Assembly: GCA_963845755.1 (NCBI GenBank)
Contig: CAWJTV010000036.1
Span: 192,001 to 256,000, forward strand
Length of the DNA: 64,000 bases
Origin: an uncultured Planctomycetota bacterium
GTDB taxonomy: Bacteria; Planctomycetota; Planctomycetia; Isosphaerales; Isosphaeraceae
Direction of reading: 5' to 3'
The notes beneath the pieces are model-generated. The model had not been told where the DNA came from, did not search any database, and saw only the letters and a list, made by a program, of their open reading frames with translations. Position numbers and translations under genes: made by a program. Shown here in pieces: positions 1-64,000 of this stretch (the first letter of the stretch is position 1; every line of letters starts with the position of its first letter).

Positions 1-122
1 ATGTGCTCGATCTCCAGGTGGGCCATCACCAGCCGCTGAGGGCTGAGGCAGAAGCCACAACGGTGCCGGGCTGCCTGCCGCACGCGTCTCTCGACTTCGA
101 CTGGGATGTATTCACGCGGCAT
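1..122 (-). CDS. HNH endonuclease (N-terminal part; runs off window edge)
   Basis: Manual translation from ATG at 122: MPREYIPVEVERRVRQAARHRCGFCLSPQRLVMAHLEIEH, with CxxC and EIEH typical of HNH nucleases; not in ORF track. Confidence 0.7.
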   Translation of the reverse strand, partial: MPREYIPVEVERRVRQAARHRCGFCLSPQRLVMAHLEIEH

Positions 123-510
123 GATCGTCGTCGTCGTCGGCCTCGGTGTCGGTCGGCGGAGTCCGGAGGCCCCCGGCTCACCACTTCCTTCCAGGCGCGG
201 GCCTTGAGCACCAGGCCGCGTCGGTACTCGGCCATGAGTTCGTCGAGTCGGACGGCCCGGCGGTATCGAGCGTGCCTTCGCGGGCCTCCCCGAGTCGATC
301 GCTCAATTCGGCCTGCTCACCGGCCTCGAGCGTCGCGTCGCAAAGCCTCAACAGTTCGTCGTCGGGTAAAGTCTCGACATCCGGATCGGTGACGGCTCGG
401 TCGATCCAGTCGATGACCGCATCTTCAAGGCGCCGATTGCCTGCGGCCGCCAACCGGCGTGCCCGCCGCGACAGCTCATCCGGAAGCTCGATGGTGACTC
501 TCTCGCTCAT
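112..510 (-). CDS. Small antitoxin-like protein (CopG/RHH-like N-terminus), frameshifted
   Basis: ORF 178..510 (MSERVTIELPDELSRRARRLA) continues in ORF 26..235 (LMAEYRRGLVLKARAWKEVVSRG); overlaps the HNH start; end coordinate approximate. Confidence 0.55.
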
Positions 511-806
511 CGGGTCGGCACTCCCAGATCCCGGGCCTTACCCGTCCGACCGGCGATTTCCATGGCCTCATGGCGACTCCGCACGCTTTCAATCCTACCA
601 CTGCGAGATTCTGCCGGGTCGTTCGATTGGTCGATGCCTGACGATCGGCGCCTCGCGGGTGCCTCATCTTCCGGTTGAGCGGACCGCGCCGTAAAAAAAG
701 CGGACATTCCGGGACTACCCACTCGCATGGAGCCATCCGTTGTGGCAAAATTGCGCGGTGCCAAATTAACGTCTCGGTCTGACGATCCACTCGATGAGGT
801 CGGGCC

Positions 807-2033
807 ATGCGCGAAGCGATGCCGCAGTACGTCAAACGCGTCCAGGAGCTAGCCGAACACGTCCGTGGGAACGAGCAGGCCACGAAGCAGAGCCTCGTCG
901 GACCGCTGTTCACCATCCTGGGATACGACCTGACCGACCCTCGGGAGTGCATCCCCGAGTATCGGGTCGATTTCGGGCCGAACCGCTCGATCAAGCCCAT
1001 CGACTGGGCGTTCCTCCAAAGTGGACACCCGATCTTCTTCGTCGAGGCGAAGGAGGTCGGCAAGAAGCTCGCGAACTATGACGAGCAACTGGCCGACTAC
1101 TTCGCGAAGGCCCCCGAGGCCCGGCTGGGAATCCTCACCAACGGCGTGCAATGGCGATTCTTCACGGACGTCGTCAACCCGAACATCATGGACAAGGAGC
1201 CGTTCGTCAAATGGGACGTGCTGGCCGACGAGCCGCCCCCGTTCGATTTCCTGACGCTCCTTCAGAAATCCCAGTTCAATACGCCGCTGATCCGAACGTT
1301 TGCCGAGCGCAAGCGGGCCCAGAACCTCCTCGTCGCCGAATTGAACCGTCTTCTGGAGCCGGCCAGTGAATTCGTGAAGCTCGCGATCGCTAACATCGAG
1401 ACGCGACGGCTAAACGACAAGGTCATCGAGGACTGGAAGCCGGTGCTCGCCAACGCGATCAGCGAATGGGCGCGGCAGCGGACCCTGACCGCGGTCCTGG
1501 ACAACCCAACCCGGACCGATTCGAAATCCTCAGCCGAGTCGACGGGCGGAGGGAAAATCGAGACGACCCAGGAGGAGCTCGCCGCTTACGAGGTGATTCG
1601 CCGCCTCCTGGGCCCGCAACGACCCGTCGCCTATGAGGACACGGTCTCCTACTTCAAAATCCACCTGGCGGAGCGGTATACCTGGGTGATGTGCCGCCTC
1701 TACCTGAACCGCAAGCGGCCCTCCGTCTGGGTGCCCTTGCCTCTGGAACAGGTGCAGGCAGTTGCTCCGGAGTTAATGTTGAACACCCCCCAGGCCGGAT
1801 GGAGCTGCATCACACTGACCGCGACCGGGGAAATCGAACGGCTGGGCGACGTGCTGTGCGCGGCGTGGGACTCCCAGAAGGCGATCCATTCCCGGAAGCC
1901 GGAGGATGCCGAGTCGGAATCCTCAGGAGTGGACGGGAACGGGTCATCCAACGAAGCGTCACTGGACATCTCCTCCTGGTGTGTCCGATTCGGGCGAGCG
2001 AGCCTCCGAGACATTCAAAGTCTAGGAGATTAG
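807..2033 (+). CDS. Type I restriction enzyme HsdR N-terminal (HSDR_N)-domain protein, stand-alone
   Basis: NEQATKQSLVGPLFTILGYD...PEY...IDWA...FVEAK...QLADYF...GILTNGVQWRFF, a PD-(D/E)xK HSDR_N pattern; no helicase motifs. Confidence 0.75.
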   Translation: MREAMPQYVKRVQELAEHVRGNEQATKQSLVGPLFTILGYDLTDPRECIPEYRVDFGPNRSIKPIDWAFLQSGHPIFFVEAKEVGKKLANYDEQLADYFAKAPEARLGILTNGVQWRFFTDVVNPNIMDKEPFVKWDVLADEPPPFDFLTLLQKSQFNTPLIRTFAERKRAQNLLVAELNRLLEPASEFVKLAIANIETRRLNDKVIEDWKPVLANAISEWARQRTLTAVLDNPTRTDSKSSAESTGGGKIETTQEELAAYEVIRRLLGPQRPVAYEDTVSYFKIHLAERYTWVMCRLYLNRKRPSVWVPLPLEQVQAVAPELMLNTPQAGWSCITLTATGEIERLGDVLCAAWDSQKAIHSRKPEDAESESSGVDGNGSSNEASLDISSWCVRFGRASLRDIQSLGD

Positions 2034-2137
2034 TCGTCCGGAGTTGCGGACTGGCTTTCGAAGCGATCAACTTAAGAAGATACCTAGGATAGATGACCAA
2101 CATGTGAACGGCCAGCCATTTTCGGGAGACAATAGTC

Positions 2138-2671
2138 ATGGGAATTCAGGTCACAGATAGTTACGACATCCGGGAGCGTGCAGCAGCTCTTGGTTTGGCT
2201 GAGCCGATCGGCATTGTATTCCTCCCGTCAAACTTCGGCGAAGCGAGGAAACCGGAGGAATTCGTTTACGAAAGCAGCCTTCCCGACCTGCGATTGCTCC
2301 TACGGGAAGCTGGTGTGGAGGCCAGCAGGCTAGGTCCGGTCGAAGCGAAGCCGAAGCTCATTAAGGAAAATGCGTTTGACTGGACTCTTCCCACACTATT
2401 TATCGGCGGCTCGATTGCTCTTTACAGATCAAATCCCGAACTAATCAAGGTTATCATTAGAAAATTATACAAGCATTCACGAATTGTATTCATGGGGGTA
2501 ACAGGACAAACTCGGATTAAATGGGACATCGTCATCGAAGAGTCACGGGCGAAGAAGACCAAGAAGATCTCATTCGACGGGCCAGCCGAGGAATTGGAGA
2601 AGGTCCAAGAATTTCTAGAGAAGATTCTCGGCGAGGGCACACTGACAAGTGAGACGGAGGAAGGCCGATGA
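2138..2671 (+). CDS. Hypothetical protein (177 aa, one hydrophobic segment)
   Basis: Clean ORF with RBS (GGGAG), lower GC than flanks, ATGA overlap with next gene. Confidence 0.65.
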   Translation: MGIQVTDSYDIRERAAALGLAEPIGIVFLPSNFGEARKPEEFVYESSLPDLRLLLREAGVEASRLGPVEAKPKLIKENAFDWTLPTLFIGGSIALYRSNPELIKVIIRKLYKHSRIVFMGVTGQTRIKWDIVIEESRAKKTKKISFDGPAEELEKVQEFLEKILGEGTLTSETEEGR

Positions 2672-3359
2672 TGTTGGAGCCCGACGACGACCTTCAACGG
2701 GAACTTGGAAGGGCAATCGAGGAGTGCCAGAAGTTTCTTTTCATCACACGCGGGATAGAGTTCCAGGAACAAGCGAATGCCGACCTCAAGACACTATTGG
2801 AGAGAATTCGCAATTTCAAAAGGTCAGCAATCGATGAGGGTTCAGAAGAACGAGCGAACTCTTTTCTTTTTTATGAATTTATTATACAATCTTTTTTTGA
2901 ATTATTAAATATGTGGATTCAGATCAAGTACGACGAGATGGATCAAGCTTGGGACTCTTTGGTCAACGCTCAGATGGCGGTCAGGCATGCACTTCTCGTC
3001 AGAGAAGACGACCAACTTCATAAATTGAATAATAGATTACATCTCATCGAAGATGCGATATTTCCTAGACCAATGTTTATGAAGTTCCGGTTATACTGTT
3101 GAATCTGCGGAGTGTTCAATCTGCGGTCAAGAATATGGAGAATGTGGTCACATCAAAGGTAGGGTTTATCTTGGAAGCATGTGTACCTGCATAATTAAAA
3201 AATGCTCATTTCATGATATTTCGATTGTTAGATGATCCAGCCGACAAGCATTGTCGTGTGCTCTCTTTCGGCGACAGGGGTTTACTGAGAAACTTCATGA
3301 CTTGGCGTCCGCTGTCTGACACGCCAAATGGAGAAGATGTGCCTCCGGTCCATCTCTAG
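2668..3359 (+). CDS. Hypothetical protein: helical N-terminus plus CSICG...C.H Zn-binding domain (two apparent frameshifts)
   Basis: ORF 2668..3102 continues after shifts near 3082 and 3230: FMSSGYTVESAECSICGQEYGECGHIKGRVYLGSMC...DISIVDDPADKHCRV...HL*, stop 3357-3359. Confidence 0.65.
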
Positions 3360-3741
3360 GACTAAGGGCAGGGTCAAACAGCTCAGGAGAGGGTCAAAGG
3401 GGTCAGGAGCCGAAACCGACGGGTAAACTAGACCGACAGATCACTAATGGGACACCACCGGAAGTCCGATCGATCCGGGTTATTATTTCGTCATGAGGTC
3501 CTCTCGGCCTGACTGGCCAAGATCCGCCGACCAATGCGGTGACCTAGTTCAACCGGGGAAACTGGTCAGTTTCCAATCCAGAACCTTAGCGGCCTCTAAG
3601 GGAGGTCGGGGTCAGACCACAAGGAGGTCGGAAGAGGTCGCGAGTTATTCACCGGAGGGCAGGCCACAGCCCAAAGACTATTTCCGTTCCCCTTTTTTTC
3701 CAAGAAAGATTCTGACTGCCGACTCTTCATCTTAATCTATT

Positions 3742-4830
3742 CTATCTGCTCTCCTCCTCACGGTTCCGAAGCCGTCCCTGCTCAATTATGCTCACCAGTT
3801 CCCTCTGCGATTTCTTATATTTTCTTATTAAACTATTATAGGTTCTTGCTTGCGATTTCATCAAGAACGCTTGTCGTTTGTCCTTGGGCAATCGCTTCAT
3901 CACCTCACCCGTTTTTTCCTCCGAGATTCTAAAATCTACATATATATTAATTTCGATCTCTTCGCCGCTTATCTTATAACTTTTCCTTTGCCGCTCCCCA
4001 TCGACCTCCGTCACCAGTTGAGAAACTCTCTGTGCCCACTTGCCTGACAACGGATGTACAACGCCGTCAACTTCCACAGAGAGGTTGCCCGCGTCTCTAA
4101 GGAAGAGGAGGAGCTTCGCGGCAAAGTCAGGCGTGAAATCGAGAGATTTGACAGTTATATTTATCTGCTTCTCTTTGGGCTGAGTCAGGGTGAACCTTCT
4201 ATTGCCCTTAACCAGATGGACCGTTCTCTTTGATGACAAATTGTAGTTCTTCGTTGGTATGTGATTCTCGAGCATAACAACGGCGAGTAGCCCATCAAGT
4301 CGCGAGGATTCCGGCTCTGACGGATCGATTACCATAAAGCCGATACTCAGGAGTAGGCCCTCGCCGACATCCATTTTCGGGGTTACCGAGAGTTTCCCCG
4401 ACCCCAGAATCCTGGATACCTGCTTCCTTCTGGTTTCGAGTTCCTCGGTTTCCTTTAGCATCCGCTTTGCCGCCTCCTCGGCGTCTCTCTTAATTCGGAT
4501 CGCCATATGTTCAGTCGATTCATACACCAGTGTTGTTGCACCGTCGTTGTCTACGAATATGAGCGCCTGAGGGTCTATCCCGCTGGGGATTTTCTTCAAT
4601 CGGAGGAACCAGGTTGCTCTCAGGTAGGCGACGAAACTGTTTTGCGAGTTGACCGTTCCCTTGATCGTGATCGAGTCAAATGAATTCTCGTATTTTGTTT
4701 CCGTGCACTCGTACTTGGCTGTTGCCGGAGCCTTGAGCAGCCTATCAATGTACTTCTTGGCGAACCTCACGGCATCATCCTCGATGTCCCCGGCACACGA
4801 AGTGACAGCGAGCAACAAGCTGAGCAGCAT
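3742..4830 (-). CDS. Hypothetical secreted protein
   Basis: 362-aa low-GC ORF with signal-peptide-like start and an LKAPATAKY...GTVNSQNSF motif seen in many accessory exported proteins. Confidence 0.65.
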   Translation of the reverse strand: MLLSLLLAVTSCAGDIEDDAVRFAKKYIDRLLKAPATAKYECTETKYENSFDSITIKGTVNSQNSFVAYLRATWFLRLKKIPSGIDPQALIFVDNDGATTLVYESTEHMAIRIKRDAEEAAKRMLKETEELETRRKQVSRILGSGKLSVTPKMDVGEGLLLSIGFMVIDPSEPESSRLDGLLAVVMLENHIPTKNYNLSSKRTVHLVKGNRRFTLTQPKEKQINITVKSLDFTPDFAAKLLLFLRDAGNLSVEVDGVVHPLSGKWAQRVSQLVTEVDGERQRKSYKISGEEIEINIYVDFRISEEKTGEVMKRLPKDKRQAFLMKSQARTYNSLIRKYKKSQRELVSIIEQGRLRNREEESR

Positions 4831-5029
4831 GGCTGAAGCTCCTCATTCCGTGCAATCATGGTGGTCGCCAAGAAACTGGGTGAAAGGATATCACGCCAGC
4901 ATTCAGCAAGTCAATATGTAGGAAAAAACAGGTGTGCAGGAAACGGGGACGCAGCTAGTTCTTGGTGAGAAAAGTGGCCTGCTCCCCATTTCTTGGTCCA
5001 GTGATAATGGGAATCACCTGTTCGTTGAT

Positions 5030-5911
5030 TCAGTAGACGAGGGATCGGGCGGGTCTTCATCGATAGGCACATACCTCACACAAGTGGCCGCGAATTCGGC
5101 CGGTGTCTGATATCCCAGGGAACTGTGCGGGCGTTCGGTATTGTACTCCTCCATCCAGAGGCGCCCAACGCCCTGGCCTGCGGTTCGCTCTCGAATTCCT
5201 CGCGGTTCAGGAACTCGTCACGGACCTTGCTATGAAACGACTCCGCATAACCGTTCTGCCAGGGGCTCCCCGGCGCCACGGGCCAGGTCCCGGAGCCGGT
5301 GTCCTCCAGCCACGACCGCACCACCTCGGCAACGAACTCCGGCCCGTTGTCGCTTCGCATCCGGCACGGCGGGCCGCCGCGACCGGCCGCGACTTCGGCC
5401 AGGATGACCCGGATGTCCTCGGCCGTCATACCCCGGCGCGGCTCCAAGGCCAAGCATTCTCGAGTATATTCATCAACAATACTCAGCCATTTGAGACTTC
5501 GACCGTCACTGGTACGGTCGAAGATAAAGTCCCATGTCCATACGTCGTTTTTCCCGCGCGGGCCGGAGGTGGCAGGCATTCTCGTCCTGCCCATGAGCCC
5601 GGCGCGGCTTGGGATTGGCCCGCGGTTGGGCCACTTTCAGCCCCAACTCGCGATAGAGTCGACGCACGGCCTTCTTGTTGACCGTCCAGCCCTCGCGATC
5701 CAGCAAGGCCCAGATCCGCCGGTAGCCGAACCGCGGTCGGGCCCCGGCCAGTTCCTCGATGCGTCGAGCCAGCGCCACCTGCTCATCGCGAACGACCGGC
5801 GCGTAGCGAAGGCCGGACCGGGCCAGGTCCAGCCCCGCGACGCCGGCGTTGAGATACGTGGAATTCTTCACATAATTCTTTGACGATCATGCGGCGTCTG
5901 GGGGCAGTCAT
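5030..5911 (-). CDS. IS3 transposase OrfB (DDE integrase core), extra frameshifts
   Basis: RPRFGYRRIWALL, VWTWDFIFD, VDEYTRECLA, RSDNGPEF, PGSPWQNGYAESFHSKVRDEFLN. Confidence 0.88.
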
Positions 5912-6183
5912 GGCTTTTTTTTCAAGGCCTCCTGGAGCATGCGGCGGTCCAGCGCCAGCTCGGCGACCAGGAGCTTGAGGCGATCGATTTCGGCTTCGAG
6001 TTCTGAAATGTGAAATTGTTCACGCGATATAGGTTCCTCCTGGAGAGCCTTCCAGCGGTAGTAGGTCGTCGGTCCGATGCCGGCCTTGCGGCAGGCCTGG
6101 TGGAGGGTCAAGCCGGCGTCGAGGTCGGCTTGGAAGTCTCGAAGGATGGATGCAATCTGGTCCGGACTCGGTCGTTTTCGCAT
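5908..6183 (-). CDS. IS3 transposase OrfA (HTH)
   Basis: ACRKAGIGPTTYYRWK...LEAEIDRLKLLVAELALDRRMLQE. Confidence 0.9.
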   Translation of the reverse strand: MRKRPSPDQIASILRDFQADLDAGLTLHQACRKAGIGPTTYYRWKALQEEPISREQFHISELEAEIDRLKLLVAELALDRRMLQEALKKKP

Positions 6184-6412
6184 GGGTCGCTCCCTGGCTC
6201 TGTGCCAGTTGTACGATCCCCATTAAGACTGGACCAGGTTTTGGGGGGCAGGCCAAAGCAGGAAACGAGGACGCGGGTAGTTTTCCAGCCCCGGGGAGAC
6301 TCAGGTCAGGGAAAACCCGGAATCAAACTTTGATTCCTGTTTTTTCCGGCACCCGGGGGTCGTGGTGCCCAACTTTTTCCCCTACGATGCAACCTGCTAC
6401 CACGGGTGGGGG

Positions 6413-6688
6413 GAATCAAAGGGGTCAGGAGCCAAAAAAGGGGAATCAAAGGGGTCAGGGGGAATCAAAGGGGTCAGGAGCCAAAAAAGGGGAATCAAAG
6501 GGGTCAGGGGAATCAAAGGGGTCAGGGGAATCAAAGGGGTCAGGAGCCAAAACACGAAATCGGCTCCTGACCCCTTTGATTCTGCTCAAAACACGAAATC
6601 GGCTCCTGACCCCTTTGATTCTGCTGACCCCTTTGATTCTGAGAAATCGGCTCCTGACCCCTTTGATTCTGCCTGACCCCTTTGATTC
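6413..6688. repeat. REP-like cluster: 6 forward and 5 inverted copies of GAATCAAAGGGGTCAG
   Basis: Forward copies at 6413, 6443, 6462, 6492, 6510, 6528; reverse-complement copies at about 6567, 6606, 6624, 6654, 6673; related single copies near 3391 and 7153. Confidence 0.85.
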
Positions 6689-6697
6689 TGAGGGGGA

Positions 6698-6779
6698 AAA
6701 GGGGACATAACGAATATCGATAGATGTCCGAAACGAACGGCAATGTCTTCTAACAGTCGATATTCGTTATGTCCCCTTT
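6698..6779. repeat. 23-bp perfect inverted repeat (REPIN-like)
   Basis: AAAGGGGACATAACGAATATCGA (6698-6720) / TCGATATTCGTTATGTCCCCTTT (6757-6779). Confidence 0.85.
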
Positions 6780-7109
6780 CCCCCCCCCCGAGACAAACAA
6801 AAAAAGCGGATGCTTGAAACGGCCCGAGAAGCTCTGACTGTCTCTTGCATTGATAAGGAGTTCGGGCCCAATCCACTGTTTAAGCCCTGCATCAGTTGCA
6901 CTAAGGGCGTGAATTCCATTTCTTACAACTTCCGACGGCTACGGCGGTTCAATCAGCCTTGGGCAGGTGAGCTATTGACGAAGTTCTCGGGGAGTCTGAG
7001 TCGGGCGGCGTTTGAACACGACTTCGGGATGACGGAGCAACAAGCGGAAACGCAGTAGGAGGGGGAAAGGGGACATAACGTAGGGGGGAAAGGGGACAGG
7101 GGGCACAAA

Positions 7110-7734
7110 GGGGACATCGCTAAATCACCCTGCGGGTTAGGCGATCTGTGAGGGGTCAAAGAGGTCAGACCTCTTTGGGGTACCGAGATGATGAATACGA
7201 GTAACTGATTGAAGGCACTGTGGAAAACGTTGAGATTTCCGAAGATGCCTCAGATGAAGAAGACGATGACTGAGAAAAGGCAACCATCCTGGCTAAGGTC
7301 CATCGCTGAAGCTGCCAAGAAGCGGGGGGTTCCGCTTCCGCCGTTCACCGGACACGAGATGGGTCATGTGCGGACCGAGAGAACGGCAAGCGGCCGATTC
7401 ATCACGATCAAGCGGCGATTTGTGTCCGCAACCGAAGCCGCAAACGATGGAGTCGAGGTGACGCTTTGGCGGACGCAGGACGATGTTCCGCTCCCCGTAG
7501 TCACCTTTCGCGAGCCGTTGCACCCCAATCAGGGGCGGATCGCTGATGTGTTGTCCATCCTCAAACACTGGCTTGTTAACGAAGTGACACTCGATGAAGC
7601 GATATCGACTGTCGGAAAGCGCGACCACGTTCACGTTCCGAAGATCGGCAGGGCGTAATGGGGGGCGTAATGGGGACATCGCTAGGGGGCGTAATGGGGA
7701 CATCGCTAAATCACCCTGCGGGTTGGGCAATCTG
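7110..7734 (+). repeat. 39-bp direct repeat pair bracketing one ORF
   Basis: GGGGACATCGCTAAATCACCCTGCGGGTTRGGCRATCTG at 7110-7148 and 7696-7734 (2 mismatches). Confidence 0.85.
7209..7658 (+). CDS. Hypothetical protein (start may be a later ATG)
   Basis: Protein-like composition; fills the space between the 39-bp repeats. Confidence 0.55.
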   Translation: MKALWKTLRFPKMPQMKKTMTEKRQPSWLRSIAEAAKKRGVPLPPFTGHEMGHVRTERTASGRFITIKRRFVSATEAANDGVEVTLWRTQDDVPLPVVTFREPLHPNQGRIADVLSILKHWLVNEVTLDEAISTVGKRDHVHVPKIGRA

Positions 7735-7892
7735 GGAAGGCGTTCGTCTCTCCCGATGGAGCGACCCCCGCCCCGATCGACTCTGCGATCACCGTCAGCG
7801 CCGAGAGGCCCTCAGGCAAGAAGGGGACGCCGACCAAGAGGGGCTTTCATTAATAAATCGATATTATCATTAAGATATGATAATAATTAATT

Positions 7893-8294
7893 TCATCCGC
7901 TGGGTTTCTTCTCAACTCCACTCAGTTTCCTCGCAATGAGATCAGCATTCTGTTGAGACTGCGATGCGAATTCTCTTGCGTGCGGAATAATCAACTCTTC
8001 ACAGGATTCGGGCCCGATGACGACCTGCATGAGATCCTTGACAATCAGGCCGTTCTCGAGGGCAATGTCTCCCAAAGCGTGAATCCGGGAATCCTTCACC
8101 TGGACGTCGAACGAAAGATCGACGACCTGCTCGCCGATCGAGTACTCCGCATAGGCCCGAAATGGGAATGCGTCATTATGGCTGTGGCCTGCTGTCATTC
8201 TCGCCCCAGGCATCGTGGCCTGAAGGGAGCGCAGGATCGAGCCGAACGCATCACTGAGGATCGACCAAATCGTCCTTCTCGTCTCATCAGTCAT
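7893..8294 (-). CDS. Putative immunity protein
   Basis: MTDETRRTIWSILSDAFG...; start overlaps the upstream toxin-domain stop (ATGA at 8291-8294). Confidence 0.55.
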   Translation of the reverse strand: MTDETRRTIWSILSDAFGSILRSLQATMPGARMTAGHSHNDAFPFRAYAEYSIGEQVVDLSFDVQVKDSRIHALGDIALENGLIVKDLMQVVIGPESCEELIIPHAREFASQSQQNADLIARKLSGVEKKPSG

Positions 8295-8740
8295 TTTGGC
8301 CTCCTCATCACGTCGACGACGGCATCCATGATCGCCTGTGTCAGCGGGTGGGTCTGTCCAGTTCCCCGCGTGGCAGCCCATTCGTCGATCAACACAGGGT
8401 CGAGCGGACCAATGGAAACATGTCCTGGCGGCGGAGCATCGGGCTTGGCGACGAGCGGGGGTTTCAGTTTTCTGATATCGATCACTTGTGCCTTGCCGCT
8501 TGGAGGAGTCGCCGCTTCCAGATTGTCGAACGTCGATAGGCCAGTCCTGTCGATGCCCGGGCGAGGTGTGAGATTGTCCGGTTTGGCTGAGCCCCCTCGG
8601 TAGACCAGCAGTGGGGCGGTTTCCCCGGCCTCCATTCCGCCCGCACTGGTCGCGGCAGACTCGCTGCCGCCGTAGGAGCCTGCATTGGCGATACCCGTAT
8701 CAGCTCCGGACGCACTCGTTCCCACCCCGTCCTCCCCACA
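8291..8740 (-). pseudogene. Orphan polymorphic-toxin C-terminal domain
   Basis: Gly/Ala/Ser linker then VYRGGSAKPDNLTPRPGIDRTGLSTFD...GHVSI...EWAATRG...HPLT, resembling Rhs/CDI toxin tips; no delivery domain; possible short ORF from ATG 8635; 5' boundary approximate. Confidence 0.55.
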
Positions 8741-9233
8741 CCGACGCCGTCCTCCCCCGGATCCGGCGCAGTGGCACCACCCCACTATCCCTTTGCCCAG
8801 TCTAGCAGACCTGGCTGTTTTGAGAAACCATCGAGCATCAGAATCAAATGGGCCCAAAGGGGGCCCAAAGGGGAGGGCCACCCACGCGGGAGCGTGGGAA
8901 CGAGAATCAGCCCTTTCCCTCCCCTACGTTTATCACGAATTCCACGGTATTGGGTTAGGGGGGGCTTCGACCGAGGCCTTCGAGAGGGTGCAAGCCAACT
9001 GTGAGGCGCTCTCGTTGACTCGCGCGACCCCCCGATCCGAGGGTGGCGGAGGGGAAAGCCGAGACCCCTCGCCGAGGACCCGGGCCAACCCCCTTGTCTC
9101 TTGAAGAGGGGGCAGACGGGCCGCGGCCCCTGGGAGCTCACGCTTCCGTAACGGGTGGTCATCGGAGAGGAGTCTCGATAATCGTCACAGTCGAGGAGTC
9201 GCAACGTAGACGGTTATGCGGAGGGATTCGACG

Positions 9234-12200
9234 ATGGATGAACCGAAGCGCTGCCGTGGATGCGGGCAAGCGCGGCCCGTCAATGCGCCGGGGGAGCTCT
9301 GCCCGATCTGTCTGCTGCGGACCGGCGGGGGGGGCATGGCCATCGAGGAGAGCCGGCCGGATCGAGACGACCTCCTGGTCACGTTCGGCTCGGAGTCCTC
9401 GAGCATCCTGGACACCCTGCGCCAGACATTGGGCCGAGTGCCGCAGGTGCACCTCCACGGGGGCGACTCGGAAGCCAGGCCGTTTTCGTCGCCCGCCCCA
9501 CGCCATGACGAGCTGCCCGCGCCGGGCGATCCGGATCGCCCCCGGCGGTTGCAGCTCTTCGGCGTGATCGGCCGCGGCGGGATGGGAGTGGTCCTCAAGG
9601 GGCATGATGCCGATCTGGGGCGCGACCTGGCCGTCAAAGTGCTGCGTGAGCAGTACCGCGACCAGCCCGACATGGTCCGTCGGTTCATCGAGGAGGCGCA
9701 GATCGGCGGACAGCTCCAGCATCCGGGGGTCGTCCCGGTCTACGAGCTGGGGGCCCTCGCCGATCGACGGCCCTACTTCGCGATGAAGCTGATCCGGGGC
9801 CGCACTCTGGCCGAAGTGCTCGCCGACCGCGACGAGCCGGCCGACGATCATCCCCGGCTCCTGGAGATCTTCGAATCGGTCTGCCAGACGATGGCCTACG
9901 CGCATGCGCGGGGCGTGATCCATCGCGACCTGAAGCCGTCGAACATCATGGTCGGTCGCTTCGGAGAGGTGCAGGTGATGGACTGGGGTCTGGCCAAGGT
10001 CCTGAGCCCGGAGGACGCGGCCGGAGACGAGGAAGGGCTGGTGGTCCGCGGCGAGCCGCACGAGGAGACGGTAACCACCGCACGGAGCGGGGATGACAGC
10101 GAACTCTCGCTCCCGGGAAGCGTAATGGGGACCCCGGCGTACATGGCGCCGGAGCAGGCCCGCGGCGAGGTCGATGCGCTGGATGAGCGGGCCGACGTCT
10201 TCGCCCTGGGGTCGATCCTCTGCGAGATCCTGACGGGCGCGCCGGCATTCGTGGGTCCAAACCCGGTGGAGATCGAGCAGCGGTCCGCGCGGGGCGAGGT
10301 CGGCGGGGCACAGGAACGACTTGCCGTCTGCGGGGCCGATGCGGAGCTGGTCGAACTGGCCCGGGAATGTGTGGCCGCCGAGGTGCCCTACCGGCCGCGC
10401 GACGCCCAGGTTGTGGCGCGGCGGATCGGCGCCTACCGGATCGGCGTGCAGGATCGGCTGCACGCCGCCGAGCTCGCCCGGGTCGAGGCGCAGGCCCGCG
10501 CCGATGTGGACCGTCGTCATCGTCGGCTGGCGGTGGCCCTCGCCGCCTCCGTCGTGGCGCTGGTCGTCTGCGGAGGCGGCGGGGTGGCCGCGATCGTGTA
10601 TCAACGTCAGGCCCGGCTCGCCCAGGTCAACCTCGCCTTGAAGGAAGCCGAGCTGCTCCGCGACCAGGCGGCGGCCGATCCCAATGGCGACCTCGCCCGG
10701 TGGCAGGCGGCGCGTGTCGCGTTGCAGCGACTGCATGACCAGAAGGCCGCCGCGGGGCCGGCGACGATCGTCCGTGCGCGGATCGAGGCCCTGGAAGACG
10801 AGATCGAGCGCGGCGCGAGGGCGGCCACGGTCGACCGCAACCTGGTCGACCGGCTCGAGGAGATCCGCGGTGGGATGGTCGCCGACGACAAGGCTGACGC
10901 CGCCTTCGTCGAGGCATTCCGGGCCGCCGGGCTGGACGTGATGTCTCCGGCCTTCGAACCGGCGGCGATCGGCCGACGGTTGGCCGGACGGCCCCGAGCG
11001 ATCACGGTCGCCGCGGCCGCTGCCCTCGACACCTGGGCCGTCGTCCGCGGCGCCCTTGCGCGATCGGGTGATACCGGCGGGCGATCGGCTGCCCGCCGCC
11101 TGTTCGCCATCGCCCGCGTCGCCGACCCCGACCCCTGGCGTGATGCCCTCCGCGACGCCCTGGCTGCCGACGACCCCCAGCCGTTGCTCCGCCAGCTTGC
11201 TCAGGCCCCGGACCTCGATCGTCAGGCGCCCGTCGGCCTCTGGCTGCTCGGTCATGGTCTCGAGATGGCCGGCGATCACGATCGTGCCCTCGACGTCTTG
11301 CGACGGGCCCTCCGCAGGCACCCCGGCGACTACTGGCTCAACACCGAGCTGGGCTTGTCCTTGCTCGAAGGGACCCGGTCGGGCCTCGGGGTGACCAGTA
11401 TCTGGATCACCAGCCGGGGCATGTCCGACGCACGGTTTCAGCGCCGAGCCCTATGTCCAGGCGGCCGTGGCCCTCCGTCCTCAGTTTGGCTCGGCGCATC
11501 TCCTGCTGGCCACCGTCTGCCTCAACCTGGGGAAATGGGACGAGACGTTTCACGAGCTCCACGAGGCGCTGCGGCTCCAGCCCGGGGATCCGACGATCTA
11601 CAACTGCCTCGGCCTGGCCCTCGCCGCCCAGGGCAAGCCGGACGAGGCGGCCGATGCGCTCCGCGAGGCCATCCGGCTGTTGCCCCGATATAACCTGGCC
11701 CGGGCGAATCTCGGCGACCTCCTGCTGAGCCAGGGGAAGCTGGATGATGCCGTGGTCGAGTTCCGGGAGGCGATCCGGATTGTGCCCGATTCGGCCCCCG
11801 TCCACGCGAGGCTCGGCCTGTGCCTGGCGACGCAGCGGAAGCTCGATGAGGCGGTCAACGAATACCGGGAGGCGATCCGGATCGCGCCCCAGTTCGCCCT
11901 CGCCCACGCCAATCTTGCCGCGACCCTGCGCCAGCGCGGCGACTTCGACGGCGCGAAGGCCGAGTTCCAGACGGCTTCCGAGTTGTACTCCGACCCCCAA
12001 TGGCAGGCGAGCATTCGCCAGGAGCTGGCCCGCACCGAGCGGCGGGCCGCCCTTGCCCCGCGACTCGGCGCCGTGCTCCGAGGCGACGTCCGTACCGCGG
12101 ACGCCGCCGAGACGCTCGAATTCGCCTATCTCGCCCACGATCAGCAGCGGTTCGCCGGCGCGTCCCGACTCTTCGACCGGGCGTTCGAGATCCAGCCCGG

Positions 12201-12585
12201 TCTGGCCGGTGACCGAACCGCCTCGAATTGCTACAACGCCGCGTGTTCCGCCGCCCTGGCCGCCGCCGGTCACGGCCGAGACGAGCCACCGCTCGACGAA
12301 GCCGCCGCGAGCCGGTTGCGCCATCGCGCCTTCGAGCACCTCAAGCGGGACCTGGCCGCCTGGTCTGAGGTCTTCCGACATGGACAACCCTCGGAGAGAG
12401 GTCAGCTCCAGCAAACCCTCGCGCACTGGAAAGTCGATCCCGACCTGGCGGGAATCCGCGCGCCCGACGCCCTCGCGCAGCTTCCCCAGCCCGAGCGCAA
12501 TGACTGGCAGGCCCTCTGGGCGGAGGTCGATGCTCTGCTCCGGACGTCAGCCACTCGTCAATCGTCAGGGATCCTCGGCCAATGA
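9234..12585 (+). CDS. Ser/Thr protein kinase with TM segment and C-terminal TPR repeats (frameshift near 11440)
   Basis: GRGGMG, LAVK, HRDLKPSN, DWGLAK, GTPAYMAPEQ; ORF 11467..12585 carries TPR repeats. Confidence 0.9.
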
Positions 12586-13422
12586 CCGCGGACGGAATCC
12601 TCGCGGTACTCATCGCGCGACCGCTTCAACCGGCCGATCCTTCTCGGGACATGCATCAACGCTCAAATCAAAGAATTCGCGCATCTACTCGATTAGGGTC
12701 TGGGAGAAAGGGGGGACTTTCGCTAATAATACAACCTCACCCGTCTTGCAATGGCTTTCGGACAATTCTGTTGCGATGCATGAGGGGATTGGAGAGTTTC
12801 CGTAGATAGATAGCTAGAGGATCTCGGGGAAGACGTCGGAGGCTCAGGTTCGGACCGGCGGACCCGATGACGGGAACAACGCAGCTCCGCCGGTCACTCG
12901 GCGGCCTCGCTCGCAGGGTCCTGTCCTCGATCGACTTCGGCGCCGCTTCGCTCGGGGCCTCGCCTCGGTTCGTTGATGGTAGGCGGCCGCAAGGGCCAAA
13001 GCCCTGAGGCTTTCTGGTTCGTCCTCGCCGGCTTTTCGGCCGGTGCGTGTCATCATGACCTAGTCTTCCAGTGGGGCAGAGGGAGTCGCGATCGGACGGC
13101 CTATGTTGGCCGGGCACTCAGATTGCATGCATCGTAGCTGTTTCGCCGAGAGACCGCCGATGAGAGCATCGCCCGGAACCCAGGTGATCGTCTTGACTCC
13201 ATGAGGGGCAGCAGCCCCCCAGCCGGGGGCGTTGGCTTCGTAATCCGGATCGAGCTGTTCTCCATCACCCCAGCCGGGGAGGGATTGTGTCGTCTCTCCA
13301 GGTTGGTCGGCGATGTCGGAGCGGTCTGGGTCCCAATCATCGGGTCAGCGCCTCCGTCTGGCGGGCTGCACCTCTCGGCTTCGGGACAATCGTGACGGAA
13401 ATAGGGAATGCCCCCCGAAGTC

Positions 13423-14779
13423 TCAACGCGGCTCCGTTGCGTCCTTCGGCGGCACGATCCCCGGCTCGAAGAACGTGGTCGTCAGGTGATAGGGGATGCC
13501 GTCGATCTGGTACTCCAACTCGCCGAAGAGGGCGAGATGGCCGTCGTGGCTGGGCCGAACGGTGCCGGTGATCGTTGTGCCGGACGTCATCGGCGTGGAT
13601 ACCCAGCGGGCCTCGCGGAAGTCGCGGCTCTCGGACCGGGCCGTCCAGAGCCGGGCGGATTGCGGGGCCGGCTCGGCGTGGATTGTCAGTGTGGCCTCGT
13701 CCTGCGTCTTGCCGGCGAACTCCCACGAGATCCGGGGGAGCGGACGATCGGTGACGACCTGCCGGAAAAAGGCGCCCAGGTCGTTGACGGCCCAGTCCCG
13801 GTTCTTGTCCAGGCCGTGCCCGGCGTTGGGCAGTTCGACGAGGTACTTCGGTCCCTTCAGGCCGCCCCAGTAGAGGTCGAGGGCATCGAGCGTCCAGTAT
13901 CGGTCGTTGGTGCCGTTGATCAGCAGCTTGGGCTTGGTCAGCCGGTCGCGATAGGTGAACGGGTCGACCATCGTCCAGAGCCGGGTGCCGAGCGGTGACT
14001 GCACCTTCTCCATCAGTCCGCGCTCGACGTAGTCGTGGATCTGCTCGCTATACTGGCCCCAGACCTTGAGCTGGTTGGGACCTTGCTTGCCGAGGTTGAG
14101 CATGACGATGACCATGGGCGCGATGGCGACGACGCGGTCATCCATCGCGCCGGTGAGCCAGGTCGTCCAACCTCGTTTCGAGCCTCCCGTGACGACGAAC
14201 CGCGTCACCGCGGGCTTGCCGCTATCCTTGGCCCACGCCTGGACGGCGTCCATGGCCTTCACGGCACTCTTGACCATCGGGAACAGGAGGGGCCAGTTCT
14301 CGTCCTTCGTTTGGAGGTAGCGGACGAACGTCTCGGCGATGAGCTCGTCCTCGGTCTTGCCGCCGAGCAGCGGTTGGTTGGGGACCTGGCGCAGGACGGC
14401 CGCACGGGCGCCGCAGACCTGGGCCAGGGTGAATCCCGTCTTGTGATCCTCGTCCTTGGGCTCGTTGCCGTTGGCGCACCCCGGTGATGAACAGGAGCGT
14501 GGTATCGGGATAGGTGATCTCGCGCGGCTCGTAGATGCTGAGGCTGTGGGTCCACGTGATCCCCTGCCAGACCTGTGAGGTCAGCTTGAGGCTGTAGACC
14601 TTTCCCACGGGCGTGTCGTGGTTGCTGATCTGGGTCCAGGCGAAGGCGGGGTCCGGCTTCCGGACGTAATCCTCCAAGCCGGCGCGCACCGGGCGGTGCA
14701 TCGCCAGGACCACAATCCCCGCCGCCAACACTCCCAATCCCCGACGAACCGACGCTCTCTGCCCGCGATGTTCGGCCAC
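13423..14779 (-). CDS. PqaA-family (PhoPQ-activated pathogenicity-related) alpha/beta hydrolase, frameshift near 14480
   Basis: LTSQVWQGITWTH, QVPNQPL, LFPMVKSAVKAMD, VTGGSKRGWTTWL, INGTNDRYW, LPNAGH. Confidence 0.85.
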
Positions 14780-15018
14780 GATGATGGGCTCCCCCTGGCT
14801 GCCGAAAGTTCGGAACGCCGTCCGCGGCTCGGGCGCCTCCCCGACCGGGGTCCCACGACGCCCGCCTCAGTCAAGCCGTGTCTTCACGATATCACGCACG
14901 TCCGTTGATTCACAAGTCGAACGGCTTCCCGGTTCGATCGAGATTCCTGGGGTCCGTGTTCACGAGAAAATCAGCCGGGCTGACGGCGATTCTCACCCGG
15001 GGGCGCGGTCCATTGCGA

Positions 15019-16410
15019 TCAGTGGCCGTGGCGCTCGAGGATCCGGCCGACGTGCCGGCGCAACTCGCCGCCCCGCTCGGGGTCGACCATGGCGACGAAG
15101 TTGGCGAACCCTTCGATGGCCGCCAGGATGTCGGGGCCGGCTCCCCATCGCTTGCCGGCCGGGCCGTCGCGCTCGATCTGAAAGAGCGTGGCGCGGAAAC
15201 GCCTCAGCGTCGCCCGCGCGACGTTTACGCGGCGGTTGACGACGAGGCCGGTGACCTCTTGCTGTCGTCCCTTCCGCAAGATGCGCGTCTTGTCGGGGTG
15301 GACGCGGAACCCTTCCTTCTCGATCACGAAGCGGACCCGGCGGAGCAACTTGCCGACGTCCTCGGCGGCCGGTCCCGAGCCCGAAAACGTCATGTCGTCG
15401 GCATAGCGCGTGTAGCGGAAGCCGAGCCCCTCGGCGATCCGGGTGAGTCGGGCGTCGAGACCCCGGCAGAGGATGTTCGTGATCGCCGGGCTCGAGGGTG
15501 CACCTTGCGGGAGGCGTCGTTCGCCCCGGGCGACCTGATAGACCTGGCCGTCCAGCTCCACGGCGCGCACCTCGGGCTCGGAGCAAATCAGCGACAGGAT
15601 CGTGGCAATCTGCTCGCCGTAGCCAAACGAGCGGAACATCCCCTTGATCCGGCGCCGGGTGACGGTCGGGAAGAACTGCTCCACGTCCAGGTTCACGACG
15701 ACCTCGGCGCCGATGTGCGGCGAGGCGTTGGTGACGATCGAGCGGCCCTTGCGGAACCCGTGGGCCGCGGGGTGGAGCTCGACCTTCTCCAGGATCTCGG
15801 TCAGCACCCATTCCTGCGCCCGCTTCAACCGGGTCATCGGGGCCGAGATCAACCGCAGGCCGCCGGTCTTCTTGGGGATCTGGAACCGCCGGTAGTGGCT
15901 GACGGTCGCGACCCGGCGCACGAAGCTCAGGAACCGCAGCTCGCCGACGGTAATCCCCATGGCGACGGCCAGGTTTTCGGCGTTGGCCAGCAAGGGGAGG
16001 CCGCGGGCGCGGAGCTTATCCAGGTCGGTCTCGATCGAGTTCAGCCCGGCGGAGACGCCCTCGCCGAGGTAGAGGATCTCGTGGCTCTTCCGCGCGCACC
16101 ACGCCTCGGCGCGCTCCTGCCGCTCGCGCAGCCGGCGGAGCTTGGTCTCTTTCTGGCGCTCGCGCGATTCCTGCATCCGCTTCTTGCGCAGCTCCTTCTT
16201 GAGCTTCTCCGTATCCTGGATGCGGGCCTGTTGCGCCATGAGGCCCTCGAGCTCCGTCCGCAACTGCTTGCGTCGTTCCAGCTCCTCGAGCGTATCCGCG
16301 GGAGGGCCCAGATCGCTCGGCCAGAAGCCCAGGCGGAGCATCTCCTCGAGGATCACTTCCTCCTTGGAGCTCTGCTGGATCCGGTCGTATAGCTCCTGGC
16401 GGGTGGCCAT
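15019..16410 (-). CDS. Retron-type reverse transcriptase with N-terminal charged coiled-coil extension (463 aa)
   Basis: IPKKTGGLRLISAP, AAHGFRKGRSIVTNASPH (retron region X NAxxH), LDVEQFFP, LPQGAPSSP, YTRYADD, QEVTGLVVN (retron region Y VTG); uninterrupted ORF. Confidence 0.95.
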   Translation of the reverse strand: MATRQELYDRIQQSSKEEVILEEMLRLGFWPSDLGPPADTLEELERRKQLRTELEGLMAQQARIQDTEKLKKELRKKRMQESRERQKETKLRRLRERQERAEAWCARKSHEILYLGEGVSAGLNSIETDLDKLRARGLPLLANAENLAVAMGITVGELRFLSFVRRVATVSHYRRFQIPKKTGGLRLISAPMTRLKRAQEWVLTEILEKVELHPAAHGFRKGRSIVTNASPHIGAEVVVNLDVEQFFPTVTRRRIKGMFRSFGYGEQIATILSLICSEPEVRAVELDGQVYQVARGERRLPQGAPSSPAITNILCRGLDARLTRIAEGLGFRYTRYADDMTFSGSGPAAEDVGKLLRRVRFVIEKEGFRVHPDKTRILRKGRQQEVTGLVVNRRVNVARATLRRFRATLFQIERDGPAGKRWGAGPDILAAIEGFANFVAMVDPERGGELRRHVGRILERHGH

Positions 16411-16457
16411 GAGTCACTGTGGGGTTAAGAGATTGCGATAGGTCAGATGCCCGGTTC

Positions 16458-16601
16458 CGAGGTCTTGAAATTGCGCTTGTCGGATAGGGACCGTAGCCGA
16501 GCGCGGCTCGGGTCGGTGCCGTTGACTCCATCCGCGGCCCAACGGGCCGCCGTGGCCTCCTTCGGACTCGCTTCGCACGAAACCCCGACTTCAAGACTTC
16601 G
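16458..16601 (-). other. Second structured element between msr/msd and the RT start
   Basis: 12-bp closing IR CGAGGTCTTGAA (16458-16469) / TTCAAGACTTCG (16590-16601), GTCGG/CCGAC inner stem, hairpins CCGAGC-GCG-GCTCGG and GCGGCCC-AAC-GGGCCGC. Confidence 0.5.
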
Positions 16602-16608
16602 AGATGAG

Positions 16609-16865
16609 GATTGTCGAGACGACCGGCGCACCGGTGGGGCTTCCCTTCGCGAGGCTCTCAGGACCGGGCCGCTCCACTCAAGCCGGCGCCACCACCCTGG
16701 GCGATACGCCCGCTCGGCGTGCCGGTCCGTGTATGCCTAGGGTGGTGGCAGCCGGCACAGTAATGAGCGGACCGGTGATGCATGACAGGTCAGTTGGCAT
16801 GGATGGCGATCCGCCATCCGGGTTGCAAGGCTCCCCCGCCGTACACGCCGGTCGTCTCGACGATC
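16609..16865 (-). ncRNA. Retron msr-msd non-coding RNA
   Basis: Perfect 16-bp arms GTCGAGACGACCGGCG (16613-16628) / CGCCGGTCGTCTCGAC (16846-16861), extendable to 20 bp with 1 mismatch; msr hairpin GGATGGCG/CGCCATCC (16801-16819); long msd hairpin 16663-16776; lies upstream of the RT. Confidence 0.85.
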
Positions 16866-16955
16866 ACCCCGATCTTAAGAGTGACGGGATGCCGATGCAA
16901 GGACCTCGTCGAAAATGTCGCCGTCCGGCCACGGCCGGGGAGCTGAGGAAGAGTC

Positions 16956-17091
16956 GATTCGAGATTCGAGATTCGAGATTCGAGACTCGGGATTCGACAT
17001 TCAAGGCTCGGGATTCAAAATTCGAAATGGAAAATACTTTCATATTTAATTAATATAAATATAATTTTCGGATTTTGAGCCTCGAATCTTG
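16956..17091. repeat. Heptamer tandem repeats (GATTCGA)n with AT-rich core and inverted TCGAATC-type units
   Basis: 10 units at 16956-17025, AT-rich 17027-17066, complementary-type units at 17067-17091 resuming at 17428. Confidence 0.8.
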
Positions 17092-17126
17092 GACACTCCT
17101 CGCTCAACACCGCCGCTGGTTGCCTC

Positions 17127-17383
17127 CTCGTTCCCACGCTCCGAGGCTGTGATTTTTTGGGGAAAAGCCCACTCATTGACCATAATCCATGTTTGTAACC
17201 CCTTGAAAATCAGGGGCTTGCTCCCATCAAACTTCGTGCATCTGACCTGTTTCACCCAAAAAATCACAGCCTCTCCGCGTGGGAATGCCGTCTGGGACGC
17301 TCCGCGTCCTCTTCCCGGACGGAGACCAACGACGCGACGCGGAGCGTCGAACCCGGCATGCCCACGCGGAGCGTGGGAACGAG
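17127..17383. repeat. Composite palindromic REP element inside MITE-A
   Basis: CTCGTTCCCACGCTCC|GCGTGGGAAT...GACGCTCCGCGTC...GACGCGGAGCGTC...CCCACGCGGAGCGTGGGAACGAG; half copy at about 8881-8904. Confidence 0.8.
17143..17273. mobile_element. MITE-B (131 bp) with 3-bp target-site duplication, inserted in the REP hairpin
   Basis: 19-bp perfect TIR GAGGCTGTGATTTTTTGGG / CCCAAAAAATCACAGCCTC; TCC duplicated at 17140-17142 and 17274-17276. Confidence 0.85.
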
Positions 17384-17457
17384 AGTGGGCCGCCTTCTTC
17401 CCGTGGTGGTGTTCGGCGAGGAGTGTCGAATCTTGAATTCGATTGGTTCGCGTTGGT

Positions 17458-19129
17458 TCAAGAGACTCCAGCCAGCGCCGGCGATGCCCGCAGCCGGCGA
17501 GCGTGGAGCAGTCGCAGCGCCAGGATGTGCTCACACGGGCCCATGCGGAGCCGGTTCTGCTGGTAGAAGTTGCAGGTGCACCGGGCGTCGACGACGCGTT
17601 CGTCATTGTCGATGCGGAGCCAGGGCTCTTTCGGCGTTTCGCCGTGACGGACCCGGCCCTGGAGGGAGACCCCCTGGCCATCGTCCTCGGACGCGAGCAA
17701 CACCACGGCTCTCTGGTCGAGGAACCGTGTGGCGTGCGCCTCACGCTCGTTCTGGAATCGGAGCCGGTCCATCGGCAGCGGCTCGCGGCTGAGCTCGCGG
17801 CGCCGGTAGCACCCGTTCTCCAAATCGTAGACTGCCCGGCCGGCCTGGGTGTAGGCGGCCAGGGCGCCGAGGACGACCGAACGGTCGAGGTCGAGCCGCG
17901 CGCGCCAGCTCGTCGGGCGTCGCCGACCAGGAGTCGCTCAGCGCCGCGAACACGCGGCGCTTGGTGTCGTCGTCCACCTCGGCGCGGGGGGCGAGGAGGT
18001 CGAAGTTGCCGGCCCCCGACCAGTCGTTGCGCGTCCAGCCGGAGAGCCCCAGCGTGTACGACATATCGCCGAGGTCGGCCAGGTAGAACGAGGGCATCCC
18101 CTTGCCCAGAAGGTGCACGGTGAATGATCGCGCGACCGGGACCAGCCGCTCCAGGGTATGGAGCCGCCGTCGCCCCCAGACCCGGACCTCGTCGGCGACG
18201 TCACCCTCGTAGACCGACCGGGGGCAGGTCACCTCGTAACCCCAGGGCTCGAACAGGACCCGGACGGGCCGGCCCGGCTCGAGGCAGTACCGCAAGGCTC
18301 GCGGGCCGACCAGCTCCTTGTGACGGCGGAGAACCAGGCAGATGTTGTGGATGTCCATCGGGTGCAGGCGGAACGTCAGCGCCGGCAGCGCCATCGCCGA
18401 GCTGACCTGGAGGAACCCGCGCACCCAACTGTCGGGCAGGTCGATCTTGACCTCCTTGTGCGCCGGATCGTCCGAGGACGTCGCGACCTCGAACCCGGTA
18501 GGATCGATCGCGAACGTCGTGGTCTTGTAGCTGCGGATTTTCTGGAACTCGTCGTAGAGGGCCTCGGAGTAGTCGATGTTGGTGGTGCCGCAGGCGAATT
18601 CGCCGACGTCTTGGAAGACGTTGTAGTTGACCGCCAGCCGGCCGTAGCTCGACTCGTCCTGGCTGAAGCACTCGAAGAAGACCTGGTCGGGGTGGACGGT
18701 GATCACCGGGTCGAGCACGATCCATGCCTGGTAATCATGCTTGAGCAGGTACTGGAAATACTGTTGCTTGGCGTCGAGGTAGGGCTTCTGCCGCTGGTAG
18801 CTCCGGTCGAAAAGCGTCTTGAACTCGGCGTTGATCTCCTTGATGCGCTGGGCGACCTCCTTCTTGTGCGCGGCGATCGCGGCGAGGTCCTCCGCATCCT
18901 GGGCGGCCCGCCAGCGGAGGTACTCGGTGCGGTCCTTCGGCTTCCAGCGTAGGTCGGAGACGACCACGTCGTGCAGGGCGCTAATCGCCTGGCGGAAGGC
19001 CAGCGGCTGGCGGAGGTTTCCCCGGAAGAAGGTCGGCTGGCGGAGCGTGTCGGGGGCGAACGACATCGCGGTTCGGTCCACGCGGTTGCTCACGGTCGAG
19101 TCGCCGTGGTAGGCATAGTCAAACTGCAT
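17458..19129 (-). CDS. SWIM zinc-finger protein, retron-associated (frameshift near 17890)
   Basis: ORF 17741..19129 (LDPVITVHPDQVFFECFSQDESSYG, KIDLPDSWVRGFLQV, LGLSGWTRNDW) plus ORF 17458..17823 with SWIM motif CTC...GPCEH. Confidence 0.85.
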
Positions 19130-22100
19130 GGCGCACCTCCACGGGCTGGATCCGGATCGGCAGCTCGATGTGGGGATAGGTCTCGTGGATGAACGTCAGC
19201 AGCTCGAGGACGCGGGCGCGGTCGGAGATGGCCGCCGTGGCCGAGAGCGGGGCCAGGACCGCGGCCACCGCCTCGGCCGCTTCGGGACCCGCGCGCGCCG
19301 CCCGCTCCAGGAAGGCGAAGGCGCGCTCCTTGGCCACGCGCCCCTTGTTCACGCGGGTGAGCACCGCCATGCAGAAGAACCGGAGCCGGCGCACGTGCGC
19401 CGGATCGTCGGCGGCAAACCGGTCCAGGAAATGGCCGGCGAACGCCTGCATGTCGGTGTCGGGATGTTCGCTCAGCTCCAGCGCGTAGCGCTCGCCGTGC
19501 TCCTCGCGGAACAGGCGGCCGATCATCTCCCGGCCGAACTGCTGCACCTCGGGCTTGACGCTGTCGCAGAGACCGATCAGGGCTTCGGGGGGCCACTCGG
19601 CACCGGCCAGGTGGTCGCGGAATAGCGCGAACGCCCATCGGCGCGAGTCCTCCCACTTGGCGTCGGCCAGACGGTACGCCGTGCGCAAGTCGGACGCCAG
19701 CCGGTCGGGATGCTCGCGGCCGATCTGCCAGACGGCCTCGCGCACCGAGAGGATATCGTGGCTGGCGAGCCGGACGAGATGGTCCAGGTCCAGCGTCTCC
19801 CAATCGACGTTGGTCGGCAGGAGCAGGCCGCCGATCTCCTGGGCGGGCTTCGAGCGCGATTCCAGCAGCCGTAGCACGGTCTCGGCCGGGACGCGGTCGA
19901 GCCAGGCCAGCAGGTCCTCGCGGAGCACGCGGACCGTGTGACTGGGCACGCCCTCTGAGGCGCCCGGCGCGAGCAGCGACTCGGCCAGCCGGCCGGCGAT
20001 CTGACGGCCGAACTCGCGGTCGCCCTCGGCCAGCCGCCGCACGGTCGCGCGGATGTTCTCGCGGAGGTCAGTCAGCGGGTGCCGGGTCAGCCAGAGCAGC
20101 ACTTCGAGGTTTTGCTTCAGCCGCTCGTCGTCGAACTGGTCGAGGATTCGCACGCCGACGCTCCGGACGACGTCATGGGGCGAGGCGAGCAGGGCGCGGA
20201 GGAGGTCGGGGGGCGGCTGCTGGGCGAAACGATCGTGCCCCAGCACGAGGTCGCCGGCCAGCCGCTGGACCATCGAGAGCGGGTGGGCTAGCAGGTCGCG
20301 GATGACCGGTTCGCCGATCCGGCGGAGGACCGGGCGGAAGACCAGGAGCATGGTCTCGGCGATGTCGGCGGCGCGAGGGTTCTCGTCCGGGCCCAGCGTG
20401 AGAAGCCGGGCGACCAGCCGGGCGACTAGCATCTCGGACTCGCCTTCGGGCACGGCCGTCTTGCGGAGCAATCCGCGTGCGAAGGCGCGGGTCTCGGGCT
20501 GCGGGCTGGCGACGAGGCCGGCGACCAGTCCGGCATCCCTCCGGAGGATCCCCCAGTGCGCGTTGGCCCACTCCTCGGCCGTTCGACGCGCGTCGGCCAG
20601 CGGGCTGTCGGCCAGGATCAGGACCAGCTCCGGGTCCGGATTGGCCGGATCGAACCGCTCGATCGCCAGATACAGACCCAGCCATGCGGTCGGCTCATAG
20701 AGGCTTGCCGCCAGCCGCTTGACCGTCGCGAGGTCCAGCCCTCGGCAGAACTCGGCATTGCGCGCAGGGCTCGGGCGGCGAACTCGTGGACCGGGGTGCA
20801 GCGGGATTCGAGCACCAGGCGCAACAGCGCCTCCGGGCGCGGTCCCACAGCTCGGGGAACGCCTCCTCGCGCTGCTCGGGCGGCGGCTGGCCCGGCTGGT
20901 ATTTCGCCTGGCAGACGAAGAAGCCACCCCGGGTCGTGGTGTAACGGGAACTGCTCGCGTAGAGGGTGCAATTGAATACATAATAAGGACCGAACCGGTC
21001 GATCGTGGCATTGCCGGTGCGACCTCCGTTATTCCGGCGCTGACGGCCAGCGAGGACGGGCAAGGCATCGCCATCGCTGTAGTGCCGCAGGACTTGCTCG
21101 GCCATCCGGACGTATTCCGGCCCGCCGAGTTCACCCCGGTCCAGGAGGATCCTCCAGGCATGGCGGCAGAAGTACTTGCGCGTCGGGCTGGTGAAAGCCC
21201 TCGTGACCAACGGATATCTGGTCATCCTCCTTTGGTCGATGAACTGGGAGATCTCGAGCCCCCAAGCGACGGACGGCCGGGTCGTCTCGAACCGGTGGGT
21301 CAGGAGGCCGAGCATCTCGGCGTCATCCCGCAGCTCGGCGACCTTGAACAGGTAGCGGACGATCCGGACGAGATTGGGGCCGAGCGGAGCCGACCGGAGG
21401 AATGCGAGCAGGACGGCGCAGCGATGCGCTCGTCATCGATCCAGTAAAGATCGGCGAGCACGCCGTAACCGTCCTCGACTTTCAGGTCCACCCGCTCGCG
21501 GAGCGTAGCCCGGAATTGTGGTTCTTTCTCCGCCCTGGCGATAAAGCGATTCATGAGCTGTTGGTGGTAAAAGTACGGCTGGACCAGGGAAGGTAGTATC
21601 TCCAGCGCCGCCACGACGGCCCGCTCGGCCGCCTCATCGACCCTGGCGCGGAGCCGGTCGCGGAACTCGCCGGCCTCGCCCTGCTTCACGGCGTCGGCCA
21701 GCGCGGGGGCAGACCATCGAGCACGTGTTTCGCGGTCTCGGCACGCTCCTGGGGGGTCATGAGGAGACGGATCGACTCCAACGCGATCCGGCGGGCCGGG
21801 GCGGGCGACGCGGGATCCATCGCGAACGCGCGGAGCCGGGGAATGCTCTCGGCCGTCCCGCAACGCCCGAGCGCCAGGCCGCGCAGTAGACCAGCATCGC
21901 CTTTTCTTCGGCCTTGTTGGGCTGCTGAGGACGTCCGTAATAACGCCTGCGGTGATAGCTCGCGGTCGGTTCGTCCTGATAGTTCGGGGTCGGTCCGGCC
22001 GATGGAACCGACGTCGAGGCCGAGAAGGTCCATGAAGAGGGGTCGATCTTCTCGGGGATATGCGGAGTCGGTTCGGGCGCTCGATCCGCCCGGAACGTCC

Positions 22101-22636
22101 AGGGCGACCAGGTCGGCATCCGGCCCGACACCGCCGGGGCAGGTGGCTCGGTCTTCGGCGGCTTCTTCTCGCCGCGCAGGTAGGCCCACAGCAACGGCTC
22201 GGCCGCGCGGATGCGCAGCTCGCCCGCCCGCCAGATCACGCGCGACAACTTCCAGTCGGTCGTGAACTTGGCCTCCACGCCGGCGCAACCGGACGAGGAT
22301 CGCCGCCTCGCGCTGGGCGGCCACGTCAACCGGTCCCGCCGGGGCCGGCGTTCCGGCTGGGGCCGCTGCCGCGGGCGGGGCCGGGGCCGGCGCGGCACCC
22401 GGCTCGTGGTAACCCTTGTCGACCTTCTCGGCCACGAGCTCGTCGTAGATCCGCTCGGCCTTGTCCCGGGCGACGGGCACGGCCGTCTTCGACCCGCTCT
22501 GGAGCTTCGCGCCCCGACGGCCGTATCGGAAATTGACGACGAACCGGTCGGGGCCGACCTCGCAAAGGTCGACCTCATAAACCTTGTCCGACTTGCCTTC
22601 ACGGAATTCCAGGGAGATGGTCTTGATGAGTCTCAA
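19119..22636 (-). CDS. WGR-domain plus HEAT/ARM-repeat protein, retron-associated (several frameshifts)
   Basis: TTG start 22636 with GGAGGG RBS; SDKVYEVDL...VVNFRYGRRG...LVAEKVDKGY (WGR-like); long helical-repeat C-terminus; stop overlaps the SWIM gene start. Confidence 0.8.
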
Positions 22637-22824
22637 CGGTCCGGCCCTCCGCGCTGGCACCTCGCGACCCGACCTCGCAGCCGCCCATTCTAACGAACGG
22701 GCTGGCGCCGATCACCCGAGTTGAACCGGCGCCATATTGACGAGGCCCCACCTGTGATTCAAGATGCTGTTCAACGGTCACACCTTTTCCGCGAACACGC
22801 CCCGAGGAACTTCCGAGGTTTCTG

Positions 22825-24431
22825 ATGAAAACCAACGATTCCGTGTCCAGGAACACCGGCGAGACGAGCAACCCTCCTCAGCCGCAGGGCATCTCTCGGC
22901 GCCAGTTGATGCTGACCGGCGGCGCGGCCGCTACCGCATTCACCATCGTGCCCCGACACGTGCTGGGCGGGGCGGGATTCGTCGCGCCCAGCGAGAAGAT
23001 CACGATGGCCTGTGTCGGCTTCGGGACCCAGGCGATCCGGGAAATCGGCGGAATCCTCGCCAGCCCGGACGTGCAGGTCGTCGCCGTCTGCGACGTCGAT
23101 AAGGAAGGGCTCCATTACCTCGAATGGAGCAAGAACGACCTCCGGACCGGCATCCGGCGACTCCTCGGGAACCCGACCTGGAGAGAAGGCGTCAACCACG
23201 TGCCCGGCGGCCTCGACGTCGGCAAGGAGATCGTGGAGACCTACTACGCCAAGCAGCGCGGCAAGGAGCAGTACAAGGGATGTGCCACCTACACGGACTT
23301 CCGCGAGCTGCTGGACAAGGAGAAGGATGTGACCGCCGTCAAGGTGATGACGCCGGATCACACCCACGCGACCATCTCGCTCGCGGCCCTGAAGAGGGGG
23401 ATGAACGTGATCGTGCACAAGCCCCTGGCGAATCGCGTGCTGGAGGCCAGGGCCGTCATCGACACGGCCCGCTCGAAGAAGATCGCCACCCACTTCATGC
23501 CGGCCAGCGAAGGCGCCGCCCAGAAACAGGCCGTGGACATGATCAAGAACGGGGCCATCGGCACGCTCCGGGAGATCCACAACTGGTCGATGCGGCCCAT
23601 GTGGCCCCAGTTCCCGACCCTGCCGGCCGACACGCCCTCGGTCCCCGCGGGTTTCGACTGGACCCTCTGGCTCGGCCCGTCGCCGGATCGGCCGTATCAC
23701 CCCAACTACACTCATACCAATTTCCGCGGCTGGTATGAGTTCGGCGCCGGATCGATCGCCGACATGGGCCATTACAGCCTCTGGCCGATTTTCCAGCTCC
23801 TCGACCTGGATTCCCCGATCAGCGTCGAATCGACACCCAGCCACGTCTGCACGGTTTCGGACAATATCTGCCGGCGGATCAAGAACGACTACTCGTTCCC
23901 GGCCGCCTGCACGATTCGCATGAGATTCGCGGCCAAGGGGGATCGGCCGGCCCTGGACATCGTCTGGTATGACGGTGGCATCAAGCCGCCCGTGCCCGAC
24001 GAACTCATGGCGGATGACCAGGAATTCTCGGAAGAAGGCATGATGTTCGTCGGCGACAAGGGGAAGATCCTGGGGGGGTTCCGCAGCGAATCCCCGCAGT
24101 TGATTCCCGAAGCGAAAATGCGTGCCTATCGGATGGCGAACAACTTGCCCGATCCTGGCCCCACGACGGCGCGGCGGTGGCGGCGGTCGGCAGGGCGGCG
24201 ACCCGTCGCGGCGCAATTCCGCATGGATCGCGGCCTTCAAAGGTGGACCGCCGAGCTATGGCGATTTCCGGCTCGCAGGCCCGATCAGCGACGCAGTGAA
24301 CCTGGCCTCGATCTCGCTGCGGCTCGGCGGCCGCAGACTTCTCTGGGATTCCGCCGGCGGCGAAGATCACGAACATCTCCGACGCGAACCGCTTCCTGAC
24401 GCGCGAGTATCGCCCGGGCTGGGAACTGTAA
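22825..24431 (+). CDS. Gfo/Idh/MocA oxidoreductase with Tat signal (frameshifts near 24170 and 24360)
   Basis: SRRQLM Tat motif, CVGFGTQ, MTPDHTH, VHKPL, DWTLWLGP, GSIADMGHY. Confidence 0.9.
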
Positions 24432-24445
24432 AAGGAGAATTCCTC

Positions 24446-25360
<915 letters not shown>

Positions 25361-25796
25361 TCGCGGCCGGGTCCTGTCAATAGCTCGACGCCTCGGGAGG
25401 GCGTATCCACGGTCCTTGTCCGGTTCCCTGGATTATTTCTATCGACCCAAGGGCGCTGGCTCAAGGCTCCGTCCGCATCATCGGTCGCGAAAGACGACGA
25501 TTCGCGCGGTATCGTCGCTATTCGACCCAACATCAAGCATAAAATAACTCGAACTCCAAGACATATTGGCCATTATTATAGACGTACCGTGAACGAACAC
25601 GCGAGTCCCACTAACGGACGATGGTGTGCCCAACCTGCGGGGAGCCCTGGCGGTTTCCCAACGGTTGGTTCTCAAACCCGGTTTCAGGCGGGGGACTTCC
25701 GATCCTCTACTGCTCCACGAGGATTTGGGATCCCTATACGGACGACCGGAAAGCCGAAGTGCGGCAACGAGTCCCGAACGTGGAGCAATTCTTGAG

Positions 25797-26077
25797 ATGA
25801 TCCTCACCGAACCCGAGATCGCTTACCTCCGTCGATTCTGTTGGGAGGTCTTCCACCAAGAAAACGGCCCAGACACCACGATCGACCATGCACAGGCCAC
25901 TACAACGATCTGGCTGATCTGGCCGCGACCACGGACATCGCTCCAGAAATCGTCCAGGCTGCCTATGCCGCGGACTACCAGGATACACCACCTCCGGTCG
26001 TCCCATTCCCCTGGAAGTCCCTGGAGCATCTGCACCAGAGGGCTCAGGATTTACAATTGAGTCTTTTAGATTCATGA
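25797..26077 (+). CDS. Small hypothetical protein (frameshifted)
   Basis: MILTEPEIAYLRRFCWEVFH... joins ...VVPFPWKSLEHLHQRAQ; GGAG RBS. Confidence 0.4.
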
Positions 26078-26156
26078 TCAAGAGAAGAATCGGGCCCGGG
26101 CGCTCTGGGAGGAGGAAAGAGGGTCGGGAGCCATTGCCTTGGCTCTTTTCCCGCTC

Positions 26157-26400
26157 GATCCTTCACCGCATCTTCTCTGGCAGAATCGGCGCGATCGTCT
26201 ATCATGGATGCTGGAGCTGAGTCGAGGGAGCCGAGGCGAGACGTTCGATCGTGAAGACAATCCGCCGCATTGGAGGCTGGCTGGCCCCGTATCGGGGGTG
26301 GATGATCCGGGCGATGGGGCTGTCACTCTCGGGGACTGGGGTATCTCGCCGTATCATGCTCTGCTGGTCTTCGGCCTCTTAACCGTGCAGGTGGTGCGGA
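26157..26400 (+). pseudogene. Degenerate duplicate of the leader and 5' end of the ABC transporter gene at 32522
   Basis: 26157-26322 aligns to 32428-32593 (166 bp, about 14 mismatches by hand count); after an internal deletion VTLGDWGISPYHALLVFGLLTVQ matches VTQGHWSALPLYAALLFGVFAAQ. Confidence 0.85.
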
Positions 26401-26441
26401 TGAATTGCACCTCTGGGCGCGACGGTTGGGAGGAGCGATGA

Positions 26442-27329
26442 TCAAGAGGGTCGGTAAAGACTCACCAGTTCCCGAAGGACCAAGATCACACGATCTAGAT
26501 CGAACGCTTGATAATCGATCACCCGCAACACCGGCCGAAGCTGGGCTTCCACCTGGTCTCGAAGGATCTGAATTCTCGCATCCGAGAGATCGGCCGATCG
26601 AGTTCCGCGCACTGAGAGCTTTGCCGCCACGAGATCAAGGACCGCACGGTCTCGATGATCGAAGTGGGCCCTTTGGACGGCGTGATCGATATCGAAGAAA
26701 TCCCGGATGGCCGGTTCCGGCCTGGTGAGCGCGGCCCGGACCTTCTCCGCATAGGCTTCCCGGATCGACACCGCCCGGACATTCACGGGAGGAAGCGCCG
26801 GCTGGGCCGAGTAAGGGTCGCGCAGCAAAGTCCGTGCGGGCAGGGTCTCGGTCGGCAAGAGATGTTCTTCCCGGAGCGAGACCTCGACCTTGATGAACTG
26901 CGCTCGCCCGTTACGACCGATTGGTAGGCCAGTTGCCCGTTATACTGCCGCGAGCTATTGTGGCCCACGAGCGGCTCGGCCAGTTCGAACGAAGCCAGAC
27001 GGTCGGTGACTCCGGTGAGATGGTCCCGGAACGGCAAGGCGGCCTGGCGACGCTGGGATGGTGTCAAGTCCGACAGCACCGAGATGGAGAAATCCAGGTC
27101 TTCGCTCAGGCGGAAGAATTCCGCGTGAACCTTGCTCAAGCAGGTGCCCCCTTTGAACACTAGGCCTTGTTCGAACGGTCCCCGGAGGTCTTGGAGGAGC
27201 AGGGAGCAATAGTAATCCTTCTCGATGAGCCGTGCGCTGAAGTCGCTTTCATCCTCGCGTGAACGACAACGCATCGCGAAACCGCGAACGATCGTCGTGA
27301 TACCAGGGACCTTCCGGCTCGCTACCCAT
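26442..27329 (-). CDS. AbiEii/AbiGii-family nucleotidyltransferase toxin (frameshifted)
   Basis: LIEKDYY, LVFKGGTCLSKVH..FFRLSEDLDF, EKVRAALTR...AIRDFFD. Confidence 0.88.
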
Positions 27330-28117
27330 CGTTGACGACCACTCCCCATCGCGGGTTGACTTGCCTCGTTTCTCTCGGTTCGGAATCCATGGGATGAAAC
27401 TTGAGGACGGGCGAACTTCCCGCTCCAGCCGGCGGAGCAACGCCTCCGGAACAGTTTCTCGCTCGAGGAGTTCCCCGATCCGTCGCACGGTCCCCTGGTT
27501 TCCGAATTGAACCGTCACCGGATGAGTTCCGCGGCGAACGCGTCGTCTTTTTTTACCTCTCGACGGATCCAGTCGAACGCTCTGGGAAGACCATCGAACC
27601 GCGACCAATCGTAGACCGCGTTCGACCAGCGCCCGAGCTTTCGATGCGTAGACGACATCGATCCTTTCCGGAACCCGTACGATCTCGATGCCGCCCAACC
27701 GCTCGTCGGCGATCTCGATGAACGTCAGTGAGACAGCCCCGATCTGTCGATCGCCGGAGATCCGGTTGTTGTAGACGTAGAGACGGTTCGGGACCTGGTC
27801 GGTCCAGCCATAGCGGTGGAAGACATTCGGCCCCGAGATCTGATAACGACCGCCGCGATCGCTCATCAAGGTGGAAAGGACCAGGAACTCCCCTGGACTC
27901 CAGCGCCGCCTGGAGGCAGGAGTGGAGGTACGAGGTACAGCCCCGGCCGGACCCGAGCAATCAGCCCCTTCCGCTCCAGCCGGCTCAGGACTTTCCGCTC
28001 TTGCACGGCGTTCCAACCCAGGGCGGACACAAATTCTCCCGCCGTAACCGCTTGGCGTTTCCGCCCTTGGGCGTAGGCGAGGAGCTGCGTTTCCAGGGGT
28101 CCGAGCGACATAGCCAT
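27322..28117 (-). CDS. AbiEi-family type IV antitoxin (frameshifted)
   Basis: wHTH-like LSRLERKGLIARVRPGLYLV, YQISGPNVFHRYGWTDQVP, C-terminal RWGVVVN; overlaps toxin start. Confidence 0.8.
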
Positions 28118-28316
28118 GGTATTCTATTTCTCGTATATCCCTTGAAAGGGGATTTAGGCGAAACATCAGTGCAAAGAGACATATCGTAAACCAATCTACA
28201 ACCTCTTGGCAATAGGGAACTTGTCTTGTGGGAGACAGATTTGTTGTGGCGTACTTACAACGATTGCCCTATCTCTTTGTCGTTGTATAATGAATACAAT
28301 GAAGGGAGTGAATCCG

Positions 28317-31300
28317 ATGTCCACCAACAAGACATTCGGCGCTTTGTTCCGGAACAGCCGGAAGGCCCTTGGCCTGACGCTCAGTGAGTTCTGTCGTCGG
28401 AACGGGTTCGATAAAGGCAACATCAGCCGGCTCGAACGGGGATTGGTGCCGCCACCTCAAAGCCGGCCGGTTCTGGAGACCCATGCCCAAGGCGCTGAAG
28501 TTGGAGCGCGGGACTGTCTCATGGGATCGCTTCTTTGAGTTAGCCGCGGTCGAGACCGGGCGGATTCCCGACGACGTCCTGGAAGACCCGCAGGTTAGCT
28601 CTGAGGTTCTGGCTCTTTTCCGGCGAAACGGGGCGGCGGACAGGGGCATAGGAATTGGGCCAGGGCGCTGGACCTCGAAAGGTGGGCCGACAGACAGGAT
28701 GCACGGTTGACACTCCCTCAACTCATCCGCCGCCTTGTTTGGAAGACTGGCAAGGCTCTCCTCGTACCACCTGAGTTCCCCGCCCACGAACAAGTCCAGC
28801 GCCACGGTTGGGATGGTATTGTCGTGGCGGGGGAGGCGGATCCCTTTGTGCCCGAGGGTACCAGCGCATGGGAGTTAAGCGTAGAGAAGACCCCGCAGAA
28901 GAAGGCGGAGGGCGATTTCAACAAGCGGACGAAAGATCTCCGCGGCCTGATCCCAGAGCAGACGACGATCATCTTCGTCACCCTGCGAAAGTGGCAGAAC
29001 AAGGAAGATTGGCGCCAGGCCAAGCAGGAGCTTGGGATCTGGAAGGAGGTGCTCGTCTACGATTCGGCTACGCTCGAGGTATGGCTGGAGCAAGCAACGG
29101 CCGTCGATGCCTGGCTGGCGGGAATCCTGGGCAAGAAGCCCCCAGGGTTGAGCACTATCGACGATTATTGGGCGAATCTCCAGGCGATGACCGATCCGAG
29201 CTTGAAGCCGGAGGTGTTCCTCGCCTCTCGTGAGGATGCGGTCAAGGAACTGAAGAAATGGCTCAATGGCCCACCGGACGCGATCGAGATCCAAGCGAGG
29301 TCGCGAGTCGAGGCGATCGATTTCGTCATGGCTGCATACAATCAGGACCAATCACAGGCGGACTGGTTCGGCGCGGGCCTTGATCGTGGAGAGCCGAGAT
29401 GCATGGCGAGACGTTTCGGCCGCCGAGGACGCCGGGCTACTCCTCATTGCCCACCCCTTCCTCTCGATCGAGCATGAGTTGGTTGCGGAGGCGGTGCGCC
29501 GCGGGCATCACGTCCTCGTCTCCTCGATCGAGGCGTCCAGAGAGACTGTGTCGAGCATCCAACTTCCACGTGTTTACCGTCACGACCTGGAAAAGGCGCT
29601 GGTTTCGTCGGGACTCCAAGGAATTGATGCGGCCGATAAAGGCGCAAGGCCGGAGGCAGCCTGATCGTGTTGAAGCGACTCCTCGGACGACTTCCGGGTA
29701 CGACTCGGCCCGATTGGAGCCAACCGCCCGAAGTCCGTGCGCTGGTGCCGATGCTGCTGGCCGGAAGCTGGGATGAAAGCTCGGAAGGCGACCGCTTAGT
29801 TATCGAAACGCTCGCGGGACGTCCCTATCGCGAAGTCGTGGAAGTCGCCTCACGCTGGCGGCTGCCCCCGGATGTCGCCGCTTGTACTCGTTGGCCCCCG
29901 CTGGAGTCTCGTCTCGCGTGATGATTCCTGGCATTTGCTCGGTTCCGCAGTGACGCCCGAGGATTTCCGCCGGTTTGAGGAAGTCGTGCTGGACGTGCTC
30001 GCGGAGGACGATCCCACTTACGAACTGATCCCGGCGCAGCGCTGGAGCGCTAGCCTCCAAGGCAAGGGATCTCGATATTCTCCGACCCTCCGCAATGGGC
30101 TTGCCGAGACACTGGCGATCCTCGGATCAAGGCCGACACAACTGACCGGTGGCCCTGGCATAAACGGCCGAGTCGACCAGATCGTACAAACGCTATTGGA
30201 CCGCCAAGAGTGGCTCCGCTGGGTCTCGCTCTCGCAACAGCTACCTCTCTTGGCCGAGGCCAGCCCCGATACGTTCCTGGAGGCCGCCGAGCGGGATCTG
30301 AAGAGAGCAACACCTGCCCTGGTGAAGCTGTTTGAGCAAGAGGGCAACTGGCTCATCGCATTGAACCCCCATTCGGGGCTTCTCAGGGCGCTCGAAGTGT
30401 TGGCCTGGGACCGCGAGCTGCTGCCAAGGGTGAGCATGATCCTTGCTACGCTCGATGAGAAGATCCCGCCTACCGAACTGGGCGAGAGCCCTTCCGGGAG
30501 CCTGCTGCGGATTCTCGCATCGTGGCCTCCGCAGACCACTGCACCGATCGAGGAAAGGATCAGGGTGCTGAAGAGGCTTGCCGAAAGACGGCATGATGCC
30601 GCGTGGCAACTCCTCATCGATCTCCTGCCCAACCAGCAACCAATGCCGACGCCGATCCATTGGCCTTCGTGGCGAGACTGGGCGCTCTCCTGGTCCGGTC
30701 GGATACGTATCACTGATTATGGGCACCAGGTCGTCGCCTGCGGCACGCTTACTTGTCGAGCATCTCGGCGACGACGTCAAAAGGTGGAAGGCACTCATGA
30801 AGCAGTTCGACAATCTTCCCGGCCAGGTGCAAACAGAGTATCTCGAGCGACTGGGCAAGTTGGCCGACAACACCCTCGATGAGGAAATACGGCGCGTGGT
30901 CTCAGATTCAATCCGAGAGAAAGTGTCCGAGCATCGTCGGTTCTCAAACACCGAGTTGGCATTACCCGCGAAGATCCTTTCCGAACTGGAACTGGTTCAG
31001 AGCCGTTTCGAGCCTGAAGACCCGGCACGGAGGAACGCCTGGCTGTTCGGGCCGTTTTGGCAGGTTGTCCAAACACTCGAAGGCCAAGAGGAGCGAGTCA
31101 AGGAGCTTCGCCGTGCCAGCCTTCGGGAGATACTCGATCAGAGCGGCTGGCATGGCGTTCAAAGGCTCATTGAGACGGTGGAAGCTCCCGCGGAGGTCGG
31201 GACAGTATTCGCAGAGGTCGGATCTGCCAAGAGCGAAGCGAGAATCTTGCCCGCACTGCTTGAATCGGCCGTCGAAAAGGCTGTCTGGTTCGCTCAAGGA

Positions 31301-32429
31301 TACATCAGGGGGTGTTTTCAGAGGGATGGCTGGGGCTGGATCAATCGGCTGAGGATGGATCACTGGTCTGCGGAGCAGATTGCACGAGTCCTGGTCGAGT
31401 TGCCGTTTAAGCGACAGATATGGGAGTATGCCGCGGAGAAGGGTGACGAAGTTGCGGACTTGTACTGGAACAAAACACGGGCTCGTCCTTTTACTCAAGG
31501 GGAGGATGGCGGTGAGGCCAGCCACGCCGTCGCGATGCTCCTCAAGCACAAGAGACCTTCGGCGGCGCTCGAACTTCTTCGGACAGCGATTCACCACAAA
31601 GTCGCCCTGGAGACGAGCTTGCTTATGGATGCGATCGAGACTTGGTTGGAGCCATTAGCCGATGCTGGAGAGCCGGACCGAAGACGAAGCGCAAGGCAAG
31701 ACATTCTCCTCGTCTTTCAGGAGCTGCAAAGGAGGGTAGAGCAGGAGGATCCTGGAGTCGATCGCAACCGACTGGCGAAGGTCGAATTGGCCTGCCTCGG
31801 GCTGGTGGAGGGGTATCCGGAATTCCCCTTCACCCTTCACCGATTGCTCGGGGACGAAGCCGAGTTTTTCGTCCAGGTATTGGGACTCGCGTACGAACCG
31901 AAGAACGAGGCAGGGCAAGTCAGCAAAGAGGTCGCGGTGGAAGAAAACCAGCGAGCTCGAAATGCGGACGGGTTGCTCAGATATTGGCATGACGTTCCTG
32001 GCAGCCGCGACGGACAGACTGTTGATGAGAAATCGCTACTTGATTGGGTTCAAAAGGCTCGCTCACTTGCCAAAGTGCGGGGCCTGCTCGAAATCTGTGA
32101 TTCGCGGATCGGCGAGGTGCTCGCTTATGCTCCGGCGGAAGCCGACGGTTCCTGGCCCTGCATCCCCGTGAGAGACGTACTGGAGGAGATCGGCGCGGAA
32201 TCGGAAGAGATTCTCAAAGGCTTCCATGACGGAATCTACGTCAAGAGAGAAGTTTACGAGGAGGTACTGAGGGAAGGAGAAGCCCAGGAGCGCGAGCTTG
32301 CGACAAAATATCGAGATTTCGCTGAGGCCAGTACCGATTGGCCAATCACAGCCAAGGCACTCCGCGATCGCGAAGGAATACGAGGAGGAGGCTCGTCGCG
32401 AGGACGAGCGGGCTGACCTCGACGAATGA
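28317..32429 (+). CDS. Large (about 1370 aa) XRE-HTH / nuclease-like / helical-repeat protein (multiple frameshifts)
   Basis: N-terminal XRE HTH (FGALFRNSRKALGLTLSEFC...GNISRLERG) joins LERWADRQDARLTLPQLIRRLV...GWDG...WELS...KAEGDF with no separate start codon; ends EYEEEARREDERADLDE* at 32427-32429. Confidence 0.7.
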
Positions 32430-32521
32430 TCCTTCGCCCCATCTTCTCTGGCGGAATCGACTCAATCGTCTAACATGGATACAGGAGCGAAGTCGAGGGA
32501 GCCGAGGCGAGACGATCGATC

Positions 32522-34345
32522 GTGAAGACAATCCGCCGCATTGGAGGCTGGCTGGCCCCGTATCGGGGGCGGATGATCCTGGCGATGGGGCTGACGGCGC
32601 TGGCGTGCCTGTTCAACCTGCCGGTTCCGCTCCTCGTCCAGGGACTGGTCGACCGCGTGGTGACTCAGGGGCACTGGAGTGCCCTGCCGCTCTACGCCGC
32701 GCTGCTCTTCGGCGTGTTCGCCGCGCAGGCGGCGCTGGCCTGGTCAACCAGCCTGGCCATCGGCAAGATCGGACAGGGCGTGGTTCGCGACCTGCGGCAT
32801 TCGCTCTACGAGCGGCTCCAGCAGCTCGGGATGGATTACTTCGACAAGACCCCCAGTGGGGCGATCATCTCGCGCGTGATGGATGACGTCGGCGCGATCC
32901 AGGTGTTCGTGACCAGCCAGACCTTCACGATCATCACCGACCTGGCTACGACTCTGGCGATCGCCGCACTCTTGCTGTCGTGGGACTGGCGGCTGGCGGT
33001 GGTGGTCTTTGTGGTCGTCCCGCTGTTCGCGCTCAACTTCCGCTATTTCCTGCGGAGGATCCGGGCCACGAATACGATCGTCCGGGAGAAGATGGACCTG
33101 ATCTTCGGCAACCTGAAGGCCAAGCTCGACGGGACCATGGTCATCAAGGCTTATGCGCACGAGCCGCAGGAGATCGCCGAGTTCGCGGCGCAACTGGATG
33201 ATGCCCACGGACCTCGGGTGCGGGAGGTCCAACTGGGGGCGGCCTTTTCCAATCTCAGCGGCCTGATCGGCGGGATCGGCACGGCGCTGGTGTTCGCGGC
33301 CGGTGCGTTGGAGGTGCTCGAGGGCCGGATGACGCCCGGCGGCGTGGTCGCGACGGCCGCCCTGGCGGGGATGATCTTCGGGCCCGTGGCGCGGCTGGCC
33401 GACCTGGCGTATGTCTTCGAGCAGACGGCCGCGAGCGTCGACCGGCTCGGCGAGATCCTCGACCTCGAGCCGGGCGTCGTCGAGCCGGCGCCGGAGGAGG
33501 TCCGGGCGCTGCCGGACCCGGGAGGGCGGGCGCGCGGGGCCGTCGAATTCGATCGGGTCGGCTTCGGTTATCTCGAGGGAGAGCCGGTCGTCTGGGACAT
33601 CCGGCTGAAGGTCGAGCCCGGGATGAAGATCGCCCTGGTGGGGCCGACCGGCTGCGGCAAGAGCACGCTGGTCAACCTGCTGATGCGGTTCTACGACCCG
33701 ACCTGGGGCGAAATTCGGCTGGACGACGTGCCAATCCGCACCATCCCGACCCGCACCCTCCGCCGTCAGATCGGCGTGGTCATGCAAGAACCCGTCGTGT
33801 TTCGATTGAGCCTGGCGGACAACATCCGGTATCGCGCGCGCGGCGCCAGCGACGCGGAGGTCGAGGCGGCGGCGAAGGCCGCGCGGGTGCACGAGTTCGC
33901 CATGGCCCTGCCCGAAGGCTATGCCACGATCGTCGGCGAGGGCGGACACAAGCTCAGTCAGGGCGAGCGGCAACGGCTGGCGATCGCCCGCGCCCTCTGC
34001 AAGGAGCCGGCCCTGGTGGTCCTCGACGAGGCGACCAGCTCGCTGGATACCCCCAGCGAGGCCCTGATCCAGGCTGCACTGGTGAACTTGCTTCGCGATC
34101 GCACCGCCTTCATCATCGCCCACCGGCTCTCGACGATCGTCGACGCCGACCGGATCATCGTGATGGACGGCGGCCTGATCGTCCAGATAGGGACCCACGC
34201 CCAGCTCATGGCCGACCGCGCGGGCCTCTATCGGCGGCTCTGCGCCCGCCAGTTCGGCGAGCCGGCCCCGTCGATTGCGGCTCGTCCGTCCCCGGCCGTG
34301 GCGGGGCGACCGCGATCCGTGGCCTCTGTTGAAGGAGCCGGTTGA
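32522..34345 (+). CDS. ABC transporter, fused permease/ATP-binding (MsbA/Atm1-like exporter)
   Basis: TM domain, GPTGCGKST, LSQGERQR, VLDEATSSLD, IAHRLST. Confidence 0.95.
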   Translation: MKTIRRIGGWLAPYRGRMILAMGLTALACLFNLPVPLLVQGLVDRVVTQGHWSALPLYAALLFGVFAAQAALAWSTSLAIGKIGQGVVRDLRHSLYERLQQLGMDYFDKTPSGAIISRVMDDVGAIQVFVTSQTFTIITDLATTLAIAALLLSWDWRLAVVVFVVVPLFALNFRYFLRRIRATNTIVREKMDLIFGNLKAKLDGTMVIKAYAHEPQEIAEFAAQLDDAHGPRVREVQLGAAFSNLSGLIGGIGTALVFAAGALEVLEGRMTPGGVVATAALAGMIFGPVARLADLAYVFEQTAASVDRLGEILDLEPGVVEPAPEEVRALPDPGGRARGAVEFDRVGFGYLEGEPVVWDIRLKVEPGMKIALVGPTGCGKSTLVNLLMRFYDPTWGEIRLDDVPIRTIPTRTLRRQIGVVMQEPVVFRLSLADNIRYRARGASDAEVEAAAKAARVHEFAMALPEGYATIVGEGGHKLSQGERQRLAIARALCKEPALVVLDEATSSLDTPSEALIQAALVNLLRDRTAFIIAHRLSTIVDADRIIVMDGGLIVQIGTHAQLMADRAGLYRRLCARQFGEPAPSIAARPSPAVAGRPRSVASVEGAG

Positions 34346-34528
34346 GTTTCCCCTCATAAAATCCCAGGACCAATATTCCGGCACTGTCGCCGATAAACTT
34401 ATGGGGAGAAGAGAACCAACGCCGTCGTCGCCGCGTATATTTGAGGGAGGCGCCTCGCTCCGAGTCGAGTGCCGCGCCGTGATTGCGGTGGCCGAATCGA
34501 AGTGCGAATGCGGAAGGAGCGATCCTTC

Positions 34529-35721
34529 ATGCCGGGCGCGATTACCGTCGGAGACTGGATCGGCAATCGGTTCCAGGTCTTCGACATCCACGAAGGGGGC
34601 ATGAGCCTGGTCTACGTGGTCAACGACCACCTGGGCGAGCCCGGCCGTAAAGTGGTTGCTCTCAAAACTCTGCGCAGTGAACTCCTGCGCAACTCCATCC
34701 GGATTCGCCGGTTCGCCGCCGAGTGCCGGCTCTGGGCCCAACTTGGCGATCATCCGAACATCGTCCGGGCGTACTCGGTCGAGATCATCGACGAGCGGCC
34801 GTACGTGTTGCTCGAGCTGATTCAGGGCGGCGACCTGTATCGATGGATCGGCACGCCTCGGCTGGACCTGCCGCGGATCCTACGGTTTGGCCAGCAGTTC
34901 TGCGTGGGGATGGAGCATGCGCTGCGCCAGGGGCTGCACTGCCACCGCGACATCAAGCCGGGCAACCTGCTGGTAACCGAGGAGGGAATCCTCAAGATCA
35001 CCGACTTCGGGCTGGCGCGGGTCTGCGAAGAAATGGTGGCCGTGCGTCCCGAGCTGCCCGATGGCTCGATTCCCCTCTCCGAACCCACCACCCGCCACAC
35101 CATTACCTGGACCGATCCCCGGGACTGCGACTCACCGGGCCCCCTCGGGTCCGAGCGGAACCGGCTCGCGTCGAGTGCCGGCGGATTTCGGCGCGACGGC
35201 GATCGCGCCTCGGGTCCGGTCCGGGCTGGTGCGGCGATGGCCGCGAGGACCGCCGGGCGCCGCGCGTGTCGTCGCCGGATCCCGTCAGACGGCTGACGCC
35301 GACCACGGTCGATAAGGAGACCAGCGAGTACGTCTCGCCGCTGGAAACCTTCGACCCGCGACTGACGCGGACCGGCGCGCGGCTGGGCACGGGGGCTTAC
35401 ATGGCCCCGGAGCAGTCCCGCGATCCCAAGTCCGTCGATGTCCGCGCCGACCTCTACGCCTTTGGGATCGTTCTCTATGAGATGATCACCGGCGAGCTCC
35501 CCTTCAAGGGACGGTCGGCGGAAGCCCTCGCCCACCAGCATTCGTTGCACAAGCCACAGTCAGTAGTTCCGTCGATCGCCGGCCGTTACACCAAGCTCGC
35601 CAAGCCCGTCAACGGGATCGTCCAGCGCTGCCTCCAGAAAGAACCCGGCGACCGGTTCCGCTCGGTCGCCGAGCTGCGCATGGCCTTGAGGCAAGTTAGC
35701 GCCCAGCTCCCGCGGCGCTGA
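34529..35721 (+). CDS. Ser/Thr protein kinase (frameshift in the activation-loop insert)
   Basis: GGMSLVY, VALK, CHRDIKPGN, TDFGLAR, GTGAYMAPEQ, DLYAFG. Confidence 0.9.
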
Positions 35722-35792
35722 ATGGAAGGGCATCAGGCAAAGGATGAAGGCCGAGTAAGACCAGATTGATTCCTCCTTCATCCTTCCAATCA

Positions 35793-35961
35793 CTAGCCGT
35801 CGGTCGGGTTTCCTTGCACGTGAACATGGGGCTGGTTGTCGTAGACCGATGGCGGAAACTCGGCGTAGGTCTCGGTCATGGTATGGATGCAGCCCGACGA
35901 GCCCAGCGCGGCGGAGACCGAGCAGCGCCAGGGCCACGGCGCGAGCGATTCTCGTCATCAT
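35793..35961 (-). CDS. Small putative lipoprotein (frameshifted)
   Basis: MMTRIARAVALALLGL.AALGSSGC-IHTMTETYAEFPPS...; lipobox-like SSGC. Confidence 0.45.
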
Positions 35962-36020
35962 CCACGTCCTTTCCAGCCGGAATGTGAGTGCGCCGTTCGG
36001 GAACCGTGCGGATCCATCCG

Positions 36021-36354
36021 TCACGGCGTTCCAGCGGGGGGCACCGCCGGTGGCGTCGTGGGCATCGCCCGCTCGCTTTCGGGAGGTTGGATCGCCTCGT
36101 TACTGGGTGCTGGCACGTTGGAAGACGGCGGGGTCACCATCCGCGTGGACGAGGGCGCGACTCTGCGCCGGCGGTCCGGTATAGCTCCCCGGCATCATCG
36201 AACCATTCGGCCCGTACGCCGGCGTGGGGAAGTCGTCACACTCGGAGCAGTGGAAGAGCGACCAGTGTGCGTAGTCGCCCACGTGGATGTTGGCGCAGCC
36301 CACCAGTCCCGCGGCCAGCGTCACGGCCAACAGCGCATTGCGGAGCCTGACCAT
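36021..36354 (-). CDS. Small putative lipoprotein with CxxC and Pro-rich tail (frameshifted)
   Basis: MVRLRNALLAVTLAAGLVGC lipobox, FHCSECDDFP; end coordinate approximate. Confidence 0.55.
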
Positions 36355-36791
36355 GCCGAATTCCTTTCCCTTCCGTGTCGGTTCCGAAGGCGATGTCCCG
36401 CGGCCGCCCATACCATCCTAATCCACGGCCATCGTGCAGCGCCATCTACTTGGAGTGGGAACGCCCGTCAAATTGCCTACGTCCTCTCCGGCCCCGGCGA
36501 CGCGCAATCCCGACGCCGGAGCTGACTTCGATTGATGCTGTGGTATATCGGCTGTCCCCGTCTTCGACAATCAGCCGAAATCGCCGACCACCCGGTGCCG
36601 GGCCGCACCACCCGTCATGAAATCGAAATGCGAGGGGTCGGCTATTCTTCCCAGGCCGCTCATTTCCCCACCCCGCGTTTCGCTTTGGACCGTGGGAGCC
36701 GGATCTTCAGGAAAAATGGAAAAACGGGGATTGGACAGGGACTCCGGCGCATAGGTAAGTTTAGCGGTTGAAGCGGAGGGGACCCCGAGTC

Positions 36792-38472
36792 ATGGCGAAT
36801 GGATATGCGAGCGCAGGCGTTTCAGCAAGTGGCGCGGGTGTTCCAGGAAGGGACACTGGCAGGGATGCCGGATGGGGAGGTCCTGGGTCACTTCGTCGAG
36901 CATCGTGACGAGGCGGCGTTCGAGCTCCTGTTGCGGCGTCACGGGCCGATGGTCCGGAACGTCTGCCGCCAGACGGTGTTCGATCCGCATGAGGCCGAGG
37001 ACGCGTTCCAGGCGACCTTCCTGGCGCTGGTTTGCAAGGCCAGCTCGCTCCGGGTCGAGGATTCGCTGGGCCCTTGGCTGTACCGGGTGGCGAGCCGGGT
37101 CTCGGCCCGTGCCCGCGCGAACGGGCGGCGGCGGAGTGAGCGAGAAGTCTCGAGCGCGCGTCGCTCCCCGAGCCGACGTACCGTGAGGACCCGGACCGCG
37201 GGGAGATTCCCCGCGTCGTCCATGAAGAGCTTGGCCGCCTGCCCGAACGGCTCCGCGCACCGCTGGTGTTGTGCTACCTCGAAGGGATGACTCACGAGCT
37301 GGCCGCCCGCCAACTGCGCTGTCCCGTCGGGACGGTGCGGAGCCGGCTGGCCCGCGCTCGGGCCCTGCTTCAAGAGCGGATCGCTCGTCGCGGGCTCTCG
37401 ACTTCGGCCGCAACGCTCGCCGCCTCGCTGGAATCGACTTCCCGGGCGGCCGCGCCGCCGCCCCAGATCGCAAGGTCCTTGATCGCGGTCGCGACACAAC
37501 TCGCCCCCGGTTCCGCGTCGATTCGGAGCGGAATGGGTGTATCCGCGTCCGTCACCGTTCTCCTGGAAGGAGTCCTGAACGTGATGAGAGTCAAGAAGCT
37601 CGTAAGCCTTGCTGGGGTCGTCGTGGGCGTGGGAGCCCTGGCCACTGTGGTCGGCCTGTCGGCGTTCCGTGCGTCAGGACAGACCGGAGACCGCTTCGAC
37701 CCGCGCCGCCAGGCCGACGACGGGCGGCCCATCGGGCCGGATGGGAGGCCCATCGGGCCGCTGCGCGAGCCAACCGGCGCTCCGACGGTCGCCAATCATC
37801 GTCAGATCGTCAAGACCTATTACATCGGCGACCTCATCGCGGCGAAGCCATCGCCGAAGTTCGCCCCGACCCCAGTGAACGACGCTCCCCAGGGATCGGT
37901 ACCGCCACCCGGGGCGCAACTGAACCTGGATATGTCACCTGTCATCGACCTGATCACTTCAACGGTCGCTCGGGGGTCATGGGCGGTTCGGGACGGTCAG
38001 GGGAAGACGATTGCGCCCGACGAAGCCCGCGGCCCCCGAGGTAGGAAAGCCGTACAGTCTTTGCCCGACGGGTCGATCACTCCCTTCTACCTGAGCATCA
38101 GCCTGATCATCCGGCACACGCCCGAAGTCCACGATGAAGTCGCCGACCTGCTGCGGAAGCTTCGCCGGCTCGTCGAAGCCGTGGGCAATCCTGGAGTGAA
38201 CCTCGATCGGGAAGAGCAGAAGCTCGTCCCCGGAGAGATCGTCCCGGCACCGCAGTACGGCGTCCCCGGAGCGATGATCCCGGCACCGCAGTCCCAGTCC
38301 AACGACCCAAAGCCGGTTGCTGGCGACTCGAGCAATGCGAAGCCAGTCGCTCCCGCCTCCCAAGATCGAAGGCTGCTCGTCCTCCCGAGCGCCGATCAGA
38401 AAGCTGCGCATTCAGCAGCTCCTGGACGCTCTTAGACAGGAAGTCGAGGAACTCCCGAAAGATCACGATTGA
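36792..38472 (+). CDS. ECF sigma-70 factor with TM and C-terminal extension (frameshifted)
   Basis: DEAAFELLLRRHGPMV...AEDAFQATFLALV; LCYLEGMTHELAARQLRCPVGTVRSRLARAR; TM; KTYYIGDL...SLIIRHTPEVHDEVADLL. Confidence 0.88.
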
Positions 38473-38546
38473 TCCCGGCTCGCCCGACGCCGGAGACTCG
38501 CGACCCTGGCCCGGCTGTTTTGCCGGGCGGCGCCCCACACCCGATT

Positions 38547-41500
38547 TCACTCACCCGACTGCCGCAAAACCTCGATCGCGTCATCCACCTGGCGACGGAA
38601 CCGGGTCCAGTCTTCGAGGGGGAATAGTGCGTCGTGGTCGCGCTGGCCGAGGTGGAACGCGGATAGGCGCCGATCGATCAGCGCGCGGGCGGGCTGGGCC
38701 GCCGGATTGCCGGGATTCCGGCCTGCCAGGCGCGCGAGCGTGAGCAGCCGTCGATAGTCATCCAGGCCCTCGCGCAGCCGTTCAATTCGACCGAGGGAAT
38801 CAGCCGGCCGTCCGGCGAGGCGTTGCACCAGGCGTAATCGTCTTCGCGGCAGTCGAGTGCGTAGTAAGGGTCCCCGGCCACGACGTTCCAGTGCCAGGAC
38901 AGCCGGTACTTCATGCCGAACTGTTTGGCGGCCTTGTACATGTAGGTGCCGAAAGTCCATCGGTTGCCGCCGTTGTAGAAAGACCAATCGCTGTCGGCTT
39001 GATGAAGGAGGTTGACGCCCGCCTCGTCGTGGTCGTTCCACTCGACCACGTGCAGAGCCTTCGAGAGACGGAAGTGAGGGTTCTGACGGTCGTTGCCGGT
39101 GAAGCTGCTGGCCGCCGTGAAAAAGGGCGGGCCTTTGGGAAACGCCTTGCGATACGCTTCGGCATTCTCCGACGATCGGACGACGTCCTCGCCGACCGGT
39201 TCGTCGCCGATGTTGAAATACACGGGAATCCATCCGCTCTGCCGGGCGTGAGTCTGGACCTCGGTGTAGATGGCCTTGAGGAATCCGGCGTAGTCCTGGA
39301 ACCCGGCGGCGGTCATCTGGCTCTTGTCCTGGTAATAGGCGTCGAGGCTGGAGACGCCGCCGCCATAGGTGACCACGGCCAGGAATCCCAGGTCCTTGGC
39401 CTGCTTCATCTGGGCGTCGGCGGTCCGGAAATCGAGGACGGGCTTGCCGCCCTGGAAGCCTCGGTACGCGATCATCGGCACGCCGCTGAATGACGTGAAG
39501 CCATACTCGCGCAGCTTCCGGAGGCTGTTCGTCGTCATCTGCTTGTTGAAACTCACGGCCTGGGGATCGTCGTCGTACCAGGGGATGCCGATCCGGTGGC
39601 CGAAGGGGCCGGCGGGGATGTCCACCGGGTCCAGGGTCCCGGATCGGACCCGGAATTCGAGCGGAACGTCGGCCTTGTGTGCCTTTTCCGGATGGATCGT
39701 GACCGTCCCCTTGTAGAGGCCCGGCCGGGCATCGGCGGGCGTCCGGATCGTCAGCCAGAACCGTCGCGTCAGGCCAATGGGCACGTCCGCGGATCCGCCC
39801 GGCATGATCAGCCGGGGGCTGATCGTGTAGACCGTCCCTTCCATCGTGAGCCGGCTGAGCCGATTCGAGACGAAACCCACATCGATCGCACGCGACGGGA
39901 TCGTACCCCCCTGCCCTATCAGGTCTGAGCAACTCACCGTCACATTGCCCAGGTTGCGCAACGGAACCACGCCCACCGTGACCGGCTCGTACTCGCCCGC
40001 GAACGCCTCTCCGCGGAGCATCCGAACTTTCTCGGCCTCGTAGGGCGTGTCGTTCGGGAAGATGTCTCGCATGAAGTCGGACTGGAAGAGCACATATCCC
40101 ACTCGATAATTGTCGATGGACCACGGGAGAGGATCGCCGGTGGGGCGATGCAGGATCCGCTTGAAGTAGTTGTCGAAGTAGAACCGGCGTTTGGCCAGCA
40201 CGTAGTCGAGGAATGCTTCGCCGCGAGCGGCCTCGGCCACGGGGTAGATCACGACCGCGGAGACGCAGCAGGCCCAGTTCTCCCCCTGGAATTCGAGGTT
40301 CAACTGGCCTTCTTTGACCTCCACATCAAAACGCTTCTCGGCGAAGTTGGTTCGCTGATACTTGTCGAACGTGACGTCGCCGGGTCGATCTTCGACATTC
40401 CAGAAGCGGAAATACTTCGCACGGAAGCGCCGCGAAATCCATGGTCTCGCTCACGACCGGCCGGCCCTCGGCGAGGACAGCCCGCTTCCGATAAATCTGG
40501 TACTCGCCCCAGAATCCGGAAGGGCTGTCGATGTTGACGAACACCCGATACTTGCCGTTGGGGACGTCAACCGCCAGGCCGCCGCCTTCGATGCAGACGA
40601 AGTCCTGGTAAAGCGGGTCGGGCTGGAGTGCGTCGAAGGCCCGCCAGATCCGCGCATCCTTCAACCCATATCCGCGGCCCCGGTCGTAGAGCGTGGCCGG
40701 CGTGATCGGGGTGAAGCCTTCCAACACCGGGCTGGAGGTCGTGCCGAAATCGAAGGCATGCAGTCCGGCGAACCGCACCCGCGCGGCCGAGTCGTCGCGC
40801 TCCAGGCGGATGTTGTCCAGGATGAGGGATCCGGCGGGTGTGTCACCGATGCTGAAGACCAGCCGGGTAATCTGGCCCAGCATGAGCATCCGGCCCGGCC
40901 GCGCCTTCTCGCCCACATAGAGCTGCTTCACGGGTACGATCAAGGTGCTCCGGCCGGGTGGTACGACCGTCACGTAGTTGACCCGGGTCCAGTAGTCTCG
41001 GGTGCCGGTATCCCGGATCTCCACGTTGAGGTCCATCGGGAGTGTGGCCTTGGAGTCGATATCGGCCTTGAGGAGGTCGTAGCCGAGCCAGTCCTGGGGC
41101 TGGTCCATGCTCGCGTACGACCGGTCGATCCGCAGCGCCTTGCGCCTTCCGGTGCGCCCGAGGCGACGACGACGCCCCCGGAAAAGGGGTTCACGCCCTC
41201 GAACGTGGCGATCGGCTTGACCGCTGGGACCGGGCTCGAGGTGGCCGCCGCGGTCTCGAGCGGGTGCCGCAGGCGTAGCACGACTCCCACGCGCCGTTAC
41301 GGTAGCCGCAGTCCGGGCACTTGACAGCCTCCGCCGGGATCTCACCCGGCGGCGCGATCGGGGATTCCTCCGCGCCGAGGACCGGCTTCTCGGTCAGGGG
41401 GATGTCCGGCCCGACCTTCTCCAGTGACACATCGTCGATCCAGTAATAACCCGATCTCATCAATCCGAAGGACGGACCGGCTTGCTTCCTCTCCTTGACC

Positions 41501-41928
41501 TCGCCGACATACGTGAGCTTGGTCCAGCCGAAGGTCCCCGACTTGTGGAGCGAGATGTAGTTCCCATCGAACATGAACTCGGTGCTCATGCCAGAGGTGC
41601 CAGTACCAATATCCAGCCCGCGCAGAGAGGCGGTGACGCGGTATCGGCCTGGTTCGAGCGCCACGTTCTGAACAACACGGATCTTGGGAGCCGATCCACC
41701 GAAGAGCAGGCACGAGTGCTTTCCGGAGTGAGCGACCAGGCCGACCCGGAAATCACAATCGCCCTCGTACTTCCAACCGCCCCACCTGGCGAGGACCAGG
41801 CCGAACTGGTCCTTGTCCTTGGTGACTTCGAACGAGGGGTCTTCGAGGAGATTGCCGGACGCTTGCCCGTGGGCCAGGCCGGGAAAGGCCACCAGTGCCA
41901 TCGCGAATAACGCCTTACAGATCGACAT
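38547..41928 (-). CDS. Large secreted protein with carbohydrate-binding-like modules and a glycoside-hydrolase-like (DUF4091-like) C-terminus (frameshifted)
   Basis: Signal peptide, NLLEDPSFE, CPDC..CYAC, AFDFG...GYG, GEYEPVT, NIGDEP, ERLREGLDDYR. Confidence 0.6.
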
Positions 41929-42138
41929 GTCGCATCGCTTCACCTTAAAAAGCCATACGATCGGCCGCCCGGCCATCCCCGGCAGGGGTTTTGGACCATA
42001 TTATCGGGTTTCAGCGAGGAAAAACACGGCCTAACATCCTGGGACTCGGGGCCGGATTCGGCGTAGGCCAGCACTTCCTAAGTGTCAAACCATCGACTAT
42101 ACTTCATCGAGTCAGGGCTCGTGCAACGGAGCGAAACG

Positions 42139-42945
42139 ATGTCAGCATCTACGGCCTTTTCGCTGTTCTCTCGAAGCCTTTCCGTCAGGTTTATACAGGG
42201 GTACAGGTACTTGGACCGTTGTGGAGAGTGCTTGATCCGCCTGGAAGGAGCGCTCGACACAGACTGGATCCCTACGGAGACTTCTCCAACCAGCGGATCC
42301 ATGAAGAATCAGACCCTGGGGATGGCTTTGAGTTTCAACTCGGAAGGGTTCACAGTAAAGCAATCAGATTTCTTAGAATTCAATATATTCTTGGATCAAT
42401 CATGTAAAATTCATGATATTTTGTGGAGAACACTTGATGTTAATAAAATTAACACGCCATCGGTAACAAGTCAGTATCAGTTGGGATTCGACGAGGAGAA
42501 GGCTGATGCGGCGGAGGAGTATTTGCTTTCGATGAAGCTCTGCCAAGCCGAGGAAGGACTGGTGCAAGCCATGGGGGGGAAGCAACACGCGATTCAGTTC
42601 GTCGTCGTGACACAGGTTGGTTCCACGGCACAAGACACCTCTGTTGAAAGGCGGCGGCGTTTCCAAGCGGGCGTTGTCAGACAAGAAAGACAGCCGAGTT
42701 TCAATGCGCGACTGCTTCAACGAGCAAGAACCCTTAGTTCGAAGCAACGCGATGCCCTCGTCGCACTCATGAGAATGAAGCGGCAGCATCCGGAGATCAA
42801 ACCATTCGCCGTCCAGTTCGACCTCGAGGACAGTTTGGACACGGAACTCCTCACTCGGGAGTTCAATGCGCTAGATTTCATTAAAGAAGCACGTGATTGG
42901 TCCGACAATCTGCTGAACACCATCGTTAAGTTGCGGAAAGGCTGA
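42139..42945 (+). CDS. Hypothetical protein, first gene of a low-GC three-gene cassette (weak resemblance to TIGR04255-like proteins)
   Basis: Intact ORF SLSVRFIQGYRYLDRCGE...AVQFDLEDS; family resemblance by eye only. Confidence 0.55.
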   Translation: MSASTAFSLFSRSLSVRFIQGYRYLDRCGECLIRLEGALDTDWIPTETSPTSGSMKNQTLGMALSFNSEGFTVKQSDFLEFNIFLDQSCKIHDILWRTLDVNKINTPSVTSQYQLGFDEEKADAAEEYLLSMKLCQAEEGLVQAMGGKQHAIQFVVVTQVGSTAQDTSVERRRRFQAGVVRQERQPSFNARLLQRARTLSSKQRDALVALMRMKRQHPEIKPFAVQFDLEDSLDTELLTREFNALDFIKEARDWSDNLLNTIVKLRKG

Positions 42946-42950
42946 GAATC

Positions 42951-43585
42951 ATGGTCCGAGAGTCGGGGACTATCATCTCCGTTGCAAGCGTGGATGCGAG
43001 CAGTGGCGCGACTCAGCGAGAGCGGATCCGCTCTCAAGTCCCGGCCGAGAGAGTCTTCCAGGGAGAGGATCCGATCGACATCGGAGTCCGCCAGTTTTGA
43101 CCTACTCGCCCGCCTTCGGCCGGAGGCGACGCCTGCCGGCAGTTCAAAGGAATCCAGGAAACGGCCTGTCAGTCAGGCCAATTATCAAGCGTTCCGAAGA
43201 CTCTGCGATCGGTTGGTGGTCGAGCTCGAGCGGGCCGATGACTATCTGATCGATGATCGATTGAGCGAGGAAGGCGTGGGCATGATTCTTGAAGTTCAGC
43301 AGATCCTCGATGAACTCTATCGGGTACCCTGGGGGAGCTCGCGAGTGTCTCAAGCGTGTGATTGTTGCCATTAGATCGCAGATCAATAACATCCAATGGA
43401 CGACGGACCATGTCAGCTTCATGCAGGACATCGCCCGACTTCTCCGGAACACCTATCAGATCGACGAATCCTTCATCGAGGAATGCTATAAAATGATAAG
43501 CGGCTATGGTCTCGAAGTGTTCCGTGGTACTATCACCGAGACGGAGGTTCGCAAGAGATATCGGATCGTGGAGGTTGAATCGTGA
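42951..43585 (+). CDS. Hypothetical protein, disordered N-terminus and helical C-terminus (frameshifted)
   Basis: ORFs 42982..43374 and 43289..43585 join; starts 5 nt after the previous stop; GTGA overlap with next gene. Confidence 0.5.
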
Positions 43586-44422
43586 GCGGCCCTTCGGGGC
43601 GAGGATCGACGCGCCCTCCTTGACACGACCATCCAGACTCGATCGACTCAAGAGCGCGAGTCGGAAGGAAAGCCTGAACCGACTTCTCTCCGAGTTCCGA
43701 TTGAAGTTCGCGACGAGCTTCTCCTTGGTCGAGTTCAAGGCGACAATCATTCAAGAGTGTATCACGATCCATAATCAACTGCGGGTGAAGGGTGCTCGTT
43801 TCACAAGGGTCAGGGATATGCTCATGGAGAAAGACCATCGACAATTCAGCTTAAGAGCACATATATTTAATAATTATATCAATGTCTTTGCTCCGTCTTC
43901 GTTCGATATCACACCGCAAGAGGACGAGGAGTTGGCCGAGCAGGCGAGGTTGCTCCTGGAGAATCAGATTCCCCTGCTATACGAGTGGTTCGTCGCCGAT
44001 AGCGCAGACGCGGTGTTGACGGATAGACTGAAGTGCGACCTGCCCGTGAGGCTCCGATCAAGAAGTCCGTTACGTTTGATACCAACCTTCCAAGTGCCGT
44101 CGGGGGAAGAACAAGACCTGTCGAGTCGAACAGCTCATCAGGGAGGATGGCCAGAGTCTGATCGAGGGGCTCCGACCGTTCTTGGGGGAATCGGAACAGT
44201 TGTCGGGATTCGTAGACGTGTTTGAGCGGGTTATTCGAGATTCCGCCGCTCGAGCTCAGCGTGGACGATTGTCGGCGGGCGGGGGACTGCCTGATCGCTC
44301 TTGAAGGTGCAGACTCTGCCACGCACGCTCTTTCGAGCAATCGACGCGAATGGAGGCCCATCTCACACGCTGTGGGCTTCGAGTTTGTCCATGTTACGTA
44401 TCCCGAGGAGCGGACCCGTTGA
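43582..44422 (+). CDS. Putative PIN-domain-like protein (frameshifted)
   Basis: Reconstructed N-terminal ALLDTTIQ.DRLK and C-terminal GDCLIALE...ALSSNRREW match the PIN acidic-motif layout. Confidence 0.5.
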
Positions 44423-44525
44423 AGGTCGTCGGCACATGACCTGGCGCCACGATCCGCGTTTGATGGACCGAATCGGCTGCCAGGATTGGGGCGAATCCGG
44501 GATGCCGGAGTCATCGAGACGCCCG

Positions 44526-47500
44526 CTATCGAGGCCCGCGGAGCGGATCTTCGGGTTTGAGCGACTGTCGCAGTTCGGCGACCCCCCTGTTCTTGAAGTC
44601 GATGCCGAACAGGGTGAGGAGGAGATCCAGTAATGGGGGGAAGTACTCGTCCTCGCGACGGAAGTCGGCGAACACTTTCCCTCTCATTAAAGGAGGTAAC
44701 GATGTCCGTTCGTCGCCTTCCAAGAGCAACGGCAGCACGGTCGCCTTGTGTTGCTGGGTCCCTGTGTATCGGAGGTTGATGAGATCTACTTCCGTCGCGA
44801 CCACCCGCCCGGTCGTCGGATCTTTGTTCTCATATTTCTCGCGGTAGCGAGGTGTCCCGACCGCGATCACGAACCTCTTGGGTATCCTCCAGTAAACTGA
44901 GGAATCGCGCAATGTCCGACCCGATCGACGCATTGTCCCAGCGGTCGAGGACGACCTCGACACCGGCGTTGTGGAGATCGCGTGCCAGCTTCTTCTCGAC
45001 CCATTGCTCGTGTTCCCGCACGCCCCAGGCATAGCTGATGAAGCAAGCGGGGCGATCGTTCCGGGCGAGGGATTTGACCGCCCTACCGCGCCGCCTCATA
45101 CCGGGTCCGCAGGTCGGCAGTGGCACGCTCCTGCTCAACCTCCACGCGGTCGATCCGAGCCGATGTGATGACTTCTCCAACGCCTGCGAGACTGACCTTC
45201 TTTCCGCACTCGCTACAGAACATGTCTGGACGGTGCTCGCGGATGCGTCGGACAACCTCCTCCCGTTTTTGCCGGTAGCCGCATCCTCGCTTACGGCAGA
45301 TGACTGGCGGATACCGAATGATCTTGACCCGACGTCGGGTCAGGAACCGCTCGAACAGCCCCTGAAAGAGAAGCCTTGTATGCGAAACGACATGCTTGGC
45401 GTAGTACAGGACGAACTCAACCTCACCCTCGATTCCCCTGGCTACCTGCCGGAAGCCGCAAACCTCATGCTCGCCGAGCACGTACTGTGCCTGGTCCTGC
45501 CACTGATGGGTTCGCGTGAAGACGTTTGTGTAGCCTAACAGCACAACCAGAGCGGCGTAGGCGTTCTCCACCTCCCCGGACACCTCATACGATACATCTT
45601 CTTCCAGCTCCACCCCGCCATCGATCTGCGGCCGTTTCTGGTTGATCAACTCGGGGAAGATGAGGTACGTCGAGGCCCCTTCCTTCTCCCGGAAGCAGAG
45701 GTTGTGCCCCAGGAAGAGCGTCGTGGTTGCGTCGAGGAGAATCCGGCAATCCCGATCGCTCAACCCTTTCAATTCCTGGAAAGGATAATCGCCCTTCAGG
45801 AGGCGTCCTTCGTCGAGCGAGCCGAGCCCTTTGGGATTGCGGCGTGCTTCCAACACAATGGAAGAGGCGAGGTTGTTCGAGAGCTTAGAAGCGAGCAGAA
45901 TGCTTTGCTCGCCGGTGGACGTGCGGATCACACAGACGTAGCCGTAGTTGGCCAGATGCCCTACGGCCGTCATCATCTCGTCGTCGCTGAATTCCCAGTT
46001 TGTGTCGGTCTCCTCGAGCCGCCGGCGCAGCTCGGGCGGATCGAAGAGCGATTCCGTTCTCGTCGGGTCCTCCTTCGAGCGGAGCACGAAATCCTTGATG
46101 CGCTTGAACGTGTCGGTTGTGACCGTGGGAGGCATGTCCTCCCAGCCGACCAGCTCTTTGGCCCGCTCGACCAGTTCGACCAGCCCGTCGCCGCGCTTGG
46201 CGCTCGGTGCCGACGTAGCCTCCATCAATGCCACGGGTACGGCAATAATCGTCGATCTCCTCCAGGGTCAGGCTCGGGTCACCGACGTCGAGCCGAGCGC
46301 AGACCAGGATTGTGCGGCACGTTGGCGGCCATGGGCCAGCGCCTTGAGCCAGTAGTCGACCCCATGGAGCGGTTCCTGGCGGTTGGCGGCGTTGAACAAG
46401 ACTAGGGCCAAGTTCGCGTCGTCGAGGAACAGAGTATGGATCAGCCGGTAGTCCGGCTGACCGGCAAGGTCCCATAGCACCGCTTCGCAATCAGCCCCGT
46501 CCGATCGTCGATGCTTCCACTCATCCAGCACCCAGAACTGCTGGCCATGCGTCGAGGGATGTTCTTTGAACTTGTCATGTGCCAGCCGCCACCCAAACCC
46601 CGTTTTGCCGACGCCCGAGTCGCCGACCAGCACGATCTTCGCCGTGATGTGGTGTACGGCACGCGCCGAGCAGTGCGGCCAATCAGGGTTTTCGGGTCGT
46701 AGTCCCAGATCTGGATCTTGTTCCCATCTCTCAAGGAACGATCGATAGTCACTATGGTGGGGGACCGCGGGTTGAAAGCCGGGTACCCAAGCCCATTGCC
46801 AGCCCATGGTAGGCCTGTCACGGTTTGCCAGGACTCGCGTAGCCACAGCCGGACCGTCTGGTCGGAAGAGGCCGAGGCGAGAACTCGGCCGTCGGGAGAC
46901 CACGCGACGCTCGTGACGGGGTCGGAGTGCTCCCTCCAGAGTGCAGATCGGCCGACAACTAGGTGCCTGCCACAACCGCACCGTTTTGTCGTCGGACGCC
47001 GATGCGAGGCTGAGTCCGTCAGGCGACCATGACACGCAATTGACATCACCAACGTGGTCCTCCAGGGTCCGGATCGCTCGGCCGCTCGATGCCTCCCACA
47101 GCCGCACCGTGTTGTCTCTGGACGCCGAGGCAACTGTGAGTCCGTCTGGCGACCACGACACGCCGAATACAACCCCAGCGTGGCCCTTGAGGGTTCGGAT
47201 CGCCCGGCCGCTCGATGTCTCCCACAGCCGCACCGTCTTATCTCTGGACGCCGAGGCAATTGTGAGTCCGTCTGGCGACCACGACACTCCAAAGACACTG
47301 TCGGCGTGGCCTTTGAGGGTTCGGATCGCCCGGCCGCTCGATGCCTCCCACAGCCGCACTGTCCGGTCGAAGGACGCTGAGGCGATTGTGAGTCCGTCTG
47401 GCGAGAACGCCACGCAGCAGACGGGTCGGAGTGCCTCTGGAGGGTCCGGATGGCCCGGCCGCTCGATGCCTCCCACAGCCGCACCGTCCGGTCGAATGAG

Positions 47501-47625
47501 GCCGAGGCCAATGTGAGTCCATCGGGTGACCACGCCACGCTGGTGATATCTCTACGTGTGCCGCGGAGGGTGTGGCGGAGCGTGAAAGTGGGCGGCGTGG
47601 AATCTGTCTTGATCTTCTTGGCGTG
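44526..47625 (-). CDS. WD40 - Roc GTPase - COR - Zn ribbon - TIR/SEFIR protein (multiple frameshifts)
   Basis: WD40 repeats (VSWSPDGLTIASASRDKTVRLWE); KIVLVGDSGVGKT, STHG, LWDLAGQPDY; COR-like region; C....C...CSECG; CFISYAW...WVEKKLARDL...VVLDRWD; start approximate. Confidence 0.82.
46842..47560 (-). repeat. Six about 126-bp WD40-coding tandem repeats with high DNA identity
   Basis: CCACAGCCGCACCGT-type anchors at about 46842, 46970, 47096, 47222, 47348, 47473. Confidence 0.85.
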
Positions 47626-47946
47626 GTTGGGTTGTCTCTCTCCTCGATTAGTTCCTCCAATCCACGGTGGAATTGTCGGCCTTCTGCTCTCAGTCTCCGC
47701 AATGTCTCTTCGAAGGTTCACCATGGTCTCCCAGGCGTGCATGCTTACATCGCAATGGTATCCGAGCCGGACTCGGGTAACCAGCAGGGGACCGGCTGGC
47801 CGAAGAATGCGTGGAGATTGCCCTGGGGGTGGCCGGGAGTCAACCCGGCCGTTACTCTGGTGAGTCATGTAGATCAGGCTTTCCAGCCTGACAAAACTCG
47901 GCGCAGGCTGGAAAGTGAGTACAGTTCGTACCGAGGGAGAGGATTC

Positions 47947-50554
47947 ATGGCGTGGCGAATCTGGGGGATCGTGTGTGTGCTGGCATGGGCATCTGAGACA
48001 GGGGCGGCCGATCCCCGGCAAGTGGCCGCGCAACAACCGCCGGCCCAGGGCAAGAGCGCGGCCGAGCATGCGACCGTCGAGGGCGATCAAGCCCGGGCCG
48101 GATCGGCGGCTGTGATGGGCAAGGAGCGCATCACCTGGCCGGGCATGACCCGCGAGGGGACCGTCCTGCTGCCCAACGGCTGGTCGCTCAAGCCGGCCGG
48201 GCGTCAGACGAGGCTGGGAGACTTCCCGGTGCAGATCGCGCTCCATCCGAGTCGGCCGATCCTGGCGATCCTCCACGCCGGCTATGGCGAGCATGAGGTC
48301 GTCACGGTGGATGGGTCGAACGGGAAGGTGCTCGGCCGGGTCGCGCTGCCCGGGACGTTCGCTGGTCTGGTCTGGTCGGCCGATGGCAAGCAGCTCTTCG
48401 CCGGCGGCGGGTTCGATGACGTGATCTATCGGTTCGACCATGCCGATGGGCTGCTGTCGAAGAAGACCGTCTTCAAGTACCTCGATGTCAATGTGTTTGT
48501 GGCGCCACGAAACCCGCCCGAGGGCGAGCCGGCCAAGAAACCCACGCGGACACCCGCCGGGCTGGCGGTCACCCGGGACGGCAAGACGGTCTACGTCTCC
48601 GCCGCCTTCGGCCACTCGCTGGGGCGGTTCGACGCCCAGTCGGGGGCCTGTCAGGGCGAGATCGCCCTAGGGGCCGACAGTTATCCTTATGGACTGGCGC
48701 TTGATGAGTCGCGCGGACGGTTGTACGTCGAGCCTCTGGAACAAGGCCGCCGTCGCGGTCGTCGATACCGCGTCTTTCAAAGTCGTCGGGACCTGGCCGA
48801 CCCAGGAGCATCCCAACGAGATGGTCCTGGCGCGAAAGGGGAAGGTCCTGTACGTGGCCAACGCCAATCGCAACACGGTCACAGTGATCGACACCGAGGC
48901 CGGCAAGCCGATCGAGACGATCGGCACGGCCATCGACCCGAAGGCTCCCTCGGGGAGCACGCCGAACTCGCTGGCACTCTCGCCCGACGAATCGATGCTG
49001 TTCGTCGCCAACGCCAATACCAATAACCTGGCGGTCGTCAACGTCAAACAACCCGGGGCCAGTGCCCCGCTGGGTTTCATCCCGGTCGGCTGGTATCCCA
49101 CGTCGGTCCGGGTCGCCCGCGACGGCAAGACCCTTTACGTGACTAATGGCAAGGGCTCGACTTCGAAGGCCAATCGCGACGGCCCGAGGCCGGGCTTCCC
49201 CCGCGCCGGGGGGCCGACGATTGAGTACATCGGTGGCCTCTTCCAGGGAACGCTGTCGGTGATTCCCATGCCCACTGCCAAACAAATGGCGACCTACTCG
49301 CAGACGGTCTACGAGTGCAGCCCGCTCCGTCGGGGCGATCCGGTCGGTGTTCGCGGGGCCCTCCCCGCAGCCGGGCACCCGATCCCCGCGAAGGTCGGCG
49401 ACCCCTCGCCAATCAAGTACGTCGTCTACATCATCAAGGAGAACCGCACCTACGACCAGGTCTTCGGCGACATGCCCGAAGGCAATGGCGAGCCGGCCAT
49501 CTGCCTGTTCCCCGAGGCTGTCTCGCCCAACCACCACGCCCTGGTCCGCGAATTCGTTCTGCTCGACAACTTTTACGTCGAGAGCGAGGTCAGCGCCGAT
49601 GGCCACGAGTGGACCATGGGCGCCTATGCCAGCGACTTCGTCGAGCGGATCTGGCCGGTGGGCTATCGCGGCGACCGCCGCGTCCCCTATCCGTCCGAGG
49701 GAGGTGAAGTGTTGGAGGTCGCCAAACCAGCCGGCGGCTACCTCTGGGATAAGGCCGCTGAGAAGGGAGTCACCTACCGGAGCTATGGCGAGTTCGTCTC
49801 CAACGCACCGACGCCGAGCCAGCCCGCCACCACGCGAGTCAAGGCGCTGGAGGGCCACTTCGACCCGATGTTCCGCGGATTCGACATGGATTATCCCGAC
49901 GCCAAGCGCGCCGACCGCTTCCTCGAAGAGCTCGCCGGGTTCGAGAAGTCCGGCGAGATGCCGCGCCTGGTGATCCTCAAGCTGCCCAACGACCACACCT
50001 CGGGGACCTCCGTCGGCAAGTGGACCGTGACCGCGTGCGTCGGCGACAACGACCTGGCGCTGGGGCGGGTCGTCGAGGGCCTGAGCCAGAGCCGGTTCTG
50101 GAAGCAGATGGCCATCTTCGTGGTCGAGGACGACGCCCAGAACGGCTCGGACCACGTCAACGCCCATCGGACCGTCGCGCTGGCGATCAGCCCGTACATC
50201 AAGAGGCACTCGGTCAACTCGACGATGTACAGCACCTCGTCGATGCTCCGCACCATGGAGCTGATCCTGGGCCTCGAGCCGATGAGTCAGTTCGACGCCT
50301 CAGCCCGTCCGATGTTCGCCTCGTTCACGACTCTGCCCGACGTCGCCCCGTACGTCCACCGCCCGGCCGGCGTGGATTTGAACGCTCGCAACCGTCGCGA
50401 TGCGCCGATGGCCAAGGTCTCGCAACGGCTCAACCTCGAGATCGAGGACCGCAACGACGATATCCTCTTCAACGAGATCATCTGGAAGGCCGTCAAGGGG
50501 AAGGACTCGGTGATGCCGCCGCCGGTCCGGGCGGCGTTCGTGGTGCCGCGGTAA
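47947..50554 (+). CDS. YncE/YVTN beta-propeller plus phosphoesterase/alkaline-phosphatase-family protein (frameshift near 48730)
   Basis: LLPNGWSLKPAG, GFIPVGWYPT, IIKENRTYDQVFGD, EVSADGHEW, LPNDHT, EDDAQNGSDHV. Confidence 0.9.
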
Positions 50555-50670
50555 TCGGTCCTAGCTCGTTGTCCGTCGCAAACAGTCATCTGCGACCTTT
50601 CGCCGATCGGGGAGATGTTCTATGATCGAGGGAGGGTTCCAGAGGATCGCTGGAGCCCGAGGAGGCTCAT

Positions 50671-50931
50671 GTGCCCCGCATTTCCGCATTCTACGGTATC
50701 GCGATCTACATGTATTATCGCGATCACCTGCCGCCTCACTTCCACGCCATCTATGGTGAGTTTGATGCGGCGGTGGCGATCGAGACGGGCGAGATGCTGG
50801 AGGGGCAATTGCCGCGGCGGGCTCGGGCGCTGGTTTCGGAGTGGACCGCGGCCCATCGGGCCGAATTGCGACAGGCCTGGGACTTGGCTCGTGCCAACCA
50901 GCCCTTACCCGCGATCGCAGGGCTGGAGTGA
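50671..50931 (+). CDS. DUF4160-family protein (putative TA toxin)
   Basis: PRISAFYGIAIYMYYRDHLPPHFHAIYG...W...H..EL...W. Confidence 0.9.
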   Translation: MPRISAFYGIAIYMYYRDHLPPHFHAIYGEFDAAVAIETGEMLEGQLPRRARALVSEWTAAHRAELRQAWDLARANQPLPAIAGLE

Positions 50932-50946
50932 ATCGAGGAGATTGCT

Positions 50947-51208
50947 ATGATTCTTCGCATCCATGACGCCCGAGTCTGTGGCCCGCACTCGTTGCAACTG
51001 AGGTTCAGCGACGGAACCACCAAGCAGGTCGATGTGCGTCCATTGCTCGATGGTCCGATTTTCGAGCCCTTGCGAGATCCTGCCTATTTCGCGAGCGCAG
51101 TCCCTGGACACCATTTGCGGCACGGTCGTCTGGCCCAACGGTGCGGACTTCGCGCCGGAGGCCCTTTACGAGTTGGAGGCCGAAACGATGTCCGAGTCCG
51201 CCGCCTGA
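50947..51208 (+). CDS. DUF2442-family protein (putative antitoxin), frameshift near 51095
   Basis: LQLRFSDGT...GPIFEPLRDP.YF...GTVVWPNGADFAPEALYE. Confidence 0.88.
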
Positions 51209-51370
51209 CCGGGTCGCGAGGGTCGGGCTCGCTCGGTGATGCCGCCGGTCCGGGCGGCGTTCATCGTGCCGCGGTGAGCCCGGCTTGTTGACCGCCGAGC
51301 GACCTGCGAGGATAGATGTCGGGTCGAGGTTTCGGTGTCCAGCTCAACCCTTCCTTCGGGCGATGAGGGG

Positions 51371-51673
51371 ATGATTGCCTTCGAGATCGCGTTTTCGGCG
51401 GACGCCCGCGACCACCTCCGGTCGCTGAAGAAGCGCGGTCAACAGATCATCGTCGATGCCATCGCCGAGCAACTGACGCACCAGCCCGATTAGCCGACCG
51501 CTCGTCGCAAGCGATTGGAGGACAATCCGATTGCTCCTTGGGAGCTGCTGCGCATCGGGGATTTCCGCGTTTTCTACGATATCAGCGGTGACGATCAGAG
51601 GGTCATCGTGGTCGCGGTCGGTGAGAAGTCCCATTATGAACTCCGGATCGGTGGCGAAGAGATCGAGCTATGA
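51371..51673 (+). pseudogene. RelE/ParE-family toxin with in-frame TAG at codon 41
   Basis: MIAFEIAFSADARDHLRSL...HQPD*PTARRKRLEDNPIAPWELLRIGDFRVFYDI...IVVAVGEK...EEIEL; TAG at 51491-51493; ATGA overlap with antitoxin. Confidence 0.85.
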
Positions 51674-51987
51674 CTGTCGTACCATTGGAAGAGACAACGC
51701 TGTCCGTGCCCGAGTTGGTCGAGCCGGCCAAGGAAGAGGCCGTCATCCTGACGCGCGACGGCCAACCGGTCGTGTCCGTCAGGGACCTATCGGGTTCGGA
51801 TTGGGAGTCCACGGCGCTGGCGAATAATTCGCGCTTCGTCGAGATCATCGAGCAATCGCGCCGATCGTATCGGGAGCAGGGAGGCATCGGCATCGAGCAG
51901 CTCCGCCGAGAACTCGGCCTGGAGACGAGCGAATGCGGCCCTGTTCCAGACGCCTGGCTTCATGTCTCCGACGACGAGGTCGAGTAA
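51670..51987 (+). CDS. Phd/YefM-like antitoxin
   Basis: ELVEPAKEEAVILTRDGQPVVSV...IIEQSRRSY...IEQLRRELG; coupled to the RelE-like gene. Confidence 0.75.
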   Translation: MTVVPLEETTLSVPELVEPAKEEAVILTRDGQPVVSVRDLSGSDWESTALANNSRFVEIIEQSRRSYREQGGIGIEQLRRELGLETSECGPVPDAWLHVSDDEVE

Positions 51988-52021
51988 TGACGGCCGCGGA
52001 ACTGGTGCGGGAGGCGTTGTC

Positions 52022-52823
52022 ATGAGGGGCTTGCTGGTGCGCTCGGGGGCGGCTGTGCGGCGACCTTGGTTCATCATCCTTTCGTCAATCGTGGTCGTTG
52101 TTGGAGTCGCGGCCGGGGTCAGCCTCCTTTGCTTGATCGGGATTCCCATGCTTCTTCCTCCTCCCGGCGAGATGTATCCGCGGGCCCCTGCCATGCCCCC
52201 CACGGTGCCCGAGACGGCTGGTGACTTGCTCTCGCGCTTTGAACGCATCCTGCGGGATCGCGCGCTGAAGTTCTCGCGTCCATGCAGCGCGGGCTAACCG
52301 ACGCCCGGATCGATGCTCTTCAGTCGAGGCACGGGTTCGTTCTTCCGCCCGACTTGCGGGCGCTGCTACCGCTGGCGGAATGGCAGCCCGCGCGGCAGTC
52401 GAACTCGACGTGTTCGCCGGCCACCGGTTCGTGCCGTTCGATGAGGCATTGACGGCGCGTGAGGTCATGCGGCGGCAAATCAAAGCCGCGGCTACGCGGC
52501 TCCGACGATGGGCTTACGCGACATACGTACGGCATCGCGATGGGTGGCTCGGCCTGATCGTGGACCTGGCGGGTGACGGCTACTTCTTCGATCCCGGTAG
52601 ATCCGAGGCCGAAGGCTCATTCTTCTTCTGCTTCGTCGAGGATGGGAGCTACGTGTTCTTCCCGGCCTTCCGAAACTTTCTCGCCGGCATAATCGAAGGG
52701 CACGAATCGGGCATATTGAAGTTCGGGGGCCATGGTGCCGAAACCGTGGACTTCGTCCGAGCCCGCGAGATCCGGTGCCGGTATGGCGCGGAGAATCCAC
52801 GCGACGAGGAAATCGAGCCATGA
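52022..52823 (+). CDS. SMI1/KNR4-like protein with N-terminal TM (frameshifted)
   Basis: GLTDARIDALQ...FVLPPDLRAL.RWRNG...WLGLIVDLAGDGYFFD...FRNFL. Confidence 0.65.
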
Positions 52824-52902
52824 ATCGAGCGATCGCGGCGCTCGTATCGGGACCAGGGAGGCATTGGCATCGAGCACCTGCACCAAGAACTCGAACTGGA
52901 GA
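52824..52902 (+). repeat. Diverged duplicate of the antitoxin 3' part
   Basis: 79 bp aligns ungapped to 51847-51925 with about 11 mismatches; IERSRRSYRDQGGIGIEHLHQELELE vs IEQSRRSYREQGGIGIEQLRRELGLE. Confidence 0.85.
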
Positions 52903-52937
52903 AGACCCCCAGGTGGGTCCATGAGGGAGGGAAACGA

Positions 52938-53598
52938 ATGTCCGTCAAGCGATTGACCGATCTGTTGATCCTGGCACTGGTGGCCTGCACTCCCCTGGCC
53001 GTGGGTGCGGCCGACGAGCCGAAGGAGGATCCTGAGCCGCCGCAAATCTTCTATCTGGAGTTCGACGGTAAGAAGGTCCCCGTCGAATTGAACAAGCCGT
53101 TTCCGACCGAAACCCTCAAAGGGAGCAAGGCCGTGACCCTGCGTGTCGAGCCCTTCCGGGTGTTTCGATATGCCGGATTGTCCTTCCAGTATCCTCGGGA
53201 GTACACCTTTCAAGCCGACCATACCAATCCCGGCGTGGCGTTGTGGACGCTCTCCGGCAGCGATTGTATGATCATGGTTCAGCGGTTCGAGGACCAGGGA
53301 GATCCCGAGGCCGTGCGACAGTTGCTGGTGGATGAACTGGCGGCCAGGTACAAGGATGCCAGGAAGAAGCAGGGTGCGATCACCTGGAAGCTCGAGGGGA
53401 CCACGCTGAAAGGGATCCGGCTCGAGGTCGAATTCGCAGGGACCACGCTCTACCAGGACCTGTACTCCTTCCGCGCGGGAAACGGCTCGGTGGTGCTGCT
53501 GGTCCAGGATTCCTTGCAGGACGACGGGAAACCGAGTGTCGAACCGAGTACGGGCCGAGACGATGCTCACGAAGACGTTGCGGCTGCCCGCCAAATGA
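52938..53598 (+). CDS. Hypothetical secreted protein (frameshift near 53545)
   Basis: Signal peptide, GLSFQYP; GGAGG RBS. Confidence 0.6.
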
Positions 53599-53652
53599 GG
53601 CCAAACACCTCGGACAGGACGCCCCTGGTCTCGGCTGCCGTGAGGTGTGTCC

Positions 53653-54099
53653 ATGCGAGATATTTGGTTCCGAAAGGCGAACCGGTCGAGCCTGCCGGCC
53701 AGATACCAGGTCGTCTTCTTTGTTCTGCCGATCGCGCTCATGTTCGGCTCATTCGTGCCGCTCTGGTTCCTCGCCATGGGGCTGGCCCATGCCCTGGGCA
53801 TCCCCGAGCATGCCCCCGTTCGAGAGCAACCGCTCGGCCTTTTGTGGTTCGCCCTGTTCCTCGCCATGTCGTGGATCTTCCTATTCGCCGGCCTGCTGTG
53901 CGGATTCTTGTTGAATGCGGCGATCTTGCGTCATGGCATGGGATACCCCTGGTCCGTGATTCGAGAGATCGGCGTTTGTCCGCATTGGCTCGTCAACTGC
54001 CTCGGAGGTTGGCGATCGAGCCCCACCGGGTCCAAGGATCGCAAAGGGCACGAAGACCCCATGTACGATCCCCACCTGGACGATCTGGCGCGGAGATAA
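53653..54099 (+). CDS. Hypothetical membrane protein
   Basis: Two or three hydrophobic segments; C-terminal DPMYDPHLD. Confidence 0.6.
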   Translation: MRDIWFRKANRSSLPARYQVVFFVLPIALMFGSFVPLWFLAMGLAHALGIPEHAPVREQPLGLLWFALFLAMSWIFLFAGLLCGFLLNAAILRHGMGYPWSVIREIGVCPHWLVNCLGGWRSSPTGSKDRKGHEDPMYDPHLDDLARR

Positions 54100-54303
54100 C
54101 GCCCCTGGGAGGATTCCGGCGGCCCATCGACGGGATAGGACGACGAGCAGACCGTCGCCGGTCGGCTTGACCGAGACCCGCTTGCGGCTTCCCCGGACGA
54201 GCGGGACAATCATGTGTTGAACACGGCAGCTTCGAGGCCCCTGCGCATCGACCGATCCAATCGGTGGGTCGACCATGCCGGCCAATCATCCGCGAGCGAA
54301 ACC

Positions 54304-55225
54304 ATGCAGACCAATACCCTGACCGACACGACGGACGATTATCTTCCAGTGCCACGCGCCGAAGCCGCCCCGCTCGGCGCTTCGTGCGCGGCGGTCCAGG
54401 TCGATCTCGCAGGCCTGACTCATCAAGGTAAGGTCAGATCCAACAACGAGGATAACTTCCTGGTCGTCCGGTTCGGCCGGTTCCTCCAGACGATCGAGAC
54501 GAGCCTGCCCGACGGTCATGTACCGAGCGAATTCGGGGAGACGGGATATGGCCTGGTCGTCGCCGACGGGATGGGCGGCATGGCCGCCGGTGAGGTCGCG
54601 AGCCGGCTGGCCATCTCGCTCCTGGTCAACCTCGTGCTGGACACACCCGACTGGATCATGGGGTGCGACGGCTCCCATTCGGAAGAGCAGATCGCCAGGG
54701 CGGTCAAACGCTTCGAAACCGTGAATGCGTCGATCCTCGAGCAGGCCCGGCGCCAGCCGGCGCTCAGCGGCATGGGGACGACGCTGACCATGGCGTACAG
54801 CCTGGGCACGGACCTGCTCATCGCTCATGTCGGCGACTCGCCGGTCTATCTGTCTCGCGGAGGGACGTTGCACAAATTGACGCGCGTCCACACCGTGGCC
54901 CAGGAGATGGCCGACCACGAATCGATCCCCATCGAGGAGGTTCCCTCGCGATTCCATCACATGTTGACCCAGGCCATCGGCATCCGGGAGACCGGGGCCG
55001 AGCCCGACATCCGGCGACTGCCGCCTCGCCGACGGCGACCGACTCCTGCTCTGTACCGATGGTCTGACCGACATGGTCGATGACGCGACGATCGCGACTG
55101 TACTGCAAGGCAATGCGTCCTCCGATGCGGCCTGTCAGGCGCTGATCGACCTGGCCCTGGAACGCGGGGGCAGAGACAATGTGACGGTCGTCGTCGCCGG
55201 TTACCTCTTCCCTGTCGAGTCGTGA
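54304..55225 (+). CDS. PP2C-family Ser/Thr phosphatase (frameshift near 55020)
   Basis: GKVRSNNED, VADGMGG, GMGTT, HVGDS, LLLCTDGL, GGRDNVT. Confidence 0.92.
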
Positions 55226-55257
55226 GAGGCGGGACGGTCGAACCGAGAGGAGTTGCC

Positions 55258-55785
55258 ATGGTCTCGCAAGGCCGCGGAACCGCCGTGATTGCCATGTTAC
55301 TCGGTTTGATACCGGGTTGTTCGAGTGGGCCGACCGAGAGCTCAACGATCCGACAGGCCGAACGGCTGACCTTGTACGAGGGCCTCCCGCACCCGATGTA
55401 CGAACCGACTGCGCTCGCAGCGGAGAAGAAGGCCAAGCCGACCGTCGAGTTGCACGGCTTTCCGTTCTATCGCGAGGCCCTCGAAGTGAAGGCGGGGGAC
55501 GATGAGAAGCTCAAAGCCTTGCTGGCGGATCCGCGGACGCTCGAGCCATTCTCCGGCGAGAAGCGATGTGGGGGCTTCCATCCCGACTATGCGGTCGAAT
55601 GGTCGGTTGGCGGTAAGATTCGCTCGGGCTTGATCTGCTTCGGTTGCGGTGAGGTCATGATCTATGGACCGACGGGTGAGGCGCGCTACGATATCCGAAA
55701 CGATGCCCGCCGGCCGCTCCAGGACCTACTCACGCCCTACCGAAAGAACCGGCCACCACGCGACACGTCCCGTCTCGAAGGTTGA
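55258..55785 (+). CDS. Hypothetical lipoprotein
   Basis: IPGC lipobox; LYEGLPH, KRCGGFHPD, ICFGCGE. Confidence 0.7.
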   Translation: MVSQGRGTAVIAMLLGLIPGCSSGPTESSTIRQAERLTLYEGLPHPMYEPTALAAEKKAKPTVELHGFPFYREALEVKAGDDEKLKALLADPRTLEPFSGEKRCGGFHPDYAVEWSVGGKIRSGLICFGCGEVMIYGPTGEARYDIRNDARRPLQDLLTPYRKNRPPRDTSRLEG

Positions 55786-56007
55786 TTTTCGTTGATCCGA
55801 TCGCTCCGGCGGTGCCGGAGAGCCGCAGTCGCCCTGGATCGTGAACGCGCGCTTCTCGCGACTGGAGGCCCTTGACCCATCCCGGCATGGGCTTCGTAAT
55901 ATAAGAACAGGCGGGCCGTCCTACGACTCGCCCGGATTTCCGGGCTCGACCTTGAGCGGGAAGGTTGCCGAGGTGGAGTTGCGGATCACTTTGATAGGAG
56001 CACACCA

Positions 56008-56901
56008 ATGTTTTCGCTGGTGCGGGGCGGTGGCAGATTCCCCTTGATGGCGCTGGTCCTGGCGTCGGGGATCTGGGTCTTCTCCGGTTCATCGGCCATG
56101 GCCCACGGCGGTGGTGGTGGCGGCGGCGGACATGGAGGTGGTGGCGGGGGCCACATGGGCGGCATGGGCATGGGCGGCATGGGCATGGGTGGCATGGGCA
56201 TGGGTGGCATGGGCATGGGCGGCATGGGCATGGGCCACATGGGCGGCTTCGGCGGCTTTGGCAACCGCGGCTTTGGTGGGTTCGGCGGGATTGGGTTCTT
56301 CCCGGGCTTCTATGGTCTGGGTTACGGCGGTTATGGCCTGGGCTACGGCGGCTATGGCCTGGGTTACGGGCTGGGCTACGGCGGTTATGGCTATGGCTAC
56401 CCCTTCTACGGCGGTTACGGGATGGGCTATGGCTCTCCCTACTACGGCGGTTACGGGATGGGCTATGGCTACCCCTACTCCGGCTACGGCTATGGCGGTT
56501 ACGGAGGCTCTAGTGGGTATGGCTATCCTCTCACGACCGCGGGTTACAACGCTCCGGCCGGTGGCTTCGGCTATTCATCGGCTTACGTGGCTCCCGGCGC
56601 CGGCGCCGTTACCACGGCGTCCCCTCGAGGTCGCTATCTCGGGATCGACGAGGAGCCGACGGTCGACGCGAACGGCGTGCGGGGCATGAAAATTACCAAC
56701 GTCTATCCGGGAACCGCCGCGGAGAAGGCCGGTCTCCAGATAGGCGACGTGATCCACTCCATCAATGGCTACGTCACCGAACAGCGTGGAAACCTGGCCT
56801 GGATCATCGCCAATGCGGCTCCGGCGAACGTCCTCAAGATGAACGTCCGCACCGTCCGTGATGGGAAAGAGTACACCGTCACGGCCCAGATCCCGTCATG
56901 A
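56008..56901 (+). CDS. Secreted Gly/Met/Tyr-rich protein with C-terminal PDZ domain
   Basis: Signal peptide, (GGMGM)n and (GYG)n, RYLGI...VYPGTAAEKAGLQIGDVIHSING. Confidence 0.85.
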   Translation: MFSLVRGGGRFPLMALVLASGIWVFSGSSAMAHGGGGGGGGHGGGGGGHMGGMGMGGMGMGGMGMGGMGMGGMGMGHMGGFGGFGNRGFGGFGGIGFFPGFYGLGYGGYGLGYGGYGLGYGLGYGGYGYGYPFYGGYGMGYGSPYYGGYGMGYGYPYSGYGYGGYGGSSGYGYPLTTAGYNAPAGGFGYSSAYVAPGAGAVTTASPRGRYLGIDEEPTVDANGVRGMKITNVYPGTAAEKAGLQIGDVIHSINGYVTEQRGNLAWIIANAAPANVLKMNVRTVRDGKEYTVTAQIPS

Positions 56902-56932
56902 TCGGGTCTCGGTCCACAGGGGAGCCCCGTCT

Positions 56933-57358
56933 TCAGCCGATCGACCGGTTCGGGTTCCGGCTCGAGGCGGGAATCCCGGTGGGTGCGGTCGAGACGTTGT
57001 CCCGATCGTCTTCATTCACCCATTCGGCGCGGCTCCAGTCCCTCATGAGGAACATCACGGCGAGGACGACCAGGCTGGCGACTGCCAGGAGGCCGCTGGG
57101 CATGAACTTGCGCGTCTTGACCGCATATCGGTAGCCGAACAGCAGGAAGAGAACAATCGAGAGAATCAGCCCCAGAGGGGTCCCCCATCGGCTGTTGCCG
57201 ATCGAGAGGCCCAGGGCCGTGAAGGCAGCGAGTGCGCTGATCGACCCGGCGATCAAGGACGCACGGCTGCCGGCCTTCAGGTATCCGATCAAACCGCCCA
57301 CGGCCAGCAACACCGCATAGATTCCCAGCGTGACCTGTCCCACAATCGGGCTGTTCAT
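56933..57358 (-). CDS. TMEM14-family membrane protein
   Basis: YAVLLAVGGLIGYLKAGSRASLIAG...KTRKFMPSGL. Confidence 0.88.
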   Translation of the reverse strand: MNSPIVGQVTLGIYAVLLAVGGLIGYLKAGSRASLIAGSISALAAFTALGLSIGNSRWGTPLGLILSIVLFLLFGYRYAVKTRKFMPSGLLAVASLVVLAVMFLMRDWSRAEWVNEDDRDNVSTAPTGIPASSRNPNRSIG

Positions 57359-57724
57359 TCGAGGAGCCTCTCGGGATCTTGGGGAGTGAATTCCGTTGTA
57401 AGTTAGGCACCGATTCCCGGGACGTCAACGACCGGGTGCATGGATCACCTGGCGAAAGTCATGCCGGAGACCGAGACGCCCGATCGGCTGGGGTTCGATG
57501 CCCGAACCGACCGTCGTCAAGGCGGCGAGACAACCGGGGAATGGGAGAACGCGGCGAGATCGGCTTTTGCCGCCGGGGCTGTCGCGGTCTCTCAATCCGG
57601 AGGGGTGGTTCCGGTTGAGAGTCCGCGAGTCGCCTCGCCGGCCGGTGCGGGCCGGTCTCGCCGCGTGGGGACCATGAGCGGCAAGGAAGTATCAAACCCC
57701 GGGATTCGACGTCGTGGGGGTCGA

Positions 57725-58230
57725 TCAGGGCTGGGGGTTGCCTCCTTGCGCCGCGTCGGGTGGGGGCACATTGCCCGCTCCACCGGGTGGCGGTACGGCA
57801 CCAGCACCCGGTGCGGCACCGGGTTGCACGGGAACGACACCCCCTGGACCGGGAACGCCCGCCGGACCGGGGACAGGCCCCGGAATGGGAGGCACCGGGA
57901 TCACGCCGCCTCCAAGAGGCACACCGGCGCCGGGGCGCCCATGCCAGATGGGACGGTGCCGACGGGCCCCGGCGGCGGCCCCGGCTCGATCCCCATTGCA
58001 CGCATTCGTGCCCGTTGCGTCGCGGCCTGGGTATTGGCCCAGGGGAAGTCCGGACTGCTCGGGAAGTACTGGACGTCATCGTGCATGTACCGGCCCGAGG
58101 GCAACGTCATGCCGCCGTATTCCACCTGGCAGCCGACCGAGGGCAGGATCACCCCCATGGCCAGCGCCGACCATTGCGCGATGCGCCGCCTCGTGGACCG
58201 TCGCGGCGATCTCTTGCGGGGCAACCCCAT
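57725..58230 (-). CDS. Hypothetical lipoprotein with Pro/Gly tail (frameshifted)
   Basis: SVGCQVEYGGMTLPSGRYMHDDVQYFP, then Pro/Gly-rich tail in ORF 57725..57922. Confidence 0.65.
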
Positions 58231-58869
58231 TGTCTCCACCCTCCTTGGCGTATTCGGCGGCCCCTCGGTTCCGTCCTTCGAGGGAGGACTCACCGCCGTC
58301 GGGGCGTCCATTCCTGGTCCCGCCCGCCCGAGCCCGTCCCACCTGCGGGGTCCGATCCCTCGCGGTCGAGCCGAGCGAGTTGCGCCGACTCCGCTGCCGC
58401 CTGGGGCCATCGACCTTGCGGTGCGGTCGTCGGGTTTCTTACTGGGTTACCAAATCGGTCGGATTCCCCTTCCCGGACCAATGATTCCGTTCATTTTGAA
58501 GAAAACTCCATTGCTCAGCCTGCGGAATGGTCCCGATGGGCCGATTCGCCCGCTTGATCCGGATCGTCGGACGTAGCAGCCCCTCCTCAACACCCGATCC
58601 TCGCTACGCCCGGGATCCGGATGCCCGTGCCACATCCTTCCGATCCCTTGGGGCCGACGAGACTTGCCGGTTTTTCTGCGGGTTTTTACTCTTGTCGATC
58701 TGGCGGAAATGTGTTAGCCTTCCGTTGGGGAACAGCCGTCTACTATTCGATGAGAGCCGATCTGACCTGCGCCACGAAATCCACGTCGATGCGGTGGTCG
58801 GATTCGGGCGTGACGGCATGCGGGCTCGGCGCACGGTGCTGACGAGGGCTTGAGGGGAGGGTCGAGGCG

Positions 58870-59455
58870 ATGGCCGATTTGAACAAGGTGTTTCTGATAG
58901 GTCGAACTGGTCGGCGACCCGGTGTTGCGACGGACACCCAACGGGACGGCGGTGACCGATCTGGGCATAGCCACCACCCGTTCCTGGGCGGGCCCCGACG
59001 GTGATCGTCGCGAGGAGACGCTGTTCATCGATGTAACCGTCTGGGATCGCCAGGCCGAGAACTGTTGCCAGTTCTTGCGGAAAGGGAGGACCGTCCATGT
59101 GGAAGGATTCCTCCGCAAGGATTCCTGGGAAGACAAGACCACGGGCGAGAAGCGGTCGAAGATTCGCCTGATCGCCGAGCGCGTGCAATTTCTCGACTCC
59201 CGGCCGGCCGATTCCGCCGGAGGAATGGGCGGTGGTGCCGGGATGGACGACGACCTCGCACCGTCGCCGCCGCCGGCCCGTGATGCCGGCATGCGCCGGG
59301 GCGGTCCCGCACCGGCCAGAGGACCCGGGGGCGGTTACGGCGAGGTCCGCGGCCCGGCCAACGGACCGGGGCGAGCCCCTTATCCACCGCCCGGCGGTCC
59401 AGGCGGCCCTCCCCCGATGGACGATGAACGAGAAGAAGACGATATCCCGTTCTGA
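58870..59455 (+). CDS. ssb: Single-stranded DNA-binding protein (frameshift near 58905)
   Basis: MADLNKVFLIG...DP.LR.TPNGTAV...FIDVTVW...EGFLR...C-terminal DDIPF. Confidence 0.95.
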
Positions 59456-59873
59456 GCCGCCCTGCGTTCGGCGCGGGCCGAGAACCCGGCCCGTGGCCCC
59501 TGAGTCGGGAGCTCTGTGAGCATCGGAGCGGGCCTGCTCGGAGGATTGGTGCTTGCAGAGCACGCTACAGACCAACGGACGAGACGACTAGCGCACAAAC
59601 GCACCGATTGGTCGAAAGTGGCCCCCCACGTTACTTTAGAGCGAGATTCCCGCGGGCGCATGTGCCGCCACTGCCACCGAACCGATCGAAAACCTCAGTC
59701 ACGAACGGGTTTCCCGGCGTTTACGATCGGTTCCATGAACCCTCGCTCCCGGGATCGGCGAGACTCATCGGTGACGTGCACGAAGGACTCCGGAGCCAGC
59801 GTCCCGAGAGCCACCTTCCTTCCAACCCAACCTGCCGGAGCTGGATTAGAACAGGAACGAAACGAGCGGATCC

Positions 59874-60515
59874 ATGGCCAAGACGACTGACAGCAAAGCC
59901 AAGCCCAAGCGCACAGCGAGCAAGACCAAGACCTCGTCCTCGACGACCGACAGTTCCACGGCGACTCTCAGGGGCCCGTCGGCGGCCCAACCCCGGCAGC
60001 CGGGCGTCGAGCGTCGGCGCAACCATCCCATCCGCGCCAAGCATGGTTACATTCAATTGATCCTGACTCAGGCGATGCCTCATCTCGGTCAGGCCGGCGA
60101 CCTGGTGAAGGTCCGCCCGGGCTTCGCACGCAACTACCTGGTACCGCAGGGTTTGGCGACGTTCGCGACTCAGAATAACCTGCGGATGGTGGATAAGCAC
60201 CGCCAGCGGCTCAAGGAGCTGGAGGAGGCTCGGCGTGCCGACCTGCAAAATCTGGGGGCCCAGATCGCCCAGCGCTCGCTGACCATCGAAGCCAATGCCA
60301 ACGCCGAAGGACACCTTTACGGCTCGGTCAACTCCGAACAGATTTCCGCAGCCCTTCGAACGGAGGGCTTCCCGATCGACCCGGAAAATGTCCGGATCGA
60401 GGGACCTCTCAAGGAGCTGGGGCTCTACACGATCAAGATCCACCTGGCCCAGGACATCGCCAGCGAGGTCAAACTCTGGGTCGTCCCGACCCATACCGAA
60501 GAAGCCGTTGGTTGA
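59874..60515 (+). CDS. rplI: 50S ribosomal protein L9 with N-terminal extension
   Basis: LGQAGDLVKVRPGFARNYLVPQG, HLYGSV, IEGPLKELG. Confidence 0.95.
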   Translation: MAKTTDSKAKPKRTASKTKTSSSTTDSSTATLRGPSAAQPRQPGVERRRNHPIRAKHGYIQLILTQAMPHLGQAGDLVKVRPGFARNYLVPQGLATFATQNNLRMVDKHRQRLKELEEARRADLQNLGAQIAQRSLTIEANANAEGHLYGSVNSEQISAALRTEGFPIDPENVRIEGPLKELGLYTIKIHLAQDIASEVKLWVVPTHTEEAVG

Positions 60516-60964
60516 GATTCGGGCGGAGGGAGGTCGCTGTCGGAGACCACCCCGAGACTTCCCCTGCGCCTCGAGTGGCTCCGCCGAACTCGAGGACGGA
60601 TCCTGGATTCCGCTCTCCAGGTGGCGATTCTCCACGCCGTTCCTGGAATCCCGAATCTGGAATCCGTCCGATCAAGGGCCGTTCGCTCGGCGAAGGGACG
60701 CCACGGAGTATAGAATAGATTGCAGTTGACATCATCGGCTCGCCTTGGTACAAACGTCCAGTAAGAGATGATGCCGACCGGAGCCGGGGCGATTTTGTGG
60801 GGCATCCTGGATTTGTGGAGGATATCTTCCGAAAGGAATCGAGGAGTTCGACCCGGCGACGGTGGGATCGCATCAAGCGGTGGCGTCGAGCCGGCTCGTG
60901 AGGGGATCGCCCCCATGCGAGTCGTGCGCAGAAAAGAGGCGATAGCCACGGAGCTTGACGGACG

Positions 60965-62399
60965 ATGTCGGCGGTCAACAACGGTCCCGGGAATGGCAAG
61001 GGGAACTATAACGGCTCCGGTCGTGTGGCCAAGCCCGACACGACCGCGCTGGGCGATCGGTTGCCGCCGCAGAATCTCGAGGCCGAGATGAGCGTGCTGG
61101 GCAGCATCCTGCTGGACAATGACGTCCTGCATGAAGTCATCCCGATCCTCGGGGTCGGCGATTTCTACCGCGACGCTCATCAGATCATGTATGAGGCGAT
61201 TCGCGAGCTGTACGACCTGGGCAAGGGCGTCGACGCAGTGACCCTGGCCGATGAGCTGATCCGGCGCGATCAGTTCCAGAAGATCGGCGGGGATGAGACG
61301 CTCCATGAGATCGTGGACTTCGTCCCGCACGCGGCCAACGCCAAGTATTACGCCGGGATCGTCCGGGAGAAATCGATCAGCCGGCAATTGATCGACGGCG
61401 CGACCGAGATCATCCGCGAGGGTTATTCCAACCAGTACACCGCGCAGGACCTGCTGGAATCGGCCGAGCGGAAGATCTATGGAATCGCCGAGGACCAGGT
61501 CCAGGGCGAGACGATCGAGGTGAAGGACCTGGTCATCAAGGCGATGGACGAGATCGCCCGGCGAGCCGATTCGGGCGGGCATGTCATCACGGGGGTGGCC
61601 TCGGGCCTGAATGACCTGGACGACATCACCGGCGGGTTCCAGCCCGGTCAGCTCGTCATCCTCGCCGCCCGTCCCAGCATGGGCAAGACCGCGATGGCGC
61701 TGAATGTCTGCGACCATGCCGGCGTCCACCTCAAGGTCCCCGTGCTCTTCGTCAGCCTGGAGATGGGCCACATGGAGATCGCCTTGCGGCTCCTCGGCGC
61801 CGGCGCGAGTGGACGGCTACAAGCTGCGGACCGGCATGAAGATGCAGCTCGAGATGAATAAGCTGGTGAAGGCTTACAATGAGCTGAGGGCCGCTCAGAT
61901 CTTCATCGATGATACACCCGCCCGCAACATGCTCCAGATCACGGCCTCGTCGCGGCGGCTCAAGCTTCGCAAGGAGCTCGGCCTGATCGTGGTCGATTAC
62001 ATCCAACTGGTCGACTCGGAGGACTCGCGCGACAGCCGGCAGGAACAGATCGCCAAGATCAGCCGGCGGCTCAAGACGCTGGCCCGCGAGCTCGAAGTCC
62101 CCGTCATCGCCCTGTCCCAGTTGAACCGCGCCGTCGAGAGCCGCGAGGACCGCCGCCCTCGCATGGCCGATCTTCGCGAATCCGGCGCGATCGAGCAGGA
62201 TGCAGACATCGTATTACTCCTTCATAGACCGGACTATTACGACGCCAACGACCAGCCGGGGATCGCCGAGCTGATCATCGCCAAGAACCGCAACGGGGCG
62301 ACCGATACCATCAAGCTCACCTTCCTCAAGAACCTGACCCGGTTCGAGAACTCCTCCATGGTGGTCGAGCCGATGGATGAAGGGGGAAGCCCGTTCTGA
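60965..62399 (+). CDS. dnaB: Replicative DNA helicase (frameshift near 61800)
   Basis: PPQNLEAE, ILAARPSMGKT, VSLEM, IVVDYIQL, LSQLNR, DLRESGAIEQDAD, IAKNRNG. Confidence 0.97.
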
Positions 62400-62501
62400 A
62401 CGGGTAGACGAGGGGCGTGGAAGGCGGTTTGTGGGGTGCCCTGTGAGCACCGGGGCGCAAGCCCCAGGCCGGACGCGATACCTCGCAGCGTACCCCGCAT
62501 T

Positions 62502-64000
62502 TCACCGCATCGCCTGGGCCTCGGCGAGCATGGCCTTGGCCTCCTGGCGGGTCCCTTCGGCGGCGGAATCGCCGCGGAGCATCAGTGCGAGCTCGGCGAT
62601 GCGTTCGGACTCGTCGAGGGGCGCGATGGTGGTCCGCGACCGGCCGCGTTCGACGTGTTTGCGGATGGCCCACTGGTGGCGGGCGTAGCTGGCCATCTGG
62701 GGCAGGTGCGTCACGCAAATCACCTGGTGATGGCGCCCCAGCACGGCGAGGTTCTTGCCGAGCGCCGAGCCCAGCCGGCCGCCGACGCCGGTGTCGATCT
62801 CGTCGAAGACCAGCGTGGGGACGCGATCGACGGCGGCCAGCACCGTCTTGACGGCGAGCGTCACTCGGGACAGCTCGCCGCCGGAGGCGATCTTGCGCAG
62901 GGGGCGGGCCTCCTCGCCGGGATTGGCGGAGAAGAGCATCTCGACGCGGTCGCTTCCGGAACCGGGCGGCGCAGACGCGGTGGGGTCGTCGCCCAGCTCG
63001 CGCGGGTCGACGGCAACACTCAGCCGCGCGCCGTCGAGGCCCAGCGGCTTGAGCCGCGCCTGGATGGCCTTGGCGAAGTCCTTGGCGATCTTGCGCCGGG
63101 CGGTGGTGAGCGCGGCGGCGGCCTGCTTCAACGCGGCCCAGGCGGCGGCCAGGGGCGGATCCAGGGCGAGCAGATCGGCGTCGTCGCGGTCGAGCGCGGC
63201 GAGCTGGGCCTCGGTCGCGGCACGGCGGTCGACCAGCTCGTCGGGCGTGCAGCGGAACCGCGCGGCCAGCCGCCGATAGAGGGCCAGCCGGGCCTCGATG
63301 TCCTCGAGCCGCGCCGGGTCGTCGTCACAGCTCTGGCCCAGGTCGCGGAGGCTGAAGGCGACCTCGCGGGTCTCTTCGGCCAGCCGTTCGAGGGCCGAGG
63401 TGGCCTCGGCCAGCTCGGGCACGGCACGCGCGAGGGGGTCCAGCGAGCGCGCGACGCGCTTGAGAAGCCCTTGCGCCGAGCGGTCGGCCTCGTAGAGCAG
63501 CGCATAGCCTTCCGCGGCCGCGGTGCGGAGCTGGTCGGTGTGGGCCAGCCGCTGGGCCTCGCGCGCCAGCTCCTCGGACTCGCCCTTCCGCGGATCGGCG
63601 GCGGCCAGCTCGTCGCGCTCGAATTCCAGCAAGGCCCGTTCGCGCCGCCGCGCCGCGGCCGAGTCGATCAGCTCCTGACGCTTGCGGCGCAGCGTCTCGT
63701 GGGCCTGGCGCGCCGACCGATAGGTCTCGAGCCGGTCGCTCAGCCCGCCGTAGGCGTCCAGCAGCTCTCGCTGCCGGTCCGGGTCCATCAGGGCGCGGCC
63801 CTCGTGCTGGCCGTGGATGTCCACCAGGCGCTCGCCCAGCTTTTGCAGCGTGGCGATCGTCACCGGGAGGGCGTTGACCGTCGCGCCTCCGCGCCCTGCG
63901 CCGAGATCCGACGGGTCACGATCAGCGAGTCCTCATCGAGCACGCCGTCGCCGCCCAGGATCGCCTCGACCTCCGCCCGGAGCCCGGGATCGGCGATCTC
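62502..64000 (-). CDS. recN: DNA repair protein RecN (5' end outside window)
   Basis: LVDIHGQHE, FSANPGE, IASGGELSR, VFDEIDTGVGG, VTHLPQMA. Confidence 0.96.

Follow-up and report, generated by a model that had tools for sequence, protein, structure and literature searches.

A type XIII retron locus in an uncultured planctomycete, with a predicted DNA-clamp fold in its SWIM partner

The locus at positions 15,019 to 22,636 of the window (the 64,000-nucleotide stretch of contig CAWJTV010000036.1 analysed here) is almost certainly a member of retron type XIII as defined by Mestre et al. in 2020 (PMC7736814). The best overall explanation of its parts, to which we give an even chance, is a type XIII retron whose effector binds DNA under the control of msDNA and is tethered to the reverse transcriptase (RT). 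Structural modelling predicts a PCNA-type clamp fold with conserved acidic residues at the core of the SWIM partner, a feature overlooked in the original prediction for this DNA. The system type is already catalogued, and the locus is an ordinary example of it.

Four co-oriented parts, all on the minus strand, make up the retron: a WGR-HEAT gene, a SWIM gene, an ncRNA and the RT, as had been claimed from the letters of the DNA. The description of the operon as complete stands in that all four parts are present, and holds only after allowing for frameshifts in the two partner genes. The features are listed below.

15019..16410, minus strand: retron reverse transcriptase of type XIII / clade 10, intact, with a charged N-terminal coil (ORF and PADLOC)
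16609..16865, minus strand: msr-msd ncRNA (fold and covariation)
16846-16865 and 16609-16628, minus strand: a1/a2 arms of the ncRNA
16801-16819, minus strand: msr hairpin
~16663-16776, minus strand: msd hairpin
16942..17038, no strand assigned: tandem repeat of a degenerate 7-bp unit, common throughout this genome, outside the retron proper
17127..17383, no strand assigned: REP-like palindromic element (a 17-mer with 26 exact copies in the genome), outside the retron proper
17143..17273, no strand assigned: 131-bp MITE with terminal inverted repeats and a 3-bp duplication, sitting in the REP-like element, outside the retron proper
17458..19129, minus strand: SWIM effector gene, cluster 114, PADLOC SWIM_XIII, overlapping the upstream gene by 11 bp (PADLOC and Pfam)
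19119..22636, minus strand: WGR-HEAT/ARM scaffold gene, Mestre cluster 216, PADLOC WGR_XIII (Pfam and PADLOC)

The earlier assignment to type XIII, the Mx162-like class, was right: in PADLOC the RT and both partners match the type XIII models RT_XIII, SWIM_XIII and WGR_XIII. The RT scores 608 bits on RT_XIII versus 330 on the next model, its placement in clade 10 being by profile score. The pieces of the SWIM gene match at E 9e-183 and 2e-33 and the main pieces of the WGR-HEAT gene at E 6e-161 and 6e-47, others being weaker; Pfam detects WGR (E 2e-5) and SWIM (E 3.5e-6). The RT is a single unbroken ORF of 463 aa carrying NASPH (aa 228), LPQG (300), YADD (336) and VTG (386), and with NAxxH, YADD and VTG present it falls among retron RTs rather than outside them. 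Its long N-terminal coil, also foreseen, is 41% charged over aa 1-125. Most relatives have a C-terminal tail that is missing here. The closest RT relatives are mostly Planctomycetota records, and the genome carries three such systems (contigs C36, C11 and C3).

Gene order follows the type, the WGR/HEAT-ARM gene preceding the SWIM gene. Intact WGR-HEAT homologues measure about 1100 aa, and the WGR-HEAT stop (TGA 19121-19119) overlaps the SWIM start (ATG 19129) by 11 bp, as first noticed. Type XIII is defined by these same parts in PMC7736814, with a cluster-216 WGR-HEAT gene followed by a cluster-114 wH-SWIM gene bearing a DEDE motif; its members there, Retron-Mxa1/Mx162, Mxa2/Mx65, Sau1/Sa163 and Nex2/Ne144, share RT clade 10 with the RT described here. 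A structured msr-msd ncRNA is likewise common to the published systems and this one, and the comparison yields no type-defining difference. Another survey gives 143 type XIII candidates, 26 of them in Planctomycetota (PMC13712802). Sigma-70 promoter and terminator scans of the locus returned matches at chance level. The surroundings of the retron do not form a dense defence island; the nearby candidates are an AbiE pair at a distance of about 4 kb and an HsdR fragment at about 13 kb.

Folding bears out the predicted ncRNA: 16609-16865 reaches z -7.5, a value that 0 of 200 shuffles equal. The region shares 85% identity with its counterpart upstream of the most closely related RT (locus L008). 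In 75 of 80 loci an iterated profile detects the ncRNA next to the RT, sometimes with a partial match, a count that is partly by construction because the profile was built from the same loci. Across 55 aligned copies chosen from the profile matches, both sides have changed at 38 of 45 pairs; paired cells reach 91.8%, compared with 66.0% for shuffles and 33-42% after sliding the alignment. An invariant TTGC comes after the closing stem, and its G (16826) would be the branch point, judging from invariance and position. In the middle of the msd stem, pairing is kept while the sequence varies freely, as is expected of a structural decoy. Rfam returned nothing relevant for the ncRNA. The gap of about 590 bp between the SWIM gene and the ncRNA holds a hairpin that we label REP-like (our own term), the MITE and the heptamer repeat.

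The SWIM protein shows the features of type XIII effectors, namely the DEDE motif, a winged helix and a CxCx12CxH SWIM finger, in a gene split by one frameshift. A predicted model of one homologue (P0001, 70% identical over aa 1-408) contains a two- or three-domain DNA clamp fold, and the protein here is accordingly predicted, from that single model, to combine a PCNA-type clamp with a coiled-coil insert, the winged helix and the SWIM finger. Its structural relatives are PCNA, 9-1-1, the beta clamp and herpesviral processivity factors, at 6-14% identity; to these it adds a 77-aa coil insert, extra N-terminal strands, the winged helix and the SWIM finger. In several beta-clamp match rows the model range begins at aa 8-10, which suggests that the protein's own strands may occupy a ring interface. 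Sequence searches gave no clamp signal (hhalign against the beta clamp: probability 1%), and this missing similarity to PCNA or DnaN says little because clamp families are themselves very divergent. With the eukaryotic ZSWIM8 (PDB 9rwz) only the SWIM-bearing module matches, and no function is implied. We found no description in print of a clamp fold in a type XIII SWIM protein.

The statement that neither partner has a recognisable toxic enzyme motif missed the published DEDE motif, which is present here with a spacing that fits aa 140-225. For this region of cluster 114, Mestre et al. suggest a nuclease derived from a DDE/IS256-Mutator transposase (PMC7736814). A transposase-derived domain would be expected to show an RNase H-like fold, whereas the predicted model has high-confidence clamp domain 1 there; the prediction thus contradicts that suggestion. 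Nine residues (D140, E153, S156, Y162, T183, N184, D186, R199 and E225) are unchanged in 15 of 15 rows compared, nine of the rows being RT-free proteins at about 24% identity.

The SWIM protein may accordingly be an enzyme, probably a nuclease, with an acidic active site on clamp domain 1 that the retron gates, although we rate this as rather unlikely. The DEDE spacing and the constancy of the nine residues speak for it, and clamp topology would put D140, E153 and D186 on neighbouring strands. Exonuclease activity has reportedly been seen in the clamp subunits Rad1/Rec1, a further point in its favour. Against it, no nuclease fold is among the structural matches listed, and the acidic residues may be structural because true clamps also keep an invariant Asp in the same kind of hairpin (D42, D166).

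A candidate tether to the RT emerges from the lengths of two coils. The subclade that includes this locus has a SWIM insert of 84-86 residues and an RT start-to-motif distance of mostly 171-184, while a second subclade has an insert of 52 and a distance of 144-151. A third (L154-L157) has no SWIM insert, and its RTs do not begin with a charged coil; the coil insert is also absent from RT-free SWIM proteins. A fourth subclade, with an insert of 92, adds little because its RT start could not be fixed. This covariation would suit coil-to-coil binding between RT and SWIM protein, counted over four related subclades that are not independent events. According to PMC7736814, co-evolution with the RT is stronger for the ARM protein than for the SWIM protein. 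A C-terminal WGR tail suspected by eye on SWIM proteins of the short-insert subclade received no confirmation from Pfam and was discarded.

Linkage of the parts is a property of the family. Both partners lie within 10 kb of the RT in 64 of 80 related loci, and 13 more loci are cut by contig ends; L008, L010 and L041 have neither partner within 10 kb despite full flanks. Reading L008 as a case of partner loss is weakened by two loci (G032:C61 and G098:C1) whose partners sit 31.8 and 21.8 kb upstream of the RT. Seen from the SWIM side, 59 of the order's 121 genomes have a match, as do 19 of the 47 near-complete ones. After fragments were merged into 95 loci, an RT was found downstream within 50 kb at 70 of the 79 strong SWIM loci and at 3 of the 16 weak ones. 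This tally uses RT rows that score 388 bits or more, together with seven split pieces, and excludes weaker rows as other families. The possibility that WGR and SWIM genes are usually unlinked to RTs therefore runs counter to the strong loci. Eight RT rows lack a SWIM match, and 21 of the 49 genomes having a linked pair carry two or three linked copies.

In all 10 of the weak, unlinked SWIM loci fetched (of 13), a related long ORF follows directly downstream, identified as DUF6493-DUF7824-DUF7825 in the four scanned, and no RT match was found in the 10. The SWIM + DUF6493 pair is also annotated in all four plasmid records read (of six short matches), which span three phyla. The short SWIM protein of this RT-free pair is homologous to that of type XIII (SWIM_XIII E 1e-56 to 1e-58) and, like it, is coupled to a helical partner, here of about 1000 aa. 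It differs from type XIII in that RT and ncRNA matches and the coil insert are absent and the partner lies downstream; homology between WGR-HEAT and DUF6493 was not detectable (hhalign 1.7%). DUF6493, DUF7824 and DUF7825 are named in no paper found in our literature search, which also gave no published description of the RT-free pair. A two-gene effector occurring with and without a retron is likewise seen in Type I-A retrons with PtuAB and in retron-free Septu, whose proteins are unrelated to the type XIII partners and whose mechanism is solved.

The family occurs on only 15 of 72,556 plasmid records, and no phage record matching the SWIM protein was found. Vertical inheritance of type XIII is described in PMC7736814, whose authors suggest domestication. 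Together these traits are unlike most mobile defence retrons. Because of vertical inheritance and rarity on mobile DNA, some probability has to be kept for a domesticated housekeeping module serving DNA repair, replication stress or developmental signalling instead of anti-phage defence. The two or three linked copies in many genomes and a domain set that recalls repair proteins (WGR, clamp, SWIM and occasionally BRCT) also favour such a role. The patchy presence across the order argues against it, as does the fact that the characterised retrons are abortive-infection systems (PMC12548924, PMC13405049), and we consider it unlikely.

As assembled, the WGR-HEAT gene has six frameshifts (near 22284, 21873, 21706, 21420, 20833 and 20759) and the SWIM gene one (near 17898), called against the intact relative L113 at 80% nucleotide identity. 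Each of the seven breaks measures 1-2 nt, and several of them fall within runs of a single base or a dinucleotide. They are probably assembly errors because rpoB, rpoC and dnaN are also split in this genome and dnaB on the same contig, because the partner pieces contain zero nonsense codons, and because their dN/dS is 0.23 and 0.16 (RT: 0.22). Frame changes affect 10 of 20 sampled genes, the SWIM gene itself being in the sample; with seven breaks in 5.2 kb the partners exceed the sampled genome rate about threefold, that rate (0.43 per kb) being a lower bound. Short soil contigs, none spanning the locus, show indels at 17899, 20759 and 21420 at depth below 5, mostly from relatives. The retron is probably intact in the organism. 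That the copy is decaying, with recent pseudogenes as partners and only RT and ncRNA surviving, is very unlikely: the absence of breaks from the RT, the MITE between SWIM gene and ncRNA and the partnerless surroundings of L008 point that way, but the size and placement of the breaks, the lack of nonsense codons, the equally broken essential genes and the soil-contig indels, low in depth and mostly from relatives, all count against it.

Under the preferred reading of an msDNA-gated, RT-tethered effector, the RT would start at the branch G and produce msDNA as a copy of the msd hairpin, a step established for the type XIII family; clade 10 is reported among the highest RT-DNA producers (PMC10849725). 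The RT-msDNA complex would then bind the SWIM protein, probably through the RT N-terminal coil and the coil of clamp domain 1. The SWIM protein, most likely a non-ring, processivity-factor-like unit, may grip DNA through the arginine-rich helices of its predicted clamp, the winged helix and the zinc finger. WGR-HEAT would be its coupled scaffold or a sensor, the WGR domain perhaps reading DNA ends or hairpins. By analogy with other retrons, intact msDNA would hold the effector, and a phage DNA-processing protein attacking the hairpin would release or switch it to replicating DNA, leading to cell arrest. Points against this reading are the single model behind the fold, the closer co-evolution of the RT with the ARM protein, the RTs that sit far from their partners or have none within 10 kb, the vertical inheritance, the rarity on plasmids and lack of phage matches, the sparse defence genes nearby and the break density in the partners. 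The complex already put forward in general terms for this locus, gated by msDNA and binding nucleic acids, fits the data; the predicted clamp core of the SWIM protein was not part of it. A defence role is proposed by analogy. According to a 2025 source (PMC12548924), E. coli, B. subtilis and S. enterica were the only bacteria in which retron defence had been investigated, and a 2026 preprint describes most retron types as lacking a known mechanism (PMC13405049). In agreement with the original prediction, the papers searched held no demonstrated type XIII mechanism, nor any phage-protection or effector-toxicity test for the type.

A broader and rather unlikely proposal is that the effector gated by type XIII, the Mx162 family, is of a kind not yet described in print, in which a PCNA-type clamp fold has become a replication poison or an enzyme acting on nucleic acids. 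Such an effector would have been captured from the widespread SWIM + DUF6493 system, which has no retron, and would have gained a coiled coil that ties it to the RT, with tandem, diversified msd decoys at some loci.

The first retron to be found, the Myxococcus msDNA of 1984, belongs to type XIII, so that the role of the type is a forty-year-old question. The locus itself is one of hundreds of copies, and a poor choice for cloning because it is frameshifted. The question becomes testable through the predicted clamp fold, the coil covariation and the sister pair that lacks an RT, and the fold, the named conserved residues and the candidate RT tether lead to a short list of mutants. A bacterial PCNA-like protein that serves in immunity as an effector, or as the scaffold of an enzyme, would be a novelty.

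The msr-msd ncRNA of this retron family is duplicated at some loci. A profile search, based on relatives of the window locus, found two tandem copies 5' of the reverse transcriptase (RT) gene at 6 of the 80 related loci compared (L009, L039, L040, L049, L077, and L081). Within these loci, paired copies share 91-96% identity in the msr, 93-100% at the msd base, and 88-100% at the msd tip. The divergent part is the msd mid-stem, where identity reaches only 61-83%. A literature search found no natural tandem copies of retron ncRNAs. UG27 RTs have been described with variable ncRNA arrays.

Gene arrangement also varies among relatives. The gap between the SWIM gene and the ncRNA looks like an insertion hotspot because on contigs G032:C61 and G098:C1 the RT is separated from its upstream partner genes by 31.8 kb and 21.8 kb, respectively. 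At nine loci (L069-L072, L074, L076, L078, L080, and L083), the partners are 3' of the RT rather than 5'. Among SWIM-family homologues, P0165, P0183, and P0122 carry fused BRCT, WGR, or TPR domains. The RTs of the window (C-terminal end, 15019-15100) and of L008, its closest RT relative, lack the C-terminal tail of 40-150 aa that most relatives carry (compared: L081:9983-11554); both end directly after the thumb region.

Further features of the window and of its source genome, G000, are as follows.

Window 16463-16611: ncRNA-RT spacer, 147 nt, rich in hairpins
Window 17143-17273; G000:C13:16683; G000:C13:62949: 131-bp MITE, three full copies
Window 26442-28166: AbiEi/AbiEii type IV toxin-antitoxin pair, frameshifted, ~4 kb upstream of the retron operon
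G000:C11:191279-194555: type XIII retron of another subclade, frameshifted
G000:C3:99731-103167: type XIII retron of another subclade, frameshifted
G000:C7:59345-61016: locus of a DDE transposase gene (DDE_Tnp_1, DUF772)

The spacer is far shorter in L008 and missing from one soil contig. At the C11 and C3 retrons, the ncRNA profile of the window's retron gave no match to their ncRNAs.

All three full MITE copies in G000 sit in a REP-like hairpin with a 3-bp duplication, and the transposase gene is flanked on both sides by ends matching those of the MITE. This DDE element is the likely mobiliser of the MITE, acting as a REP-targeting IS.
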